Assembly (NCBI GenBank): GCA_004022145.1
Contig: RCNU01000003.1
Strand: one strand, 5' to 3'
DNA from: Paecilomyces variotii
Lineage: Eukaryota
DNA: 64,000 nucleotides
The translations under genes were made by a program, and so were the position numbers. Numbering within the stretch: the stretch's first letter is position 1; each line of letters begins with the position of its first letter. This document shows positions 1 to 64,000 of the stretch, one piece after another. The notes under the pieces are model-generated. The model worked only from the letters and a program-made list of their open reading frames with translations. It was not told the DNA's origin and did not search any database.

Positions 1-1
1 C

Positions 2-520
2 ATTCTCCAGGTTCACGAGAAGGTTCAATATGACCCGAAGGGCGCCAACGGCGAAGGCACGTTCAGCTTCCGTCCGCCGCACAATATCCGCAACGCGGAA
101 CAGCTGTTGAAGAAGTTACAGTCGCAGCCCACGGCCGCTGGTATGAACGTACGAGAGCTTCGAGAGGGTTGGCCCAACGTGGAAGACACGATCAACCAGC
201 TGGAGAAGGAAGGAAAACTGCTCGTTACGCGGAACAAGAAGGACGACCACGCCAAGATGGTGTGGGCCAATGATCCGTCCCTTATGCAACGCTTTGACGA
301 TGAATTCAAGCAGATCTGGGAGAAGATCAAGGTTCCTGACCAGCAGACTGTGACGGAGGAGCTGGAAAAGGCCGGTATCACTCCCACGAACAAGAACAAG
401 GTCGTCAAGGCGCGGCCAAAGTTTGAAATGAAGAAGACCAAGAAACCTCGACGAAGTGGTAAAACCACCAATACCCACATGATGGGTATCCTGAGAGACT
501 ACTCTCATCTGAAGCGGTAG
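2..520 (+). CDS. TFA2: Transcription initiation factor TFIIE beta subunit, 3' part (5' end outside window)
   Basis: Open frame from base 2 (ILQVHEKVQYDPKGANGEGTFSFRPPHNIRNAEQLL...). It contains ELREGWPNVEDTINQLEKEGKLLV, FKQIWEKIKVP and the C-terminal KTTNTHM typical of fungal TFIIE-beta. Confidence 0.9.
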   Translation: MLQVHEKVQYDPKGANGEGTFSFRPPHNIRNAEQLLKKLQSQPTAAGMNVRELREGWPNVEDTINQLEKEGKLLVTRNKKDDHAKMVWANDPSLMQRFDDEFKQIWEKIKVPDQQTVTEELEKAGITPTNKNKVVKARPKFEMKKTKKPRRSGKTTNTHMMGILRDYSHLKR

Positions 521-1410
521 ACGAGCAGAGCCTACGTCTGGAAGCCTCTTATTTCCGGGCTCAAACAATCCTGCATCTGACTTATGAATGATCAATTTGC
601 ATTTCCCGGCGCTCTGGTTTAGTTCGGCTTGGTCTGGTCAAGTTATCGGGGACCTCTATCCCTTCTTCTATTCCTTTTTCATTTTTCTTTTTTTTTTCCT
701 GCACTCCTGCTTCATCTAGAACATGCCCTCGAAGAAAAACGAGGCTGACCATATTGTCTTATGTGTTCGTTTACGACTTTTAACTTGACATCAACTCAGT
801 ACCACCAAAGAAACAATTCTACTAACACCAACAAAACAGGACATGTCTATTCTTTCCACTACACTGCACTTGAAGCGCGGATTTATTGGAACATAAATCA
901 TAAAAAATCAAAAATCAGATACCCCTTAAAGGAAAAGAGAAATAAAAATTGAATATCATCTCGAATGCCACTTTTCCCAGTTCTTACCGTAGAACTAGTT
1001 ATAATCTTTATATATATATTACAGTAGAATAAGTAGCAGAGCTAATTCTTCACGGAGAAACATAAAAGCCACAGTCCAAGGGCTATTTATGAGAGAGAAA
1101 AAGAGTAGTCGAAAGATGCATGAAGTCGACAACGCGAACATAGATGAGAATATGTACTGTATATGTAAAAGAAAAATATATATAAAACGATGAAGTAATA
1201 ACGTATATGCGAAAAAAAAAATCTCATCTCGCCAACTCTTTGGTCTTCTCTTTCTTCTTATTTTTTTTTCTTGTATATGATGATTTTAACCCGCCCCCCC
1301 TAGAACAGTATACACCAAATACACATTTGATTTGATCTACCAGAGATCATCTCAGTATTCTATATATCAATATATAAGAGCGCGCCATTTCCTTCATAGA
1401 AAACAGAAAC

Positions 1411-2337
1411 TTAATGCTTTCCATTCAAGACCGGATTTGAGCCAGATCCCTCGATCTTCTCAACATATTCCACTAAATCCTCGATCGTGCAGACTTTCAA
1501 GCCCCATTTCTTGCCGAATTTTAAACAGCTGTCTCGGCGCATCATGCCGTTGTTGCCGCGGAGTTCGGCCACGCCGGCAACTTCCTCGCCGTCCTCGACC
1601 AGTTCCGCAATGACGGCCGCCAGGGGCTTGTTTGCCAATCGACAGAATTCGACCGCAGCTTCGGTGTGACCCGTTCGTTCCCGGACGCCGCCTGGTCGTG
1701 CTCGGAGAGGGATAATGTGGCCTGGTCGTCGGAAGCTGTCGGGGCGAGCGTCGGGAGAGGCAAGTGTGCGGCAGGTAAGAGCGCGGTCATGCGCAGAGAT
1801 ACCGGTCGTGATGGAGGGGTCGCTCGAGTCAATGGACACGGTATAGGCGGTTCCTTTCGGGTCTGCGTTCTCGACAACCATCTGGGGCAAGGATAGCTTG
1901 GTTGTGAGCTCAGGGCTGATCGGCGCGCAGATAAGTCCACTACATAGAACATAGAGTCAGCTCGTGTTTAAAGAAATAAAAATAATGATTTGAGTTCCAT
2001 GCGCTCCGCGCTATAGATGGAGAATTTACCTCGTATAGCGGACTAAGAAAGCCATCTTCGCATCCGTCACGGAGTCCGCAGCTATGATGAGATCGCCTTC
2101 ATTTTCGCGATCCTGGGAATCGAGCACCACGATGAATTCTCCGTTTTCTGTTCAAATGGCGTCTCGTTAGTATCCAAGCCGAGGAGTCACATCATGGGGC
2201 CATTTGCAGGCCGAATCCGGCACGATCCGGTCTCCCAAATCCTCAGGAGGGACAGATTGCAGAACAAACATACTGAAAGATTGTATCGTATCCTCAATGG
2301 AGTCGAATTGGAGAGGCAGATCCGGAGCAGCAGGCAT
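1411..2337 (-). CDS. RIB3: 3,4-dihydroxy-2-butanone 4-phosphate synthase (riboflavin biosynthesis)
   Basis: Exons 2337-2274, 2147-2030 and 1939-1411 joined by GT-AG introns. Motifs [42 protein letters not shown] and RTGHTEAAV. Confidence 0.95.
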
Positions 2338-3428
2338 GGTGTAGTTAGGAGATCGGCTTTCCCTCACGCAAGCGGGGAACCGAGGAGTCGTGGGTAAGAA
2401 TTCGTGACAGGAAGGGAATAAGACGGGCTGAGAGTCCGGCGTAATAAACAGTGATCTGCAGAGTAATTGAGCGCTTTTCTGGAGCAGAGTCACAGTCACA
2501 AATCACAGTCACAGAAGACGAGAATGAGTCTTTGCCGCGCGAGTCTGTATTAATCCGTCAACCCGTGCGGAGGCGATGGAGTGCGGAGAAGAAAATTGCA
2601 GCGTCGGTGGTGAGGGAAATCCCGCTTTCTTGCGAAACCGCGTCTGTAAAGAGTTCTTGATCTAATTCAATAGAGACGGGATAGAAAAATGCCTTCTCAA
2701 GGAATGTATGTATAGTTACAGTCCAGCAGCGTTTGGCAGAGATGAGGCAATCTCAGTTAAGTACTTAATCAGCAACAGCCCACTTCTGGCCAGCCCACTT
2801 GGCGCGGGGCTTTCCGGCATCGATTATTATTATTTAGTATTACTCGACTTAGTAACTAGTACTTAGTTACTCTACTTGGTTACGGCCTCAGACAGAGGAG
2901 CTGACTCAACGGAATTATGTATTATTACTTGGTCAAGAAGCGTCCATTTTTATTTATGCCAGTAGAGGTAGACAGGAGAAGCTACTTAACTAGTGATTGT
3001 AAATAATAAGAAGGAAATTAATTGTGGGACCCGTAGATATATATAAGTAAGTATAAGAGTAGATAAAGACCGGACAGAAGTCTCTTGCTCCCAGACGCAT
3101 GATATAGACGATTATTTATATATCTTTCATCTATGCAACAGATTCCCGAAACTAATTCTGCTTTCACCCTCGCCAGACGCATCACGGTTGACTGTCGACT
3201 GCAAGAATCGATCGCGCCATCTAATGCCTAACTATTGCTAGGAATTATCCAAAAACTCCGAATCGGCCTGTGTATGGTTAGTATGATGAACGCATCAATG
3301 CATCCAAGAAGACAAGTCCTTCTCTATACGCTTGGCTCGAGACAAAAAAGAGGATGCCCGCAGATGGACCGTCCATCTGAACCTCCCCTGTCCAGCCACA
3401 AGCTTCAGGTTATGAACGCGAGCGGTGA

Positions 3429-5536
3429 TCACGCCATACCTAGCCTTCCCATCCATATCACTTCGTCTCCTTGCATTTCGAGTGCCCGACGCATCATTTC
3501 CGAGTATTCTTGCTCTCGCATCTTTTCCTCTTGTCTAGTGTGTCGTCGTTCTTGACGAGAAACAGGATCAAGGCCATCGTCGGAGAACACTTCGTCGTCC
3601 TCTTCGTCCATGGAGTCGTCGGGATTCGCTGCGAATCTGATACGTCCGATCCGGTCCCCCGTCCACACAAGAAGCTCGTCACCCGTCAGATTTGCACCCG
3701 TAGGGAGAATCTTACGTGCCACATCACCTTCATCGCTGGGATGATTGGGAAATAGTCGTGACCCACTCGTCTCGTCGGAACCTCTCTGCTCGGTAGAGTC
3801 TTGTCGATTCGGAGTCCTAGCATGGTACGAATTGATATTGAATCGACGAACCTCCCCACGTCCATCCCTCTCTACCCACTTGATGTTCCCCTCAGAGTCA
3901 GAATATGCAATCCGTGTCCCATGGGAGGCCACAGAAAGCAGCTTGGAACTGGCGGCACTCTGGCGATTCTGGTATCTTGGCGGTGACAGTGTGGAGGATT
4001 CATTGGACAGCTCATTGTTCGTTTCTGCCGCAGAACAAGTGAGATCGTATAGCGCGAGAGAGCCCTTTCCGTTGTATTCGCCGCACGCAACTATTTTATG
4101 TGATGGTGGCCATGTGGCATCTGATGAGACGGGGAACTTGGGTGCTGGTATCGAAGCTAGCCCGCACAGCCGGCCTCCTGAATGCACCGTGCTCTGCAGT
4201 TGTGGGAAGAAACGGCGGTCATAGGAGAGAATACTGGGGAAGCGCCCGGCCAGCAGAATCGTATTTACATGTGGCGCGGGAGGGTGCAATATCGAGAGAG
4301 GCCCGGGTTGGAAGAGAGGAGCATAGTTGGTGCCCACATCTGACGGATCCGGACTGCGTATGCGATGAGGAGGTTGGCCATCCGCTTGGAGCTGGAAATA
4401 GGGGGAATCGGGTCGTGGGTAGACGCTCGATGCAGACAGGAAAGGAGATGGCTCTCTTTCGCACCGGAGACTGATCTCTGCCTCTTCCTCGCGTGCCGGA
4501 AGCCTAGAATCGTATATGTGTAGACTAAGAGTAGTCGCTAGTGTCAAAGGCACTGAATAATCCGTCTCCTGCGACATGGCAAAGATCGACCACGCATATC
4601 TCTTCTGAGACACCAACCTCAGAGTCTCCAAATCGATCTCGTTGAGGACGTTCCCCACCGCTATGTAGGCCCTCCGACTGATCGAATCGACGCTCATGCA
4701 CTCACCAATATTGGTGAACTCCAAGGTTGTCGTTCTACTCCTTCCTGACGTGTCTGTTAAAAGAACCCCAGGAGCACTGGAACCCACAATCCTCCCTTTC
4801 CGCGTCTGCGTATTGTTGGCGTGCGAATAGTTCAGATCCCAAATGACCACGCCCCCGTTATCCACGGGCGCGACGACCTTATCTTCCCTCGCAGAGCTCC
4901 AGTCCCGAAACAGTCCCATGCCCTTCACATCGCAGAATTCTTTCTTCCGTCGTGACTCGTTGACCGTATAGGGCTGCTGCAACCAACTAAATGAGATGGG
5001 CCCATGCCGGTCGATATACTCCGAATACCAGTCCACATCTTCCGTCTCATACGAAGGATCCCACTCTGCTGCAGCTCTCGACCTCCTGCCCAAGGAGGAA
5101 CGCTGGGCCGTGTGTCCTGTCACTCCACCACCGTTCGATCGTGTCCGGGGTTGGATCAAGAATCGGAGCGAGCCTGGCCCTAGCGAACTAAGCGGCGCAA
5201 CGGAGGATGTATGAAGGCTTTCAGACGCCGGTCGGGCTGAAACTGCATCCGTCTTCGAGGCCCATGATGCCTCGTAGCAGTGCAGCCTCCACAGGTGATT
5301 GTCTCGGGCAAGAGCAAGGAAGCGCCTCGAGACCAGCTGGAGCTGAACCTGCTCTCGCGGAGTAAGATCTGAAAGTGACAGTACATGTATGAGCCTCTGC
5401 AATTCGCAATAGACGTGGGGAGGGAGGTGAGTGGGAAAAGAAGTCCAAGCGGGGGTCGATAACGCCGATATGGAGTGTTTATCTCATACTTACAATCGAT
5501 GATTTTAGAGACGATTTCTACGGGGAGTCTGTCCAT
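3429..5536 (-). CDS. F-box domain protein with a probable beta-propeller-like C-terminal region
   Basis: Exon 5536-5494, intron 5493-5369 (GTAAGT...CAG), then a long exon to 3429. The spliced N-terminus MDRLPVEIVSKIIDYLTPREQVQLQLVSRRFLALARDNHLWR fits an F-box. Confidence 0.8.
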
Positions 5537-5832
5537 GGGTAAAAGAAGGAGACGTTGACGGCTGCCTCCAAGAACAACATGACATAAAGCATATTACGAA
5601 AAAAGAAGAGAGAAGTACTCAAAAACACCAGAGTTCTGACGATAAACATCCCGAGGGGGGTTTATCGCTAACACTGGAGGCGATCCCTTAGTCCAGAACT
5701 TCCCCCGCAGGCGCTGCTGGGCCGCTCGCTTGGACTGGGCCGTCGTCACGTGGCGTTCTCGATGATTGTAGAACATGCTAAACATGGAAAGTTGAGTTTA
5801 TGTAACGAAGAATAGCGCATTACACATAACCT

Positions 5833-5983
5833 GTCAGAGTGGCGGAGTGGTTAACGCGTTTGACTTGAACCCCATGTTTGAGACATCAAATACCTTAGGG
5901 TGCGCAGTATGTATATCTTGCTCTCTTCAAGAGTGACTTCATAAAACTAACAAGTGTTAAGGGTTCGAATCCTGTCTCTGACG
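5833..5983 (+). tRNA. tRNA-Ser(UGA) with a canonical 15-nt intron (5870-5884) and a second 55-nt spliceosomal-type insert in the T stem (5907-5961)
   Basis: Acceptor stem GTCAGAG/CTCTGAC, discriminator G, A box TGGCGGAGTGG, anticodon stem TTTGA/TCAAA with CT-TGA-A loop, Ser-type long variable arm, B box GGTTCGAATCC and a downstream T-rich terminator. Confidence 0.9.
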
Positions 5984-6010
5984 TTTCTTTTTTGTTTTAT
6001 TTTTTATTTA
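5984..6010 (+). terminator. Pol III oligo-T terminator of the tRNA-Ser gene
   Basis: TTTCTTTTTGTTTTATTTTTT immediately follows the discriminator base. Confidence 0.75.
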
Positions 6011-6490
6011 CGGTTTTTTTTCATTTTGCACATCTTCTCTAGTGTCACCTGATAGAGAGTCGAAAATAATAATAATACTCATAGTATGCGATATATTCAG
6101 TTCATTGGGCTGAAAAATATCTGGTCAGCCGGCCATATCTTTCTACTATGCCTAGACCTGTCACGACCTAACTCCTAGGGAGCAATCTAGGAGCTAAACC
6201 GCTGCGCCAGGAAGCAAAAGACTATGTACATAGTATTCTTTGGCTACACCCAAGAACTGCTCTCGCTATATAAGGCTATGATAGGCACTACAAGGCCTAC
6301 CAATTCTGTCAACGAACCAGTTGTTAGTTAATTGTTCTAGAACCAATTATTATAGCTATATTGTAGAGCGGTACAAGCGGTCCACATTGAATCTCGTAAA
6401 TACAGGTCGTACAGCCGTCTCTCCATCATATATCGTACATAAGCCCTCCAATTTAGTAAATGACTGACAAATAGAACCAGAACACCAGTC

Positions 6491-8186
6491 TCAACTATCG
6501 GGTTTATAGATCGCATCCTGGCAGCAAATAGCCACTTTCTTGAAAAATCTTCTCCATTCCAGCGGATCACCTTTGACTTTCAGGAATTCGACCTCGAACA
6601 ATCCCTCCGAGACATACTCGATGACGATCTTGCCCTGCAGCACACACATCCGCTGGTCTTTGGTGGCCACCCGGATTGCGGCAGAGCTGTCTTCGGCAGA
6701 CACGCTGGGGATGGAAGGCACGGGAACCCCAAGCCGGTGGAGAGCTTCGCAAATGAGAGGGATGAGCAGCTTCAGCGCCCAGGCGGAGAAGAAGCGCGTC
6801 ATAGGACGTGATGGAACGATGTCTCGGAACTTCTGGGCCTTCTGGGTGCGACTCAGCGGCACTGATGGGTGCTGGCTGAACTGGGACATCGACGGCTCAT
6901 CTTCGAGACGATCAGCCATGAGGAAACTCTGCGTAGAGGACATGGTCATCGGCTGGGTTGAAGACATGCCATTAGCGGCGAAGTTCGAGGGAGCATCCCA
7001 CTCCATCAGCATATCCCCTGCTGGCATCTCCGGTTGAGTGGACGAAAGCCTGGCTTCGATATCGTTTGCTGACTCGATATCCATCTGGCTGGATGATTGG
7101 GTACCGCTTCGCGAACCAGCGAGAGGATCTTGCGTAAAGTCGATATGGAGCGACTCAAACATGGTGGTGGCCAGGTTGATCGGGTCTCTCAGTCTACCGT
7201 CTGAGGATAGGTACTTGTTAGGACGGGTAAACCACGGGTGTCTCCGAACGTCCTCCATCGAGAATCGGCTGTCCGTATCGATTTTGAGCATCCCTCGCAG
7301 CAGCGACAGGGTAGCCGGCGGTAGCTTTCTCCAGAGTTCGTCCGTCGTCCGCGCATTTTTCTCAACGTACTCACTGAACTCGTAGCTGTTCTCCGTCGGA
7401 CTGTCCCATGGCGTATTACCGGCCAGCAGGACAAAGAGGACTACTCCACAAGACCAGATATCGGCCAGATCCGCACGATATCCTTTACCCTTGGCCTGGC
7501 CCTTGTTGCTACACGTGATCACCTCTGGCGCAATATAGGGAGGGCTTCCACAGAGGGTGGTGCACAGCTTCGTCTTGCCGTTGTATTCGAACACGGTGGC
7601 CAGCCCAAAATCGGCAATCTTCAGGTTGCCGTCATCGGACAGCAATATATTTTCCGGCTTGATGTCTCGATGTCCAACCCCGCGAGAGTGCATATAGCTT
7701 ACCGCGCTGATAAGCTGTGAAAAGTAGACGTGCGCAATGTCCTCACCCACGCCCTCGTCTGCTTCGATCTTGTCGAAGAGATCTCCTCCCTCGGCCAGTT
7801 CCATGGCGATCCATCTCCAGGTGGCATCTTCGCCCGTGTGAAAGAAGGATATGATGTTGTTGTGGTCGCCAATATGCTTATGGACCGTCACCTCCATCTG
7901 GAGCTGACGAGCGCTAATTCGGCCATGGCGAGCGGCATATTCCTTGTGGATGAACTTGACGGCGAAAACAGGGTTGTCTTCGCGGATGGGACAGGCTTTC
8001 TTGATGCTGGCCGTCGCGACGCTTCTGTCAGCGGAGTCTTGCAACAGGCGGTCTGCAAGCCATAGTTAAGTATCCCAATGGGGTGGAGGGATAGACTAAC
8101 CAAGCATAGGCGCCTTGACCGATAGTTCTGGAGACTATCCGGAAGGGCAAGTCCGTTGGCAGCGGGGCGAGTTGAGAGTGATGCAT
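6491..8186 (-). CDS. CHK1: Checkpoint serine/threonine kinase Chk1
   Basis: Exon 8186-8101, intron 8100-8007 (GTTAGT...CAG), exon 8006-6491. Motifs IGQGAYA, FAVKF, GGDLFDKIEADEG, HRDIKPEN, DFG, and the Chk1 C-terminal MTRFFS and KGDPLEWRRFFKK. Confidence 0.95.
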
Positions 8187-9154
8187 TTCTGGCGGTGGGC
8201 TGCGAAGCAACCAGTCAGTTGTCGCGCATTCGACGCCAGGTATTATTATTTACCTGGAAGAGATACTGGATCACACCAGAGAAACGGTGCTCTCTGTTGT
8301 ACTGTTGCTGTCGATGTCAAAAAGCGCCAAAGAAAGGCTGGAGGGCGATGTTGTTGGACGCGCTCCGGACGGGACGCGAGCCACTTTATCCTTTTCGAGT
8401 AATGTGTTGATGATAGGTAAGAGTATAGTATAGTTACACCATGGTTACTAGAAGAATAATACTAATAATAATAATAATACTCAGTACTATTACCACACGC
8501 CACTACTATCACTATCCGATCGTTGCCTACTCTAGTTATCTAAAGTATGTTCGTGACGATCGCAGGTTCTGGGCTTTCGATGGGTCAGTCAAGATACTTA
8601 GATAGGGCTGAGATAGGAGAGCCACTTTCGGACAGTTGTACGGAGTAATTAATTAAACAGACAAGAGGATGATTCCCCCATGATTCTGCAGTCGAGATAG
8701 ATCGCTGGTCGTGTTGCAGTGCTCATGAGCAAAACGAACTATTAAATAGATAAAAAGAAATAAAATAATCTGTCTTGAACGGGCCGAGAAACGGCGGCCA
8801 AGCGTTGCCCGGTCGCCCTGGCTGGGGCAGTACTTAGATAAACAAAAGAATTCGCCAGTTTCTTTTCTTTTCTTCCTCCTGGATTCGTTCACGCATAACT
8901 AATATTCACACGTTGACTAACTATCTATTTCCTGCTTCTTCAGTCTTCTTCAACTCCCTGTGCTTCAACTCTTCTACGTCGGCTCCGTTTTCTCGCTGGG
9001 CCTTTTTCCCGTCATTCCATCCGGCATCCTTCATTGTTCGGATCCGTCGTCATTCCAGACAACTGGGGACTCTCGCTCTTGTTGCTCACATTCCAGCCAA
9101 ACCTTAAGAGGTCGCTTTTAAGATCTACACCACTCCCCAAAATCTCCGAACACC

Positions 9155-9835
9155 ATGGACTTCACGATGGAAGACACTCAAAACGCTGCCCCCGAGGCCC
9201 ATGAGGCTTCCAAGCTGGCTCCCTCCGCGCAGCGGACTGACACCCAGAGTGTGACGAAACGGTACGTCAATGCTCGACTGAGCAGTGGTGGCATGCAATA
9301 TGATGCAAGATACTGAGATCTCTTTTTCTTTTCATACAGTCTTCAGACGGAACTGATGCAGCTCATGCTCTCTCCGTCCCCGGGCATCTCCGCCTTCCCC
9401 AACGCAGATGGCAACCTCCTCGCGTGGACGGCGACCATCGTTGGTCCGACCGAGACGCCGTACGAGAACCTCACCCTGAAGCTGTCCTTCTCCTTCCCCA
9501 CAAACTACCCCTATGCGCCTCCGACGGTGCTCTTCAAGACGCCCATCTACCACCCGAATGTGGATTTCTCCGGTCGGATCTGTCTTGATATCCTGAAGGA
9601 CAAGTGGAGTGCCGTGTACAACGTCCAGAGCGTGCTGCTCAGTCTACAGAGCTTGCTGGGGGAGCCTAACAAGTAGGTTGACATGCATTAGGCGTTTTCT
9701 CGAGTGCAGTATGCTAACTCAATCACCAGTGCAAGCCCACTGAACGGCCAGGCGGCTGAGCTCTGGGACAGCAACCCAGAGGAGTTCAAGCGCCATGTCC
9801 TCGCGCGACACCGGGATATTGAGGATGACGAGTGA
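9155..9835 (+). CDS. UBC11: Ubiquitin-conjugating enzyme E2-C (UbcH10/Ubc11 type)
   Basis: Exons 9155-9261, 9340-9672 and 9730-9835. Motifs [46 protein letters not shown] and [16 protein letters not shown]. Confidence 0.9.
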
Positions 9836-10630
9836 ACAAGTGGCTGGATAAAACTTACAACTATATGTCTGGCAAACGACACCTTCATACCATGTGCCTG
9901 GAGATAACAGGTTCATGGGAATTTGCATTCTCTCAGGAGATAATATTGGCTAAGCTGGTCCGGCGAGTCGGCTTTTGGAACAGGCGTGGCTCATCCAAGT
10001 GGTTCGTGGGTCTGGAGTTTTTGCGTAATGGGCTATACCCGATTCTTTTTTTGGGTCCTGGAATCAGTTACACGAGCATGCATTCCTGGAAATCCCTATC
10101 ATTAGTTTCATTTCTTTCTTCTCGCGTTCTGTCGAACGTCTCCTTTTATGTCCATGCAACCTTGCAAGGGACTTACATACATGGGGCGTAGTTCTTTGCA
10201 GTCAAAGCGTTGAGTTTCTTTTTGCATTACTTGCATCATGCATTCATCTATCTGGAACGTGGAGCATATAGTCTATATACTTTATCTTCCATCGTCTTCA
10301 TTGATGCCTGTAGACTGCAGTCTTCATACAATTCGAGAGTCTACTCTAACTAAGGGTATATAGACTCCCTGAAAGCGGACCCGCAAGTCTTTCCGAGCTC
10401 TGCATGTTTTCTCTTAGAAGGATCATCATTATAGATAATCTGATATTATCTCTCTCTGATTTATCCTCGATAGTTATAATTTACATCGTACATACATACA
10501 TAATACCTTGAAATCTCCGACAGATCATCAAGAAGTGATCGTCTGTTCGTTATCCTATAGTAGGGTCACGAAAAAAATAACAAACACAAACACAAACACA
10601 AAAACCAAGACACAACTCCAAACGCTATGA

Positions 10631-12749
10631 TTATGATGATTTTGAAGAAGAAAAATACTCCTTCTCGTTGGTGATCAACAACCCAGCAATACTCGCGCTA
10701 GTGAACGTGCTCAGAGCACCGGTCAACATGGCACTGACCGCAACGCGAGAGACGTCGCCGCCGCGAGAAGGGGCAATTTGGTTCAGGACACCGATCTGGT
10801 TGCCCAGGGAGCCGATGTTGGCGAAGCCGCAGAGAGCGTAGGTGACGATGAGTTTGGAGCGGTCGGACATTTCGGTGTAGGCAGGGTCGGTTTGGAGGGC
10901 GTTGTAGGCGACGAATTCATTCTGGGTGTTTTGTTAGTGAGGTCTTCTTTGGCAGAGTAGGGGAGGGGGAAGAAGAAGAAGGAGGGGAAAAAAAAGGAGA
11001 ACTTACAGAAACGATCTTCAGCCCGATCAACTGCGCGACCTTGAGCAGATCCCCGTCACGGGGAACTCCAAGCAGGAAGGCGATCGGGTAACAGATATAC
11101 CCAATGATCAGCTGGATGGTCAATGGCGGATCGTTGATATCCAGATAATGACCCCACCAGGTCAGCAATCCGTTGCAAAGACCGATGAGGGAGATGATAC
11201 AGAGCAACGTCGCGCACATCATGCCTGCAATCTTGATACCCAGCCAGGCACCGTTGGCAAAGGCGTGCAGAGCGTTAGCCGCGCGGTGCTCGTCGTCGTC
11301 AGGAATGACGACACGGCCGGCAGTCAAGGTCTCTTCTTCCTCTGGCCAGCGCATCTTGGAGACGGCAAGTGATGCAGGAATGCTCATCACGCAGGACGAC
11401 ACGAGCGCCTGCGAGTTGACGCCCATACCGATGTAGGCGATAAGCACACTACCGGAGATGGTTGCGAAACCGCAGCACATAATCTGGTGGATTTCCGCCA
11501 TGGTGAGGTGAGAGATGAACGGCTTGATCAACATGGCGGATTCACCCTGACCGATGAAGGGGGACGCAGCGGCGACAACGGCTTCAGCACCGGAGACGCG
11601 CATGCTCCAGAAGAAGAAAGTGGCGAATTTGCCGATAAACCACTGGATGATACCGACGTAGTAGAACAGCTGGACGAGCGACACGAAGAAGATAATGGCT
11701 GGAATGACGCTGACCAGAAACCAGGTCAAAGTAGCTGTTGTGTCGTCCGTCAAGAAAGCGACACCCTGCTCAGCGAAACCCAGCAAGTCTCTGGCAAGCA
11801 AGGAGATAAAGTTGAAGATATCATAGCCGGCTTTGGTGCGCAGGACGAACAGCGCAATGATGAACTGCGTCAGCATACCGACTATGACCGTGTGCCAGTT
11901 GATCTTCTTGCGGTTCCTGGAAGTAAGCCATAGTACGAAAATCAGGACGACTAGTCCGAACAGACTGACGGCACGGTTTGCCCGAGTGTTATCAGCCGAC
12001 TCCTCGGAGGCAAAGGATCCAACGAGAATCACTGCAATGACCAACAATGCAGCAGCGGGCGTTCTGAGCTTCTGGGGAATCAAGCGGACAAAGGGCCGCG
12101 AGGTGTGATTCCACACAAAGTGCATCGGGATCGTGACGACCGTGATCGGAACGTAGAAGAAAATGATGCGCAGCGTAATGGCGAGGTAGAGCAGGAACGG
12201 GATCAACCATCCGAGGTCGTATCGATGCTTGATCAAGCCGGTAATCCACCAGCTGTAGAGAAAAAGATAAGCATTTGACCTGGGGTTGAATTGTCTCATC
12301 CAGAGCTCATATTCCTCCATCACCAAAGAACAATGGCAGACAATTCCCAGGAAGATGTACATGTGGAATGTTCAAAAATGCTGGACTCACCCGGTGAAGA
12401 GAATCCACACCGCAGCATGGAACACATGTCTCCAATGCTTCACCATACGCCGGTGCCAGGGCCGTTTCGCAGAGCCCTCACCGAGTTCCTCAATATCGCC
12501 ATTGCTATCGCCTTTCCCGTTCAACGAATTGTGCTCTACGGCGGCGTCTGGGATGACCGATTTGTCAAAGGTGGTGTCCTTTGAATAGACCACCTCGTCT
12601 TCGCGGCCATGCTCCGCAAAGGCCGTATGATGCTGATGAGCATGATGATGCTCGTTTGCCGGATCCAAAGCTGGATCTGAATGGCGCGTGATCTCAGGAG
12701 ACACTGGAGAAATTGGAGAAGCAGTGCGCTCCGGCACTGCATCGGCCAT
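10631..12749 (-). CDS. Concentrative (H+/Na+) nucleoside transporter, CNT/SLC28 family
   Basis: Exons 12749-12391, 12252-11007 and 10921-10631. Motifs SPFIGQGES, GFATISGSVL, SCVMSIPASLA, NEFVAY and TYALCGFANIGSLG. Confidence 0.93.
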
Positions 12750-14824
12750 CTTGCTCTCTGTTTCCTAACCCCGCTGGATATAGAGTAGTACCACCAGACA
12801 AGCTCTTGGCCACTGCACACACCGTCCACGCTGGACTTGACTGGCCCTCTTAAAAGGGGATGAGGTGATTATGAGGTGATTTCCGGTCTTCCTCGTGGAT
12901 GACACGAGTTGGCGCTTTGGCGATGGGAATCCCACGGTCTATAAAAGACGCGAGACAAGCTCAATTTTTTTCAACCAGTCGACCGGCACGAGCACCCAAG
13001 GCCACTAGTGGGGAGAACCGACTGAGTATAGACCCCGTTTTGCTCGGCCATTTTTTTCCCGCCCACAGATGGCCATCGAGCTTACTTTTATCAGGAAGCG
13101 TGCCATCGAGCTCGCGTGCCCTGGTTTAGGTGCGAAGGTAGCCGCTCCGCGCACAGTTTGGGTGACGGGCCAGTCAACTCGGTAATGTGGGCCGAAAGAT
13201 AAGGATGTTACACTTGGGGAACCCTATCGTGCTGGGCTAACGAGATCGCGCCGGTCGAATTTGCGTCTAGTTCGAGCAGTGACCTTCTGGAAGGCGTTTT
13301 TGCTTGTCTTTCGCAGCGTGGCGGCGGCAAACAGGCCATGGCGGCTTGCCGATCCATGTACCACGGGACAGATGAGCATGTGCATGTCTCGAGCAGGAAA
13401 AATAGAGGACTCGTAGAAGCGAATTGGCATATAATAATAATAATGTGTCAACCTCAAGTCTTCCCCAGATCTGCGATCGACGCACAAAGAACATTATTAT
13501 ATGCACAGTCTCAACTGCTTCTCTGGAAACAGTCTGCGTTAGTGGGAAACTGATAGCGGCCGATACCTAACTAACTAGCTCAGGCTTCTGGGCTTCTGTT
13601 GTGCGGAGAACGCCGTCGATGGTCGTCTCACGAAAGCTTCAGCTTGGCAACTTGGCTCGACGTGATCCCTGGAATCGTGCATGCCATGCCCGATATCTGC
13701 CGTCCTCTGTGCGATAAAAGGGATACGGAACAAGCATCCTTCTAGCCTCTAGAAAAGACTATTGGAGCGTCTGTCAGTATAATAATAATGGAAAAGGGAA
13801 AGCTCCTCTCATATTATTGCGGATCAGCAGCAGACTTTCCATGAACAGTCTAGGCTCGAAAAAGAACAAACCGGGGAGCGCTAGACAGTTACATAGATGA
13901 TAGGAATAAAATAATATGCGGGGTTAGAAGTTTGTCAGGTTAATAATAATCTCTCAGCTCAGGAGCTTAAGTAGTAGTAGCTTTCGGAGAGCCCGGATGT
14001 GCTGGTTCCAATCTGGGTTTGAGTACCAGGCGAGTTATTTGTGCACGACTGCAAGTAGAATCTGGTATATATAGAATATATAGGACATATAGAATATGAA
14101 GAAAGTGCTAGATTGGTACCACCCTCGTAACTTTGTTGTTGGATGGAAGGATGGGAATAATATGAATAGTAACTAGGTACCTAGGTACGTAGGTTTAAAG
14201 TCTGATCCTGTAAGAAAAAGGTTTGCCTAGGTCGAACTCTGCGGGGAACCATGAAAAAAAAAGGGTGTACCGCTCTGCTTATCCATTTTCTTCCACCTGA
14301 AAAATGGAGATATCTGTCTTATTTAGTCTACAGGATCCTTTGTGATGGACAAGCTAAGCTCTTGATGTGGCCGGACAACCAGACCACTGCGCAGCGAACC
14401 ATATATATATGGTGACTCTATAAAAGCGCAATAACACAGTAGCATCGCCGTATCGCACGCGAGAGAATAATTAGATGGCTCGAGTACTTAGACAGGTGAC
14501 AATAATAATCGTTATTATGACTTGTACCTCCCTGTACCTCGAATATCATCGTAGCGCAAACCTTACGTGGTGGAACTGTCCTGGTTTGGTTGCCGTTTGC
14601 GTGACCCTCTCTACTTAAGTGCTTACTTGGCGGTTCGGACAGCCGACGGGATCTCATTGTCAGGAACAACTTACAAGGCAGACAAATAATACATCCAACT
14701 CTTCGCGCAGCCATTTGCGATCAGGGATTTCCTGCTTTACTTTCATCTAAACACTTATCACTAGCGCGCCTATCTTGTCTCTAGAGACCTTTCTAGCCTC
14801 TCTCCTCAGGTGTTCTCGTTGATC

Positions 14825-16624
14825 ATGGGCTCCGGTGACGACGAGTGGGAGTTGGATGAGGGGATCCCTCAGTTTGGAGATCCGTTCATCCAAAAATATA
14901 TCAACGGCAGAGAAGCACTTATCCAGGAAGAGCGCAAACAGCGTCATGGTAGTTTTGATCCTTATCTCTCATCACTGGGGAAAATAGAAGTGAACATGAT
15001 CTAACGTCGTCCAGATTATACATTTCGTAAATCCATGTCCCGCGTGGCTGCGGAGGCATCCAGGATCGTGTCCCGCATCCGTGCCAGGGAGCAGCGAGAT
15101 GTGTGGACTGATCATTTAGAGGAAAAAATCGCCCACCAGTCTGATGAAGTGCTCTATCCAGGTATCATGTTCAATCTGGCCAAGGATCGCATGGAGAAGA
15201 CGGATCTCTGGAAGATTGTGCACCGGATGCCCAAAGGCGCACTGCTCCATGCCCACATGGATGCCATGTTTGACCTCGACTATCTAATCGATCTGGCATT
15301 TACAACGCCCGGAATACACATTTCCGCACCCCAGCCATTATCATCGGATAAGGCTCTAGATGTGGCCCCGGTATCTTTCCAGTTTTCCAAACGCCCTTTG
15401 TCCAAATCGGACAATAAGCCCTCGATATGGACAGATGACTACGAGCCTTCGACCCTGCTTCACATTCAGAAAGCTGCTTCTACCTTCCCGCGCGGTGGAG
15501 AGAGTGGATTTCGCGAGTGGTTGAAGAGCCGTTGTATGATCGCTCCGGATCATTCGTATAATCACCATCACGGAGTGGATGCAATCTGGGCCATCTTTCA
15601 GCGGACTTTCCCCGTTATCAATTCGATCCTGTTCTACGAGCCAATACTAAGAAAGTGTCTGCGTCGAATGCTCGACGAGCTTGCAGTCGATGGGATAAAG
15701 TATGTCGACTTTCGAGTCGCGTTCCTCTTTGAATATCGCCGGGAAAACAGCGAGACCCCAGAGGACGACTACATGGAGTTCCTTAACGTTTTCGAGGAGG
15801 AAGTCGAGGCCTTTAAAGCAACAGAAAAGGGAGCGAGATTCCACGGCGCAAGAATTATCTGGACAACTCTGCGCCGGTTGCCAAACCGAGATATTGTCGA
15901 GAGTATGAAGGAATGCATCGAATCCAAGAAAGAATTCCCAGAGATAATCTGCGGTTTTGACGTTGTCGGGCAGGAAGACCAAGGCAGACCACTCGTGGAT
16001 ATGACACCCATTCTGTTCTGGTTTCGTAAAGCCTGCGCGGAGGAGGGCGTGGAAATCCCCTTTTTCTTCCACGCGGGCGAGTGTCTGGGTGACGGAGATG
16101 CGACAGACAACAATCTGTTCGATGCTATCCTCTTGGGAACCCGGCGGATCGGCCATGGCTTCTCGCTATATAAGCATCCTCTACTCATCGATCTAGTGAA
16201 AGAAAAGAAGATACTGATTGAATGCTGTCCCATCTCGAATGAGATCCTACGGCTGACCAGCTCGATCAAATCGCATCCCCTCCCAGCACTGCTGTCACGG
16301 GGAGTCCCGGTCTCTCTTTGTAACGATGACCCGGCTGTACTGGGACACGGCAGGAATGGACTGACGCATGACTTCTGGCAAGCGCTTCAGGGACTGGAGA
16401 ATATGGGCCTCGAAGGCCTCGCTGTGATGGCGGAGAACTCGATCCGCTGGAGCTGCTTTGAAGACCAAACCACAGCTGAGTGGCAGAAGGATATCCGTGA
16501 CGGTGTCACTGGGAATGGTGTGAAAGCACAACGCTTGCGAGAGTGGTATGCCGACTTTGAAGAGTTCTGCCAGTGGATCGTGATGGAGTTTGCAGACGAA
16601 GGGCTGGATGGTGACGATAACTGA
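14825..16624 (+). CDS. Adenosine deaminase, ADA2/ADGF (CECR1) family
   Basis: Exon 14825-14948, intron 14949-15014, exon 15015-16624. Motifs MPKGALLHAH, GFDVVGQED, FFFHAGE, RRIGHG, ECCPISN and NDDP. Confidence 0.92.
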
Positions 16625-17402
16625 GGTACAACCAAGAAAGAAGAAGACAATAATGATATAGGTTACTAGAACTTTGGAATCAATTCATAATAACACCTAA
16701 TTTGTCTCCAATTTAGAAAAGCTCTCATCAGACTGACATGAGACGGTCATCTGATGTCCAATGTATAGATGATCGATGATCGGACGAAACAGCTTGACCG
16801 CATCCGGATGTGTGACTGAGACATAATGATCTAGATAGATACCTAGTGGTAGGTGCCCGGAGTAAGGAGAATACTATGCACATTTATCTTCATAGATAAG
16901 CGTGAGTGATAGATCATCTTCCCTTGCTTGCTGTCGTTTGGCTGTGGTGCTACTGGTCTGCGCCGTCTCTTCTCCTGCGGAAGCATCACCACCACAGCTC
17001 TCAAACCCCGCCACTGACCTTGCGGCCTCCGAGTGGTGACACTTGGTGCCTGCTTGCATCCATCGCCGGGACGATGAGATGGAAACTAGCCAGCACAGCA
17101 TCCCCCATCCTCTGAACTGGGCCCGACCAACCTCCTCTTGAACAAAATCCTCGTGGTTTCAGAAGGGGCGGTGTTCCGCCACCTGAAGCGCTGCGTCCTA
17201 CATCACCGCCATCGGTGAGCAACGGCGTCCATCCCGGACCCTCAAAACTAACAACGACCTTACACTTACTCCAACTTTCCGCCTCCGCATCGGCCAGCGG
17301 ATGACGTGCGAACAGCATCTTGTCCTTACCATGATCGCGCTTCGATGATAGCTGGCATCTTAGTTTGAGCCTTTGTCGGCTCCTTTTGGTTTCTTATCCA
17401 TC

Positions 17403-20400
17403 ATGGCCTACTTCCTGCCGTCGTTCTTCCAGAAGCGGCTGCTGCGGTATGCCCTATCGCGGCTCGAGCTCATCGATACCGATGCCTTGGATCTCGACCG
17501 TTTAGGCATCCGCTGGGGGCAGAGAAGTACTTTCGAACTGCGGGATATTGGTCTGAAGCTGGAGGTAGGTACTCGAATGATAAAAGAACCTCTTGTATCG
17601 GAGCTATTTCCGATAGCTACGGAGCATGTCTATCAAAGCAACATACTGATCATATCGTCTCTCTAGAAACTTTCCTCCCTTCTCCATCTCCCGCCAGCGT
17701 CCGAACTGCTTCAAGCTCGAATCCTCCTGCTCAGAGTGACCATACCCGCCGACATTTACAGCAGTGGTATCGTTGCGGAGGTTGAAGGTGTCAGTGTACA
17801 TCTAAGACTGCTACCGAACGACCCCAACACAGGTACGGATGGCAAGAAGCGGAGGGATCAGAGTTCTACATCCTTAAGACATGATACATCCGGTCGCTCT
17901 CAAGGCTTCCGGTCGGATATCCATGATCCCGGCGGTGACCAAGTGCTTCCAACTACGACCGACCTTGCGCAGTCATTTCTACAGTCAGAACCGCGGGAGG
18001 AAAAGGAAGAACTGCAGGCGGCTATTTCATCGCAGTCAGGATACTTGCATCCGTCATCTGGATCACTTAGTGATGATGAGGAGCTGGGACTCGGTCAGCA
18101 GGGTGTCTCCTTGCCTAGCTTCATTGCAGGCTTCTTAAAGGGCGTTGTGGATAGACTGCAGGTAAAGATCAAGGATGTCGCTTTGCGTGTGGATATGGAG
18201 CTCGAACAGGATGCGCCAACGAAGAGGCACCCGCAGGACAAGCCGGATCCGATAACAGGGCTGTTGACGATCAGAGAACTGTGCATCGATGGCGTGGGTT
18301 CCTATGCCTCCAGCGAGGACAAGGGTCATACCGTCAATCTGGGAAAGCGGCTGATCACCCTGTCTGATATACAAGCAATGCTATTGTCGGATCCGGTTGT
18401 ATTCTCCAACTATGCATGTTTCGCGGCTCCTCCTTCGCCGCCCACCACGCACCCTAAGGAGAGTCAGACAATTAGTAGGACATCATCACCTGCGCCCGCA
18501 TCCGTTCATTATGACTCCCCGCTTGCCATGACACACTCGACTATTCTGCCGCCCCCTCGCGACCTGGAGCCTTATCCAGAGCCTGCACCCGACATTGGAA
18601 CTTCCCATACCCATGGTATGGAGCAATCAACATATACGGCTGACGGCCGATTCTCAGATGCTGGAACCGATGAAGAATTCGGAAGTGACGGCTATCCGGA
18701 AGATTATCCAGATCTATCAGCTAGCCAGTACGACGACCGGTTCTTAGACAACCCAGCGTATCTAGAGGAGGTATTCAATTCTCATCTCGGAGATGATGTC
18801 GAAGGGTCAACTGTATTAGATTCTGGAGAGCAGCAGCCTAGGAACACAGAAGAGACGGTTATGCACCAGAGTTCACATTCGGAAGGCCTTGGATCTGCCG
18901 ATGAACCACTTGGTATGGAGAAATCCTCAGGCTCAGGCGCAGGTCATGGGGAGATACAAAGCAGTAGAGGCTCGCTCCACGTGAGTGAGTCCAGGAATGC
19001 TTCAAATGAACACTTGGCCCTGCTACCTACTGAGCCGTCCACATCATCTGAACAGCATGTGTCTTCATTGCAAGGGAGCATAAGCGAAGATAACCATCCG
19101 CCTCTCGCCTCTCCGGCTTCTGATGCGGGCAGTGCTCATTCTCAATCAGGTTCATCCAATGGGGCTCTCTCCGAGTCGAAGATCTTCTCCCACGAGGAGG
19201 CAGAAAGCATGTATATGAGTGCGATCAGTCATGCTTCCACATCAAAGAGCTATTTCCCAGATATACCTGGAGCCTGGGAATCACCTAAGGCCAGTATTAG
19301 GGACGTACACACCTCTAGATGGGATGCAGATGCTCCTTCGTTCGCGCCGCTCGACGACCTCAAGCAGGACGATCAGGATGATACGATAGTCTCCACTCCG
19401 AAACTCACGGCGAAGCACGAACCAGAGACCGAATTGCAACGTTCTCAGGAGTCTTTACGAAGCCATGGACATGATCTGAACGCTCAACCAGATACCGAAG
19501 CAAGATCCGACTTCTTCTCTCCTTCTCTTAATAAAGACACCGATGTCGCGAAGAAAATCCTGGATATCAGTGAAATAAAGATTTGGCTCCCTTCAGAGGA
19601 CGGTACGGCGGAAACAGAACCTGAGGATGAATCTTCTACATGGCAAGACAGACAATCTGGTGATCATATGAGAGAGTCTACTGTTAGCCTGTCAGAGTCT
19701 ACAGCCGGTGAACTTGCCAGCTCAAGAATGGCTTTCTCCAGGAGGCTACGCCAGGATTCTATTTCATCTATCCCGGCGGACCATGCACAGCGGACGTCAG
19801 GTCAGCCCCTAAACACAAAGCAACGTGACGCTTTCTCTGTTGAGGTAGCCTCCCTCGCCATTCAGTTCGACATTGCCACCGGATGGCTATTGACAAAGAT
19901 GGGCCAGAGATTACTCAATGCTCATAAAGGTAACGATAAGGAAGAAAATGTCCAGCAGAATAGTCCTCGAGGAGCTCCGGCACGGAATTCAACAATCTTG
20001 GACTTCTCTTTGAAGAATTGTTCTATCAAATTCCTTGAGCACTTGCCAGGTTCCACCTACCCTGTGCAGAAAGTGGACTTCCGGCCATCGCAGCCTGGTT
20101 TCTCTTATCTTGCAGATACCATCTTACAAGCGACGATATCCGGCCTAAGAGCGGATTTCGCGATGGATACAGCCACGACGAAACTCCGTCTGGAGCTTTC
20201 GAAGTTTACCTTGGGTTTCGCTTCTGAGGATCTTCTCTCATTCAACGAGGGTCTCAAAATGCGAGAATCGACAAGAGATATCTTAGCACCTGTACACGGA
20301 GATATATCCCTCTCCTTGACAAGGACGGCTGACTTTGCTTCTGTCAATCTTACGACTTTGCCATTACACTTGAATCTCAATCTTCAGCGATTGGAGGAAG

Positions 20401-23400
20401 TAATGAGCTGGTTCGGTGGCTTGAGTACCATTCTGGAGCTCGGTAGCTCGATCGCGTCAGTGTCAACAGTAAGAGGTGCAAAGCCGGAACCGAATAAGCG
20501 ACCGCGCGGTGTACATTTTGAAGCAACTCCTTCCACGCCCACAAGCGTTTCCGCTGATGCCTCTGTTCCGTGGAAAGTTAATGTTCGACTTGGTGGTCTC
20601 GCTGTTGATGTTGTTGGGGAGAGTCATGGTATCAAGCTTGAAACGACTGCGGTTAAACTTGTCAGCAGATCTGATACAGTCGGCTTGCAAATCGACAAAG
20701 CCAAGCTTAAAGGACCGGTACGACTTGATGACGGCGGTAATGCGCCAGCAAAAGTCAGTCTTGGCAACATCCGAATCCTGTATCTCTTCTGTCCGAAGGA
20801 AGTCGATTTGGATCGACTTTTGTCGTTACTTACCCCTTCAAAAGACAAGTACGAGGATGACGACGACATCATGCTCGATACTCTATTCCGGCAACGTAAG
20901 CAAGGGGCCGTAATTCGAGTGACAGTCGATACTGTTAAAACGGTCGTCTCCCGTGTCGACGCCCTAGATGCTTTGTCTCAGCTCGGAAATGAGATGGCTA
21001 AACTGTCCAGTGTCGCCAAATATCTGCCCGAGGACGACCGACCTGGGATCCTAACGCTGGTTCTAGTCAAGGAACTTCAAGCTCAAGTAAAGATCGGGGG
21101 CAAGATAGGAGACATCGGCTTGCTTGCCACCAATTTTGAAGCCGCCCACATAAGCATTCCTTCTCTCGTTGCCGCTCAGGTAGGGGGTGTTTCTCTCTCC
21201 AGAAATGGAAACGAAGAGCTTGTGGGAGAGGCGTCGTCCCCGACGATGGGCCGAACGCAACTGGAGGCCCCCCTTCCCATGATAATGGCCAGATTCATCG
21301 CTGAAGAGATGGACCCAACGGTTAAAATCAAGTTGAACAATCTCCGTGTGGAGTATACCGTTCCTGCTATCATGGCTTTTCTAGGAATGGACGAGAATAC
21401 TTCAACGGAAGACATTGCTACCAATATGGCACAGTCTGTTGCAAGCTTAGCCGATTTACAAGATCGCCGGCAAAGTAGTGCCCCTTCCTCGATGCATTCT
21501 CCCACAAGTCTAGGCGCCTCTAAAGAGAAGACCAAGCCTCTCAAGCTTGCAGTCGCCTTGCGAAATTGTGTCATTGGACTTAACCCTCGGGATCTGCCCT
21601 CTAAAGGTCTTGTTGTCTTCACTTTTGCCAAGTTTACGGGAGGGTTCTATGACGATAAACCATTAGAGGCTTCATTGGATATCAGGAAGGCCTGCATCAT
21701 GATTATTGATGATGTTCAGAATGTGGGCTTAACGGAAAATTTACGCAGACTCGGCTCAGCAGCTGGGCAAAGCGACCAAGTTCAGGAGTTCATCAATATG
21801 GGTTATGTTCCAGTGTCGTACATCTCCTCAGCCATGGCGTTGGTGAAGCTCATCGAGCTCGAACCTGACGGGAGCAAATCATTGGATGTTGAGTTAAGGG
21901 ACGACCTGCTTATTCTTGAGACGTGCGCCGATTCCACGCAGACGCTGATTAGCATCCTCAATGGCTTGAATCCGCCTACACCGCCAAGTACTGCTCTTAA
22001 ATACCGCACCGAGGTTATGCCAATTCAGGATATGCTTGCATCATTCTCTGGCGACGCGTTCGCTACGGAAACAATGTCTGAACCCGAAGACCTGTTTGAA
22101 GCTACTGACGTTCCCCAAGATTATACAAATGTGGAGCACGGGGAGGATGAGTTGGAATACGTCAGCGAGTTCTATCCGTCAAAGCCTGATTTTGACGGCG
22201 ATATGCTCAGGGAAAGCATGAGCGGCTCTGCGATGGCGTCATCACAATCAAAAGACCTGCTCGACAGTTTCCATACTCAACACCAGGTCACGTCAAGTAT
22301 TTCTGAGCTCGACTTCCAAGAGGATCATTTTGCCAAGCAGTCTGCTGTCGGGGGCACAGCGCATAGATGGGATTCATCCCATAACACCTACGGGCTGTCG
22401 AACGATGTCAAATTGAAGGGAAGCCCTCTGAGAGTAAGGGTTCGTGATGTGCATGTCATCTGGAATCTCTTTGATGGCTATGACTGGCAGCGGACGAGGG
22501 ACACAATATCCAAGGCTGTGAAAGACGTAGAACTGAAGGCTACCGAGCGACGAGCCAGGGCAGCCAGCCGTGCATCTCCAGGAGTTGAAGATGAAGAGGA
22601 GTCAGTCATCGGCGACTTCCTCTTCAATTCTATATACATAGGCATCCCGGCAAACAAGGACCCACGTACTCTCGCGCAGGAAGTCAACCGTGACATAGAC
22701 GACCTCGTTAGTGAGACGGGAAGCTATGCTACATCCACGACTGTGACGGGAGCAACAGTACGCCATGATCGGTCCTCGTCTATTAGAGGCAGGAAACTGC
22801 GCCTCTCCAGGAGCAAGCACCACAAGATGACTTTTGAGCTGAAAGGTATATCGGCAGATTTTGTCGTCTTCCCACCTGGCTCCGGTGAAACAGTAAGCTC
22901 TTTGGATGTCCGGGTCAAAGATCTGGAGATATTCGATCATATCCCAACCTCCACTTGGAAGAAGTTTGCTACCTATATGCATGACGCTGGAGAAAGGGAG
23001 AGTGGCACAAGCATGATACACATAGAGCTTCTGAACGTAAAGCCTGTCCCTGATCTTGCTGCGTCTGAGATTGTCCTTAAGGTAAGCTCTGCCGAATTTG
23101 ATAGAATTGCGCGCTGTCTAACACGATCACAGGCGACTGTCCTTCCCTTACGCCTCCATGTCGACCAGGATGCTCTGGACTTCATGAGTCGGTTCTTCGA
23201 GTTCAAAGACGAGAATGCACCCGCTCCAAGCTCTCCCGGAGAACAACCGTTCCTCCAGAGAGTAGAGGTCAATGCTGTGAGGGTCAGACTTGATTTCAAG
23301 CCGAAGAGAGTCGATTATGGAGGTCTCAGATCTGGACGTACAACGGAGTTCATGAACTTCTTTGTCCTCGACAATGCAGACATGGTTTTGCGACATGTTA

Positions 23401-24154
23401 TCATCTACGGGGTTTCAGGGTTCGAAAAGCTTGGACTCACCCTGAACGATATATGGATGCCAGACGTGAAGCGGAACCAGCTCCCAGGTGTCCTTGCCGG
23501 TCTAGCTCCGATTAGGTCGATCGTCAATGTCGGTAGCGGTGTCAAGGATCTTGTTGTCGTTCCCATGCGCGAGTATAAGAAGGACGGGCGTATCGTCCGC
23601 AGCATCCAAAAGGGGGCGATGGCATTCGCAAAGACGACTACGAACGAACTGGTTAAGTTAGGTGCTAAACTTGCCATCGGCACACAGACGGTACTGCAAG
23701 GAGCTGAAGACTTCCTCAACGCACCCGGTGCACCCCAGACTGTGCTCGACGACGACCTTGAAGAGGAAGAGAAGAAGCGAATCTCATTGTACGCAGACCA
23801 GCCTGTTGGTGTTGTCCAGGGCCTTCGAGGTGCCTACAGCAGCCTTGAGCGTGACCTTCTCCTTACTAGAGATGCAATTGTTGCGGTGCCTGGAGAAATC
23901 ATGGAGAGTGGCAGCGCCGCTGGTGCTGCCAAGGCTGTATTCAAACGAGCTCCAACGGTCATCCTCAGACCTGCTATTGGAGCAACTAAGGCAGTCGGAC
24001 AGACGTTGTTGGGCGCAGGCAATACCTTGGATCCGACTAATAGGAGGAGAATGGACGATGTAAGTCGTAAATCCAGCACGATCCTGTGCCTGGCTCTTGC
24101 GTTTCTGGCTCATGCTGACGGCTGTCCTTATTACAGAAATACAAACGACACTAG
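17403..24154 (+). CDS. ATG2: Autophagy-related lipid transfer protein Atg2
   Basis: N-terminus [18 protein letters not shown] (chorein-like). Introns 17565-17666, 23082-23132 and 24060-24136. Motifs [30 protein letters not shown] and DFKPKRVDY; spliced end RRMDDKYKRH*. Confidence 0.95.
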
Positions 24155-26002
24155 AGTATGTTTTCACGAACCATCAGATACGAGTACATGCATTCAACGC
24201 GACCTTTTTTCGAATCTGGCGTTTATTTTCAAGGCGGTCAATCGAGGGAAGCGCATCCAACATTTTTCTAACGACCAACGAAATCGGCATGTTTTCATTC
24301 TCTTTTCATTTTGCTGTGCACTAGCGAAATACTCGAGATTCCCCAGTCTGCGCATAGCTTGACATAGACGCCTTTCGCATGACTTGACTTCGGACGCTGC
24401 CATATTATCTCAATGGCATTTCTTTCTTTTCTTTTATTTGCGTATGTTTTTCTTTTGTGTGTCTCTTAGCCAATGACGTACGTACTATTCACGCGCACAA
24501 ATGACCAGGTACAGAACAGGATGAGATATTAGGATATATGTTTCTAGGAACTTGATATGATTAAGAATGTCTGAGTCGCCTTTCTTCTTTGTCTTCTCTT
24601 CTATTCTCAAGTTATGATAACCATGTTTATATCCATACCTCTTGCTGAAGTCTTAAGGACATAATTCCTCTCTTCTTTTATCTTCTGTTACGTCCTGCCT
24701 GGTAGTTCTATGTGTATCCAATGCTCTAAGAATATGTGTTCATATGATCGTTACTACGTAAATTGCGTGGCACACATACCCTCCGGCAACAGTTCCCGCA
24801 TCACCAGGCCTGTTTATTCACCCTGTGAACGTTGCCGCGCAGTTCGTCGTCGTTCCCCAGTTCCATTTCCTCGGTGTCTATCTAGATGCCGATCTAATTA
24901 AACCCCTCCTTAGATCCCGCCACGACATTTGAAACCCGTTCTCATCCGCTTACGCCAGCGAGTGGACTAGTTACCTAACTCAAATTCCAAAACTATGTAT
25001 AGCATAAAATACGTAATAATTTACCCATCGCGTGCTGTGACCGTCGATGCGAAAGAAGAAAACGATCTGGTAATGGAAACAAGCTAGGCTAGTAGTAAGT
25101 AAGTAAGGCCATCGAATAATAGTGCGTTATGTGGTTAGAGCTGGTCCGTTACGTCGTAAGGCTGAGCCACGAAGATGGATCACTACTAACTAGGTCTTAG
25201 TTAAGTAGCTGATTTCGGGTGCTCGGGGTGCGGAGAGGCAAAAGAGCGATGTTCTGGAACAGTGATGGGAGGCTTTCCTACTGGTTAGTTTATCTTCCTG
25301 TGTGTGATGATGGTAATTGATGTTTTCTTCTCCAACGATAGAAAGAACTGCCGAGGCAACCCACTACGGGCACGCTGCAGATGGGAATCCCGATTAGTTA
25401 TCAAGTACTACTAACTGCTGTTGTTTGGTAGCAAACAGTAAATTTGTCGAGTACCGCCTGACAAGGCTGATTTCCATGCTGATCTGGCCGTTGTATCGAT
25501 TCTCTAGCCCTTCTAGAATCAATGCACAGTGTGTAGTAGTGCAGTGTGCCCATGCGAAAGGTGGACGGTGGTCGAATAGTTGAAGTTGATAGTACTTAGG
25601 AGGGGATCTCCCTTCACTGCCACATTCAATAATAGGCCCTCCAATCGCACCGCAAAGGTTCAACATCAGGGAAATGCGATCATCATTTCAGTCATCCACG
25701 GGATCAGGCCTTTGTTCAGCCGCTTAATATGGCTACAGAAAATGACGAGTGAAGGTGGGCAGATCCAGCATCTCCGTGACGCAGCACGAGCCCCCTTTCT
25801 GAGTATGTGAAAGTCCTCAAACTACGCTTTTCCGATGGTATGGTTAACGTTTCCAATCCAATGACGGCGAATGTATCCCACAACGTTGAAATGCCAGACT
25901 GCTTCCAATAAGAAGCGGTAAATAAAATGCTGTCATCGCCTCCCTTTGGGTAGCCACTCACCAAGTGGCCTTCAATGGTCGATGGGAAAAAAAGACGGTA
26001 GT

Positions 26003-26447
26003 AGGCTAGGTGCTGGCCTCTATCATGTATCTAATCCGGTTCACTCGGAGACAGGGAACCATCACTCGCGGGTCCCTTGCAGGTGTGAGGGTCATTGGTT
26101 CGTACGATTCCACGATGGAATCAGAGAACCGTGCCACGTTGGCCCTGCCGGCCCTTGAACATAGGCCGGGGGCCGTGGAATCTTCAGCCGTAACCCGTCC
26201 AAGCCAGGAGCGAAGGCCGTTCTGCACGCGGAGTGGTTGGCGATGCTGTGTATGTCGGGCCCTGGCTGCGTCTGTCGAAAAGGCCAAGGACCGCACTATC
26301 CTTCCCCATTGGTCTCGGCCGTAGCGGCCGATCTTCTCGCTGTCTGAGGCGAACGCGACATGCCGCTTTCCCTGGCGATTGTCTGGCTATGGGCGATGGG
26401 CCTTGCGGAGCCGGTAATGATGAGTACTAGACCTGATATTTTTTTTT
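26003..26447 (+). ncRNA. Candidate ~430-nt structured non-coding RNA of unknown class
   Basis: The 5' and 3' ends pair in a long interrupted stem, there are several GC-rich internal hairpins with G-U pairs, and the unit ends in T9. No credible spliced CDS. Confidence 0.5.
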
Positions 26448-26452
26448 CTCTT

Positions 26453-26470
26453 GTATGTGTGTGTGTGTGT
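26453..26470 (+). repeat. (TG)n microsatellite
   Basis: tgtatgtgtgtgtgtgtgt directly after the T-run. Confidence 0.7.
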
Positions 26471-27172
26471 TCATGCACTGTGGACGTCCGATCTGTTTAT
26501 CACGCGTTCAGTTGTCAACATGGTGTCGTTTTTATTAATGTTCGTGGTTGTCCCGTGTCCTGGGGAAGGATTGGACTTCTATGGGGAAGCCAGATGGGGT
26601 TCCTTCACACTCGTTGAACACTTCAAAGATAATATTTGATCCTCGATTTCTTTTTCAATTTTTGCTCTCATTATTTCGCCTTTCTCGCAGGATATGGGAT
26701 GTGGTTTGCGCCGAGTATACCTTCTATTGGCATTTGGATATACAGGTTAATTGCATTCAAGGGACCGGTTCCTTGCGCTTGAAAGCCTCGTTCCTTATTT
26801 CTGTGGTATGGAGTTCGGAATATACCGTAGAAAGGTTGTATGGAACTTCTGTGCTGGGTATGCCACTTTGCCGCTGTTCCATGGTATCGAAATGCTTTGA
26901 TATACTTGTATCAGGCCGTTCTTGCATGTACTGACCTGTGGCAGAATATCATATGTCCGAAGCTTCCCTTGTTCGAGCTAGGGAGCCATCCAAAGCTCTG
27001 GACATCAAATCATTGACGTCTGGGGAAGAACTGGGCGGGTCCCGCTGATGAACAGCTGGAGATATCTGTAAGAGCAGCACATATAAAGTAAAGAAGCAGT
27101 CTCTGAGAGTCGTTCGCGAATCTTTGCAGTCAGACGTCGACGTTTTATTGAGGCAAGGAAACCAGGTTCAAC

Positions 27173-30100
27173 ATGGACGGAGAAGTGAGCTGTTGCGCTG
27201 CTGGGAGCATCGAGGCTTCGGGAGACGTCGTTCGAGACAATCCACTGGGCTTCCATGCCTACTCCCTCTACTCCCCATACTCTCCTTGTCTCTCTTTGTC
27301 ACCCACAGAAGCACCATCGGAGCTATATTGTTTCTCGCACGTACATAAGTCGACGCCTCCATCTCCTGTACATGGTACTCAGTGGTCCTCAGGCTACTCT
27401 GGGTCTTTGTCCCTTCACGAGTACCGGAAGAATCTCTCTCAACAGGACAACACTGCTATTCCAGATACATCCAGGGGAAGGACGTTGAAGAGGAAAGCAG
27501 GGGTCTTGAATCTCAACCAGACAAGAGCCTGGACTGATTTTTCTTTGTCGTCTTCTCCCATTTCTCCCATTTCTTCAGCTCCATCGAGTCCGCCTCCTTT
27601 ATCATTTTCTCAGTCTCTCGTGAGTGTCATCTCGCACAATAGTGACAAAGATATTGCAAATATCTTTCCCACATTCTGTAAGGAATACCTTTTACTACAT
27701 TCAAAGAAGACACAAGTCTCATTTGTGCAGCTCCATCATCCTTTTCCAATTCCCGTGACCTGAGCCTGGCCTCTAACAGAAGCGCGACGCGTCGAAATCA
27801 AAACACAGAGACACAGGTGAGTTTTAAGACTGTTACTCAACCAGATTATCACCTTACTCTTTTGACAGCGTGCTCACTTGTCTTCTCTGATTCTCAACTG
27901 AACAATGCACAGATCAGCTTCCGGGATCGTCTAGAGAGGACCCTACTCGCGCAAGAGATCCCTTGTTTCTCTCACAGGAAGTCTGTCTCTGATTCTATAG
28001 TCCTCGACCTCAAGAAAGCAGACCTCACAATACTTCACGAAGGCACTGCATTTGAAATCTTGAATCCTCGGGACTCTTTCCGTCTTTCTCGAATTGTATC
28101 AACCCCTGAAACCAAACGTGAATCTTTTGGTTCAGGCGAAGACAAGACAACATCAGGGCTGATCGAGGACGCAAGGAGCACTATGTCGCCTGATAGGACG
28201 CCTTCTAGGCGCCCTGGCGACATGACTTCTGAAAACTCACAACGACGGGCTACACCAATGAGGTCATTGTTCGATGATTTGCCCACAGCATATTCACAGA
28301 TCACTGGCGATCACAACCTCATGATGGCAACTCGTTCATCTAGTACAGACTTCAGAAGCTCCTTGATGAATCCTCTTGCAGACAGGGATCGAGTACCAGG
28401 CTCAGGGACCTCAGGTCACCACTCCGCCAACGACCAGTGTGACCAACAGATAGAGAAGACTGGGTCTGTTTCCAATGCCAATGAGCAAAGGAGTATCCTC
28501 CGCCAGCTTAGCAACGGTTCCTCAGCAAGCGCCAAAAGTGTGGTAGGTGGCTTTGCTAGGCCCCTACTTCGGAGACCAAAGAGAGCTCGAGCTGCCAAAG
28601 ATAGACTGTCCAACTTTTTGTTTCCCAGATCCAAAGTCGATCACGAAGGAAGTAACGGAAAACGACTGAGCAGGTCAACTTCAGATAATTCTCTGTTTTC
28701 AGGCTCGCAAGAACAAATTGATCAGCAGGACATGGGTGAGCCTATTCACATGGGTGCATTTTCGGAATCCACGTCTTCGTTGAACCTTTGCCAACCAAAC
28801 TACCATAGCGCGCGAGGCAGGATTGATAAATCTAGTACCATCAACGACATTGTGCACCAGAGGCCCAGGAGAGGGTCTATAAGTAAATTTCGAGAAAGGC
28901 CAGTCACTTCGTGGCCTGACCCTTTTCGTCACACCCGCAGAACGTCATCACCTGCGCCTTTTCACGAATCTCGCGAATCTTCTTGTCAGCACGGCGTACC
29001 ACATGATGAAAACTCTCAGGAAACTGATATTGGACAAGGAGCCCATCTTAGTCTTGTCGGTGATGAACCAGCGGCTCCTCTTCCTTCAATCTGTGGACGT
29101 TTAGAATCTCAAGACAATGTCAAGCAGACGGAGAATGACAATCCAGACGTTGCTATTCCAGCTGAACACGAAAAAACCACAGAACGTGTGGTTTCCAATG
29201 CCAATGAAGAGCAACTTAGCGAACAGCTAGCTGCTGTCGAGCTCGATACTTGGCCGTCTCACCCATTTACTGCAGCTCCCCACGGGAGTGGCACGTTTAT
29301 TCCGTACACAAGCTCAACCGGAATCCTTGGAGGGTATATGCCCCGGCAGCCCAAAGGTGCCTCGGGATATAATAGAGGCCCTAACAGTACAGTAAGTGCG
29401 AGACAAGCAGTCCCCTTCAGCGAAGATCAGAATGCAAACACAGAGACACGTGAAGAAGGTTTCAGCCCTGGCGAACATAAAGAGACACTTCAGTCGGCGG
29501 ACGATCCACCGCGTTTCTACCCCTACAGAAGTCAGTCAGCTGTGAATTATTCAGAAATCAACGAATGTGGTACCTTCGGAGCCTCGCAGAGCCAGATACA
29601 AGATCTGGGACCAGGATCAAGTCAAAGCTCATCCAGTCAGCAGTTAAGTGAGAGTTTGATATCTCCCCTTCTAAGGCCTCATTTAAGGTTATTCTCCGGA
29701 CTGCGGGATCTCAGAAGTCGGAGTATTTCTCACGGAGGTCTCTCTAATAACTATTCTAGACTTGGACAACGGCGAGGTCGTTATGTCTCCTCGTCAAGAG
29801 AAAGTGAGATGCAGGATGATGAGCAGGACTGGGAGACAATCCCAGAAAGTGATCAGTTCAGCAGAGACACGTTTGACACGTTTGTCGGACAGGGCGCTCA
29901 TCGCTCTGGATACGCAGACCCGTACACATCCCGACTGGGACAGGCAATGACAGGAAGCAGCTTGGCTGACTACTCCAGTTACGGCAGTTTGGCACAGGAG
30001 GAGACTTCTAGCTGGACTCCCTTTGACCTCCCTTCTTCACCACCTCTCCCACAGGCGTCGCCTTTCTTTCATTCTCAGCGTGCGGGTCCAACAAACACGC

Positions 30101-31608
30101 ACCACCCTGACCATCAATCTGATATGGAGTGTTCTGCTTCCTCTTCTGATCGTCACTTCCAGAATACAAACCTTCTCATGAGCCATATCCCTCCTCTTCC
30201 TGCTACCACGAGCTACCTTGCGGGTCCTCCTCGTCCTCATTCAGCGAGGGCTTACCGGCACCCAACCCCTCTTGGGGATTCTCATACGAATCCCTTCTGC
30301 TCCTCTCCACCGACAATCCCCAGAGGAGCGGATGTCTGTCCGGGCAGGCTTAATCTAGCCTCCGGACAGGCATCCAGAGTGGGCGGGACAAGTTACAGTA
30401 AGTTCAGCTTTCTTGACCAGAGCCATATCACGGAAGAAGACACGGATTTGCGATCGGATGTTCACACCCTTGGAAATGTTTCTACCCACAGTGATGAAGG
30501 ACCGCCTCCTTTGCGAACCCCTTCGCCTGAGATACCCTCTCTTCATAGGACCCTCTCCGCTTCTTCGGGCTGGGTGACTATACAGTCCACTCATGAGAGC
30601 CCCGCTGCATCTGATATGCTATACAGACATCAGATTCTCACACAGACTTCTAGGTCCCGCCCAGGGCGTGTTGGACACGTCGAGGGCCCTCCTTCCTGTG
30701 GAAGGAGGGTAACCGACTCAGCCAACGACGTCGGAAACGCTGCCCCGGGAGCGTCGCCGAAACAAGCGGCTGCTCAGTCGTCCTCTACAGAACGACTGAT
30801 TATCGGTTCATCGGACGAGCCGACACTGGTGAGGTCGACCCCTGGCTCTATCTATCAATCAATTAGATCCAGGGGTCAGAAAGGCCAGAGTCAGCGGCGC
30901 AGCTCAAATGATATTGAGCTACAAGAGTGGTCACAACGGTCACTTGGAAGCAGGAATCTGGAAGCGACGCATGGAAAGGGGAAAGACGCAGACATGGCAA
31001 CGACTTTCTCTAAGCCGTCTCTTAAGCGTGGGCCTTCTACTGCTGCACTCTTAGCAACCAGAACGACGTTCAAATCATCTTCTGCAACTTCTACCCGTCG
31101 AACAAAGAGATACCGAACAGATGCTGAGGTACGGGAGCGACTCCGGGTTATGGACAATATTTCTGCCTCAGATATCGCCAGACCTCAAGCTGCGATGACA
31201 TTTTCTAGCACTAGCAGATTCACCGGAGATGAAGAAAGTGTGGGGTCGTATCTTCCCTGGTACAGGTCAACTTCCGGGAGATATGTCTTTGCTGAACCTC
31301 CTCGACTTGTACCATTGCAGTTCCGCCACTCTCAGCTATCAACAATTGCGAACATAGTCCCTCAGAAACGACTAGGGCGGAGGATCCTTGTAGGTTTGAC
31401 TTTACTCTTTCCATTGGGGTGGCCAGTGGTGGCTCTCATCGGCTTGGGCCTGTCTTGGCCGGACTGTCTGATAAGGTGGTTCTCAGGAGGAGATGTGGAG
31501 TCTTTTAACGACCGTGAAAGAATCCTGGCGAGATGGATAACTTTGGGGTACACGATTGTCCTTATAGGGGCTACAATTTCGCTATTCATGGCTCTCTTTT
31601 CAAAATAA
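27173..31608 (+). CDS. Large, mostly low-complexity/disordered hypothetical protein with two C-terminal hydrophobic helices
   Basis: Exons 27173-27677, 27731-27816 and 27913-31608 join in phase (GTAAGG..CAG, GTGAGT..CAG). Ser/Pro-rich; ends with ILVGLTLLFPLGWPVVALIGLGL and WITLGYTIVLIGATISLFMALF. Confidence 0.75.
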
Positions 31609-32139
31609 GCCTTTTGCAATTCATGATCGTCTGTGTCTCAGATACGTACAATATGGTGATACTCGGTCTTGGCTCGTCACATACTCATTGAGCAAGGACA
31701 AGGCGTTCGGAACAAGTCAAAAAAGAGAGTCACGTTTCTTGGTGCTACAGAAGGTAGTGCTGTCTTACGCTGTCTGTCTTCGAGGGATTATGAAGGGTGA
31801 CAATTCATTCTATGAAGTTCTAAGAATATCTGGGTTTGCTTGATGTTCAGATATCATGCTGAAAGAAATTCCTGTATTGACATCTTCAGTGGGTAGAACG
31901 CTATCATTTGACGTTGGTAGTTTGGACGGGGCCTCTGGAACGATGCTATCCCAATAGCTCATGCATGTATCTTAAGATGAAAGAGCCACTAATATCCATG
32001 TCTCTCATCTTCTAATAGAGTTCACAACAGGACATGTCCAGAGCAAACAAATGTTCTTAATCTCCGCTTTTTTCCCCCGGACTCGTCATATAGCTGGTAA
32101 CTCGCGACCAAAATATGAAAAACGAAGCATGCACCATAT

Positions 32140-33959
32140 TCAAGAAGCAGCATGCTTACTTTTCCGCCTAATCACATGTCCCCATCTATAGAGCACATAT
32201 GGCACCGGCACCATCAATGCACTCAACCCTCCCAGCATTGTCAGCGTCCACTCTACACCCAGATTCGAGTACAACGGCAACGAAACAGGCATCATCACGT
32301 CCGCTATCAAATATCGAATGCAACTCGCACTATCCAGCGCCGAAGCAGCATAGATCGCATAGCTATCCATCAGGTATTCATAACAAGTAACGAAAACAAG
32401 GACAAACCCAAACCCAAAAGGAACGGAGCCAATAATCGCAGACCACGGCGAAATATCCGATCGAGTTGTATATGTCATCATCCAGAGAAAGCGAAATCGG
32501 TATAAACGGCGCACCGAACATAGCTGCGTAAAGTTGGGATTCTGGTGGCGGCACTATATTTTCTACTTGCTGATTCTCTGCATGTTCATATCCTTCCTCG
32601 CGGTTTGGGCCCTGAGAGATCTTTGCGCGTTCTTGAACCCTGCGCAAGTCCCTCGTGTAGGGTAAAACAGGACTCTGCTTCCTGGCCATGATGGTCGGGA
32701 ACTTCCTTGCTCTGCCCCTACTGCCGCTTCTTGATTATCTTTGGTCAAAGCCGTACGTATCACTGAACATGAAGGTGTAGCCATTCAGTGACGTGAAGAG
32801 GATGACGTAGGTAATAGCCAAGTACAGTGCGATGAGTATGACGATGGGTTCATAGATAGCCAAGAAGAAAGGACGATATAGCGATTCGAAAAGCTGTCTA
32901 GGAAGGGAGGTTCCCTTTTCGATCTCCGATGGAGCTTTATATCTTTCATTCCCGGTTACTTTGCGCACATGCTGAGTCTTCCATTTCCAGAGCATCAGCT
33001 TGAAGGTTTCCGGTAGGAGGAATATGACAGCCAGGAGAAGCACTCCTGCGAGAATGGTAGTCACCCAGTCAACCCATCTCCAACTGGGGCCGTATTGAGC
33101 AAGGTAACCGCCGATAGGTGGCCCTACGCCGTTGCCAACGAATGAGAGAATGGAGAAGACTGGAAAAAAGTATATATTTTCCTTTGGACTCCAAAGATCC
33201 GTCAGACTGCCACCGGCGCAGACCAGGGGAGTCGAGCCGAAGAAACCGGCGAAGAATCGGAAGGTGAGTTGTGCTCCCAAGTTGGGAGAAAGAGCCGTCG
33301 CCATGGATGAAAGCGTAAATAATATCATTGAAATCACATAGACGGGGCTGCGGCCAACAGTTTCAGAAAATGGACCAGTTACCAATGAACCAGCTGCGTA
33401 GCCAAAGAGGTATGTGGCTATATTCATAGGTAAGAGGAGGATATGTTAGCCTTCATGTCTTCAACATGGAAAGAGAAGAGTTAATTTGACGAACATATAG
33501 CTAATGATTCCGCCAGCTTGCTCACACCGAACTCCGCAGTGATCTGCGTTGATGCTTCGCAGTCTATAGCTCTTGAGAATCCCACAAGACCAGCAATGGA
33601 TGATACAATCAGGCTCGATATTATCCGTATGCCCAACCGCCAGTTGCGTGCGTCCATCGGGTCATTATCGCCTTCGCCATCCACAAGAAACACTGTCCCG
33701 TGCGTGGAATCATCGTGTACGTATATCCAAGGAAGTGAAACCGGCGCCTTGTTATCTCTGCTCGATGATGTGGACGAGAAACCCGAGTCTGCTGGAGAAT
33801 TAAACTTCTCCAAATCTAATAAATAGTCAGATATGAATGCACTCAATGTTTGAGATAGAAAGAACCATACTCTGAAGACTTTCCTTTTCCGTGTGGATCT
33901 GACCGGAGTTGGTTGTTGATTTGTCTCCCTATACGCCGATATTGTAAATAAGGTAGCAT
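32140..33959 (-). pseudogene. DHA1-type MFS multidrug transporter pseudogene (internal 80-bp inversion plus frameshifts)
   Basis: MFS motifs DPMDARNW, GPFSETVGRSPVY, GGSLTDLW, WRWVDW, PPESQL and YLMDSYAIYAASAL are spread over broken frames. 32661-32740 is inverted; frameshift near 32484-32490; probable lesion near 33840-33870 after the start MLPYLQYRRIG. Confidence 0.85.
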
Positions 33960-34902
33960 TATAGATCCTGGAGGTGAGATATCAGCAAATAGAAATGAGA
34001 ATGCGCGTATAAGGAAATCTAAATTGATATAGGCAATAATTAATTTCGAGCTTAAAATTCCTATAATAATTTATATCGTATTCCAGCTATGAATAAGATA
34101 CTGATCATTATAGGCTATATTCAATGATAGCTACTTCGTCATCAATATCATACAGAGCCATCCAGTACGTGTCAAGGATAGTAGCAACACGCAGATCTTC
34201 ATCTGGATCATGTGGATACAAGCATATAATAATTTCCAGGCACGGACAACAGATCTGTACTACAGAGATAGTACTGGAGGGGGATTCATCGGCTCAATTT
34301 ACCTTATGAGATGATGTCTAATGCCAGTAAGCAACATTGCTAGGTTAGTGTGAACATAATGACAATATCAGCAATAACAACATTCCGGAGATTCCCCAAG
34401 GCGATCTGGGGGGTCACATACAAGGTCAGCGGCCAGCCTCACCTTGTCGACAGCTGATGAAATCGGGACATGGGCCATAAACAACCGGTAAAGTGGATAT
34501 CTGTATAGTAATATGATATCATTAGTTGAGATCTATCTGCCAAGAGGACATGAGCATTGCAGTCGTGCTCTACCATAGACAGCTGAGAAGCGTTGCAATG
34601 CTTTTTGGAAGCATTAACCGTTTTGCTCGACAAGATATCGCGTCTCTACTATTTTTAACAATCTATTGATGTCATAAGTCGAGTCATTTAAAATATCCTC
34701 TAGTGAGCGGAGTGTCCCCATCTAGTCTTACTCCGGTTTTATGTCTGGTCTCCAAGTGCTAATGAATTGTCCATGAATGATGTATCGCGCTTGAAATGGG
34801 CAGTTTGACGGATTCCTTTGGAACTTGAGGGGCCATTCCATATTCAGACCCAGATTTCAACTCCCAACGACCTCGAACCGGTGCAGACAGTAAACTTTTC
34901 TG

Positions 34903-35815
34903 CTATACCCTGTGAAGGACATATATCCAATGAAAGACCTGCGGCGTATAAGCCGAAGAAGCAGTCTCTCCCGCTGGTGCCTGCAGCGGCGTACGCGAAA
35001 CAACATTCCAATGCTCCGCTAGATACGGAAAGTTATCAAAGCGTATCGTGGAATATGACAGCGCAATCCACGTCGTCCCCCTTTGCGTCAAAGGCACAAG
35101 ATGCAATGCCAGGAGCTCAACCGGAGAGAGCTCAACCTCGCTGATTTCCTTCAGATCCAGAATCTGCCGCACCGTGGGGCATACTTTCGACTGATCATCA
35201 GCGCTGGATGAAGTAAATACTTCCTCCGCGCCTGTCGCAATGGCGTCGCTAGTGCTCTTGTCTAAAATAATCTCGAAAGGAGAAAATTCCCTCAGAGCAG
35301 AGGATAGATCACTCCAAGAGCGCAGATCGGCTTGAACCCAATGCATGGCGTGAGCTGCATCTTTGCCGGATTCGAACTCCTGTCCGAGACGAACGGCTTC
35401 AGAAGAGAAATCGACATTCTTATAACAGAAGTTAGAGAATGATGTTTTCTTGTTTCCTGTTGCTCTGCGGGGAAGGATTCAATTTGAATCTTGGCTAAAA
35501 GAAGAAACTTACGACAATGCCGTCGCCTCTCCATCCACGTTCCACAAACTTATCGCGCAGTTTAGATCCTAATTTCGAGACTCCCGGTCCCAGATGCAAA
35601 ATCTGGGGTCGTCTTTGTTCTCCTGATCCCGACTCGATGGGCTGGCGCTTCTCCAGGTCGGACAAGACGGTCTCAATCAGAGCCTCGCCCGAATTCAACC
35701 ATTCGCCGACATCCTGGCCGGTCGCGAATCTGATATCCCAGAACGCGGGGTCGTCGTAATCCGGGGCACCCTTGATTTTCTTGTTTGCTGCTCTCCTGGT
35801 CGAGGCACTGGCCAT
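34903..35815 (-). CDS. Class I SAM-dependent methyltransferase (METTL13/EEF1AKMT4-like)
   Basis: Exon 35815-35513, intron 35512-35419 (GTAAGT...AAG), exon 35418-34903. Motifs PDYDDPAFWD..F, EWL, ILHLGPGVSKL, NVDFS, WVQADL and ILDKSTSDAI. Confidence 0.8.
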
Positions 35816-36171
35816 ACTACTACGTACTAGCAATTACTGGTCGCGGAAATAGTGAGGGCGCACATTTGCTTTTTTTTTTTCGGGTATAGAAATTGATATA
35901 GATCACGTGCCCTTCATAGGGCCTGGTATAACATACAGCAGAATGATAGTTGCAGATGACAAGCAACTCGATACAGATTGCTTCACCAAAAAGACATTAC
36001 CATAGCTAGTTAATCCTCAGACAGGGTATCCGACCAAATATGTAGGGCTATTGTACACATCCCAAACCGTACGCCGCAAGGACAAATGAACAAAATAGCC
36101 AACCCAACAACAATAATGGTAATAATACAGAATGTAAGTAGAAAATATTGAGTGACTTGAGTCATAATATT

Positions 36172-37158
36172 TCATGACTCAGACGCAAATGATTCCAAAG
36201 CTGCACAGACAACACTCTTTCTTCTTAGTTCCTGATCGCTTTTTTGCCGGAGGTCGCGGCCAGCAACCTGATAGTGGCCCTTGTCGATCCGGTGAGACAA
36301 AGTACTGCCCGGGATGGCAGCACTCCTTCTCCTTCCTTTGGCGTCAGCGCCCGAGCGATCACAAGAGGAGCCCAAGACACTCTCTCTGCGGAAACGGTTC
36401 CTTCCAAAGGCGCTTCCACGACGCCCTGGCGGAGACAGCGGTGGAAGAGAACTGGGGTGACAATCCTCACCCAGCGATTCGAGATGTCGCCGTTCCTCCT
36501 CCGCGAGCAGAGCCAGTTTGATGGCATCCACACCGCTCATAGCGTTGCACTGCAAACGAGAGATCCGCTGCCGCTGCAAGCGAACGTGCAAGTGGCCGTC
36601 TCCCATGCCTTTCTCCACATCTGAAGATGACTCAATGTTGGTGTCTGAGGGCAGATATTCGCATGGGACTGAAGTGGGGCTGAGGAAAGGAGAATGAGGG
36701 CTCGGGTAAGAAAAAGATGCCAGTGAAGACGTCTCGTCGTATCCCTCATCGTCGTGATCAGTGTCCGGAGGCGTCAGAACGTAACCTGCGTACTTGGCTG
36801 ACCCTGGACCCTCTGACCCAAAGGTAGAACTCGAGGGTGATACGGCATGGTCTTCGCTCTGTTCCTGCCCATCGTTGTGTGCCAATGTGTGCGCATGCAG
36901 TTTCTGAGTCAGTGTCGTGATCGATAGACGACGCTTCGAGTCGTATGGGTTTGAGGTTGGCGGTAGAGGACGAAAGTGTGAGGATTTATGGCGCGACAGC
37001 GGTCTGGGGACGCGATAGAAAGTCGGTGGTGACGGGCAGCGCGACGACAGCGGGGAAACCATGCTATCACAGTCGGTCATGTTCCTGTCCTCCGTGTCGA
37101 TGGCGAGGCACAGAGACCCGTTGGACGACGGGGAAGAGAAGGAGAAGTCTTCGAACAT
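36172..37158 (-). CDS. Hypothetical Ser/Pro-rich protein
   Basis: Single long ORF from the first ATG (MFEDFSFSSPS...) to a stop at 36172. No recognised domain. Confidence 0.7.
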   Translation of the reverse strand: MFEDFSFSSPSSNGSLCLAIDTEDRNMTDCDSMVSPLSSRCPSPPTFYRVPRPLSRHKSSHFRPLPPTSNPYDSKRRLSITTLTQKLHAHTLAHNDGQEQSEDHAVSPSSSTFGSEGPGSAKYAGYVLTPPDTDHDDEGYDETSSLASFSYPSPHSPFLSPTSVPCEYLPSDTNIESSSDVEKGMGDGHLHVRLQRQRISRLQCNAMSGVDAIKLALLAEEERRHLESLGEDCHPSSLPPLSPPGRRGSAFGRNRFRRESVLGSSCDRSGADAKGRRRSAAIPGSTLSHRIDKGHYQVAGRDLRQKSDQELRRKSVVCAALESFASES

Positions 37159-40100
37159 GGTGAAGAGGCTGGTATGCTCAACTCGATGGAACTTGTTGAA
37201 GTGAAGACGATGGTCAATGAGACAACGGGCAGCTCTATAGTCGTGGCTCTTATCTCGTCGTCGATCCGTTATCTTCCTGGAAGATTGAATGCCTTGAACA
37301 GAAACTGCACCACTGTCTTTGTCGCGGACAATTGACTGATGCCTAGATGACAGAAGGGATGATGCTGAGCGATAAGTATAGTCCCGCGGATCCAGAGACA
37401 GTCGCCAGTACCACAACGGCCACTTGCAGTCAATATAGTCGAGACGGGTGGGAGGACAGTGAAAAAGAGCGTCTGGCACGAACTTCGACAGAGATTTTCA
37501 AGTGACGAGCATAGTGGCGCGAGGATTGAATAAAAAGATGAAGGATGGTGGTTCACTCGGCCTTCCCCCGGGAACTGACTAAGCGGTCGCTCCTTTTAAC
37601 TAACTAACTTAACTTATGCCGCCACTGTGTGCATCGTCTCTCCGGACAGCAACTTTTTCAAGTCTTTCCTCTTCCACATCGAAGAAAGGAAGGTTTACGC
37701 AGGATCCTTAACATATCGCTACTGCAGCGCGCGCCTTGATCCGGCACCAACTCTTGTAGCCCTTGATTGGCGTCGACTTAGCGGCGAACAAGCCCCTGCA
37801 GGAAGACCCTCCGCAACGCCTTCTCCTTGGTCTTGATCACTTGGAACGATGCCCCAGTGGGAGCAACGGCACGGAGTAACCTTGTCTGAATCGTGCTTTC
37901 TCCGCAGCTGGGACAAAGACGAAATTTGGCCATCCTCTTTTTTAACGGTCATTGCCGGGAACTGAGCCGAGAGCATCCCTAGCTTCTTTGTCCGGTCGCT
38001 TCAACAGGTCCTCTCCGGCGTCTTGGCCTGGTCTGAACCCTTCACGGAGTGGTAACTAATCATCGACAAGTGCTAACTACAATGCGAAGTACTAAACCAT
38101 ACTAAGTGAACGGACTTCCTCTCCTTTATGATCAACTAAGAGATTTCTGCGGATTCGGAACGTCCAAGGGGTGGCTGTCCTGCCGGCGTGCCCAGGGATG
38201 GATTTGACCGTCGAAAAGAAGCAAGTCTAGAATTCACGAACCACGGCGGCAAAAGACTATCGATTTGGTGCGCTGCCTCGTGGACCAATAATACGCCATA
38301 GATGAGTCGCCAGTCTAGATCCAAACCACTGGATCATGCTGGAGGAACCGCTCCAAGACTTTTGCAACGCCCAATAAAGACATCCACATGGCCTCTGGTA
38401 AGGCTGTTCAGGCAACTCGAAGATCTCTTCGTGGTAACCTTTTTACCCGAATAATACAACCGTCGCCGCCAGCCGGTCCACTGGGGGTTGATGATGTTGC
38501 ATCCCAACAGAACTCGTTCGTAGAGTACGGAGTACTGATCGGAATGTTCGGCGTAGGTTCTCCTGGATTCCGATTTCTCCGCAGAACAGATCCATATCCC
38601 AACGTCGAACTAACCGTACTTAAGCCTAGTGGCCTCCTATTATTTCATTTACTGTGCGGCAAGGCTGAGGCGCTTCTTGGCGTCTATGCCACGCGGCAGC
38701 CACGTTGAACTTTGAAGCTGGTCGAGACGGAAGACCCATCCATGGCACTGCGATCGACCGCGTTAAATTATTATTATCTCCTATTTACGACGTTTCGGGC
38801 AATACTAATCTCCACTTCGGATTATGGTAGATTCAGGGTTATCAAACCGGACAGTGATAATAATAATGATGATTCTTCAAACAAGCCGCATCAAGCGACG
38901 GCCGAGGCTGAGAATGGGACATTTTACTGCCAGTGTGACCTGTCACCAATTATTGTCTTATCCCGGGTACACTTAAAAGACCCTCTTATGGATTACTGAC
39001 CATATAGACCGTGAACACAGCGCAAGCCTTAGTTAGTCTTGTCTATTATATCACTGCGACACCGGCTGTATTAGAATTCGGTTGACAGGTCATTGTCTCT
39101 ATACCGAGTTACTCATGGCAACAATCTCCTATCTTATGCGAGATACGCTGACGTAGTAGTAGTACGTAGCTATTTCGGGTACATCAGACATGCTTCAATC
39201 GGCATCAGATTCTGGTCGTCTTCCCGAATGGAGTTGTACATATCGTTCCCTGTCTCCGGCTGCTATTATTATTGAGGTTGTTGACTGCGAAAACTCCGGA
39301 CTGCTTGGGGACGTTCGTTTTCTGATTAAATCCCCGCCGCTTTGCATCACCGTTGAAGCTTATCTACTACCATATTGCCTTTTATTAGCTCTCTCTGCTT
39401 GTGTTATTGAACGGATATCTGATATTATTTCTAGGAGTGGCTCCTAGGGGCTCTATGTCACTATCTAGCAAGGTCACTGTCCACTGTCACTCACTACAAT
39501 CACTCTCTGTGAACATCACTTCCCATCTAAATTGGCAGACCACGCCACAACTGAGCAAAAAAGCTCGACCAAGTCTACACATATAGCGGCACAATGCCGA
39601 CTCACAGCCTATCAGAATACAAATGGGTATCCTCACTACTCTTATATGCAATTCCAATCAAACATCAATCGGCTCGGATAATCATCCCAACCGCTGAGGA
39701 AGAAAAGCGTCTCGCCCCGACCATTATCCGATGCATCGAGGATACTCAAGGAAGCTTCCTTGAGCTTGTATCGCAAGTGACCTTAAGGCCATATCTTGCG
39801 GTGCACGCTCTTGTAAACGGCTTCCGCCCGCGCGGGGAAGGGTGCGGGCCGTATCGGAGAAAAACATGGTACAGTAGGTACACTTGTCCGTAGCGCCAAT
39901 GCATTGATATCATTCACAGTGGCTAGTCTTCACCTTGGAAGTTATGCTCTTCTCGATACGTTCCTATCCACTGGAACTCCTTACCTAGAGACATGCTGCG
40001 GATGTGTATACAATCAAGCGCGAAAACTCTCTCACGGCCCATTTTTAAGGGTTGACCACGCACCTGCTGCGTTATCTCATTCCATACCCCTAATTGAAAG

Positions 40101-40175
40101 ACTGCGGTGGCGAAGAGAGCAAGTGCCACTCGGTAGAATGAAAACTCAAAGGGCCAGAATACAGACAGGAACCCT

Positions 40176-41584
40176 TCATTCATCAACAATCGTCCACTCC
40201 ACAACATTCGACGCCGGTATAACCACCTTCGGCCGACCTCCATTATCCTTGAGGTCCGAAATAGGTTCCACTCCCGAGCCAGGGAGCGTGACAACGGTCT
40301 GAGTATGCGCTGCGGCCGTTCCCCAGTCCCACCAGTCTAATGTGTTTCCTTTGAATTGGTATCGGAGCCTCTCGCCGGGTTTCAGATCATGGGGCAGTAC
40401 ATCTCCGTCCGCCGGCATAGTCCAAAAGTCCGACCAAGATTCGCCAGGAAAAAGTGTTGGGAATCGGCCCTTTGGATTCTCAGAGACGTTTATCAGCTTA
40501 TCAGGATTACCCCAGATCCCAAATTGACAGTAGTCGTCGCCCTCAAATGTCTCCCATTCCTCCTCTGCCTCGGGCCTAGATTGATCTAGACAGCGACGGC
40601 GGTAGACGCGGAATTCTCCATCTACCGGAACAAATGCATGGGTGTGGAAGGTTATTGGTTGAGCTTCTTTGCTTATGGCTGTATTATCGCTGTTTGAGAC
40701 ACCGTGGTAAATGACTTTGATATGGACATCCAGACTGCCTGTCAAGGTCATTATTGGGCTACAACTCAGCTCAAGACTAAGAACTGGTGCCCCTGGCCTG
40801 TTGTATTTATAAGCAGAAGAACTTTTTCTATTAACTATAAATAGAGCGCTTACACTCTTTCACTTGCCTGAATAAGCGGTGGCGTTGGAGGTCGCGGAAT
40901 AGGAGGACGCTTCCCTTCTTTCACTGTGAATGTTATATGTGCGCCCCCTGGAACCAAAATTGGTGGCCACTTAGGCTCATCTTTTATCTCTGGCTGCGTG
41001 CTCCAATCCCAATGAGTAATTTCCTTTCCAGTCCAAAGAAGGTCGTAAGTATAACCTAATTGTAAGAGCTCTTCCTAAGTATCGGGAAAGGATAACCTGT
41101 AGGTGATTCTGCAGCGGTCATGGCTTTTCTTAGCCTCTGCTGTGTAACACGAAGGCGGCTCGTTTGGAAATTGCTGAATTATTGAGTCCACTTCATATCT
41201 AGGTTTCTCTTCAACGCCGATTCTTTGGAAGCTGTCTAGATCGTGGCGCAAGAGAATGAAATCCTCCCGGCCAGGATCAATTTCGGGGGACCAGCGCAGC
41301 CAGAACGGTTGGTTAAGGTCTTTTGTGTTATCGTTCTGGCCGCTAAACTCATCGCTTAGAATCCTTCGAAGAGAAACTCGAATTGAGTAGTTTTCATTCC
41401 GCGACTCCGTCCAAATGGTCGAGGCACCGTCCAGCTCCAGAATTAACCGTGGAGTATCAGACCTGTGTTGTACACTTATTGGCTTTTTTTTTGTTTCTCT
41501 CTGTTAGTTTTTAGGACAGTGTTAATTAACATACAGCCTATCACTTTCTCTCCATATTACGTACGAATCCAGTTTGTCGTCCAT
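40176..41584 (-). pseudogene. Three-exon hypothetical gene with two similar tandem domains and an in-frame TAG in exon 2
   Basis: Exons 41584-41535, 41462-~40854 and ~40797-40176 splice in phase. Single stop TAG at 41077-41075. Halves share motifs (YDLLWTGKEITHWDW / YQFKGNTLDWWDWG). Confidence 0.65.
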
Positions 41585-42217
41585 GGCACCGTTGGCTCGA
41601 ACCGAGATGTGGGAAGTTTGGGGATGGAAGAACTACCTACTTAAGTATGTATGTACATACCTACCGTACCTAACTAGCGTGGCCATCTGAGCATCTCACA
41701 GACGGTGGACTCTGGAGCCTCCATCTAGCGCGCGGTGCGTATGTTGACTCGATTTTCATTTCTTCCATATTATTATTAGTTCTTATCACCCACTTCGGCG
41801 GTCTCTGGCCAACCCTTTCACGTGATGGAGCCCGTCCTGCTCCCGTCCCAGAATGGAAATGGAAATCGCTGCGCTGGGTTTTCGCCGCAAAGTACAAAGG
41901 TAGAATCATCCGTAGACCTTTACGGGACCCTGGGTTCGTACCTTCAGTTGGTCTGCTTCCTCCGTTCATTCTATAACGCCAATACTGGTCAGATGTCAAT
42001 TTCTATGATAGTGTTTTGGTAACATGGATAATTGAATTGCAAGCTTGAAGGGTCGAATCAACTATGTACTTAATTACCTATTCGGGATCGGACGGAACCC
42101 CCACTCTTCTCTCCCCCGCAATAATCATAACGGAGACGACATATCAGCAATTTTCGTGTCGACATTCCTCGCAGCTCAAGGTCGCCATTGTCAAGGCACT
42201 CTAGACTATTTACAATC

Positions 42218-43172
42218 ATGGCAGCTCTTCTTAAGAAGCCTCTGAAGCTCGCGCTGGTGCAGCTAGCATCCGGTGAGTGGCGCAAACCGTCCAACAAGCG
42301 AAATCAACACTGGCTGATCATGTCGCTCTTCTCCAGGTTCCGACAAAGCTGTCAATCTCTCCCACGCTCGCACAAAGGTGCTCGAGGCTGCCAAAGCTGG
42401 CGCGTCCCTCATCGTGCTGCCAGAATGCTTTAACTCGCCCTACGGAACTCAGTACTTCCCCAAGTACGCCGAAACTCTCCTCCCTTCTCCACCGACCAAA
42501 GAACAGTCGCCCTCTTTCCACGCCTTGTCAGCATTGGCCTCAGAAGCCAAGTCATACTTGGTTGGAGGAAGCATTCCCGAGTTGGAACCGGGTACGAATA
42601 AATACTACAATACCTCCCTTGTCTTTTCGCCGACCGGAGCTCTGATCGGCACGCATCGCAAGACGCATCTATTTGACATCGACATTCCCGGAAAAATCAG
42701 GTTCAAGGAGAGCGAGGTGCTATCACCAGGGAACAAACTGACTATCGTCGACCTGCCGGAGTACGGCAAGATCGGTCTGGCTATCTGCTATGACATCCGC
42801 TTCCCTGAGGCAGCCATGATCGCCGCCCGTCAAGGAGCCTTCTTGCTCGTCTACCCCGGCGCGTTTAACCTGACGACAGGTCCCCTGCACTGGCAACTGC
42901 TCGGACGCGCACGTGCCGTGGATAACCAGGTCTATGTCGCCATGTGTAGCCCAGCCAGAGACATGAGTGCGACGTACCACGCTTTTGGCCATAGCTTGGT
43001 TGCTAACCCCAACGCGGAGGTCTTGACGGAGGCCGGTGAGAACGAGGAGATCGTCTATGCGGACTTGGATAACGACACGATCGAGAATACCAGAAAAGGT
43101 ATCCCGATCTATACGCAGCGACGGTTCGACTTGTATACAGACGTCAGCCAGGGTGTCAAGAATGATAATTGA
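42218..43172 (+). CDS. NIT3: Carbon-nitrogen hydrolase, omega-amidase (Nit2/Nit3 type)
   Basis: Exon 42218-42272, intron 42273-42336, exon 42337-43172. Catalytic motifs LPECFNSPYG, HRKTHLFDIDIPG and ICYDIRFPE; also ARAVDNQ. Confidence 0.93.
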
Positions 43173-43348
43173 AATATAATAAATATGCGTATATAACTTC
43201 ATTCAGTTATCTCTCCATGGACATCGTGATGTCTCCTTTCCAGACAATGTTCGATTCTAGAGATTCATGTAAGATCTGCATGAAATTGGAACTCCCGTTC
43301 GCCAGTCCCATTCCAACGCTCATCCGTATAGTACAATCCAGGATCCCA

Positions 43349-43837
43349 TCAAGCCGGCCTCTGCATCACAGAAGCATCTCCCTGCCTCCACACTATATCC
43401 AGCACCCATTTCTTGATCTTCCACAGCCCATCGCTCTCATCCCTCACCAGATCAATCCAATACTCGCCACCCGCCAGATACTTCGGTCCATCGGGCTCCT
43501 TTCCCCTTCCGGGCGGACAGTGCTGCGCCAACGCATACGCAGTGAGAGACGCAGTATCTGCTCCTTCCTTCACATCGACACGGATATTGCTGAGCATATG
43601 CGTGGTATCCATATGTCCGACACGGTCGAGGACCTGAGTCCGGATGTTGGAGAGTCCCTGGACGGCTCTTATCTCATCGCCAGCGCGTATCTCAAAGGAG
43701 ACGTCTTCGTGAGCAAAAGCGGAATCGAACAACGGAATATCGCAGCGGTCGATGCCGATCATGGCACGGTAGATAGCGTCCGTAATAGCTTCGCGAGGGG
43801 TGAGAGAGGAGAGGACTTGGGGGTATTTTCCAGTCAT
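43349..43837 (-). CDS. SnoaL-like / NTF2-fold protein
   Basis: Intronless 162-aa ORF with REAITDAIYR..IGIDRCD...FDSAF, TTHMLSNIRV and GGEY.IDLVRDE.DGLWKIKKW. Confidence 0.8.
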   Translation of the reverse strand: MTGKYPQVLSSLTPREAITDAIYRAMIGIDRCDIPLFDSAFAHEDVSFEIRAGDEIRAVQGLSNIRTQVLDRVGHMDTTHMLSNIRVDVKEGADTASLTAYALAQHCPPGRGKEPDGPKYLAGGEYWIDLVRDESDGLWKIKKWVLDIVWRQGDASVMQRPA

Positions 43838-45168
43838 ATTGATTTGTAGCTTGGGGAGGGAGTAGTGCGTAAGTAAGCAGCGTGGATTGTATTCAAAGAT
43901 CCGAATATTCCTGCTGTTTTACTATTATGTGATCACTTCGTGTAGGTATCATGAGCTGATATTTATATGCTTTCGAACTGTGTGTACATGCTGTATTGTA
44001 TCCGTGTGTATAAATTGCAAAATTCGAATTCACATGTATAAATCCACTCGATGAGTCTTATCTTGTACGCCGTCGCCTTGCTCAGGATACCTAGACAACT
44101 TCACATTTACAAAAAGACCATTTCTAGTTCTCATTTCCTCATACGGTGTTTTTGAAACACTCTGGGCTGTGGCCCTAACTCCGATTATCTCCGTCATACA
44201 TCCCCCTCATCTCCGGGATGGGGAGATTGATATCCCCGAATAGCAACTATTACCGCATGATAGAGTAGAGTCTGAGACAGGGAGAGCTTAGTATCACTCC
44301 GAAATCACTCCGCAATACTCTAGATCATGGCCATGAACACCTATCCGCTCTTCTATATCACAAGCTGAGGTGCAATCATTACAACTTAGCCAACCAAAAA
44401 AAAGGGGGGATGTTGTTCTAGGCTGTATGATGCATCTGAAGCAGGCAATTGAATGAATAAAATCTGTCTATGGCATTTATTTGTGCACTGACTAACTATT
44501 CTGAGCCGTTTGAGTTGTCCCGGGCATAAGGCCTGTACCATAGGCGATGGATTTGGCTAGACTTATTTATCCGTTTGTTCAGGCAATCTAGAGGATACTT
44601 TCGTATTTCATGAAATGGAACTGGTCATGAACCTCAAATATAAATAGAATAGAGGTAGAGTTTATGCAATTGAATGCAGTGGAGACTTCCTATTGCCGTT
44701 ACATTTTACAAGTATGTACATTGAAGGGATTCATATTGATATATGCTCAACACGAGCACAAGTATTAGCGGAGAGGGAACAGGGAAAAGTATTTATATAC
44801 AAAAGTCCCGAATCCAGAAGGAATGAGATCTTGCTATCGGACAGACGCATAGTAGATACAAGGTACATCAACTATTACCGTTCTTTGATAGGATCAATAC
44901 TGCACCAAATGAGCTACAACGCTAATCCTATCAAAGAATAATCATCAACCATTCCTAATTCAGCAAATCAGACTTGGCAGAGGACAAAAGTTAATCACGT
45001 GCTTAGTACAAGCAGCGAGCCAATCAGCACCGGAGCTAGCGTCTAAGCGAGACACACCGACACTTTCGGAATTTCGACCTCGAAAAAAGGCCTCTCGATC
45101 TCCAGCACTCCGTAACGACAGTCGACCAATTCAGCCAACGACAGCCAGCACCACTGTCCATCCCTTCA

Positions 45169-45240
45169 GTCAGTATACGCATCGTCTTCTCCTTCCTCTG
45201 CCCTCTTCGAAACTAACAGACAGCTTCTTCGCGCAAACAG
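45169..45240 (+). other. Probable 5'-UTR intron of RPL31
   Basis: Donor GTCAGT at 45169, pyrimidine tract, branch ACTAAC 45212-45217, and acceptor CAG ending at 45223 or 45240 just before the ATG. Confidence 0.6.
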
Positions 45241-45242
45241 AA

Positions 45243-46078
45243 ATGTCCACCAACGCCAAGTCCGGAAAGAAGGGCGGTCGCTCCGCCATCGCCGACGTTG
45301 TGTCGCGCGAGTACACCATCCACCTTCACAGGAGAGTACGTTGAAGCACACAATTCATACCTGCCTACTACTTGCTTTCCTTCGCCTCGAGATGAATCCT
45401 CCTCAAAATTTTGCGGTTGAAATGAGGGAAATTGGAAATCGCATCTGCGTCGCGGAAGTCGATTATACAAAACCGTATTGAGGACCATGGACGGAGAACA
45501 TAACCACAGAAATGTGGAGAAAGAGAACCGCCAAGCGGAAAAGAGGAGGGATATAACTTTTTTCTTTGGAATAAAAGAAAAGAAGAAGAATTAGTTTGAT
45601 GAAGTCCACCTCATGGCCGCAAAAAAAAAAGAGATCATCTCGCAGCAACCGATTAAAAAAAAATGGCATTCGGACGGAAGACTGATTTATCTTCTTTTTT
45701 CAACTTTATAGGTGCACGGTGTCAGCTTCAAGAAGCGCGCTCCTCGTGCTATCAAGGAGATCCGTGCCTTCGCTGAGCACGCCATGGTACGTTTTACCTT
45801 TTTCTTTACTTTTGGCGTATCTTTTCCAAGAGAATAAAAGTCTAACCAAGTCCTTTTTCTTCACTTTCCAGGGCACCAAGGACGTCCGCCTCGACCCCCA
45901 GCTCAACAAGAAGGTCTGGGAGTCCGGTATCAAGGGTGTCCCCTTCCGTCTCCGTGTCCGCATCTCCCGCAAGCGTAACGACGAGGAGGGCGCCAAGGAG
46001 AAGCTCTACTCCTACGTCCAGGCCGTCAACGTCAAGGACCCCAAGGGTCTCTCCACCACCGTCGTTGAGGACGCTTAA
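45243..46078 (+). CDS. RPL31: 60S ribosomal protein L31 (eL31)
   Basis: Exons 45243-45335, 45712-45786 and 45872-46078. Sequence [31 protein letters not shown]...[26 protein letters not shown] with strong codon bias. Confidence 0.97.
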
Positions 46079-47238
46079 ATGCACCCCTCCTTCCTTGCTG
46101 GTCTAAGGGACAATTTTTGAACCCATTTCTCAAAAATACCAACGGCGAATCAATCAAAAAAAGGGATGTGGTGTTGTCGTGCTGAATAAATGTCATTTCA
46201 GATCCGGCCCGGGGACAAACAGACAATGGGCCAATTTCGGGAAAATAGGGGGTTCTTCATAAAAGAAACTGGATTTTTATGTATAATGAACAAATTCAGA
46301 AATGGGGGATTTTATCTCCCTGAAACCGAAATTGAACGGATTGTGCCACCCCGCCTTAGAAGATCCCACAGTTGCTGTACTTGTCAATGCCCTTCCTTCG
46401 AGACAACATGTCGGCGCCTTTTTATGATCTAGCCGCTCGAAGGTTCAAACCATTTGAACTCCTGTAATATCTGTAGCGAGTGCTGTCTTCACATGTAACT
46501 TGTAGTTAACTACCCTTATTGCGGCGCGCAAACTTTACTGGAGATCAGCGACAGCACTACACTAACTGCTAGCCACCACGTCATTATGCCCGGACTGTAG
46601 CAATCAAGCCCCTATGAGACTCAAGATATACATCGTGAAACTAGGTTGAAATAAGGTCAGGCCAATTCTTCTATACGAAGACTAGAGATAAGAATAAGAG
46701 TATGCTAATGCTGCAATTTTTTGGCCGTCGCCCCGACAATGTTCTTCGAGTCATGCCACGGTGATGAAAACAGGAAATTGATTCTACATAGATGCATGTT
46801 TCATGCGATGCAACGCTGGCGGCAGATCCATTAGAAAGAAAAAGGAAAAGAAATAGCTCCACGCATATCCAGCTCGATCAAAAATCACGGGTCTTACCAG
46901 GCAAAAACTTGAAGAAAACGGCAGTAAATGAGAAATGCTGACATGGTGTCCTGGCTCCAACCGTACACCGTCATTAGAAAAAGAAACCCAGCTAGACCCT
47001 GCGGAAAGGGTCCTTGCCGGGGAATTAAGGACTTCGCGACTATGGCCCAGTCACCGGAAAGGGGAGGGCCAAGGAAGGGCGAGAGCCCGGGAGCATGCAT
47101 GCTTTTGATAAACATTATGAAGAGCAGTCCCTCGCAAGGCAGATAAGACAGAAATCCAAGCGGACATCAATAGAATCAGTAACCTCGTAACTGGTCTTGA
47201 CTCATGGTGCAATAAGGGACCACCAAAATGAAGGAGCT

Positions 47239-50200
47239 CTAGGCTTTAGAATCCTCCATGGTTTTAGCCAAGCGGCTGACTTCCTCCTTCTTGACGCGGA
47301 TAGCCCACTGTTCAGGGGCACCCTCAGCCTTCGGAACAAGGAATTGAACACTAGTCCCTGACTCTTTGTACTTTATCTGCGGGAGAAGAGAAGCGTTTAA
47401 AACGACTTTACCACTAGGGTCAGCACGAAGAATAACGCGAGCACGAGATGTTGTTTTGTGTTTCAGGACACGAAGCCAGCCAACGCCTTGGCTTTGCCAG
47501 CCGGGTGGCTCCAGCTTCATGGCACGGGCACGTATCTCCAACAGCATGTCTTCGTCCTCCTCGCCAGCATGGCTACGGGCAAGGTCGACTTGAGGCTCTG
47601 ATGGAGCAGCGTCACCATCAGCTGAGTCCTCCGCACCCGTATCAGATGTCGCAACCGGTGTTGTAGTGCCGCTCGGAGTAGCAGAGACACCGGTGGAAGA
47701 AGAGAATATAGACGAAGCACCCTGGGACGGGCCGCCAAATGCAAACCCTAGCTGGGGTCCGCCAGCGGAGTTTCCTGACGGCTTTTGTGCAGTTGAGCCT
47801 CCAAAAAGGGCTGAAAACGGCTTCGAGTCACCAGCAGTCGCTGTTCCTGATGAAGACTCAGCAGCAGATGTGCTGCTGGAGAACTTAATGGGCGAGTCCT
47901 TCTTCCAAGTATGGTCGCCAAAAGAGGAAGTAGCAGAACCGGCAGCATTAGCGGCTGCTGGAGTTGGGGAGCCAAACAAACCACCGCTAGTATTCAGACT
48001 AGACCCGAAGATTGAACCGGCTTTAGGAGTTGCAGCATTGTCTTGGCCGGATGTGCTTTGGGTACTGGCCGAGAAGATGCTGGTGGATCCACTGGAGGAG
48101 GCGTTGAAAGAAGGCGCAAACTTGGAGCTGCCGAACAAGGTAGAAACATTGGTGTCTTGGTCCTTCTTCTCTTCTGAAGGCTGGCCTTCACGCTTCGGCT
48201 TGCCATCCTTGTCGTATTGTATTCGATCAAACAGGCTCGGTCCGCTCTGCGGCGTCGGCGCAGACAATGAAGTGGCAGCTCCCGACACCTCCTTCTTAGC
48301 CGCCGCGGCTTCTTCGGATTTCTTTTTCAAGGCCTTCGAGATATCGCCCTCGTCGCTGCTATCCGCAGAACCGTTGGTAGGCGGGGCCGGCAAGGCCTTC
48401 TGTCCTGCTCCGGCACTGACATCGCCATCCGTAGACTCTTTGTCACTATCATCATCGTCACCTTCGGCCTCGGAGTTAGTGCCAGACAGGTGACCAAATA
48501 TGTTACCGGACTTAGGAGGAGACCGGCTGCCATTAGCATGGAAGACAGATGAACTCGTCGAGGGCAGTGCTGGAGCAGTGGTTTTTTCAGACGTGGATTG
48601 TGCAGGCTCTTCTTTTGCTTCATCATCGAAAACAAATCCTTTGCCAGGAACAAACTTGGCACGTTTCTTGGAAAGAGCTTCAAACTCTTCACGTTTCTTA
48701 CGCTGCTCCTCAGCATCCTTCCGCTCCCACTCAGCCTCGTCGTCCTCATCGGAATCAAAATCCTCGGCCTTGCGTTTCGCTTTCTCCTTTTCGGCATCTT
48801 TGTCGGCCTGCTGTTTGAATTGCGCCAAGAAATTGGGCGCAGCTCCCGAATTGAATTTAGGTAACTCGAAGACAGGCTTAGCAGGAGACTCCGTAGCCTT
48901 CTCGGCACTGGGTTTCAGGCTGAACGGACTCTGAGTTGAGGATGCTGTGGAGGCACCAGACTGCGGGACCAGTGGCTTAAAGGCAGGAGTGGCGGGTGAA
49001 GTCTCCGGTGCTTTATCAGCTGTAGTCTTGGAGCCCTGGGATTCTGAAAACGAGCTGGCAAAAATGCTGGCAGTGGTCGATCCAGCCGTCAGCGCACCCG
49101 TACGCTTTTCCGGTTGAGGACTGGCATCAGCATCGTCCGCAACCTTCCGCTTGTTGGAAGCGGGGGAGTTATTCGATGCTGCTGGGTTGAAGGGAGATTT
49201 CGAAAAGATATTGGTAGCGGAAAGTGATTGAGGCTGATCAGTAGACTTCTCGGCAGGCTTCACCTTCTTCTGAGAAGGCGTTTCAGCTTCTTCGGCATCT
49301 CTGGTCTTCCGCTTAGACGCGGTAGACCGAGACTCGCCAACGGGTACACCAATGGTCTCACGAACACGCATATAGAATAAGACGACTACATCAAAGTCAT
49401 CCTTGGACGGGTCAAGCTCTGAGATCTTACGCTTGAAGCTCTCATTTAGCATGCGAACACGGTGTAACAGCTCGACATCATCACTCAACTCCTTGCTCAG
49501 GTTGGAAGGTAGGCTGCGTGGACCCTTGGTGGCAAATGACACCTTCGAGGGCGTTTCCTTGTCCTTTGAGATAGTCGAATCAGATTTGATTGTGGACAGA
49601 TTGGCCGGGCCGCCGGCCGTAGATGCTGCTCCTTTGATGCTGAACGGACCAGGGCCACTAGTCACAGACGATGTAGGAGGTGCGGTCGCAAACAGACTCG
49701 GTCGCTTGGACGCGGGCGTAGAATCTCCAGCTGTAACATCTGGCTTCGGAGAAAAGATATTGCTGGGCTGAAATGGAGAAGTTGGAGGCTTCTCTTGGGC
49801 GGGAGAGGCCTGGGCAGGAGGGTTCATAGCAAAAAGACCACTGAATGGGTTGGCTGGAGTCTGCTCCGCAGTCGAGGGCGCTTTGGGTGCAAATATGTTG
49901 CTCGCAGGTGACTGACCGAAGCTTGCTGTAGAACCGAACAAACTGCCTGAAGGCTTGGGAGCGTTGCCATCCTTTTTACTCTCAGCAGCAGCATCAGCGG
50001 TAGGCGCCTTAGGCTCCTCGATTTTCTTCTCCGCGGAACTGCTAAAAGAGAACAAGCTACTGGGCGCCGGTGTAGGCTGAGTAGTTGCCGGTTTGGAAGC
50101 TCCAGAAAAGAGGCTGGAAGATGGTTGGAATGGCTGAAAAGTAGGAGCAGACGTTCCTGTGGAAGCGTTCGTACCAAAGAGAGACGGTGTTGAGGTTGCT

Positions 50201-51534
50201 GAAGTCGTTGCTGCTGCAGGAGCCGCGGCTGACACGGAGGGTGTAGTCGTGGCAGCGGACTCCGGCTTAGAGGTCATGCCAAAGAGGGAACCACCAGTGG
50301 TAGCGGAAGTAGACGCCTCAGCTGGCTTTGCATCGAAGGGAGACTGAGAAGCCTGTGCGAAAGGGGTCTTGCTCTCGCTGGTAGCACCAAATAAAGGTTT
50401 GCTACCGGAAGCACCAAGCGATCCAAAAGCGGGCGGTGGTTGTGATGTGGCACCAGTGCCAAACAGCGGCTTCCCAGCACCTGCCTTGGAGTCGGGGGAA
50501 GTCTGCATCGAATCGCTAGGTGCAGAGAACGCAGTGGAATTGCCGAAAATTGTCGGCTTATCAGCATTGGCCTGTCCGAAAAGACCGGATGCAGGTGCGG
50601 TAGACGTCTGCGCGCTTGATTGTCCAAAGAGGCTGCCGGTCGAGGGAGCTGTAGACGGTGTGGATTGGAATGGGGATGCAGTCGCGGTAGATGTATTGTT
50701 ACCAAAGCCACTGAAGACACTGCCTGTGCCATTCTGTTGAGGCTGAGCACCAAAAAGTCCAGTTGAAGTGGCTGGCTGCTGGTTCTGCGTTTGGCCCGTC
50801 GGTGGAAGGTTGAACAGGCTTCCTTTGTAGCCACCAAATCCAGAGCCGCCAGCCCCCTGACTAGAACCACCTCCGTTCATGTTGGCAAACGGATTGCTGA
50901 CACTCGCGCCTGTATCGAAGGAAGAGGAGAAATTGAAACTGGAGCCACCACCAGCGCCAAACGACACAGGCTGGGTGCCGTTCACGGCAGGACTGGAACC
51001 CGCCCCTGGAAAGCTCTGCGACTGGCCAAACGTGAACCCGTTCGAGATGCTAGGAGGCTGGGATCCGCCAGACGTGGAAGAAACTGTGTTTGGATCTAAA
51101 GAAGTGAAAGGGCTGAAGGGTTGTTGCGCTGAAGAAGATGTAGCTGGCGAATTTGGACGCGTTCGTCTGTTGATGGCTTTAATCCTGAAGGTCAAGGTCA
51201 GTAGACGCGTCAAAGAAAGAGTGGGAAAAGAGAGAGAGAGAGAGAGAGCGTTGTAGCCTGACAAAGAAAGACGAGGCTGGGCTAGGTCTGAGCAACACAA
51301 TAAAAAAATGATAACAGAAAGAGCCTCCAGAGCCCGCCGGTGGGAGTCTTAAACGACTCCCACACTGCTAACCTGACTCTATCAACGAAATATTCTTCAA
51401 ACCACTCACTTTCTGTTCGCCATCTGCGCAGCAGTTGCGCGCTGGGGCTTGTCATCCGGTGCACTCGACATGTTGAAAAAATCGTTACCCACGCCCTTTT
51501 CCCCTTGAGGACCCTGGGCCGTCCGTTTGGACAT
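47239..51534 (-). CDS. NUP2: FG-repeat nucleoporin with C-terminal Ran-binding domain (Nup2/Nup50-like)
   Basis: Exon 51534-51410 (MSKR...RATAAQMANRK), intron 51409-51185, then IKAINRR. Many SLFG/FxFG repeats; C-terminal RanBD (GEEDED...W.SQGVG.LRVLKHK...RVILRADPSGKVVLN). Confidence 0.88.
51229..51249 (+). repeat. (GA)n microsatellite in the NUP2 intron
   Basis: agagagagagagagagagagc run. Confidence 0.8.
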
Positions 51535-53808
51535 TGACGCGACAGACTGAGCGCTCGAACGATCACTCGATTCCGCGAGACCACTCCTGCACGTCTTCGA
51601 GCTTAGAAAACTAGGCTTTGGGCCAACCCAGAGTATATTCGCTCTACCTGGCTACTGTCACCGTAGCATACACGGCCACAGCGCAACCGGCGCGTGTCTA
51701 TCGGTCCGTAGCTGATTGCGTGTATATATAATTTCAAGCAAACGCTTTCCCGGGCAATCGACCAGCAATGAGTCACGTTGTGGTGATATTCGTGATATTC
51801 CACTGTCAGACCCAGCCGCAGGATTCGGTCAACGCCTCGATGACGATGGTCGTTGTGTACTGCTTTGTGGGCCCCTGAAATGAGCTGGGTACGACCAGAC
51901 ACCTGTCGCAGCCTATTCCAGACACCAGTTCATACGAGTCTCGGTTCGCAGGAAACGACGAGTCGTGGCAAAGGCGCGCTGGACAACGGCGACGGTCAAC
52001 CGGGAACGAGTACGAATTTGCTCGACCGGGGGGAGTGAGAAAGTCTGGTACTAGGGAAAGGGGGAAGGCAGAGCAACGAAAATGAGCCTTCTTGAGCTTA
52101 TTTGCACTTGATCAAGATGCTCTGCCTTACAGCAAGTCCAGCGTCGGTCGGGGGAGAGAATATCTCGATGTCGGCGCTCTTTTTCTCGACGTTTCGTGCC
52201 TTGGATCGCGACTGCTCGCGGGAGACGGGCGGGCGAAAAAGAATGTCACGTGCCACTCGGCCCTAGGCGGGATTGGGAGCACCTGCCATTCTTGGCGATG
52301 ACATAATGGTGCAGAAATGGCCTTTTCTGTCTACGACGTTGCGGATGGAATCGATATCCGCCTTTCCTCTCGAGTGGCGATATTGTTGTGTCCGATGCAT
52401 TCTGAGCTCAGATGGAAGGTGGACAAGCGTGGAGACTAGAGATTCATTGTGTAAAGTACACACATCGCGCTGTTGCTGCAGCAGCAGAACTCTTCAGAGC
52501 GGGAACTAGTTTAATTAATCATGACGTCTAGGAGTCGATCCAACCGAGCTGGGACCAGGAGTTCATTCGATTTTCATGGAAAATCCGGGGTCGAGTCGAC
52601 TAGTTGATATATGATTTATCGTTGCGTCCACAAAGAAGCGAACATGTCAGCAAGCCCTGGCACTTTGTTCCGCGCCACGTGGAACATCCCTGCTTGGATT
52701 TAGAACTCGAGACGGACGGGTAAATGATTAAATCCAAGATCAAAGGTAAGAGATTTGGCAGTCCAACTGGAGGTGGATCCTGTGATTACGAGCCTTCGTC
52801 TGATCGATACTGCGGTAACTGTTCCGAGGAGATATCACTTGGGCTAGCACCATTGGCACTATATTCATATCGAGCTCATTCTTCAAACGTGTTGAGACAA
52901 TAGTGTTAGCCGTTCAGTTGAATACCGTATGATTAGACTGAAGATATAATACCAGGTGCTATCCCTTTATAATGTTTCGCACTCTCCTCTAGGGAGCTAG
53001 TTTTCGTCCACAACTGGCCCCTCGTTTGCAAAATTGTTCTGGTGAAGAGGAGACCGTTGAGAAGAAGCGAGCTGGTTTCTACCAGCCTGCTGACTGTAAC
53101 CGGGGTTCGAAACTGCCTCCTGGACGGTAATCCCTAGTATAGTATAAATCTAATAAGGACTCGTGTGTCTATCTCAATAATCTCGAAAACAACAACATCA
53201 TTGACCATAAGGAGAAACTTTATCGCCCTCCAGCGCAGGAGATATATATATATATATATCACGGTGTCGACAAGATTCAAGTTAGATAAGAAGCGGGACG
53301 GTCCGCAGATCGCACAGAATTTAATCTGTCAGCAACGGAGCGTAAACCGTCGAGAAAGATATTACCAGGAAAGAAAAGGACTCTAATCAACCAAAATTCA
53401 CCAAGCTTGTACCAAATCTCTTATAGGATCCATAGGCGCGAGTTCAACGCATCCAGTTCCTGCAACATAATCTGAATAGTTTACCCTTAAGCTCGGAATA
53501 GGTAGCCATTAGGCTTCGAAGGCAAAAAGACCAACCCCATCTGCTCTATGCGAGGGACTACGGTATAGAGCTATTGCGATACGGTCGATTTTATACATCC
53601 TAAATGACAGTCCCGGAATTTACAAGACTAGAAACCTGGAACGAGATCGCAGATATAAAACCCGGCTACCGTCTTGTATGGGTCAATATGAAGACAATTT
53701 AGGTATGACATACATATACGCCCGATATGAGCAATCAATGTATAGAGTAAAAGACCATAAAAAACACGCCACCACTGCCAGGAATAGCAGTAGACAAAAC
53801 GAAACTAC

Positions 53809-54012
53809 AAAAAGCTCACACCTCCACCTCTCCTTTATCTCAGAGAGCCGTGAAGGTGCTACGAAAACAACCCGCCTCACTTTCGCTTTTGGCAGGAAGA
53901 GTTTATCTTTTTCCCCCTGGTAATCCACTAGGGCTCCAGGGGTTTCGAACGGGGAGCCTTGGGGTATAAGTAGCTAGACCTGGAGTCTAACCACTACACC
54001 ACCTGGGCTCCC
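53809..54012 (-). ncRNA. Candidate Pol III (A/B-box) structured RNA or tRNA-derived SINE-like element, ~200 nt
   Basis: Upstream TATATAA (~54038-54045), A box TGGTGTAGTGG (54001-53991), B box GTTCGAAAC (53950-53942), several hairpins and a T5 terminator (53813-53809). Does not fold into a full cloverleaf. Confidence 0.55.
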
Positions 54013-56374
54013 TGTTGAATATTAAACCTTTGTTGTGTTATATATGTGGCATGGTGAATGGGAGGCGGAAGGGAGTTTCTTTGTAGTCACGTGTGTTTCG
54101 TTGACGAGTCTTATGTATCGAGTAGCCAGATCGATAGCCTGTAGAAGTTGCTTAGAATGACATATACAGTCTTTTATTGGAAAGAAGCGGGGACAGACTT
54201 CTTCCCTCTGTCTACCCAACGGTATAAGGCGGATTGCTCCCTCGCCTATCACTACGATGCGCTCAGGGCAGAATCCCTCGATATTCAACGTCTTATTGGA
54301 GGGTAACTGCGCAGCTTTCGACAGCAGATTTGCATATTGACGTCTCTAGTGTGCGCTCATCGAGTGTGATGGACAGTATCCCAGCACGACGTTCAAAACG
54401 ATTCCAGAAAATGCCATATATACTAGGAGAATCTCAGAGAGGATAATACTACTGGCCATGAGAGCACTTTTCGTGCTGATCTTTCTGTAACTTCAAGCAC
54501 TGAGATTGGGCTAAATATCAGAACTTGACTCTGCCCTTCATCTGACGGCGCCAAATAGCGTGTATGCCCCTGGGATGATATGTACTACACTGCTAACAGA
54601 GAATGAACTTGACTACGGAGAACAGAAACGCTGAGAACGCCGTTCGTTTCATGTTTATACTCCGCAACAAGCCTATGGCTGAAACAAAGTTTCAGAAGCA
54701 GTCCTGTTTAACGGCGACTTGAAACGTATTCGTTCTCTCGAGATAGCGGCTAGATCCGCTAACTACCTGTTTCCTTCCAGAACGCTACACATAACCTGGA
54801 GCTCCTTCAATTTCTTATCTTTCCAGCCTCAACAGAAGATCTGATATGTGGTATAATATACATTGAAAATTGGGAAATGTGAGCCAAGGGACGGCGTGAA
54901 GCACTGCTGGGAAGTTACATACTCTTGGCCTATACAGCGTTGCAACTGTGCCGCTGTCACACTATAACTACAGTATCATCGCTAAAGCCAAGCTAACTGT
55001 GTATTCTCCAGGTGGTACATCGCTCATCCTACTATTATGATTCTGCGTATGCCGCACGAGGAAATATAACGCTCACTTGAAGAACCTAGGCCCGTCTAAC
55101 AACGAGGCATGAAAACTACTCATCTTTGCTTGGCTCTGGCGCTGGCGAGCATCTCATCAAAGTGGCGCCCATTGGAGCCACGGGTGTCCACTAAAGCTAT
55201 AGCAAGTTACATTATTGACCAAGGACTATCAGCTCTCGTGCGCTGATAGGTAGCAGCTCCCGCTCACGCTACGGCTTATACATGCAAGAGTATCTAGAAT
55301 GAATGGACCACATGCAGAATCAACTCTCTTATGACATGGTCATGTTCATTCTGGGAGTACAGGAACGAGGGATGAGTCAGAAATTATGTGGTTCTTTTTT
55401 GCTGATGGATGGACGCGTTGTATACATTCTCTGGCTTCCGTTCTGAGTCGCGTTAACCGATACTTTCAGTCCCGACAAGGAGAACTGCAGAACCCCTGTC
55501 AACTCCAAACGCAACGTCGCAGTCGACTATCCGCGTGCAAACCGACTCGACAAGATTTCCGGGGGAATCATGGTCATCTGTACGCAACAACGTAAGCTGT
55601 CAGTACGACTTTACTCTGTCAGCAAAGCACTATCTCCGCAGAATAGCAGCCGACATGATCACGCCGGGGATCACAGCTTGGGGAGATGCGGGGTAGTTAC
55701 TTGGGAGCCGGTGTTAATTTTCTATCGCACACTGTTTCACGCCGAAAAGGCGACTTAGCCTGGTGAGAAATTCCAGCATTGTTTCAACAAGCTCAGGCAC
55801 CAGATGTCTGTTGGCCGCGTGCTGTTGTCACTCGACACGGGATGGACACCTAGTTTCCCAGATCCTGGTCGTCGAAACTACAGGCCATACGATGGACAAG
55901 CTTCGAGCCACTCCGTTTAGTCTCCCCTTGGTGCATCCTTAATTTCAGCCTAGAACCATATGGCGGCCGTGCCTCCGATCAGACCCTTACTTCCAGCCTC
56001 CACGATCCACCACTGTTCGATTACTGTGACATTCTTGACTGAGGCTAGACCACGGGGGCAATGACACCCTCTCGCCAACCAATCTCGCAATGTCGGGCAC
56101 AGGAGACGCGTCCACAAATGTCGCCTGTCATCAACATGTCGGTTTTTCTCATCCTAGCGGCGGGTCAGAAGGCATTCGTTGCATCGTTCAGTTGGGAGGC
56201 GTGCATTGGACGCCCCCTTTTAGTATAGAGACATCTGACAACAATGGGGCAAATATCACCGAGCGTGGCTTCAAAACGAGGCCAATTCCCGAGTTATAGT
56301 TCTCTGAAACTCTTCCGTATTAACCTACCAAACACTCCTTTCTTTTTTCTACATTATACGGTAGGGCCGTAAAA

Positions 56375-59008
56375 ATGTGTCGTTCATTATTTACTTCCTT
56401 CTTGCTGCTGGCCAGCGCGTCTGCTGCGGCAATACAGTCCAACTGGACAGCGCCGGCCGATGTTTCTACGAAGGTTGCTGCTGATGCTTCATCTTTCTGG
56501 TTAGAAGATATTAAGCATCAGGGACTTGCAGCCTTCAATTCCGATCCTTCTAGCTATGTAGTGTTCCGAAACGTCATGGACTATGGCGCAAAGGGTATCT
56601 ATACACTACTTCTTTTTCTTTACATACGCATCATCACTAACCAGAGATAGGTGACGGCTCCACGGATGACACAGCTGCTATCAATGCTGCCATCAGCGAC
56701 GGTAACCGGAACGGGCCCGATAGTCGCGAGTCCTCCACAACCACCCCAGCAATTGTCTACTTCCCTGCCGGGACATACGTCGTATCTACATCAATCATTG
56801 ATTATTACTTCACTCAGCTCATCGGAAATCCAAACGATCTTCCCGTCATCAAAGCAACGTCGGGCTTTACAGGACTAGGTGTCATCGATGGTGACCAGTA
56901 CCAGAGTGACGGTAACCAGGGCTGGACCTCCACAAATGTATTCTACAGGCAGATCAGGAACCTGATTATCGATCTTACTGATATTCCCGGTACTACGGCG
57001 GCGACTGGCATCCATTGGCCGACGGGTCAAGCGACGAGCATCCAGAATGTGGAAATCCGCCAGAGTGCTGATGCTGGAACGCAGCACCAAGGTATCTTTA
57101 TTGAAAATGGTAAGACAGTCTTCCCTTACAAATAATCCTAAAACTTATCGCTGAATGTTACTGTTTGGGGTAGGCTCCGGAGGTTGGTTGAGCGATGTCA
57201 CCATCACTGGTGGTCTGTATGGAGCCAACATTGGCAATCAACAATATACTATGCGCAACTTGACGATCTCCAATGCTGTGACCGGTATTTCTCAAATCTG
57301 GAACTGGGGCTGGACGTATCAGGGTCTCTCGATTAGCAACTGTACCACAGCCTTTTCCATGAACGCTGGAGGAACCAGTGACCAGGCTGTGGGATCGGTG
57401 AACATCATTGACAGTACCATTAGCGACTGTTCAGTTTTTGTCACAACTGCCTGGACCACAAGTGGCTCGCCCGCCTCCGGAGGTACTCTGATGCTTGAGA
57501 ACATCAACCTGTCGAATACTCCAGTAGCTGTCAACAGCACCAGTGGTACAGTCCTAGAAGGAGGAACCACAACAATTGCCAGCTGGGGAGAAGGCCACAA
57601 ATACACTCCCTCGGGACCGAACACGTTCCAGGGTACTTACTCTGCGCCTACACGGGCGAGTGCTCTTCTGGCGAGTGGCTCATCGGCTTACTACACCAAG
57701 AGCAAGCCTCAGTATGAAGCGTCTCCCACTTCTTCTTTCGTTAGCATCCGAACCGCTGGAGCTAAGGGAGATGGTTCTACTGATGATACTTCTGCTATCA
57801 ACTCCGCACTCACTTCGGCAGCTTCCTCTGGTTCCATTGTCTTCTTTGATCAGGGAACATACAAGGTCACTAACACCATCTACATCCCGCCCGGCTCTCG
57901 CATTGTCGGCGAGTCATATCCTGTGATCATGGCCAGCGGAGATACCTTCTCGGACAAGACCTCCCCTGTAGCCGTAGTCCAGGTTGGCAAGTCTGGTGAT
58001 TCAGGAAGTGTCGAATGGTCCGATATGATCGTCAGTACCGAAGGCTCTGCTGCTGGTGCTGTCCTTATCGAATGGAACCTCAACGCGGACTCGGGATCCG
58101 GAATGTGGGATGTGCATACTCGCATTGGAGGCTTCGCTGGATCCAATTTGCAGGTCGCCCAGTGCCCGACCTCCGCAGCTGAATCTTCGACATGCGAGGC
58201 AGCCTACATGTCGATGCACATCACCAGCGCCGCCCGTAACGCCTACTTGGAAAATGTCTGGCTCTGGACGGCAGATCACGATCTGGATTCTAGCGACAAT
58301 ACCCAAATCTCCGTCTACACGGGCCGTGGACTTCTCATCGAGGGCCAGAATGCTTGGCTGTAAGTGAAAACCTTTTTCTATATAAACCTTTTTATCTTTT
58401 AAAACCTATCGATGCAACGAGTCTCTCTGACAATATATCCCACAGTTACGGCACTGCAGTCGAGCACCACTCTCTTTACCAATACCAATTCTCCGGCGCG
58501 AAAGATATAGTAGCGGGCTTCATCCAGACTGAGACTCCGTAAGTCAGCCCCATTCCCCCCCCAAAAATAAAAGATTATTGTACCAATCTGACCCATGCAC
58601 AGATACTACCAACCCAACCCCGACGCAAAGAGCAGCCCCTACCCAACCAACAGCACAATCAACGACCCAGACTACACCACCATCTGCGCCACCGGCAGTG
58701 GGAACTGCGACGCTCTCGGCCTCCGCGTTCTCAACAGCCAAGACATCACCATCATCGGCGCAGGCCTCTATAGCTTCTTCGACTCTTACTCGACCACATG
58801 CTCCGACCAAGACCAGACTACTAAATGCCAGAGCCTCATCTCCAGCATCGAGGGCGACAGCACTAGTAATCTGTACATCTACTCATTGACCACGGTTGGT
58901 TCCACAGATATGATCGTCACGGATGGTACCGTCGTCGCGACTTATAGTGATAATGTCGATACGTTTGGTAGTACGCTTGCGTACTTCACGTATAGTACTG
59001 GTAGCTAG
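56375..59008 (+). CDS. Secreted GH55 exo-beta-1,3-glucanase
   Basis: Signal peptide. Introns 56595-56650, 57110-57173, 58360-58445 and 58539-58602. Duplicated GAKGDGSTDDT motif, plus FYRQIRN, HWPTGQATS, WLWTADHDLD and IQTETPYYQP. Confidence 0.95.
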
Positions 59009-59768
59009 GCTGAGCTGAGCTGATGTTATCTGTGTGGTATTTCTGTCCGTTTGGACATTTTATGTTTAATTCTTTTGGTTTTTGTATCTTTTTCTTCTTT
59101 TGGTTCACTATCATTTGAGGTTGGTTGGTTGGATGGTTGGATGGATGTATATGTTGAGCAAAATCAAACTCAACCAACCTCGTTTTCTTGTCTATATTCA
59201 CCCAATGGATTTGTATAGTATAGCAGGGAACTATATATTTCTTATCTCTCAACGAGGCGCGTTACGTGAATTGTTACTTAGTAGTAACTAGTTAACTAGC
59301 GTAACTAAGTCACGGATGCTATACACGTACTTCGTGATCGACGAATGACACGCATATGATAGCATTGACGATCTCATAAAACCGATGGAAACAAATTAAT
59401 GGATTGCATGTGGTATCATGATTCATTTATTGCATGCATGGAGCAAGAAATGTATGCATGCAGCAAGAAAAACCCCCAAGACTGATGAGATGGCTCTCAC
59501 TGCACCAAGCCCGGAGTACTATACAAGACCGATATCAAATATATGGTCGCAACCAAAACAGTAAGAGAATAGGAAGGCAAGTCATAAGAATTCATAGCCT
59601 GTAGACCGTCCCTCGTCTTCTCTTTGGATGAACTCAGGAACACGTATTCCTCTCTACCCCTGAAGCTTTTTCTGCCTCCTCTATTCCAACTCCCTCATTT
59701 CACTGAAATCCATTGACCAGCTGAAAAACAGGGGAAGGACAAGACCCCGCAATGATGCGAAATCGCAT

Positions 59769-60369
59769 TTACAACTTGGCCTTGGTCTGGGCCTTCTTGA
59801 GGATGGGCTCCATCTTGGTTGCCTTCATGATGTTGCCCCTGATCTTGAGCTTGCCGCCCATGAAGAGACGCTGAGCGTTGGCCTTGCCGGAGATGAGGGA
59901 GCCGAAGTCCTCGTCGGAGAGAGTGAGGGTGACTGTGCATCAAATATCAGTCGTTAGTTAATCCATTTTCAATGTTCCTTTCAACGCGAATCACAAAACC
60001 GTAAACTCTGCGTTGTATGCGCTGGTATCCGGTGCGATCGACAGATCAACAAGCGGGGTAGTTCTTCACTCACCATCGGCCTTTCCACCAGCGGGAGCGG
60101 AACCCTTGCCAACTTCGCCCGTGTTCTTGAGGTCAATGTACCAGGCCTCTTGCTTGCCCTCGGCATTGGTGAGGTTAAAAGCGAAGACGGCGCCGCCCTT
60201 CTTGACGGCGTCCTTGCGCTCAGCCTCGTCGGACTGGAGCACTGAGTTGATGACGTCGAAAGCGGCGGAGGAAGGGAAAGCGTCTGTCAGATGCGCAGAT
60301 AAGGCGTTAGTCGACGCTGCTGAAAGCTGCTACTGATCTTGAGAAAAACATACCGTTCTTGAGAGACAT
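59769..60369 (-). CDS. SCP2 sterol-carrier / fatty-acid-binding protein with a peroxisomal PTS1
   Basis: Three exons spell MSLKNDAFPSSAAFDVI...WYIDLK.TGEVGKG...DVTLTLSDEDF..L.SGKANAQRLFMGGKLKIRGNIMKA, ending in AKL*. Confidence 0.92.
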
Positions 60370-60592
60370 GGTGAATGCGTGAGTCGTGGACTGGACAGAT
60401 TCCGATGGAGAGGAGAGAGAGATGTGATGTGATGTGATGTGGTTGCTGGTCGAAAGCGGTCAGAACTGCCTACTTATCCCTTTGGTGAGACGATGAGAGT
60501 GAACAAAGCTCAAACAGCAATTAACTAGGTACTGTGTTATATAGCTGGGGTACGATATTCTGGGGTAGAGACGCTTGGAACTAGCACGAGAT

Positions 60593-60683
60593 CCTCGGTG
60601 CGAGAAACAATCGAGTCTTTTATAGATGGAAGGAAAGCGGGAGGAGAGCATGTGAGCATGTGAAAGCTCCGACGGCGCCGAGG
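60593..60683. promoter_or_regulatory. Two FarA/FarB-type CCTCGG elements upstream of the SCP2 gene
   Basis: CCTCGG at 60593-60598 and CCGAGG at 60678-60683, about 225-315 bp upstream of the SCP2 ATG. CCTCGG is the core site of the Aspergillus fatty-acid regulators FarA/FarB. Confidence 0.55.
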
Positions 60684-61203
60684 CTGTAATCCCGACGATC
60701 CGGGGTGAATTTCCTATCTTTTGCTCTCTTCTTCATTCATCTGAATGTACCGACGCCGATGAGATAACTAAACCTTTTAACAATTAGAATGGCCGCCCGC
60801 ATTGGCAGCCACATATTGTATACTTCAACTTCTTAACTAGAATTATTTCTTGTAGGACTCTGAAAATGATTATTTCACTTTGCAAATCTCTTTCCTTTTT
60901 GGTCCCAAATGTTTCTTAAGGTTGCACTTTATCTACATAAATCCATAGCTTAGCACGTCCTTATACCCCGTGGAGGTCACCAGGGACAACAGGCGAATGC
61001 CTGTGCCTAGCTGGACGCTACTGAATCAAGGCCCGTGGCTTTTACTAGTACGCAGAAATCAGAATATGTTTTGTATTTACTTTGCACGATGCATATATTA
61101 GTTCCATACACGTCGCCTTGATCAAGGAAAGAAAGGGTAAAGAGACAGGACTACATTCTTCTTCTTTTTATTTTACTTCATTTCTTTTTCCCTCCTTCGC
61201 TCA

Positions 61204-62640
61204 CTAAAACCTGACCGGATAAACAAGCCTAGGGAAAGTCTCAAAATCCCCAATGGGCCGAGGATGCCGCCAGCTAAGCATCGACGACCGCAAGAACCGC
61301 TTCAACTGATCCGAACCACCCCAGATCAAGTCCCGCTTCTTGGGTCGCGCTCGCGCCATGTTGCTAACATTCGCACGTAGACTGTGAAGACGCTCCTTGC
61401 GTCTCTGTTCCTCTCGGATAACACGCCGTATTTGCTTCTGGTCTACGTCGGTAGGACTCAGTATGATAGGAACTTCCATTGTCTCTTCTTGAGTTTCTTT
61501 CCAGGAATCATTGCCGGAGATGCGTGTCAGTGGTGCTAGCGCGTCGTCCCAGGTGCCACCTCGGAGGAGGACGTCTTCAAAGTCGAATTCGCGGATAGTG
61601 CGTCGGTGATCAATGATAAATGACGAGATCTGCGAGGCATCTAGGATGGCATTCTCTAGTTCCATGTACTGTAGATTGTGCAATATTAGCGGCTTCAAGG
61701 GATACGTGCATCTCTTAGGGCAGGCTTGAGATGATGTTGCTTTGGTAGAAGCCGCGAGACAGGGCTCTGTAGCCAGAGAAAGCGGACAAGGCCCCTTTGC
61801 GCCAATCCAACGGAAGGAGAATCGCTTCACGTTAGGGAAACTCTGTATATAGGAGTGCAGCAATTTCAAATGATCCATCGGCTGACCCTTCGCGTAGGGA
61901 AAGCTATCCATATGTATGACGAGCCTTCGGATCTGCGACCAGCGCTTGCGAGAGGCAGGCGACGCACCAAACCCCATGTTAGGACGGAGATATAAGAGTG
62001 CGCCGGGATGAATGGGTAGAAGTGATAACGTCTGGAGAGACTTGAGCGGCGCCTGCTCGACAGCTACTCGTAGAGAGATCAAAGCGTAGTCCACAACACT
62101 CCGACGGTAGCGGTGGGCAGGGGCTTGTCCCTCGCAGGTAATCTTGAGTTCTTCTAGATTGTACATGACGGTAAACGCATGGATAAACGAAGGGATGTTC
62201 GTAGCCGCATGGAACAGTGGGGGATACTGCTTCACGAGCATGTCTGTCATCTCCCAGCTGCCATATTTGGGTACGCTCAGTCGAGCTATCCCTGTGCGCG
62301 GGGGATGGACTTGTGGTTCATAGACGTAAGTCTGCTCCGCGCCAGTGACTGGGTCCAGCAGCGGTGGCAGGAAAGTCTCCTGGGAATGTGGGATCTTAAA
62401 CGTCAGGGATTTGACATGATGTCCGATCCGTTCGAGCGCAGCCACTCTCGATGGCCGGGTGAGCGTGCTGCTCCGGAACTGGACTTCGATATCTGCAAAG
62501 AGGAACGGAGACGCCTGGATAGCAAAGTCATGACACACCAGGCGTAGTGACCGTAAGACGTCCTTTTCGAGGCAGTCTAAGAACGTCTTGCGCGTGAGAT
62601 CTGTCTGCCAGAACTGAACAAGGGCAGGTGCTGGCGCCAT
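61204..62640 (-). CDS. Hypothetical protein with an N-terminal F-box-like motif and leucine-rich (RNI-like) region
   Basis: Intronless 478-aa ORF with FLDCLEKDVLRSLRLVCHDFA and repeated LxxLxL segments (LEELKIT, LQTLSLL, LQYMELEN). Confidence 0.75.
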   Translation of the reverse strand: MAPAPALVQFWQTDLTRKTFLDCLEKDVLRSLRLVCHDFAIQASPFLFADIEVQFRSSTLTRPSRVAALERIGHHVKSLTFKIPHSQETFLPPLLDPVTGAEQTYVYEPQVHPPRTGIARLSVPKYGSWEMTDMLVKQYPPLFHAATNIPSFIHAFTVMYNLEELKITCEGQAPAHRYRRSVVDYALISLRVAVEQAPLKSLQTLSLLPIHPGALLYLRPNMGFGASPASRKRWSQIRRLVIHMDSFPYAKGQPMDHLKLLHSYIQSFPNVKRFSFRWIGAKGPCPLSLATEPCLAASTKATSSQACPKRCTYPLKPLILHNLQYMELENAILDASQISSFIIDHRRTIREFDFEDVLLRGGTWDDALAPLTRISGNDSWKETQEETMEVPIILSPTDVDQKQIRRVIREEQRRKERLHSLRANVSNMARARPKKRDLIWGGSDQLKRFLRSSMLSWRHPRPIGDFETFPRLVYPVRF

Positions 62641-64000
62641 CGTGACAAGTTCTCATTGCGGCCGAGCACGTGGGATTGATTTGACTCGTGCTGACTTGAG
62701 GCAGAAATGGAACAGTAGATTGCACCAGTAAGAAAGGGTATTCAACAGCGGACAGATGATATATGTACAGGAGCCACAGGACAAGACGTAATAAACGCAC
62801 AAGCTTTACGTTCAATAATGATAGAAAGTAAAAAGTATTTCCTGTACTTTCAATCCAAAAAGAGACGATAATAGTATTATTCATAGCATTCCTTTTGCAC
62901 AGCGGAAGAAACGTGAGGCCACACGCAGGCCATAAATAAACCTACTGTAGTCTGCAGCATGTATTCCAGAACGCTCCGAATAGAGACCGATTTTTCGACT
63001 TCTCAGCCAGTCAAAGATCCTCTTACCTCTTGTGACTCACATTTTAGCTAAAGAAACAAAAGTATTCGCTCGCAGCGGTCGATCTCAGCATCGAGTCCGC
63101 GAGAAACTGTAGACGTGCAGTAGAGCCACACGGGGGCGATCACGGTCGTGACGAGACGGTCCCGACGTGATGAATGGCCAGAGAGCACTCGGGACAAGGC
63201 GAAGATCGAAAAGACGTTGGGAACGTTGAGTCTGCCCCTCATTTTTGGCCGCTATCTGCGAGTATCACTGCGATAGACTAGAGGGGATCCCATGTTTCGA
63301 AACACCCCCCGGATCTTCTTGGCAGCAGATGCAGGTGTCCAGTGTCTGTGGCCGGCGCGTATGTATCGACTTGGCGTGGACGAGCAGATGGCCAGTGGTG
63401 AGTTTGATAGGCTCGACAACTCCGGAGATTTTCGAAGCCATTTAAGACTCTTTTCAGTGCCGCGTCGAGAAAACGCGTACTTATAGACGCGCTCGCGCGT
63501 GTCAGACCGTTCTATCGCGTAACTATACCATAGTACTCTGTACCATAGAACTCTTATTATCGACTTGGGTCAAGTTGCATAATTTATGGAGCAGGAATAA
63601 GCTTGATTATAGTGTTGTCTGCTTGGGTCTGGCAGTGTTATAAATGTGAAGATCTCCGTCTGAAGGGCAGAAGTAACATTGAGATGAGATTGGACGAAAG
63701 CGTGACATGACACGCCTGGTTCTTTGCTTCTAAAGATGTGCCAACGTGCTTTGTTGGGTTGTTTGGATAAACACATAGCATGAAGCAAGTAACATATATA
63801 TATGCACTTAGCTGGACGCTCAATGCAACTTGTAAGTGTGCTATATAGAGATGCCTGAATAGTTAATCAGTATTATGTCTCAAAGGAATAGACATTCCGG
63901 CAACTGCCAACTCCTCCAGCATGTCGCATATAGTGAATCGCCCTATTAACTGTATGCAGAAGAAGAAATTCCTCTGCCCCGGCCATGTATGATTTGAAAT

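Follow-up and report, generated by a model that had tools for sequence, protein, structure and literature searches.

Structure of the gene

The window, that is, the whole 64-kb stretch of Paecilomyces variotii DNA analysed here (64,000 nt), carries on its plus strand, at 5833-5983, a tRNA-Ser(UGA) gene with two inserts, an observation of the original prediction that is confirmed here. The gene lies in a spacer of about 900 nt and on the strand opposite to both of its neighbours. One of these is an open frame at 3432-5483 (minus strand) for an F-box-like protein, which is 100% identical over 94% of its length to a P. variotii protein and whose next named relatives (59-64%) belong to Eurotiales; the other is a protein kinase gene at 6494-8065 (minus strand). 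The parts of the gene and of its precursor are as follows.

5827..5832, + strand: 5' leader of the precursor, at least 6 nt (the leftmost RNA contig over the gene in run X18 begins at 5827)
5833..5869, + strand: exon 1, tRNA positions 1-37, with the 5' strand of the acceptor stem, the D arm, the 5' strand of the anticodon stem and TGA (Rfam, ARAGORN)
5870..5884, + strand: canonical tRNA intron, 15 nt, after position 37 (ARAGORN, once 5907-5961 is deleted)
5885..5906, + strand: exon 2, with position 38, the 3' strand of the anticodon stem, the long variable arm and GCA of the T stem (ARAGORN, after the same deletion)
5907..5961, + strand: probable messenger-type GT-AG intron, 55 nt (sequence, RNA joint, chance estimate, no bulge-helix-bulge)
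5962..5983, + strand: exon 3, with the remainder of the T stem, the T loop, the 3' strand of the acceptor stem and the discriminator G (Rfam, ARAGORN)
5984..6005, + strand: 3' trailer with T runs at 5988-5993, 5995-5998 and 6000-6005 (sequence, RNA ends, drop in depth)

The Rfam tRNA model RF00005 matches 5833-5983 (+) over model positions 1-71 with 39.5 bits, against a gathering threshold of 29, this being the sole Rfam match within the 64-kb window; the alignment treats the extra bases of the gene as unaligned insertions. The acceptor stem, a D stem of 3 bp and the anticodon stem-loop, with the anticodon TGA at 5866-5868, can be read directly from the sequence. Once both inserts are removed, ARAGORN finds the attributes of a class II tRNA-Ser, namely a long variable arm, the anticodon UGA and the discriminator G73.

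The 55-nt insert at 5907-5961 divides the T stem between its positions 51 and 52, and its ends can slide by 1 base only (G5907 = G5962). Downstream of it come GGTTCGAATCCTGT, then the 3' acceptor strand and then G73. Exon 1 contains at 5840-5850 the sequence TGGCGGAGTGG, which from its likeness to the consensus I take to be A-box-like, and exon 3 opens at 5962-5972 with GGTTCGAATCC, presumably, on the same ground, B-box-like. TTTT does not occur anywhere inside the gene, in keeping with the prediction that the insert is devoid of a run of four T, and the T runs of the trailer after 5988 are likely Pol III terminators. All the coordinates originally proposed for the gene, the anticodon, both inserts, GTATGT, ACTAAC and AAG proved to be correct when they were read again.

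Behaviour of tRNA finders

At default settings ARAGORN called no tRNA in the whole 64-kb window. The program was then given four versions of the segment 5783-6033, either intact or with inserts deleted, with introns allowed or disallowed. With introns disallowed, a tRNA-Ser(tga) of 83 nt was called in one version out of four, the one from which both inserts had been removed, and in that cloverleaf every stem is paired, including one G-T wobble in the T stem. With introns allowed and 5907-5961 deleted, a clean cloverleaf was obtained with the 15-nt canonical intron and the T stem GCAGG/CCTGT, so that the claim that excision of the GT..AG insert restores the T arm is borne out. The same holds for the expectation that a tRNA finder would cleanly accept the gene only after removal of 5907-5961, and for the warning that finders would miss or mislabel it: at default settings ARAGORN finds none, on the intact sequence it proposes a 68-nt intron, and Rfam leaves the extra bases unaligned.

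That 68-nt intron is a poor alternative, although it is what ARAGORN reports for the intact sequence when introns are allowed. It would be a single intron at the canonical site (5870-5937), leaving an 85-nt tRNA with a different variable arm, and it comes at the price of an anticodon stem with a T.T mismatch, of one mismatch and one wobble pair in the T stem (AAGGG/CCTGT), and of a variable arm that is hardly paired. Moreover, no RNA joint from 5869 to 5938 is listed, the sole joint running from 5906 to 5962 (see below), so that this reading is already contradicted and deserves hardly any credence. Since a clean cloverleaf is obtained only after deletion of 5907-5961, the reading with two introns is the structurally sound one.

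Splice signals of the 55-nt insert

The insert begins with the 5' splice site GTATGT (5907-5912), which matches GTRNGT exactly at the exon boundary, a boundary fixed within 1 nt by the cloverleaf. The branch motif ACTAAC at 5946-5951 fits CTRAY, with the branch A at 5950, 11 nt before the end of the intron, and the 3' splice site is AAG (5959-5961), where AG is present and the preceding base is A and no pyrimidine. A 3' splice site is usually YAG and AAG is a minority acceptor, which was counted against the spliceosomal reading. A length of 55 nt together with GTATGT and ACTAAC would be typical of Eurotiales mRNA introns.

How often such signals would arise by chance was estimated with random 55-mers that had the base composition of the local flanks, two registers being allowed and the ends being set by the cloverleaf. 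A relaxed pattern (GTRNGT, CTRAY at 3-25 nt from the end, and AG, at fixed ends) occurred in 53 of 3,000,000 such sequences, and the actual signals, GTATGT and ACTAAC, are stricter than the pattern that was scored; the splice signals of 5907-5961 are hence well beyond chance. When the ends are left free, the relaxed signals are not enriched in the 64-kb window (36 candidates vs 35.5 +/- 5.9 in Markov shuffles), for which reason no intron consensus is drawn from the genes of the window.

A crude scan of the window returned 11 candidate mRNA introns of 43-102 nt flanked by open frames; one candidate of the scan, at 35419-35512 (minus strand), matches the AAG acceptor that had been noticed at 35419. 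Nine of the 11 candidates likewise have no TTTT, so that its absence is uninformative as a sign of selection. Further copies of the 55-nt insert were found neither in the 64-kb window nor in the 59 metagenome loci described below.

Variation among strains

Inside the gene, the four sequencing runs whose contigs were compared with the window (X6, X16, X17 and X18, see below) differ from it only by an additional T at 5913 and by a G>A change at 5920. Both changes fall in the interior of the intron, outside GTATGT, ACTAAC and AG, while about a dozen other differences within 5733-6083 are all located in the flanks. The conservation of the splice signals that had been anticipated is thus found in the other strains compared, the only changes in the gene being those of the insert interior. 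In this small sample, the pattern goes the way that would be expected for a functional intron in a functional gene.

Transcripts over the gene

A search of sequencing runs with 5733-6083 returned 20 holders from 11 studies. Six of them are on record as RNA, and all six are food or fermentation metatranscriptomes. The contigs of three RNA-labelled runs (X16, X17 and X18) and of X6, a genome-sized run labelled P. variotii, were aligned to 5500-6400 at 90% likeness.

In the food metatranscriptome X18, depth is 0 in the bins of 5686-5809, 65 in 5810-5840 and 717-1862 in the bins of 5841-5995, past which it falls to 44 and then to 5.7; the transcripts over the gene are limited to about 5827-6004. 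The 21 letters that follow 5685 in one X18 contig were unmatched in the window with up to 2 mismatches allowed. In X17, which comes from a separate study, a 164-nt contig spans 5833-5995. Three X18 contigs end after 5991, 6003 and 6004, respectively, and continue with 14-21 A that are not genomic, non-templated runs which place the RNA on the plus strand. Each of these ends is placed 4-5 bases inside a T run (5988-5993 or 6000-6005), the kind of site at which Pol III terminates and at which one would not usually expect a poly(A) site of Pol II.

The spliced form was found in X18 as a joint from 5906 to 5962, which skips exactly the 55 nt of 5907-5961, bounded by GT and AG. It occurs in one contig, at a mean word depth of 191.5, with 28 letters on the shorter side and 1 ambiguous base; the row lists nothing between the sides of the joint, although it is marked 'between: not known'. 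The GCA|GG junction, the finding of which had been put forward as a check of the original prediction, is therefore present in RNA, on the strength of one contig and in one of the three RNA-labelled runs, and neither X6 nor X16 has it in its genome-type contigs. Unspliced X18 contigs have depths of 771 (5849-5907), 1120 (5878-5946) and 526 (5917-5990), from which the joined form is estimated to make up about 15-27% of the X18 RNA across the junction.

The joined form was missing from X6, in which an 18.6-kb contig runs unbroken across the locus and only two contigs matched, from X16, where the cover is a 42-kb contig, and from X17, with its single unspliced 164-nt contig at a depth of 4.7. Judging by its 42-kb contig, X16 looks like DNA in spite of its RNA label. 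Since X16 is DNA-like and X17 is shallow, the missing joint in these two runs is no evidence of absence.

The contigs of X18 break at 5907 and restart at 5878 and 5962, with overlaps of 30 letters. Such break points would result from spliced and unspliced paths that share words in a 31-letter word graph, and would mean that the spliced RNA shares with the 5833-5983 locus 8 nt of the trailer and the 7 nt with which the 15-nt intron ends. If the break points are rightly read in this manner, the shared end of the canonical intron and the shared trailer indicate that the spliced RNA comes from the 5833-5983 locus and is a processing intermediate. All the contigs listed keep the 15-nt intron, no joint across 5870-5884 being listed in any of the four runs, and those contigs are of precursor type only, with no mature CCA-ended form among them. 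A back-joint from 5950 to 5907, as a lariat would give, is likewise not listed in any run; contigs would rarely hold one.

Other tRNA-Ser genes with inserts

When metagenomes were scanned for the gene's 5' half (29 nt, exact), there were no matches. The criteria of a second metagenome scan were a D loop of the serine type, an anticodon loop with NGA and, 70-100 nt further on, a B box; the scan is restricted to serine-type D loops and is blind to splice signals. It returned 59 loci with 64 matches, 56 of which ARAGORN resolves into an ordinary uninterrupted tRNA-Ser and another B box, mostly that of a second tRNA. Besides these, a truncated gene was found at locus L017, and L016, L028 and L044, which represent one sequence, hold a tRNA-Ser(UGA) gene whose canonical site is occupied by a long intron without a GT start. 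A further scan of prokaryote genome contigs for contaminating eukaryotic DNA returned 2 loci, both ordinary tandem tRNA pairs.

Two further genes are closer to the one described here. A soil sequence, present as L025, L042 and L048, is a tRNA-Ser(AGA) gene with a short canonical intron and, in addition, a 53-nt insert in the T stem, GTCTGT..GCTAAC..CAG, which sits between GCAG and GTTCG, 1 base 3' of the site in the window. CAG|GT is found on both flanks of this insert, which allows 6 possible registers. L025 and L048 show 6 differences in about 600 nt, all of them outside the tRNA, and the pair is therefore uninformative on the conservation of that intron. The protein beside the L048 gene is 53-57% identical to named proteins, mostly from Dothideomycetes, which makes the organism one of a different ascomycete lineage. 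The other gene, L040, is a tRNA-Ser(AGA) without a canonical intron but with a 51-nt insert, GTAAAT..TTAAC..TAG, in the variable arm.

GT, AG and a branch motif are thus present in both non-canonical inserts that the scan brought up; the branch A lies 12 nt before the end of the intron in L025 and 10 nt before it in L040, as compared with 11 nt in the window. Once the inserts are deleted, tRNA-Ser(aga) is called by ARAGORN in all four loci (L025, L042, L048 and L040), which in their intact form score 40.5-53.2 bits with Rfam. The metagenome inserts share no sequence with the insert of the window.

Alternative explanations

The joined RNA, taken by itself, might come from elsewhere, the gene in the window being a dead one disrupted by insertion and the joint stemming from an uninterrupted Ser(UGA) paralogue or from a related fungus in the food sample. 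In metagenomes, joints with a side of less than 30 letters or a likeness below 95% often derive from other organisms or repeats, and here, in one contig of one metatranscriptome, the values are 28 letters and 90%. Look-alike tRNA genes do occur in such samples, for X16 holds tRNA-Ser genes with an uninterrupted T arm that matches 5962-5994 (loose end CCCGCGCA). Those foreign genes, however, differ in the variable arm, where the joint contig must match the window over at least 28 letters, and no loose end of a diverging paralogue is listed in X18 near 5870-5906 or 5962-5990. Of the two matching contigs in X6, neither is a joined form or a further copy of exon 1. A dead gene would also have to be squared with a full set of splice signals, which a random insertion would carry about 2 times per 100,000, with exons that are identical across strains amid variable flanks, with strong and specific transcription of the locus, and with two more tRNA-Ser genes that bear inserts of the same kind. 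That the gene is dead is accordingly unlikely; the joint might still stem from an uninterrupted gene of the same local sequence in a close relative within the X18 food sample. Even less is to be said for the 55-nt insert being a non-canonical intron of the tRNA type, cut by the endonuclease and sealed by tRNA ligase, with ends that read GT and AG by accident. The RNA joint is silent on the enzyme that made it, and multiple or non-canonical tRNA introns do exist in archaea and C. merolae, as a review on such introns states. Yet when the strict bulge-helix-bulge geometry (two 3-nt bulges with the cut sites around a 4-bp helix) was imposed on every register of the junctions, the central helix reached 2 and 1 of its 4 pairs in the two registers of the window, and all 4 pairs in none of the 12 registers over three genes. 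For the fungal endonuclease, the mature domain of the tRNA is the starting point from which it measures to the anticodon loop, and an intron in the T stem destroys that very domain. The full spliceosomal signal set is moreover present, with the right spacing, in the window and in the two metagenomic cases, whereas the long canonical intron of L016 has no GT start. An endonuclease-cut insert is therefore very improbable.

A further alternative leaves the spliceosomal nature of the intron untouched and concerns the polymerase: the precursor might be a short, capped and polyadenylated Pol II transcript from which the tRNA is released later. The 14-21 non-templated A that follow 5991, 6003 and 6004 would fit it, and so would the fact that splicing is normally coupled to Pol II; Pol III transcripts are as a rule poorly spliced by the spliceosome, which is not known to act on any of them but U6. 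The tails are nonetheless equally compatible with a Pol II transcript and with precursors marked for decay, short poly(A) on Pol III precursors being known from nuclear surveillance. The RNA ends, in turn, fall within T runs, where Pol III stops and poly(A) sites would be rare, RNA cover begins only about 6 nt upstream of the mature 5' end and extends over 5827-6004, and the A-box-like and B-box-like elements are intact with no TTTT between them or elsewhere in the gene, all of which is consistent with Pol III. A Pol II precursor seems distinctly unlikely, and the X18 RNA would rather represent a Pol III precursor that is partly adenylated by nuclear surveillance.

A proposed two-step route to the mature tRNA

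The best explanation, and one that I regard as fairly probable, is that of a working nuclear tRNA-Ser(UGA) gene of P. variotii (Eurotiales) whose T-arm intron is removed by the spliceosome; the initial reading, according to which both the spliceosome and the tRNA endonuclease are needed for this pre-tRNA to mature, is supported. The case for the spliceosome as the probable catalyst is built on the signals of the sequence and on the missing bulge-helix-bulge motif. In such a route, a short transcript would be made from the internal promoter, most likely by RNA polymerase III, starting a few bases upstream of 5833 and stopping in the T runs after 5988. The nuclear spliceosome would then excise 5907-5961 and join GCA to GG, whereby the T arm would be formed, while the 15-nt intron at 37/38 would be excised separately by the tRNA splicing endonuclease and ligase, and the usual trimming of the ends and addition of CCA would presumably yield a functional tRNA. 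An order in which the nuclear loss of the T-arm intron precedes that of the canonical one would fit with the 15-nt intron being kept in all the contigs listed. The tRNA endonuclease of budding yeast acts at the mitochondrial surface.

Taken together with the metagenomic genes, the case may stand for an undescribed class of spliceosome-dependent tRNA genes in filamentous ascomycetes, in which GT-AG introns would have entered the 3' half of tRNA-Ser repeatedly, both splicing systems would be needed, and finders would undercount the genes; the odds seem to me to lean slightly in favour of such a class. In a Eurotiales mould, as in a fungus with its nearest named relatives among Dothideomycetes, the point of entry would have been at or beside a T-stem sequence resembling CAG|GT; in a third organism (L040) it would have been the variable arm. 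In genes of this class, short Pol III precursors would first be spliced by the spliceosome, in the nucleus, and would lose the canonical intron to the endonuclease afterwards.

Relation to known systems

Among Pol III genes, the textbook exception that has a messenger-type intron is U6 snRNA. According to a U6 review, mRNA-type introns occur in the U6 genes of Schizosaccharomyces pombe and other fungi (Tani & Ohshima 1989, 1991; Canzler et al. 2016, via the U6 review); they have canonical sites and are otherwise unconserved, experimental validation is pending in most species, and the usual explanation for them is reverse splicing into the RNA at the catalytic centre of the spliceosome. The gene described here resembles U6 in being a short non-coding gene with an internal promoter of the Pol III type and an intron with canonical 5', branch and 3' sites; in both instances the cases are fungal, the intron is otherwise unconserved and the insertions appear to be lineage-specific. 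Unlike U6, the host is a tRNA and no component of the spliceosome, so that the explanation by reverse splicing is not directly applicable. In addition, the P. variotii gene has a second intron of the endonuclease type, and its transcription by Pol III is here suggested by sequence features and RNA ends.

More than one intron per tRNA gene, one of them outside 37/38 in the T arm or the variable arm, is a trait shared with archaea, Cyanidioschyzon merolae and nucleomorphs. In these, as set out in the review, tRNA introns are defined by strict or relaxed bulge-helix-bulge motifs and cut by the endonuclease; the word stem 'spliceosom' has zero occurrences in that review of non-canonical tRNA introns. 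What sets the present genes apart is that no bulge-helix-bulge fits and that GT, branch motif and AG are found instead. As regards the canonical eukaryotic intron at 37/38, the 15 nt of 5870-5884 are of that kind, whereas the 55-nt insert lies elsewhere and carries splice-site signals.

Bhattacharya et al. are said to have described, in 2000, spliceosomal introns in nuclear rRNA genes of lichen-forming ascomycetes. The likeness consists in a GT-AG intron, in Pezizomycotina, within a gene for a stable RNA that Pol II does not ordinarily make; the difference is that the host there is a Pol I rRNA precursor and here a tRNA gene. Introner-like elements, which are known from Dothideomycetes and other fungi (PMC4457414, PMC3609843), are a possible source of recently gained short spliceosomal introns in Pezizomycotina, points of likeness being the CAG|GT on both flanks of the L025-type insert and the Dothideomycetes affinity of the protein beside that gene. 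They form multi-copy families and are longer than regular introns, while the insert studied here is single in the window and among the 59 loci.

Spliceosomal and tRNA introns are treated as separate, unrelated classes in a 2023 tRNA review and in a 2025 paper. A full-text search, whose reach ends short of most subscription journals and of supplementary tRNA tables, returned no report of a spliceosomal intron in a tRNA gene, and the exact phrase 'spliceosomal introns in tRNA' occurred in 0 papers of the full-text literature searched. What would be new here is a putative spliceosomal intron in a new class of host gene; a prior mention was not found, which does not prove that there is none.

Implications

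If the T-arm intron is indeed removed by the spliceosome, the gene links two RNA-splicing systems that were thought to be separate, and short, presumably uncapped Pol III precursors other than U6 serve as substrates of the spliceosome. The supply of the tRNA that decodes UCA would then be tied to splicing capacity. Genes of this sort would also offer a natural system for studying the recognition of splice sites without coupling to Pol II, as well as the quality control of tRNA precursors that do not have a T arm. Likewise, they would bear on the gain of introns, because the T stem holds a sequence that resembles a proto-splice site. Where fungal tRNA sets seem to have gaps, these may be artefacts, because genes of this kind would be missed or mislabelled in annotation.

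Serine tRNA loci in metagenomes

The metagenome scan, which looked for a serine-type D loop and an NGA anticodon loop followed 70-100 nt later by a B box, returned 64 matches in 59 loci (L001-L059). In most loci, accounting for 56 of the matches, a tRNA-Ser gene is followed a few bases on by a second tRNA gene; these lie mostly in marine metagenome contigs, and they look like closely packed tandem tRNA pairs. Loci with an unusual insert or form include the following.

L025 90-142, reverse complement: 53-nt T-stem insert, the same in L042 and L048
L016 1048-1181, L028 9533-9666 and L044 1474-1607, rhizosphere metagenome contigs: tRNA-Ser(UGA) with a long canonical-site intron
L017, around 2217-2342: tRNA-Ser(AGA)-like gene

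The T-stem insert of L025, L042 and L048 carries CAG|GT at both flanks and, because this motif is repeated at both insert ends, six registers of excision give an identical product. Such a short duplication is of the type left behind by some intron-gain mechanisms. The gene in L016, L028 and L044 is identical in the three loci; its intron, at about 52-55 nt, is unusually long for the canonical site, and its first bases are not GT. As to L017, the anticodon stem is joined directly to the T arm, without a variable arm, and the gene is probably a degraded copy.

RNA contigs at the tRNA gene and its flanks

Within the P. variotii tRNA-Ser(UGA) gene (5833-5983, plus strand), further contig breaks of the RNA-labelled run X18 occur at the 30-letter overlaps 5849-5878 and 5917-5946, depth rising from 145 to 771 at the former. 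These two breaks are left unaccounted for by the proposed bubble of spliced and unspliced forms; they could stem from minor variants, or from reverse transcriptase halting at modified bases.

An X18 contig of depth 136, lying 5' of the minus-strand F-box gene, spans 5549-5685. The 21 letters that follow 5685 in this contig are absent from the window even when 2 mismatches are tolerated; they may belong to a spliced 5' leader exon outside the window, or reflect a strain difference.

On the 3' side of the tRNA gene, the spacer segment 6158-6218 looks like a short dispersed repeat: these ~50-60 nt are the sole matching part of contigs from other places that diverge beyond them (record 4 of the RNA-labelled run X16, record 6 of the RNA-labelled run X17 and record 16 of the genome-sized run X6), and the depth of X6 is here about twice as high.

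Gene neighbourhood

Within 3432-8065, the tRNA gene has its place in the spacer between the kinase and F-box neighbours. An Aspergillus oryzae protein of 1188 aa (P0128) aligns to the F-box frame with 94% coverage and 62% identity, and it also contains kinase domains; the combination suggests that in A. oryzae, too, the kinase and F-box genes may be adjacent and may have been fused by a gene model across the spacer that houses the tRNA gene in the window.
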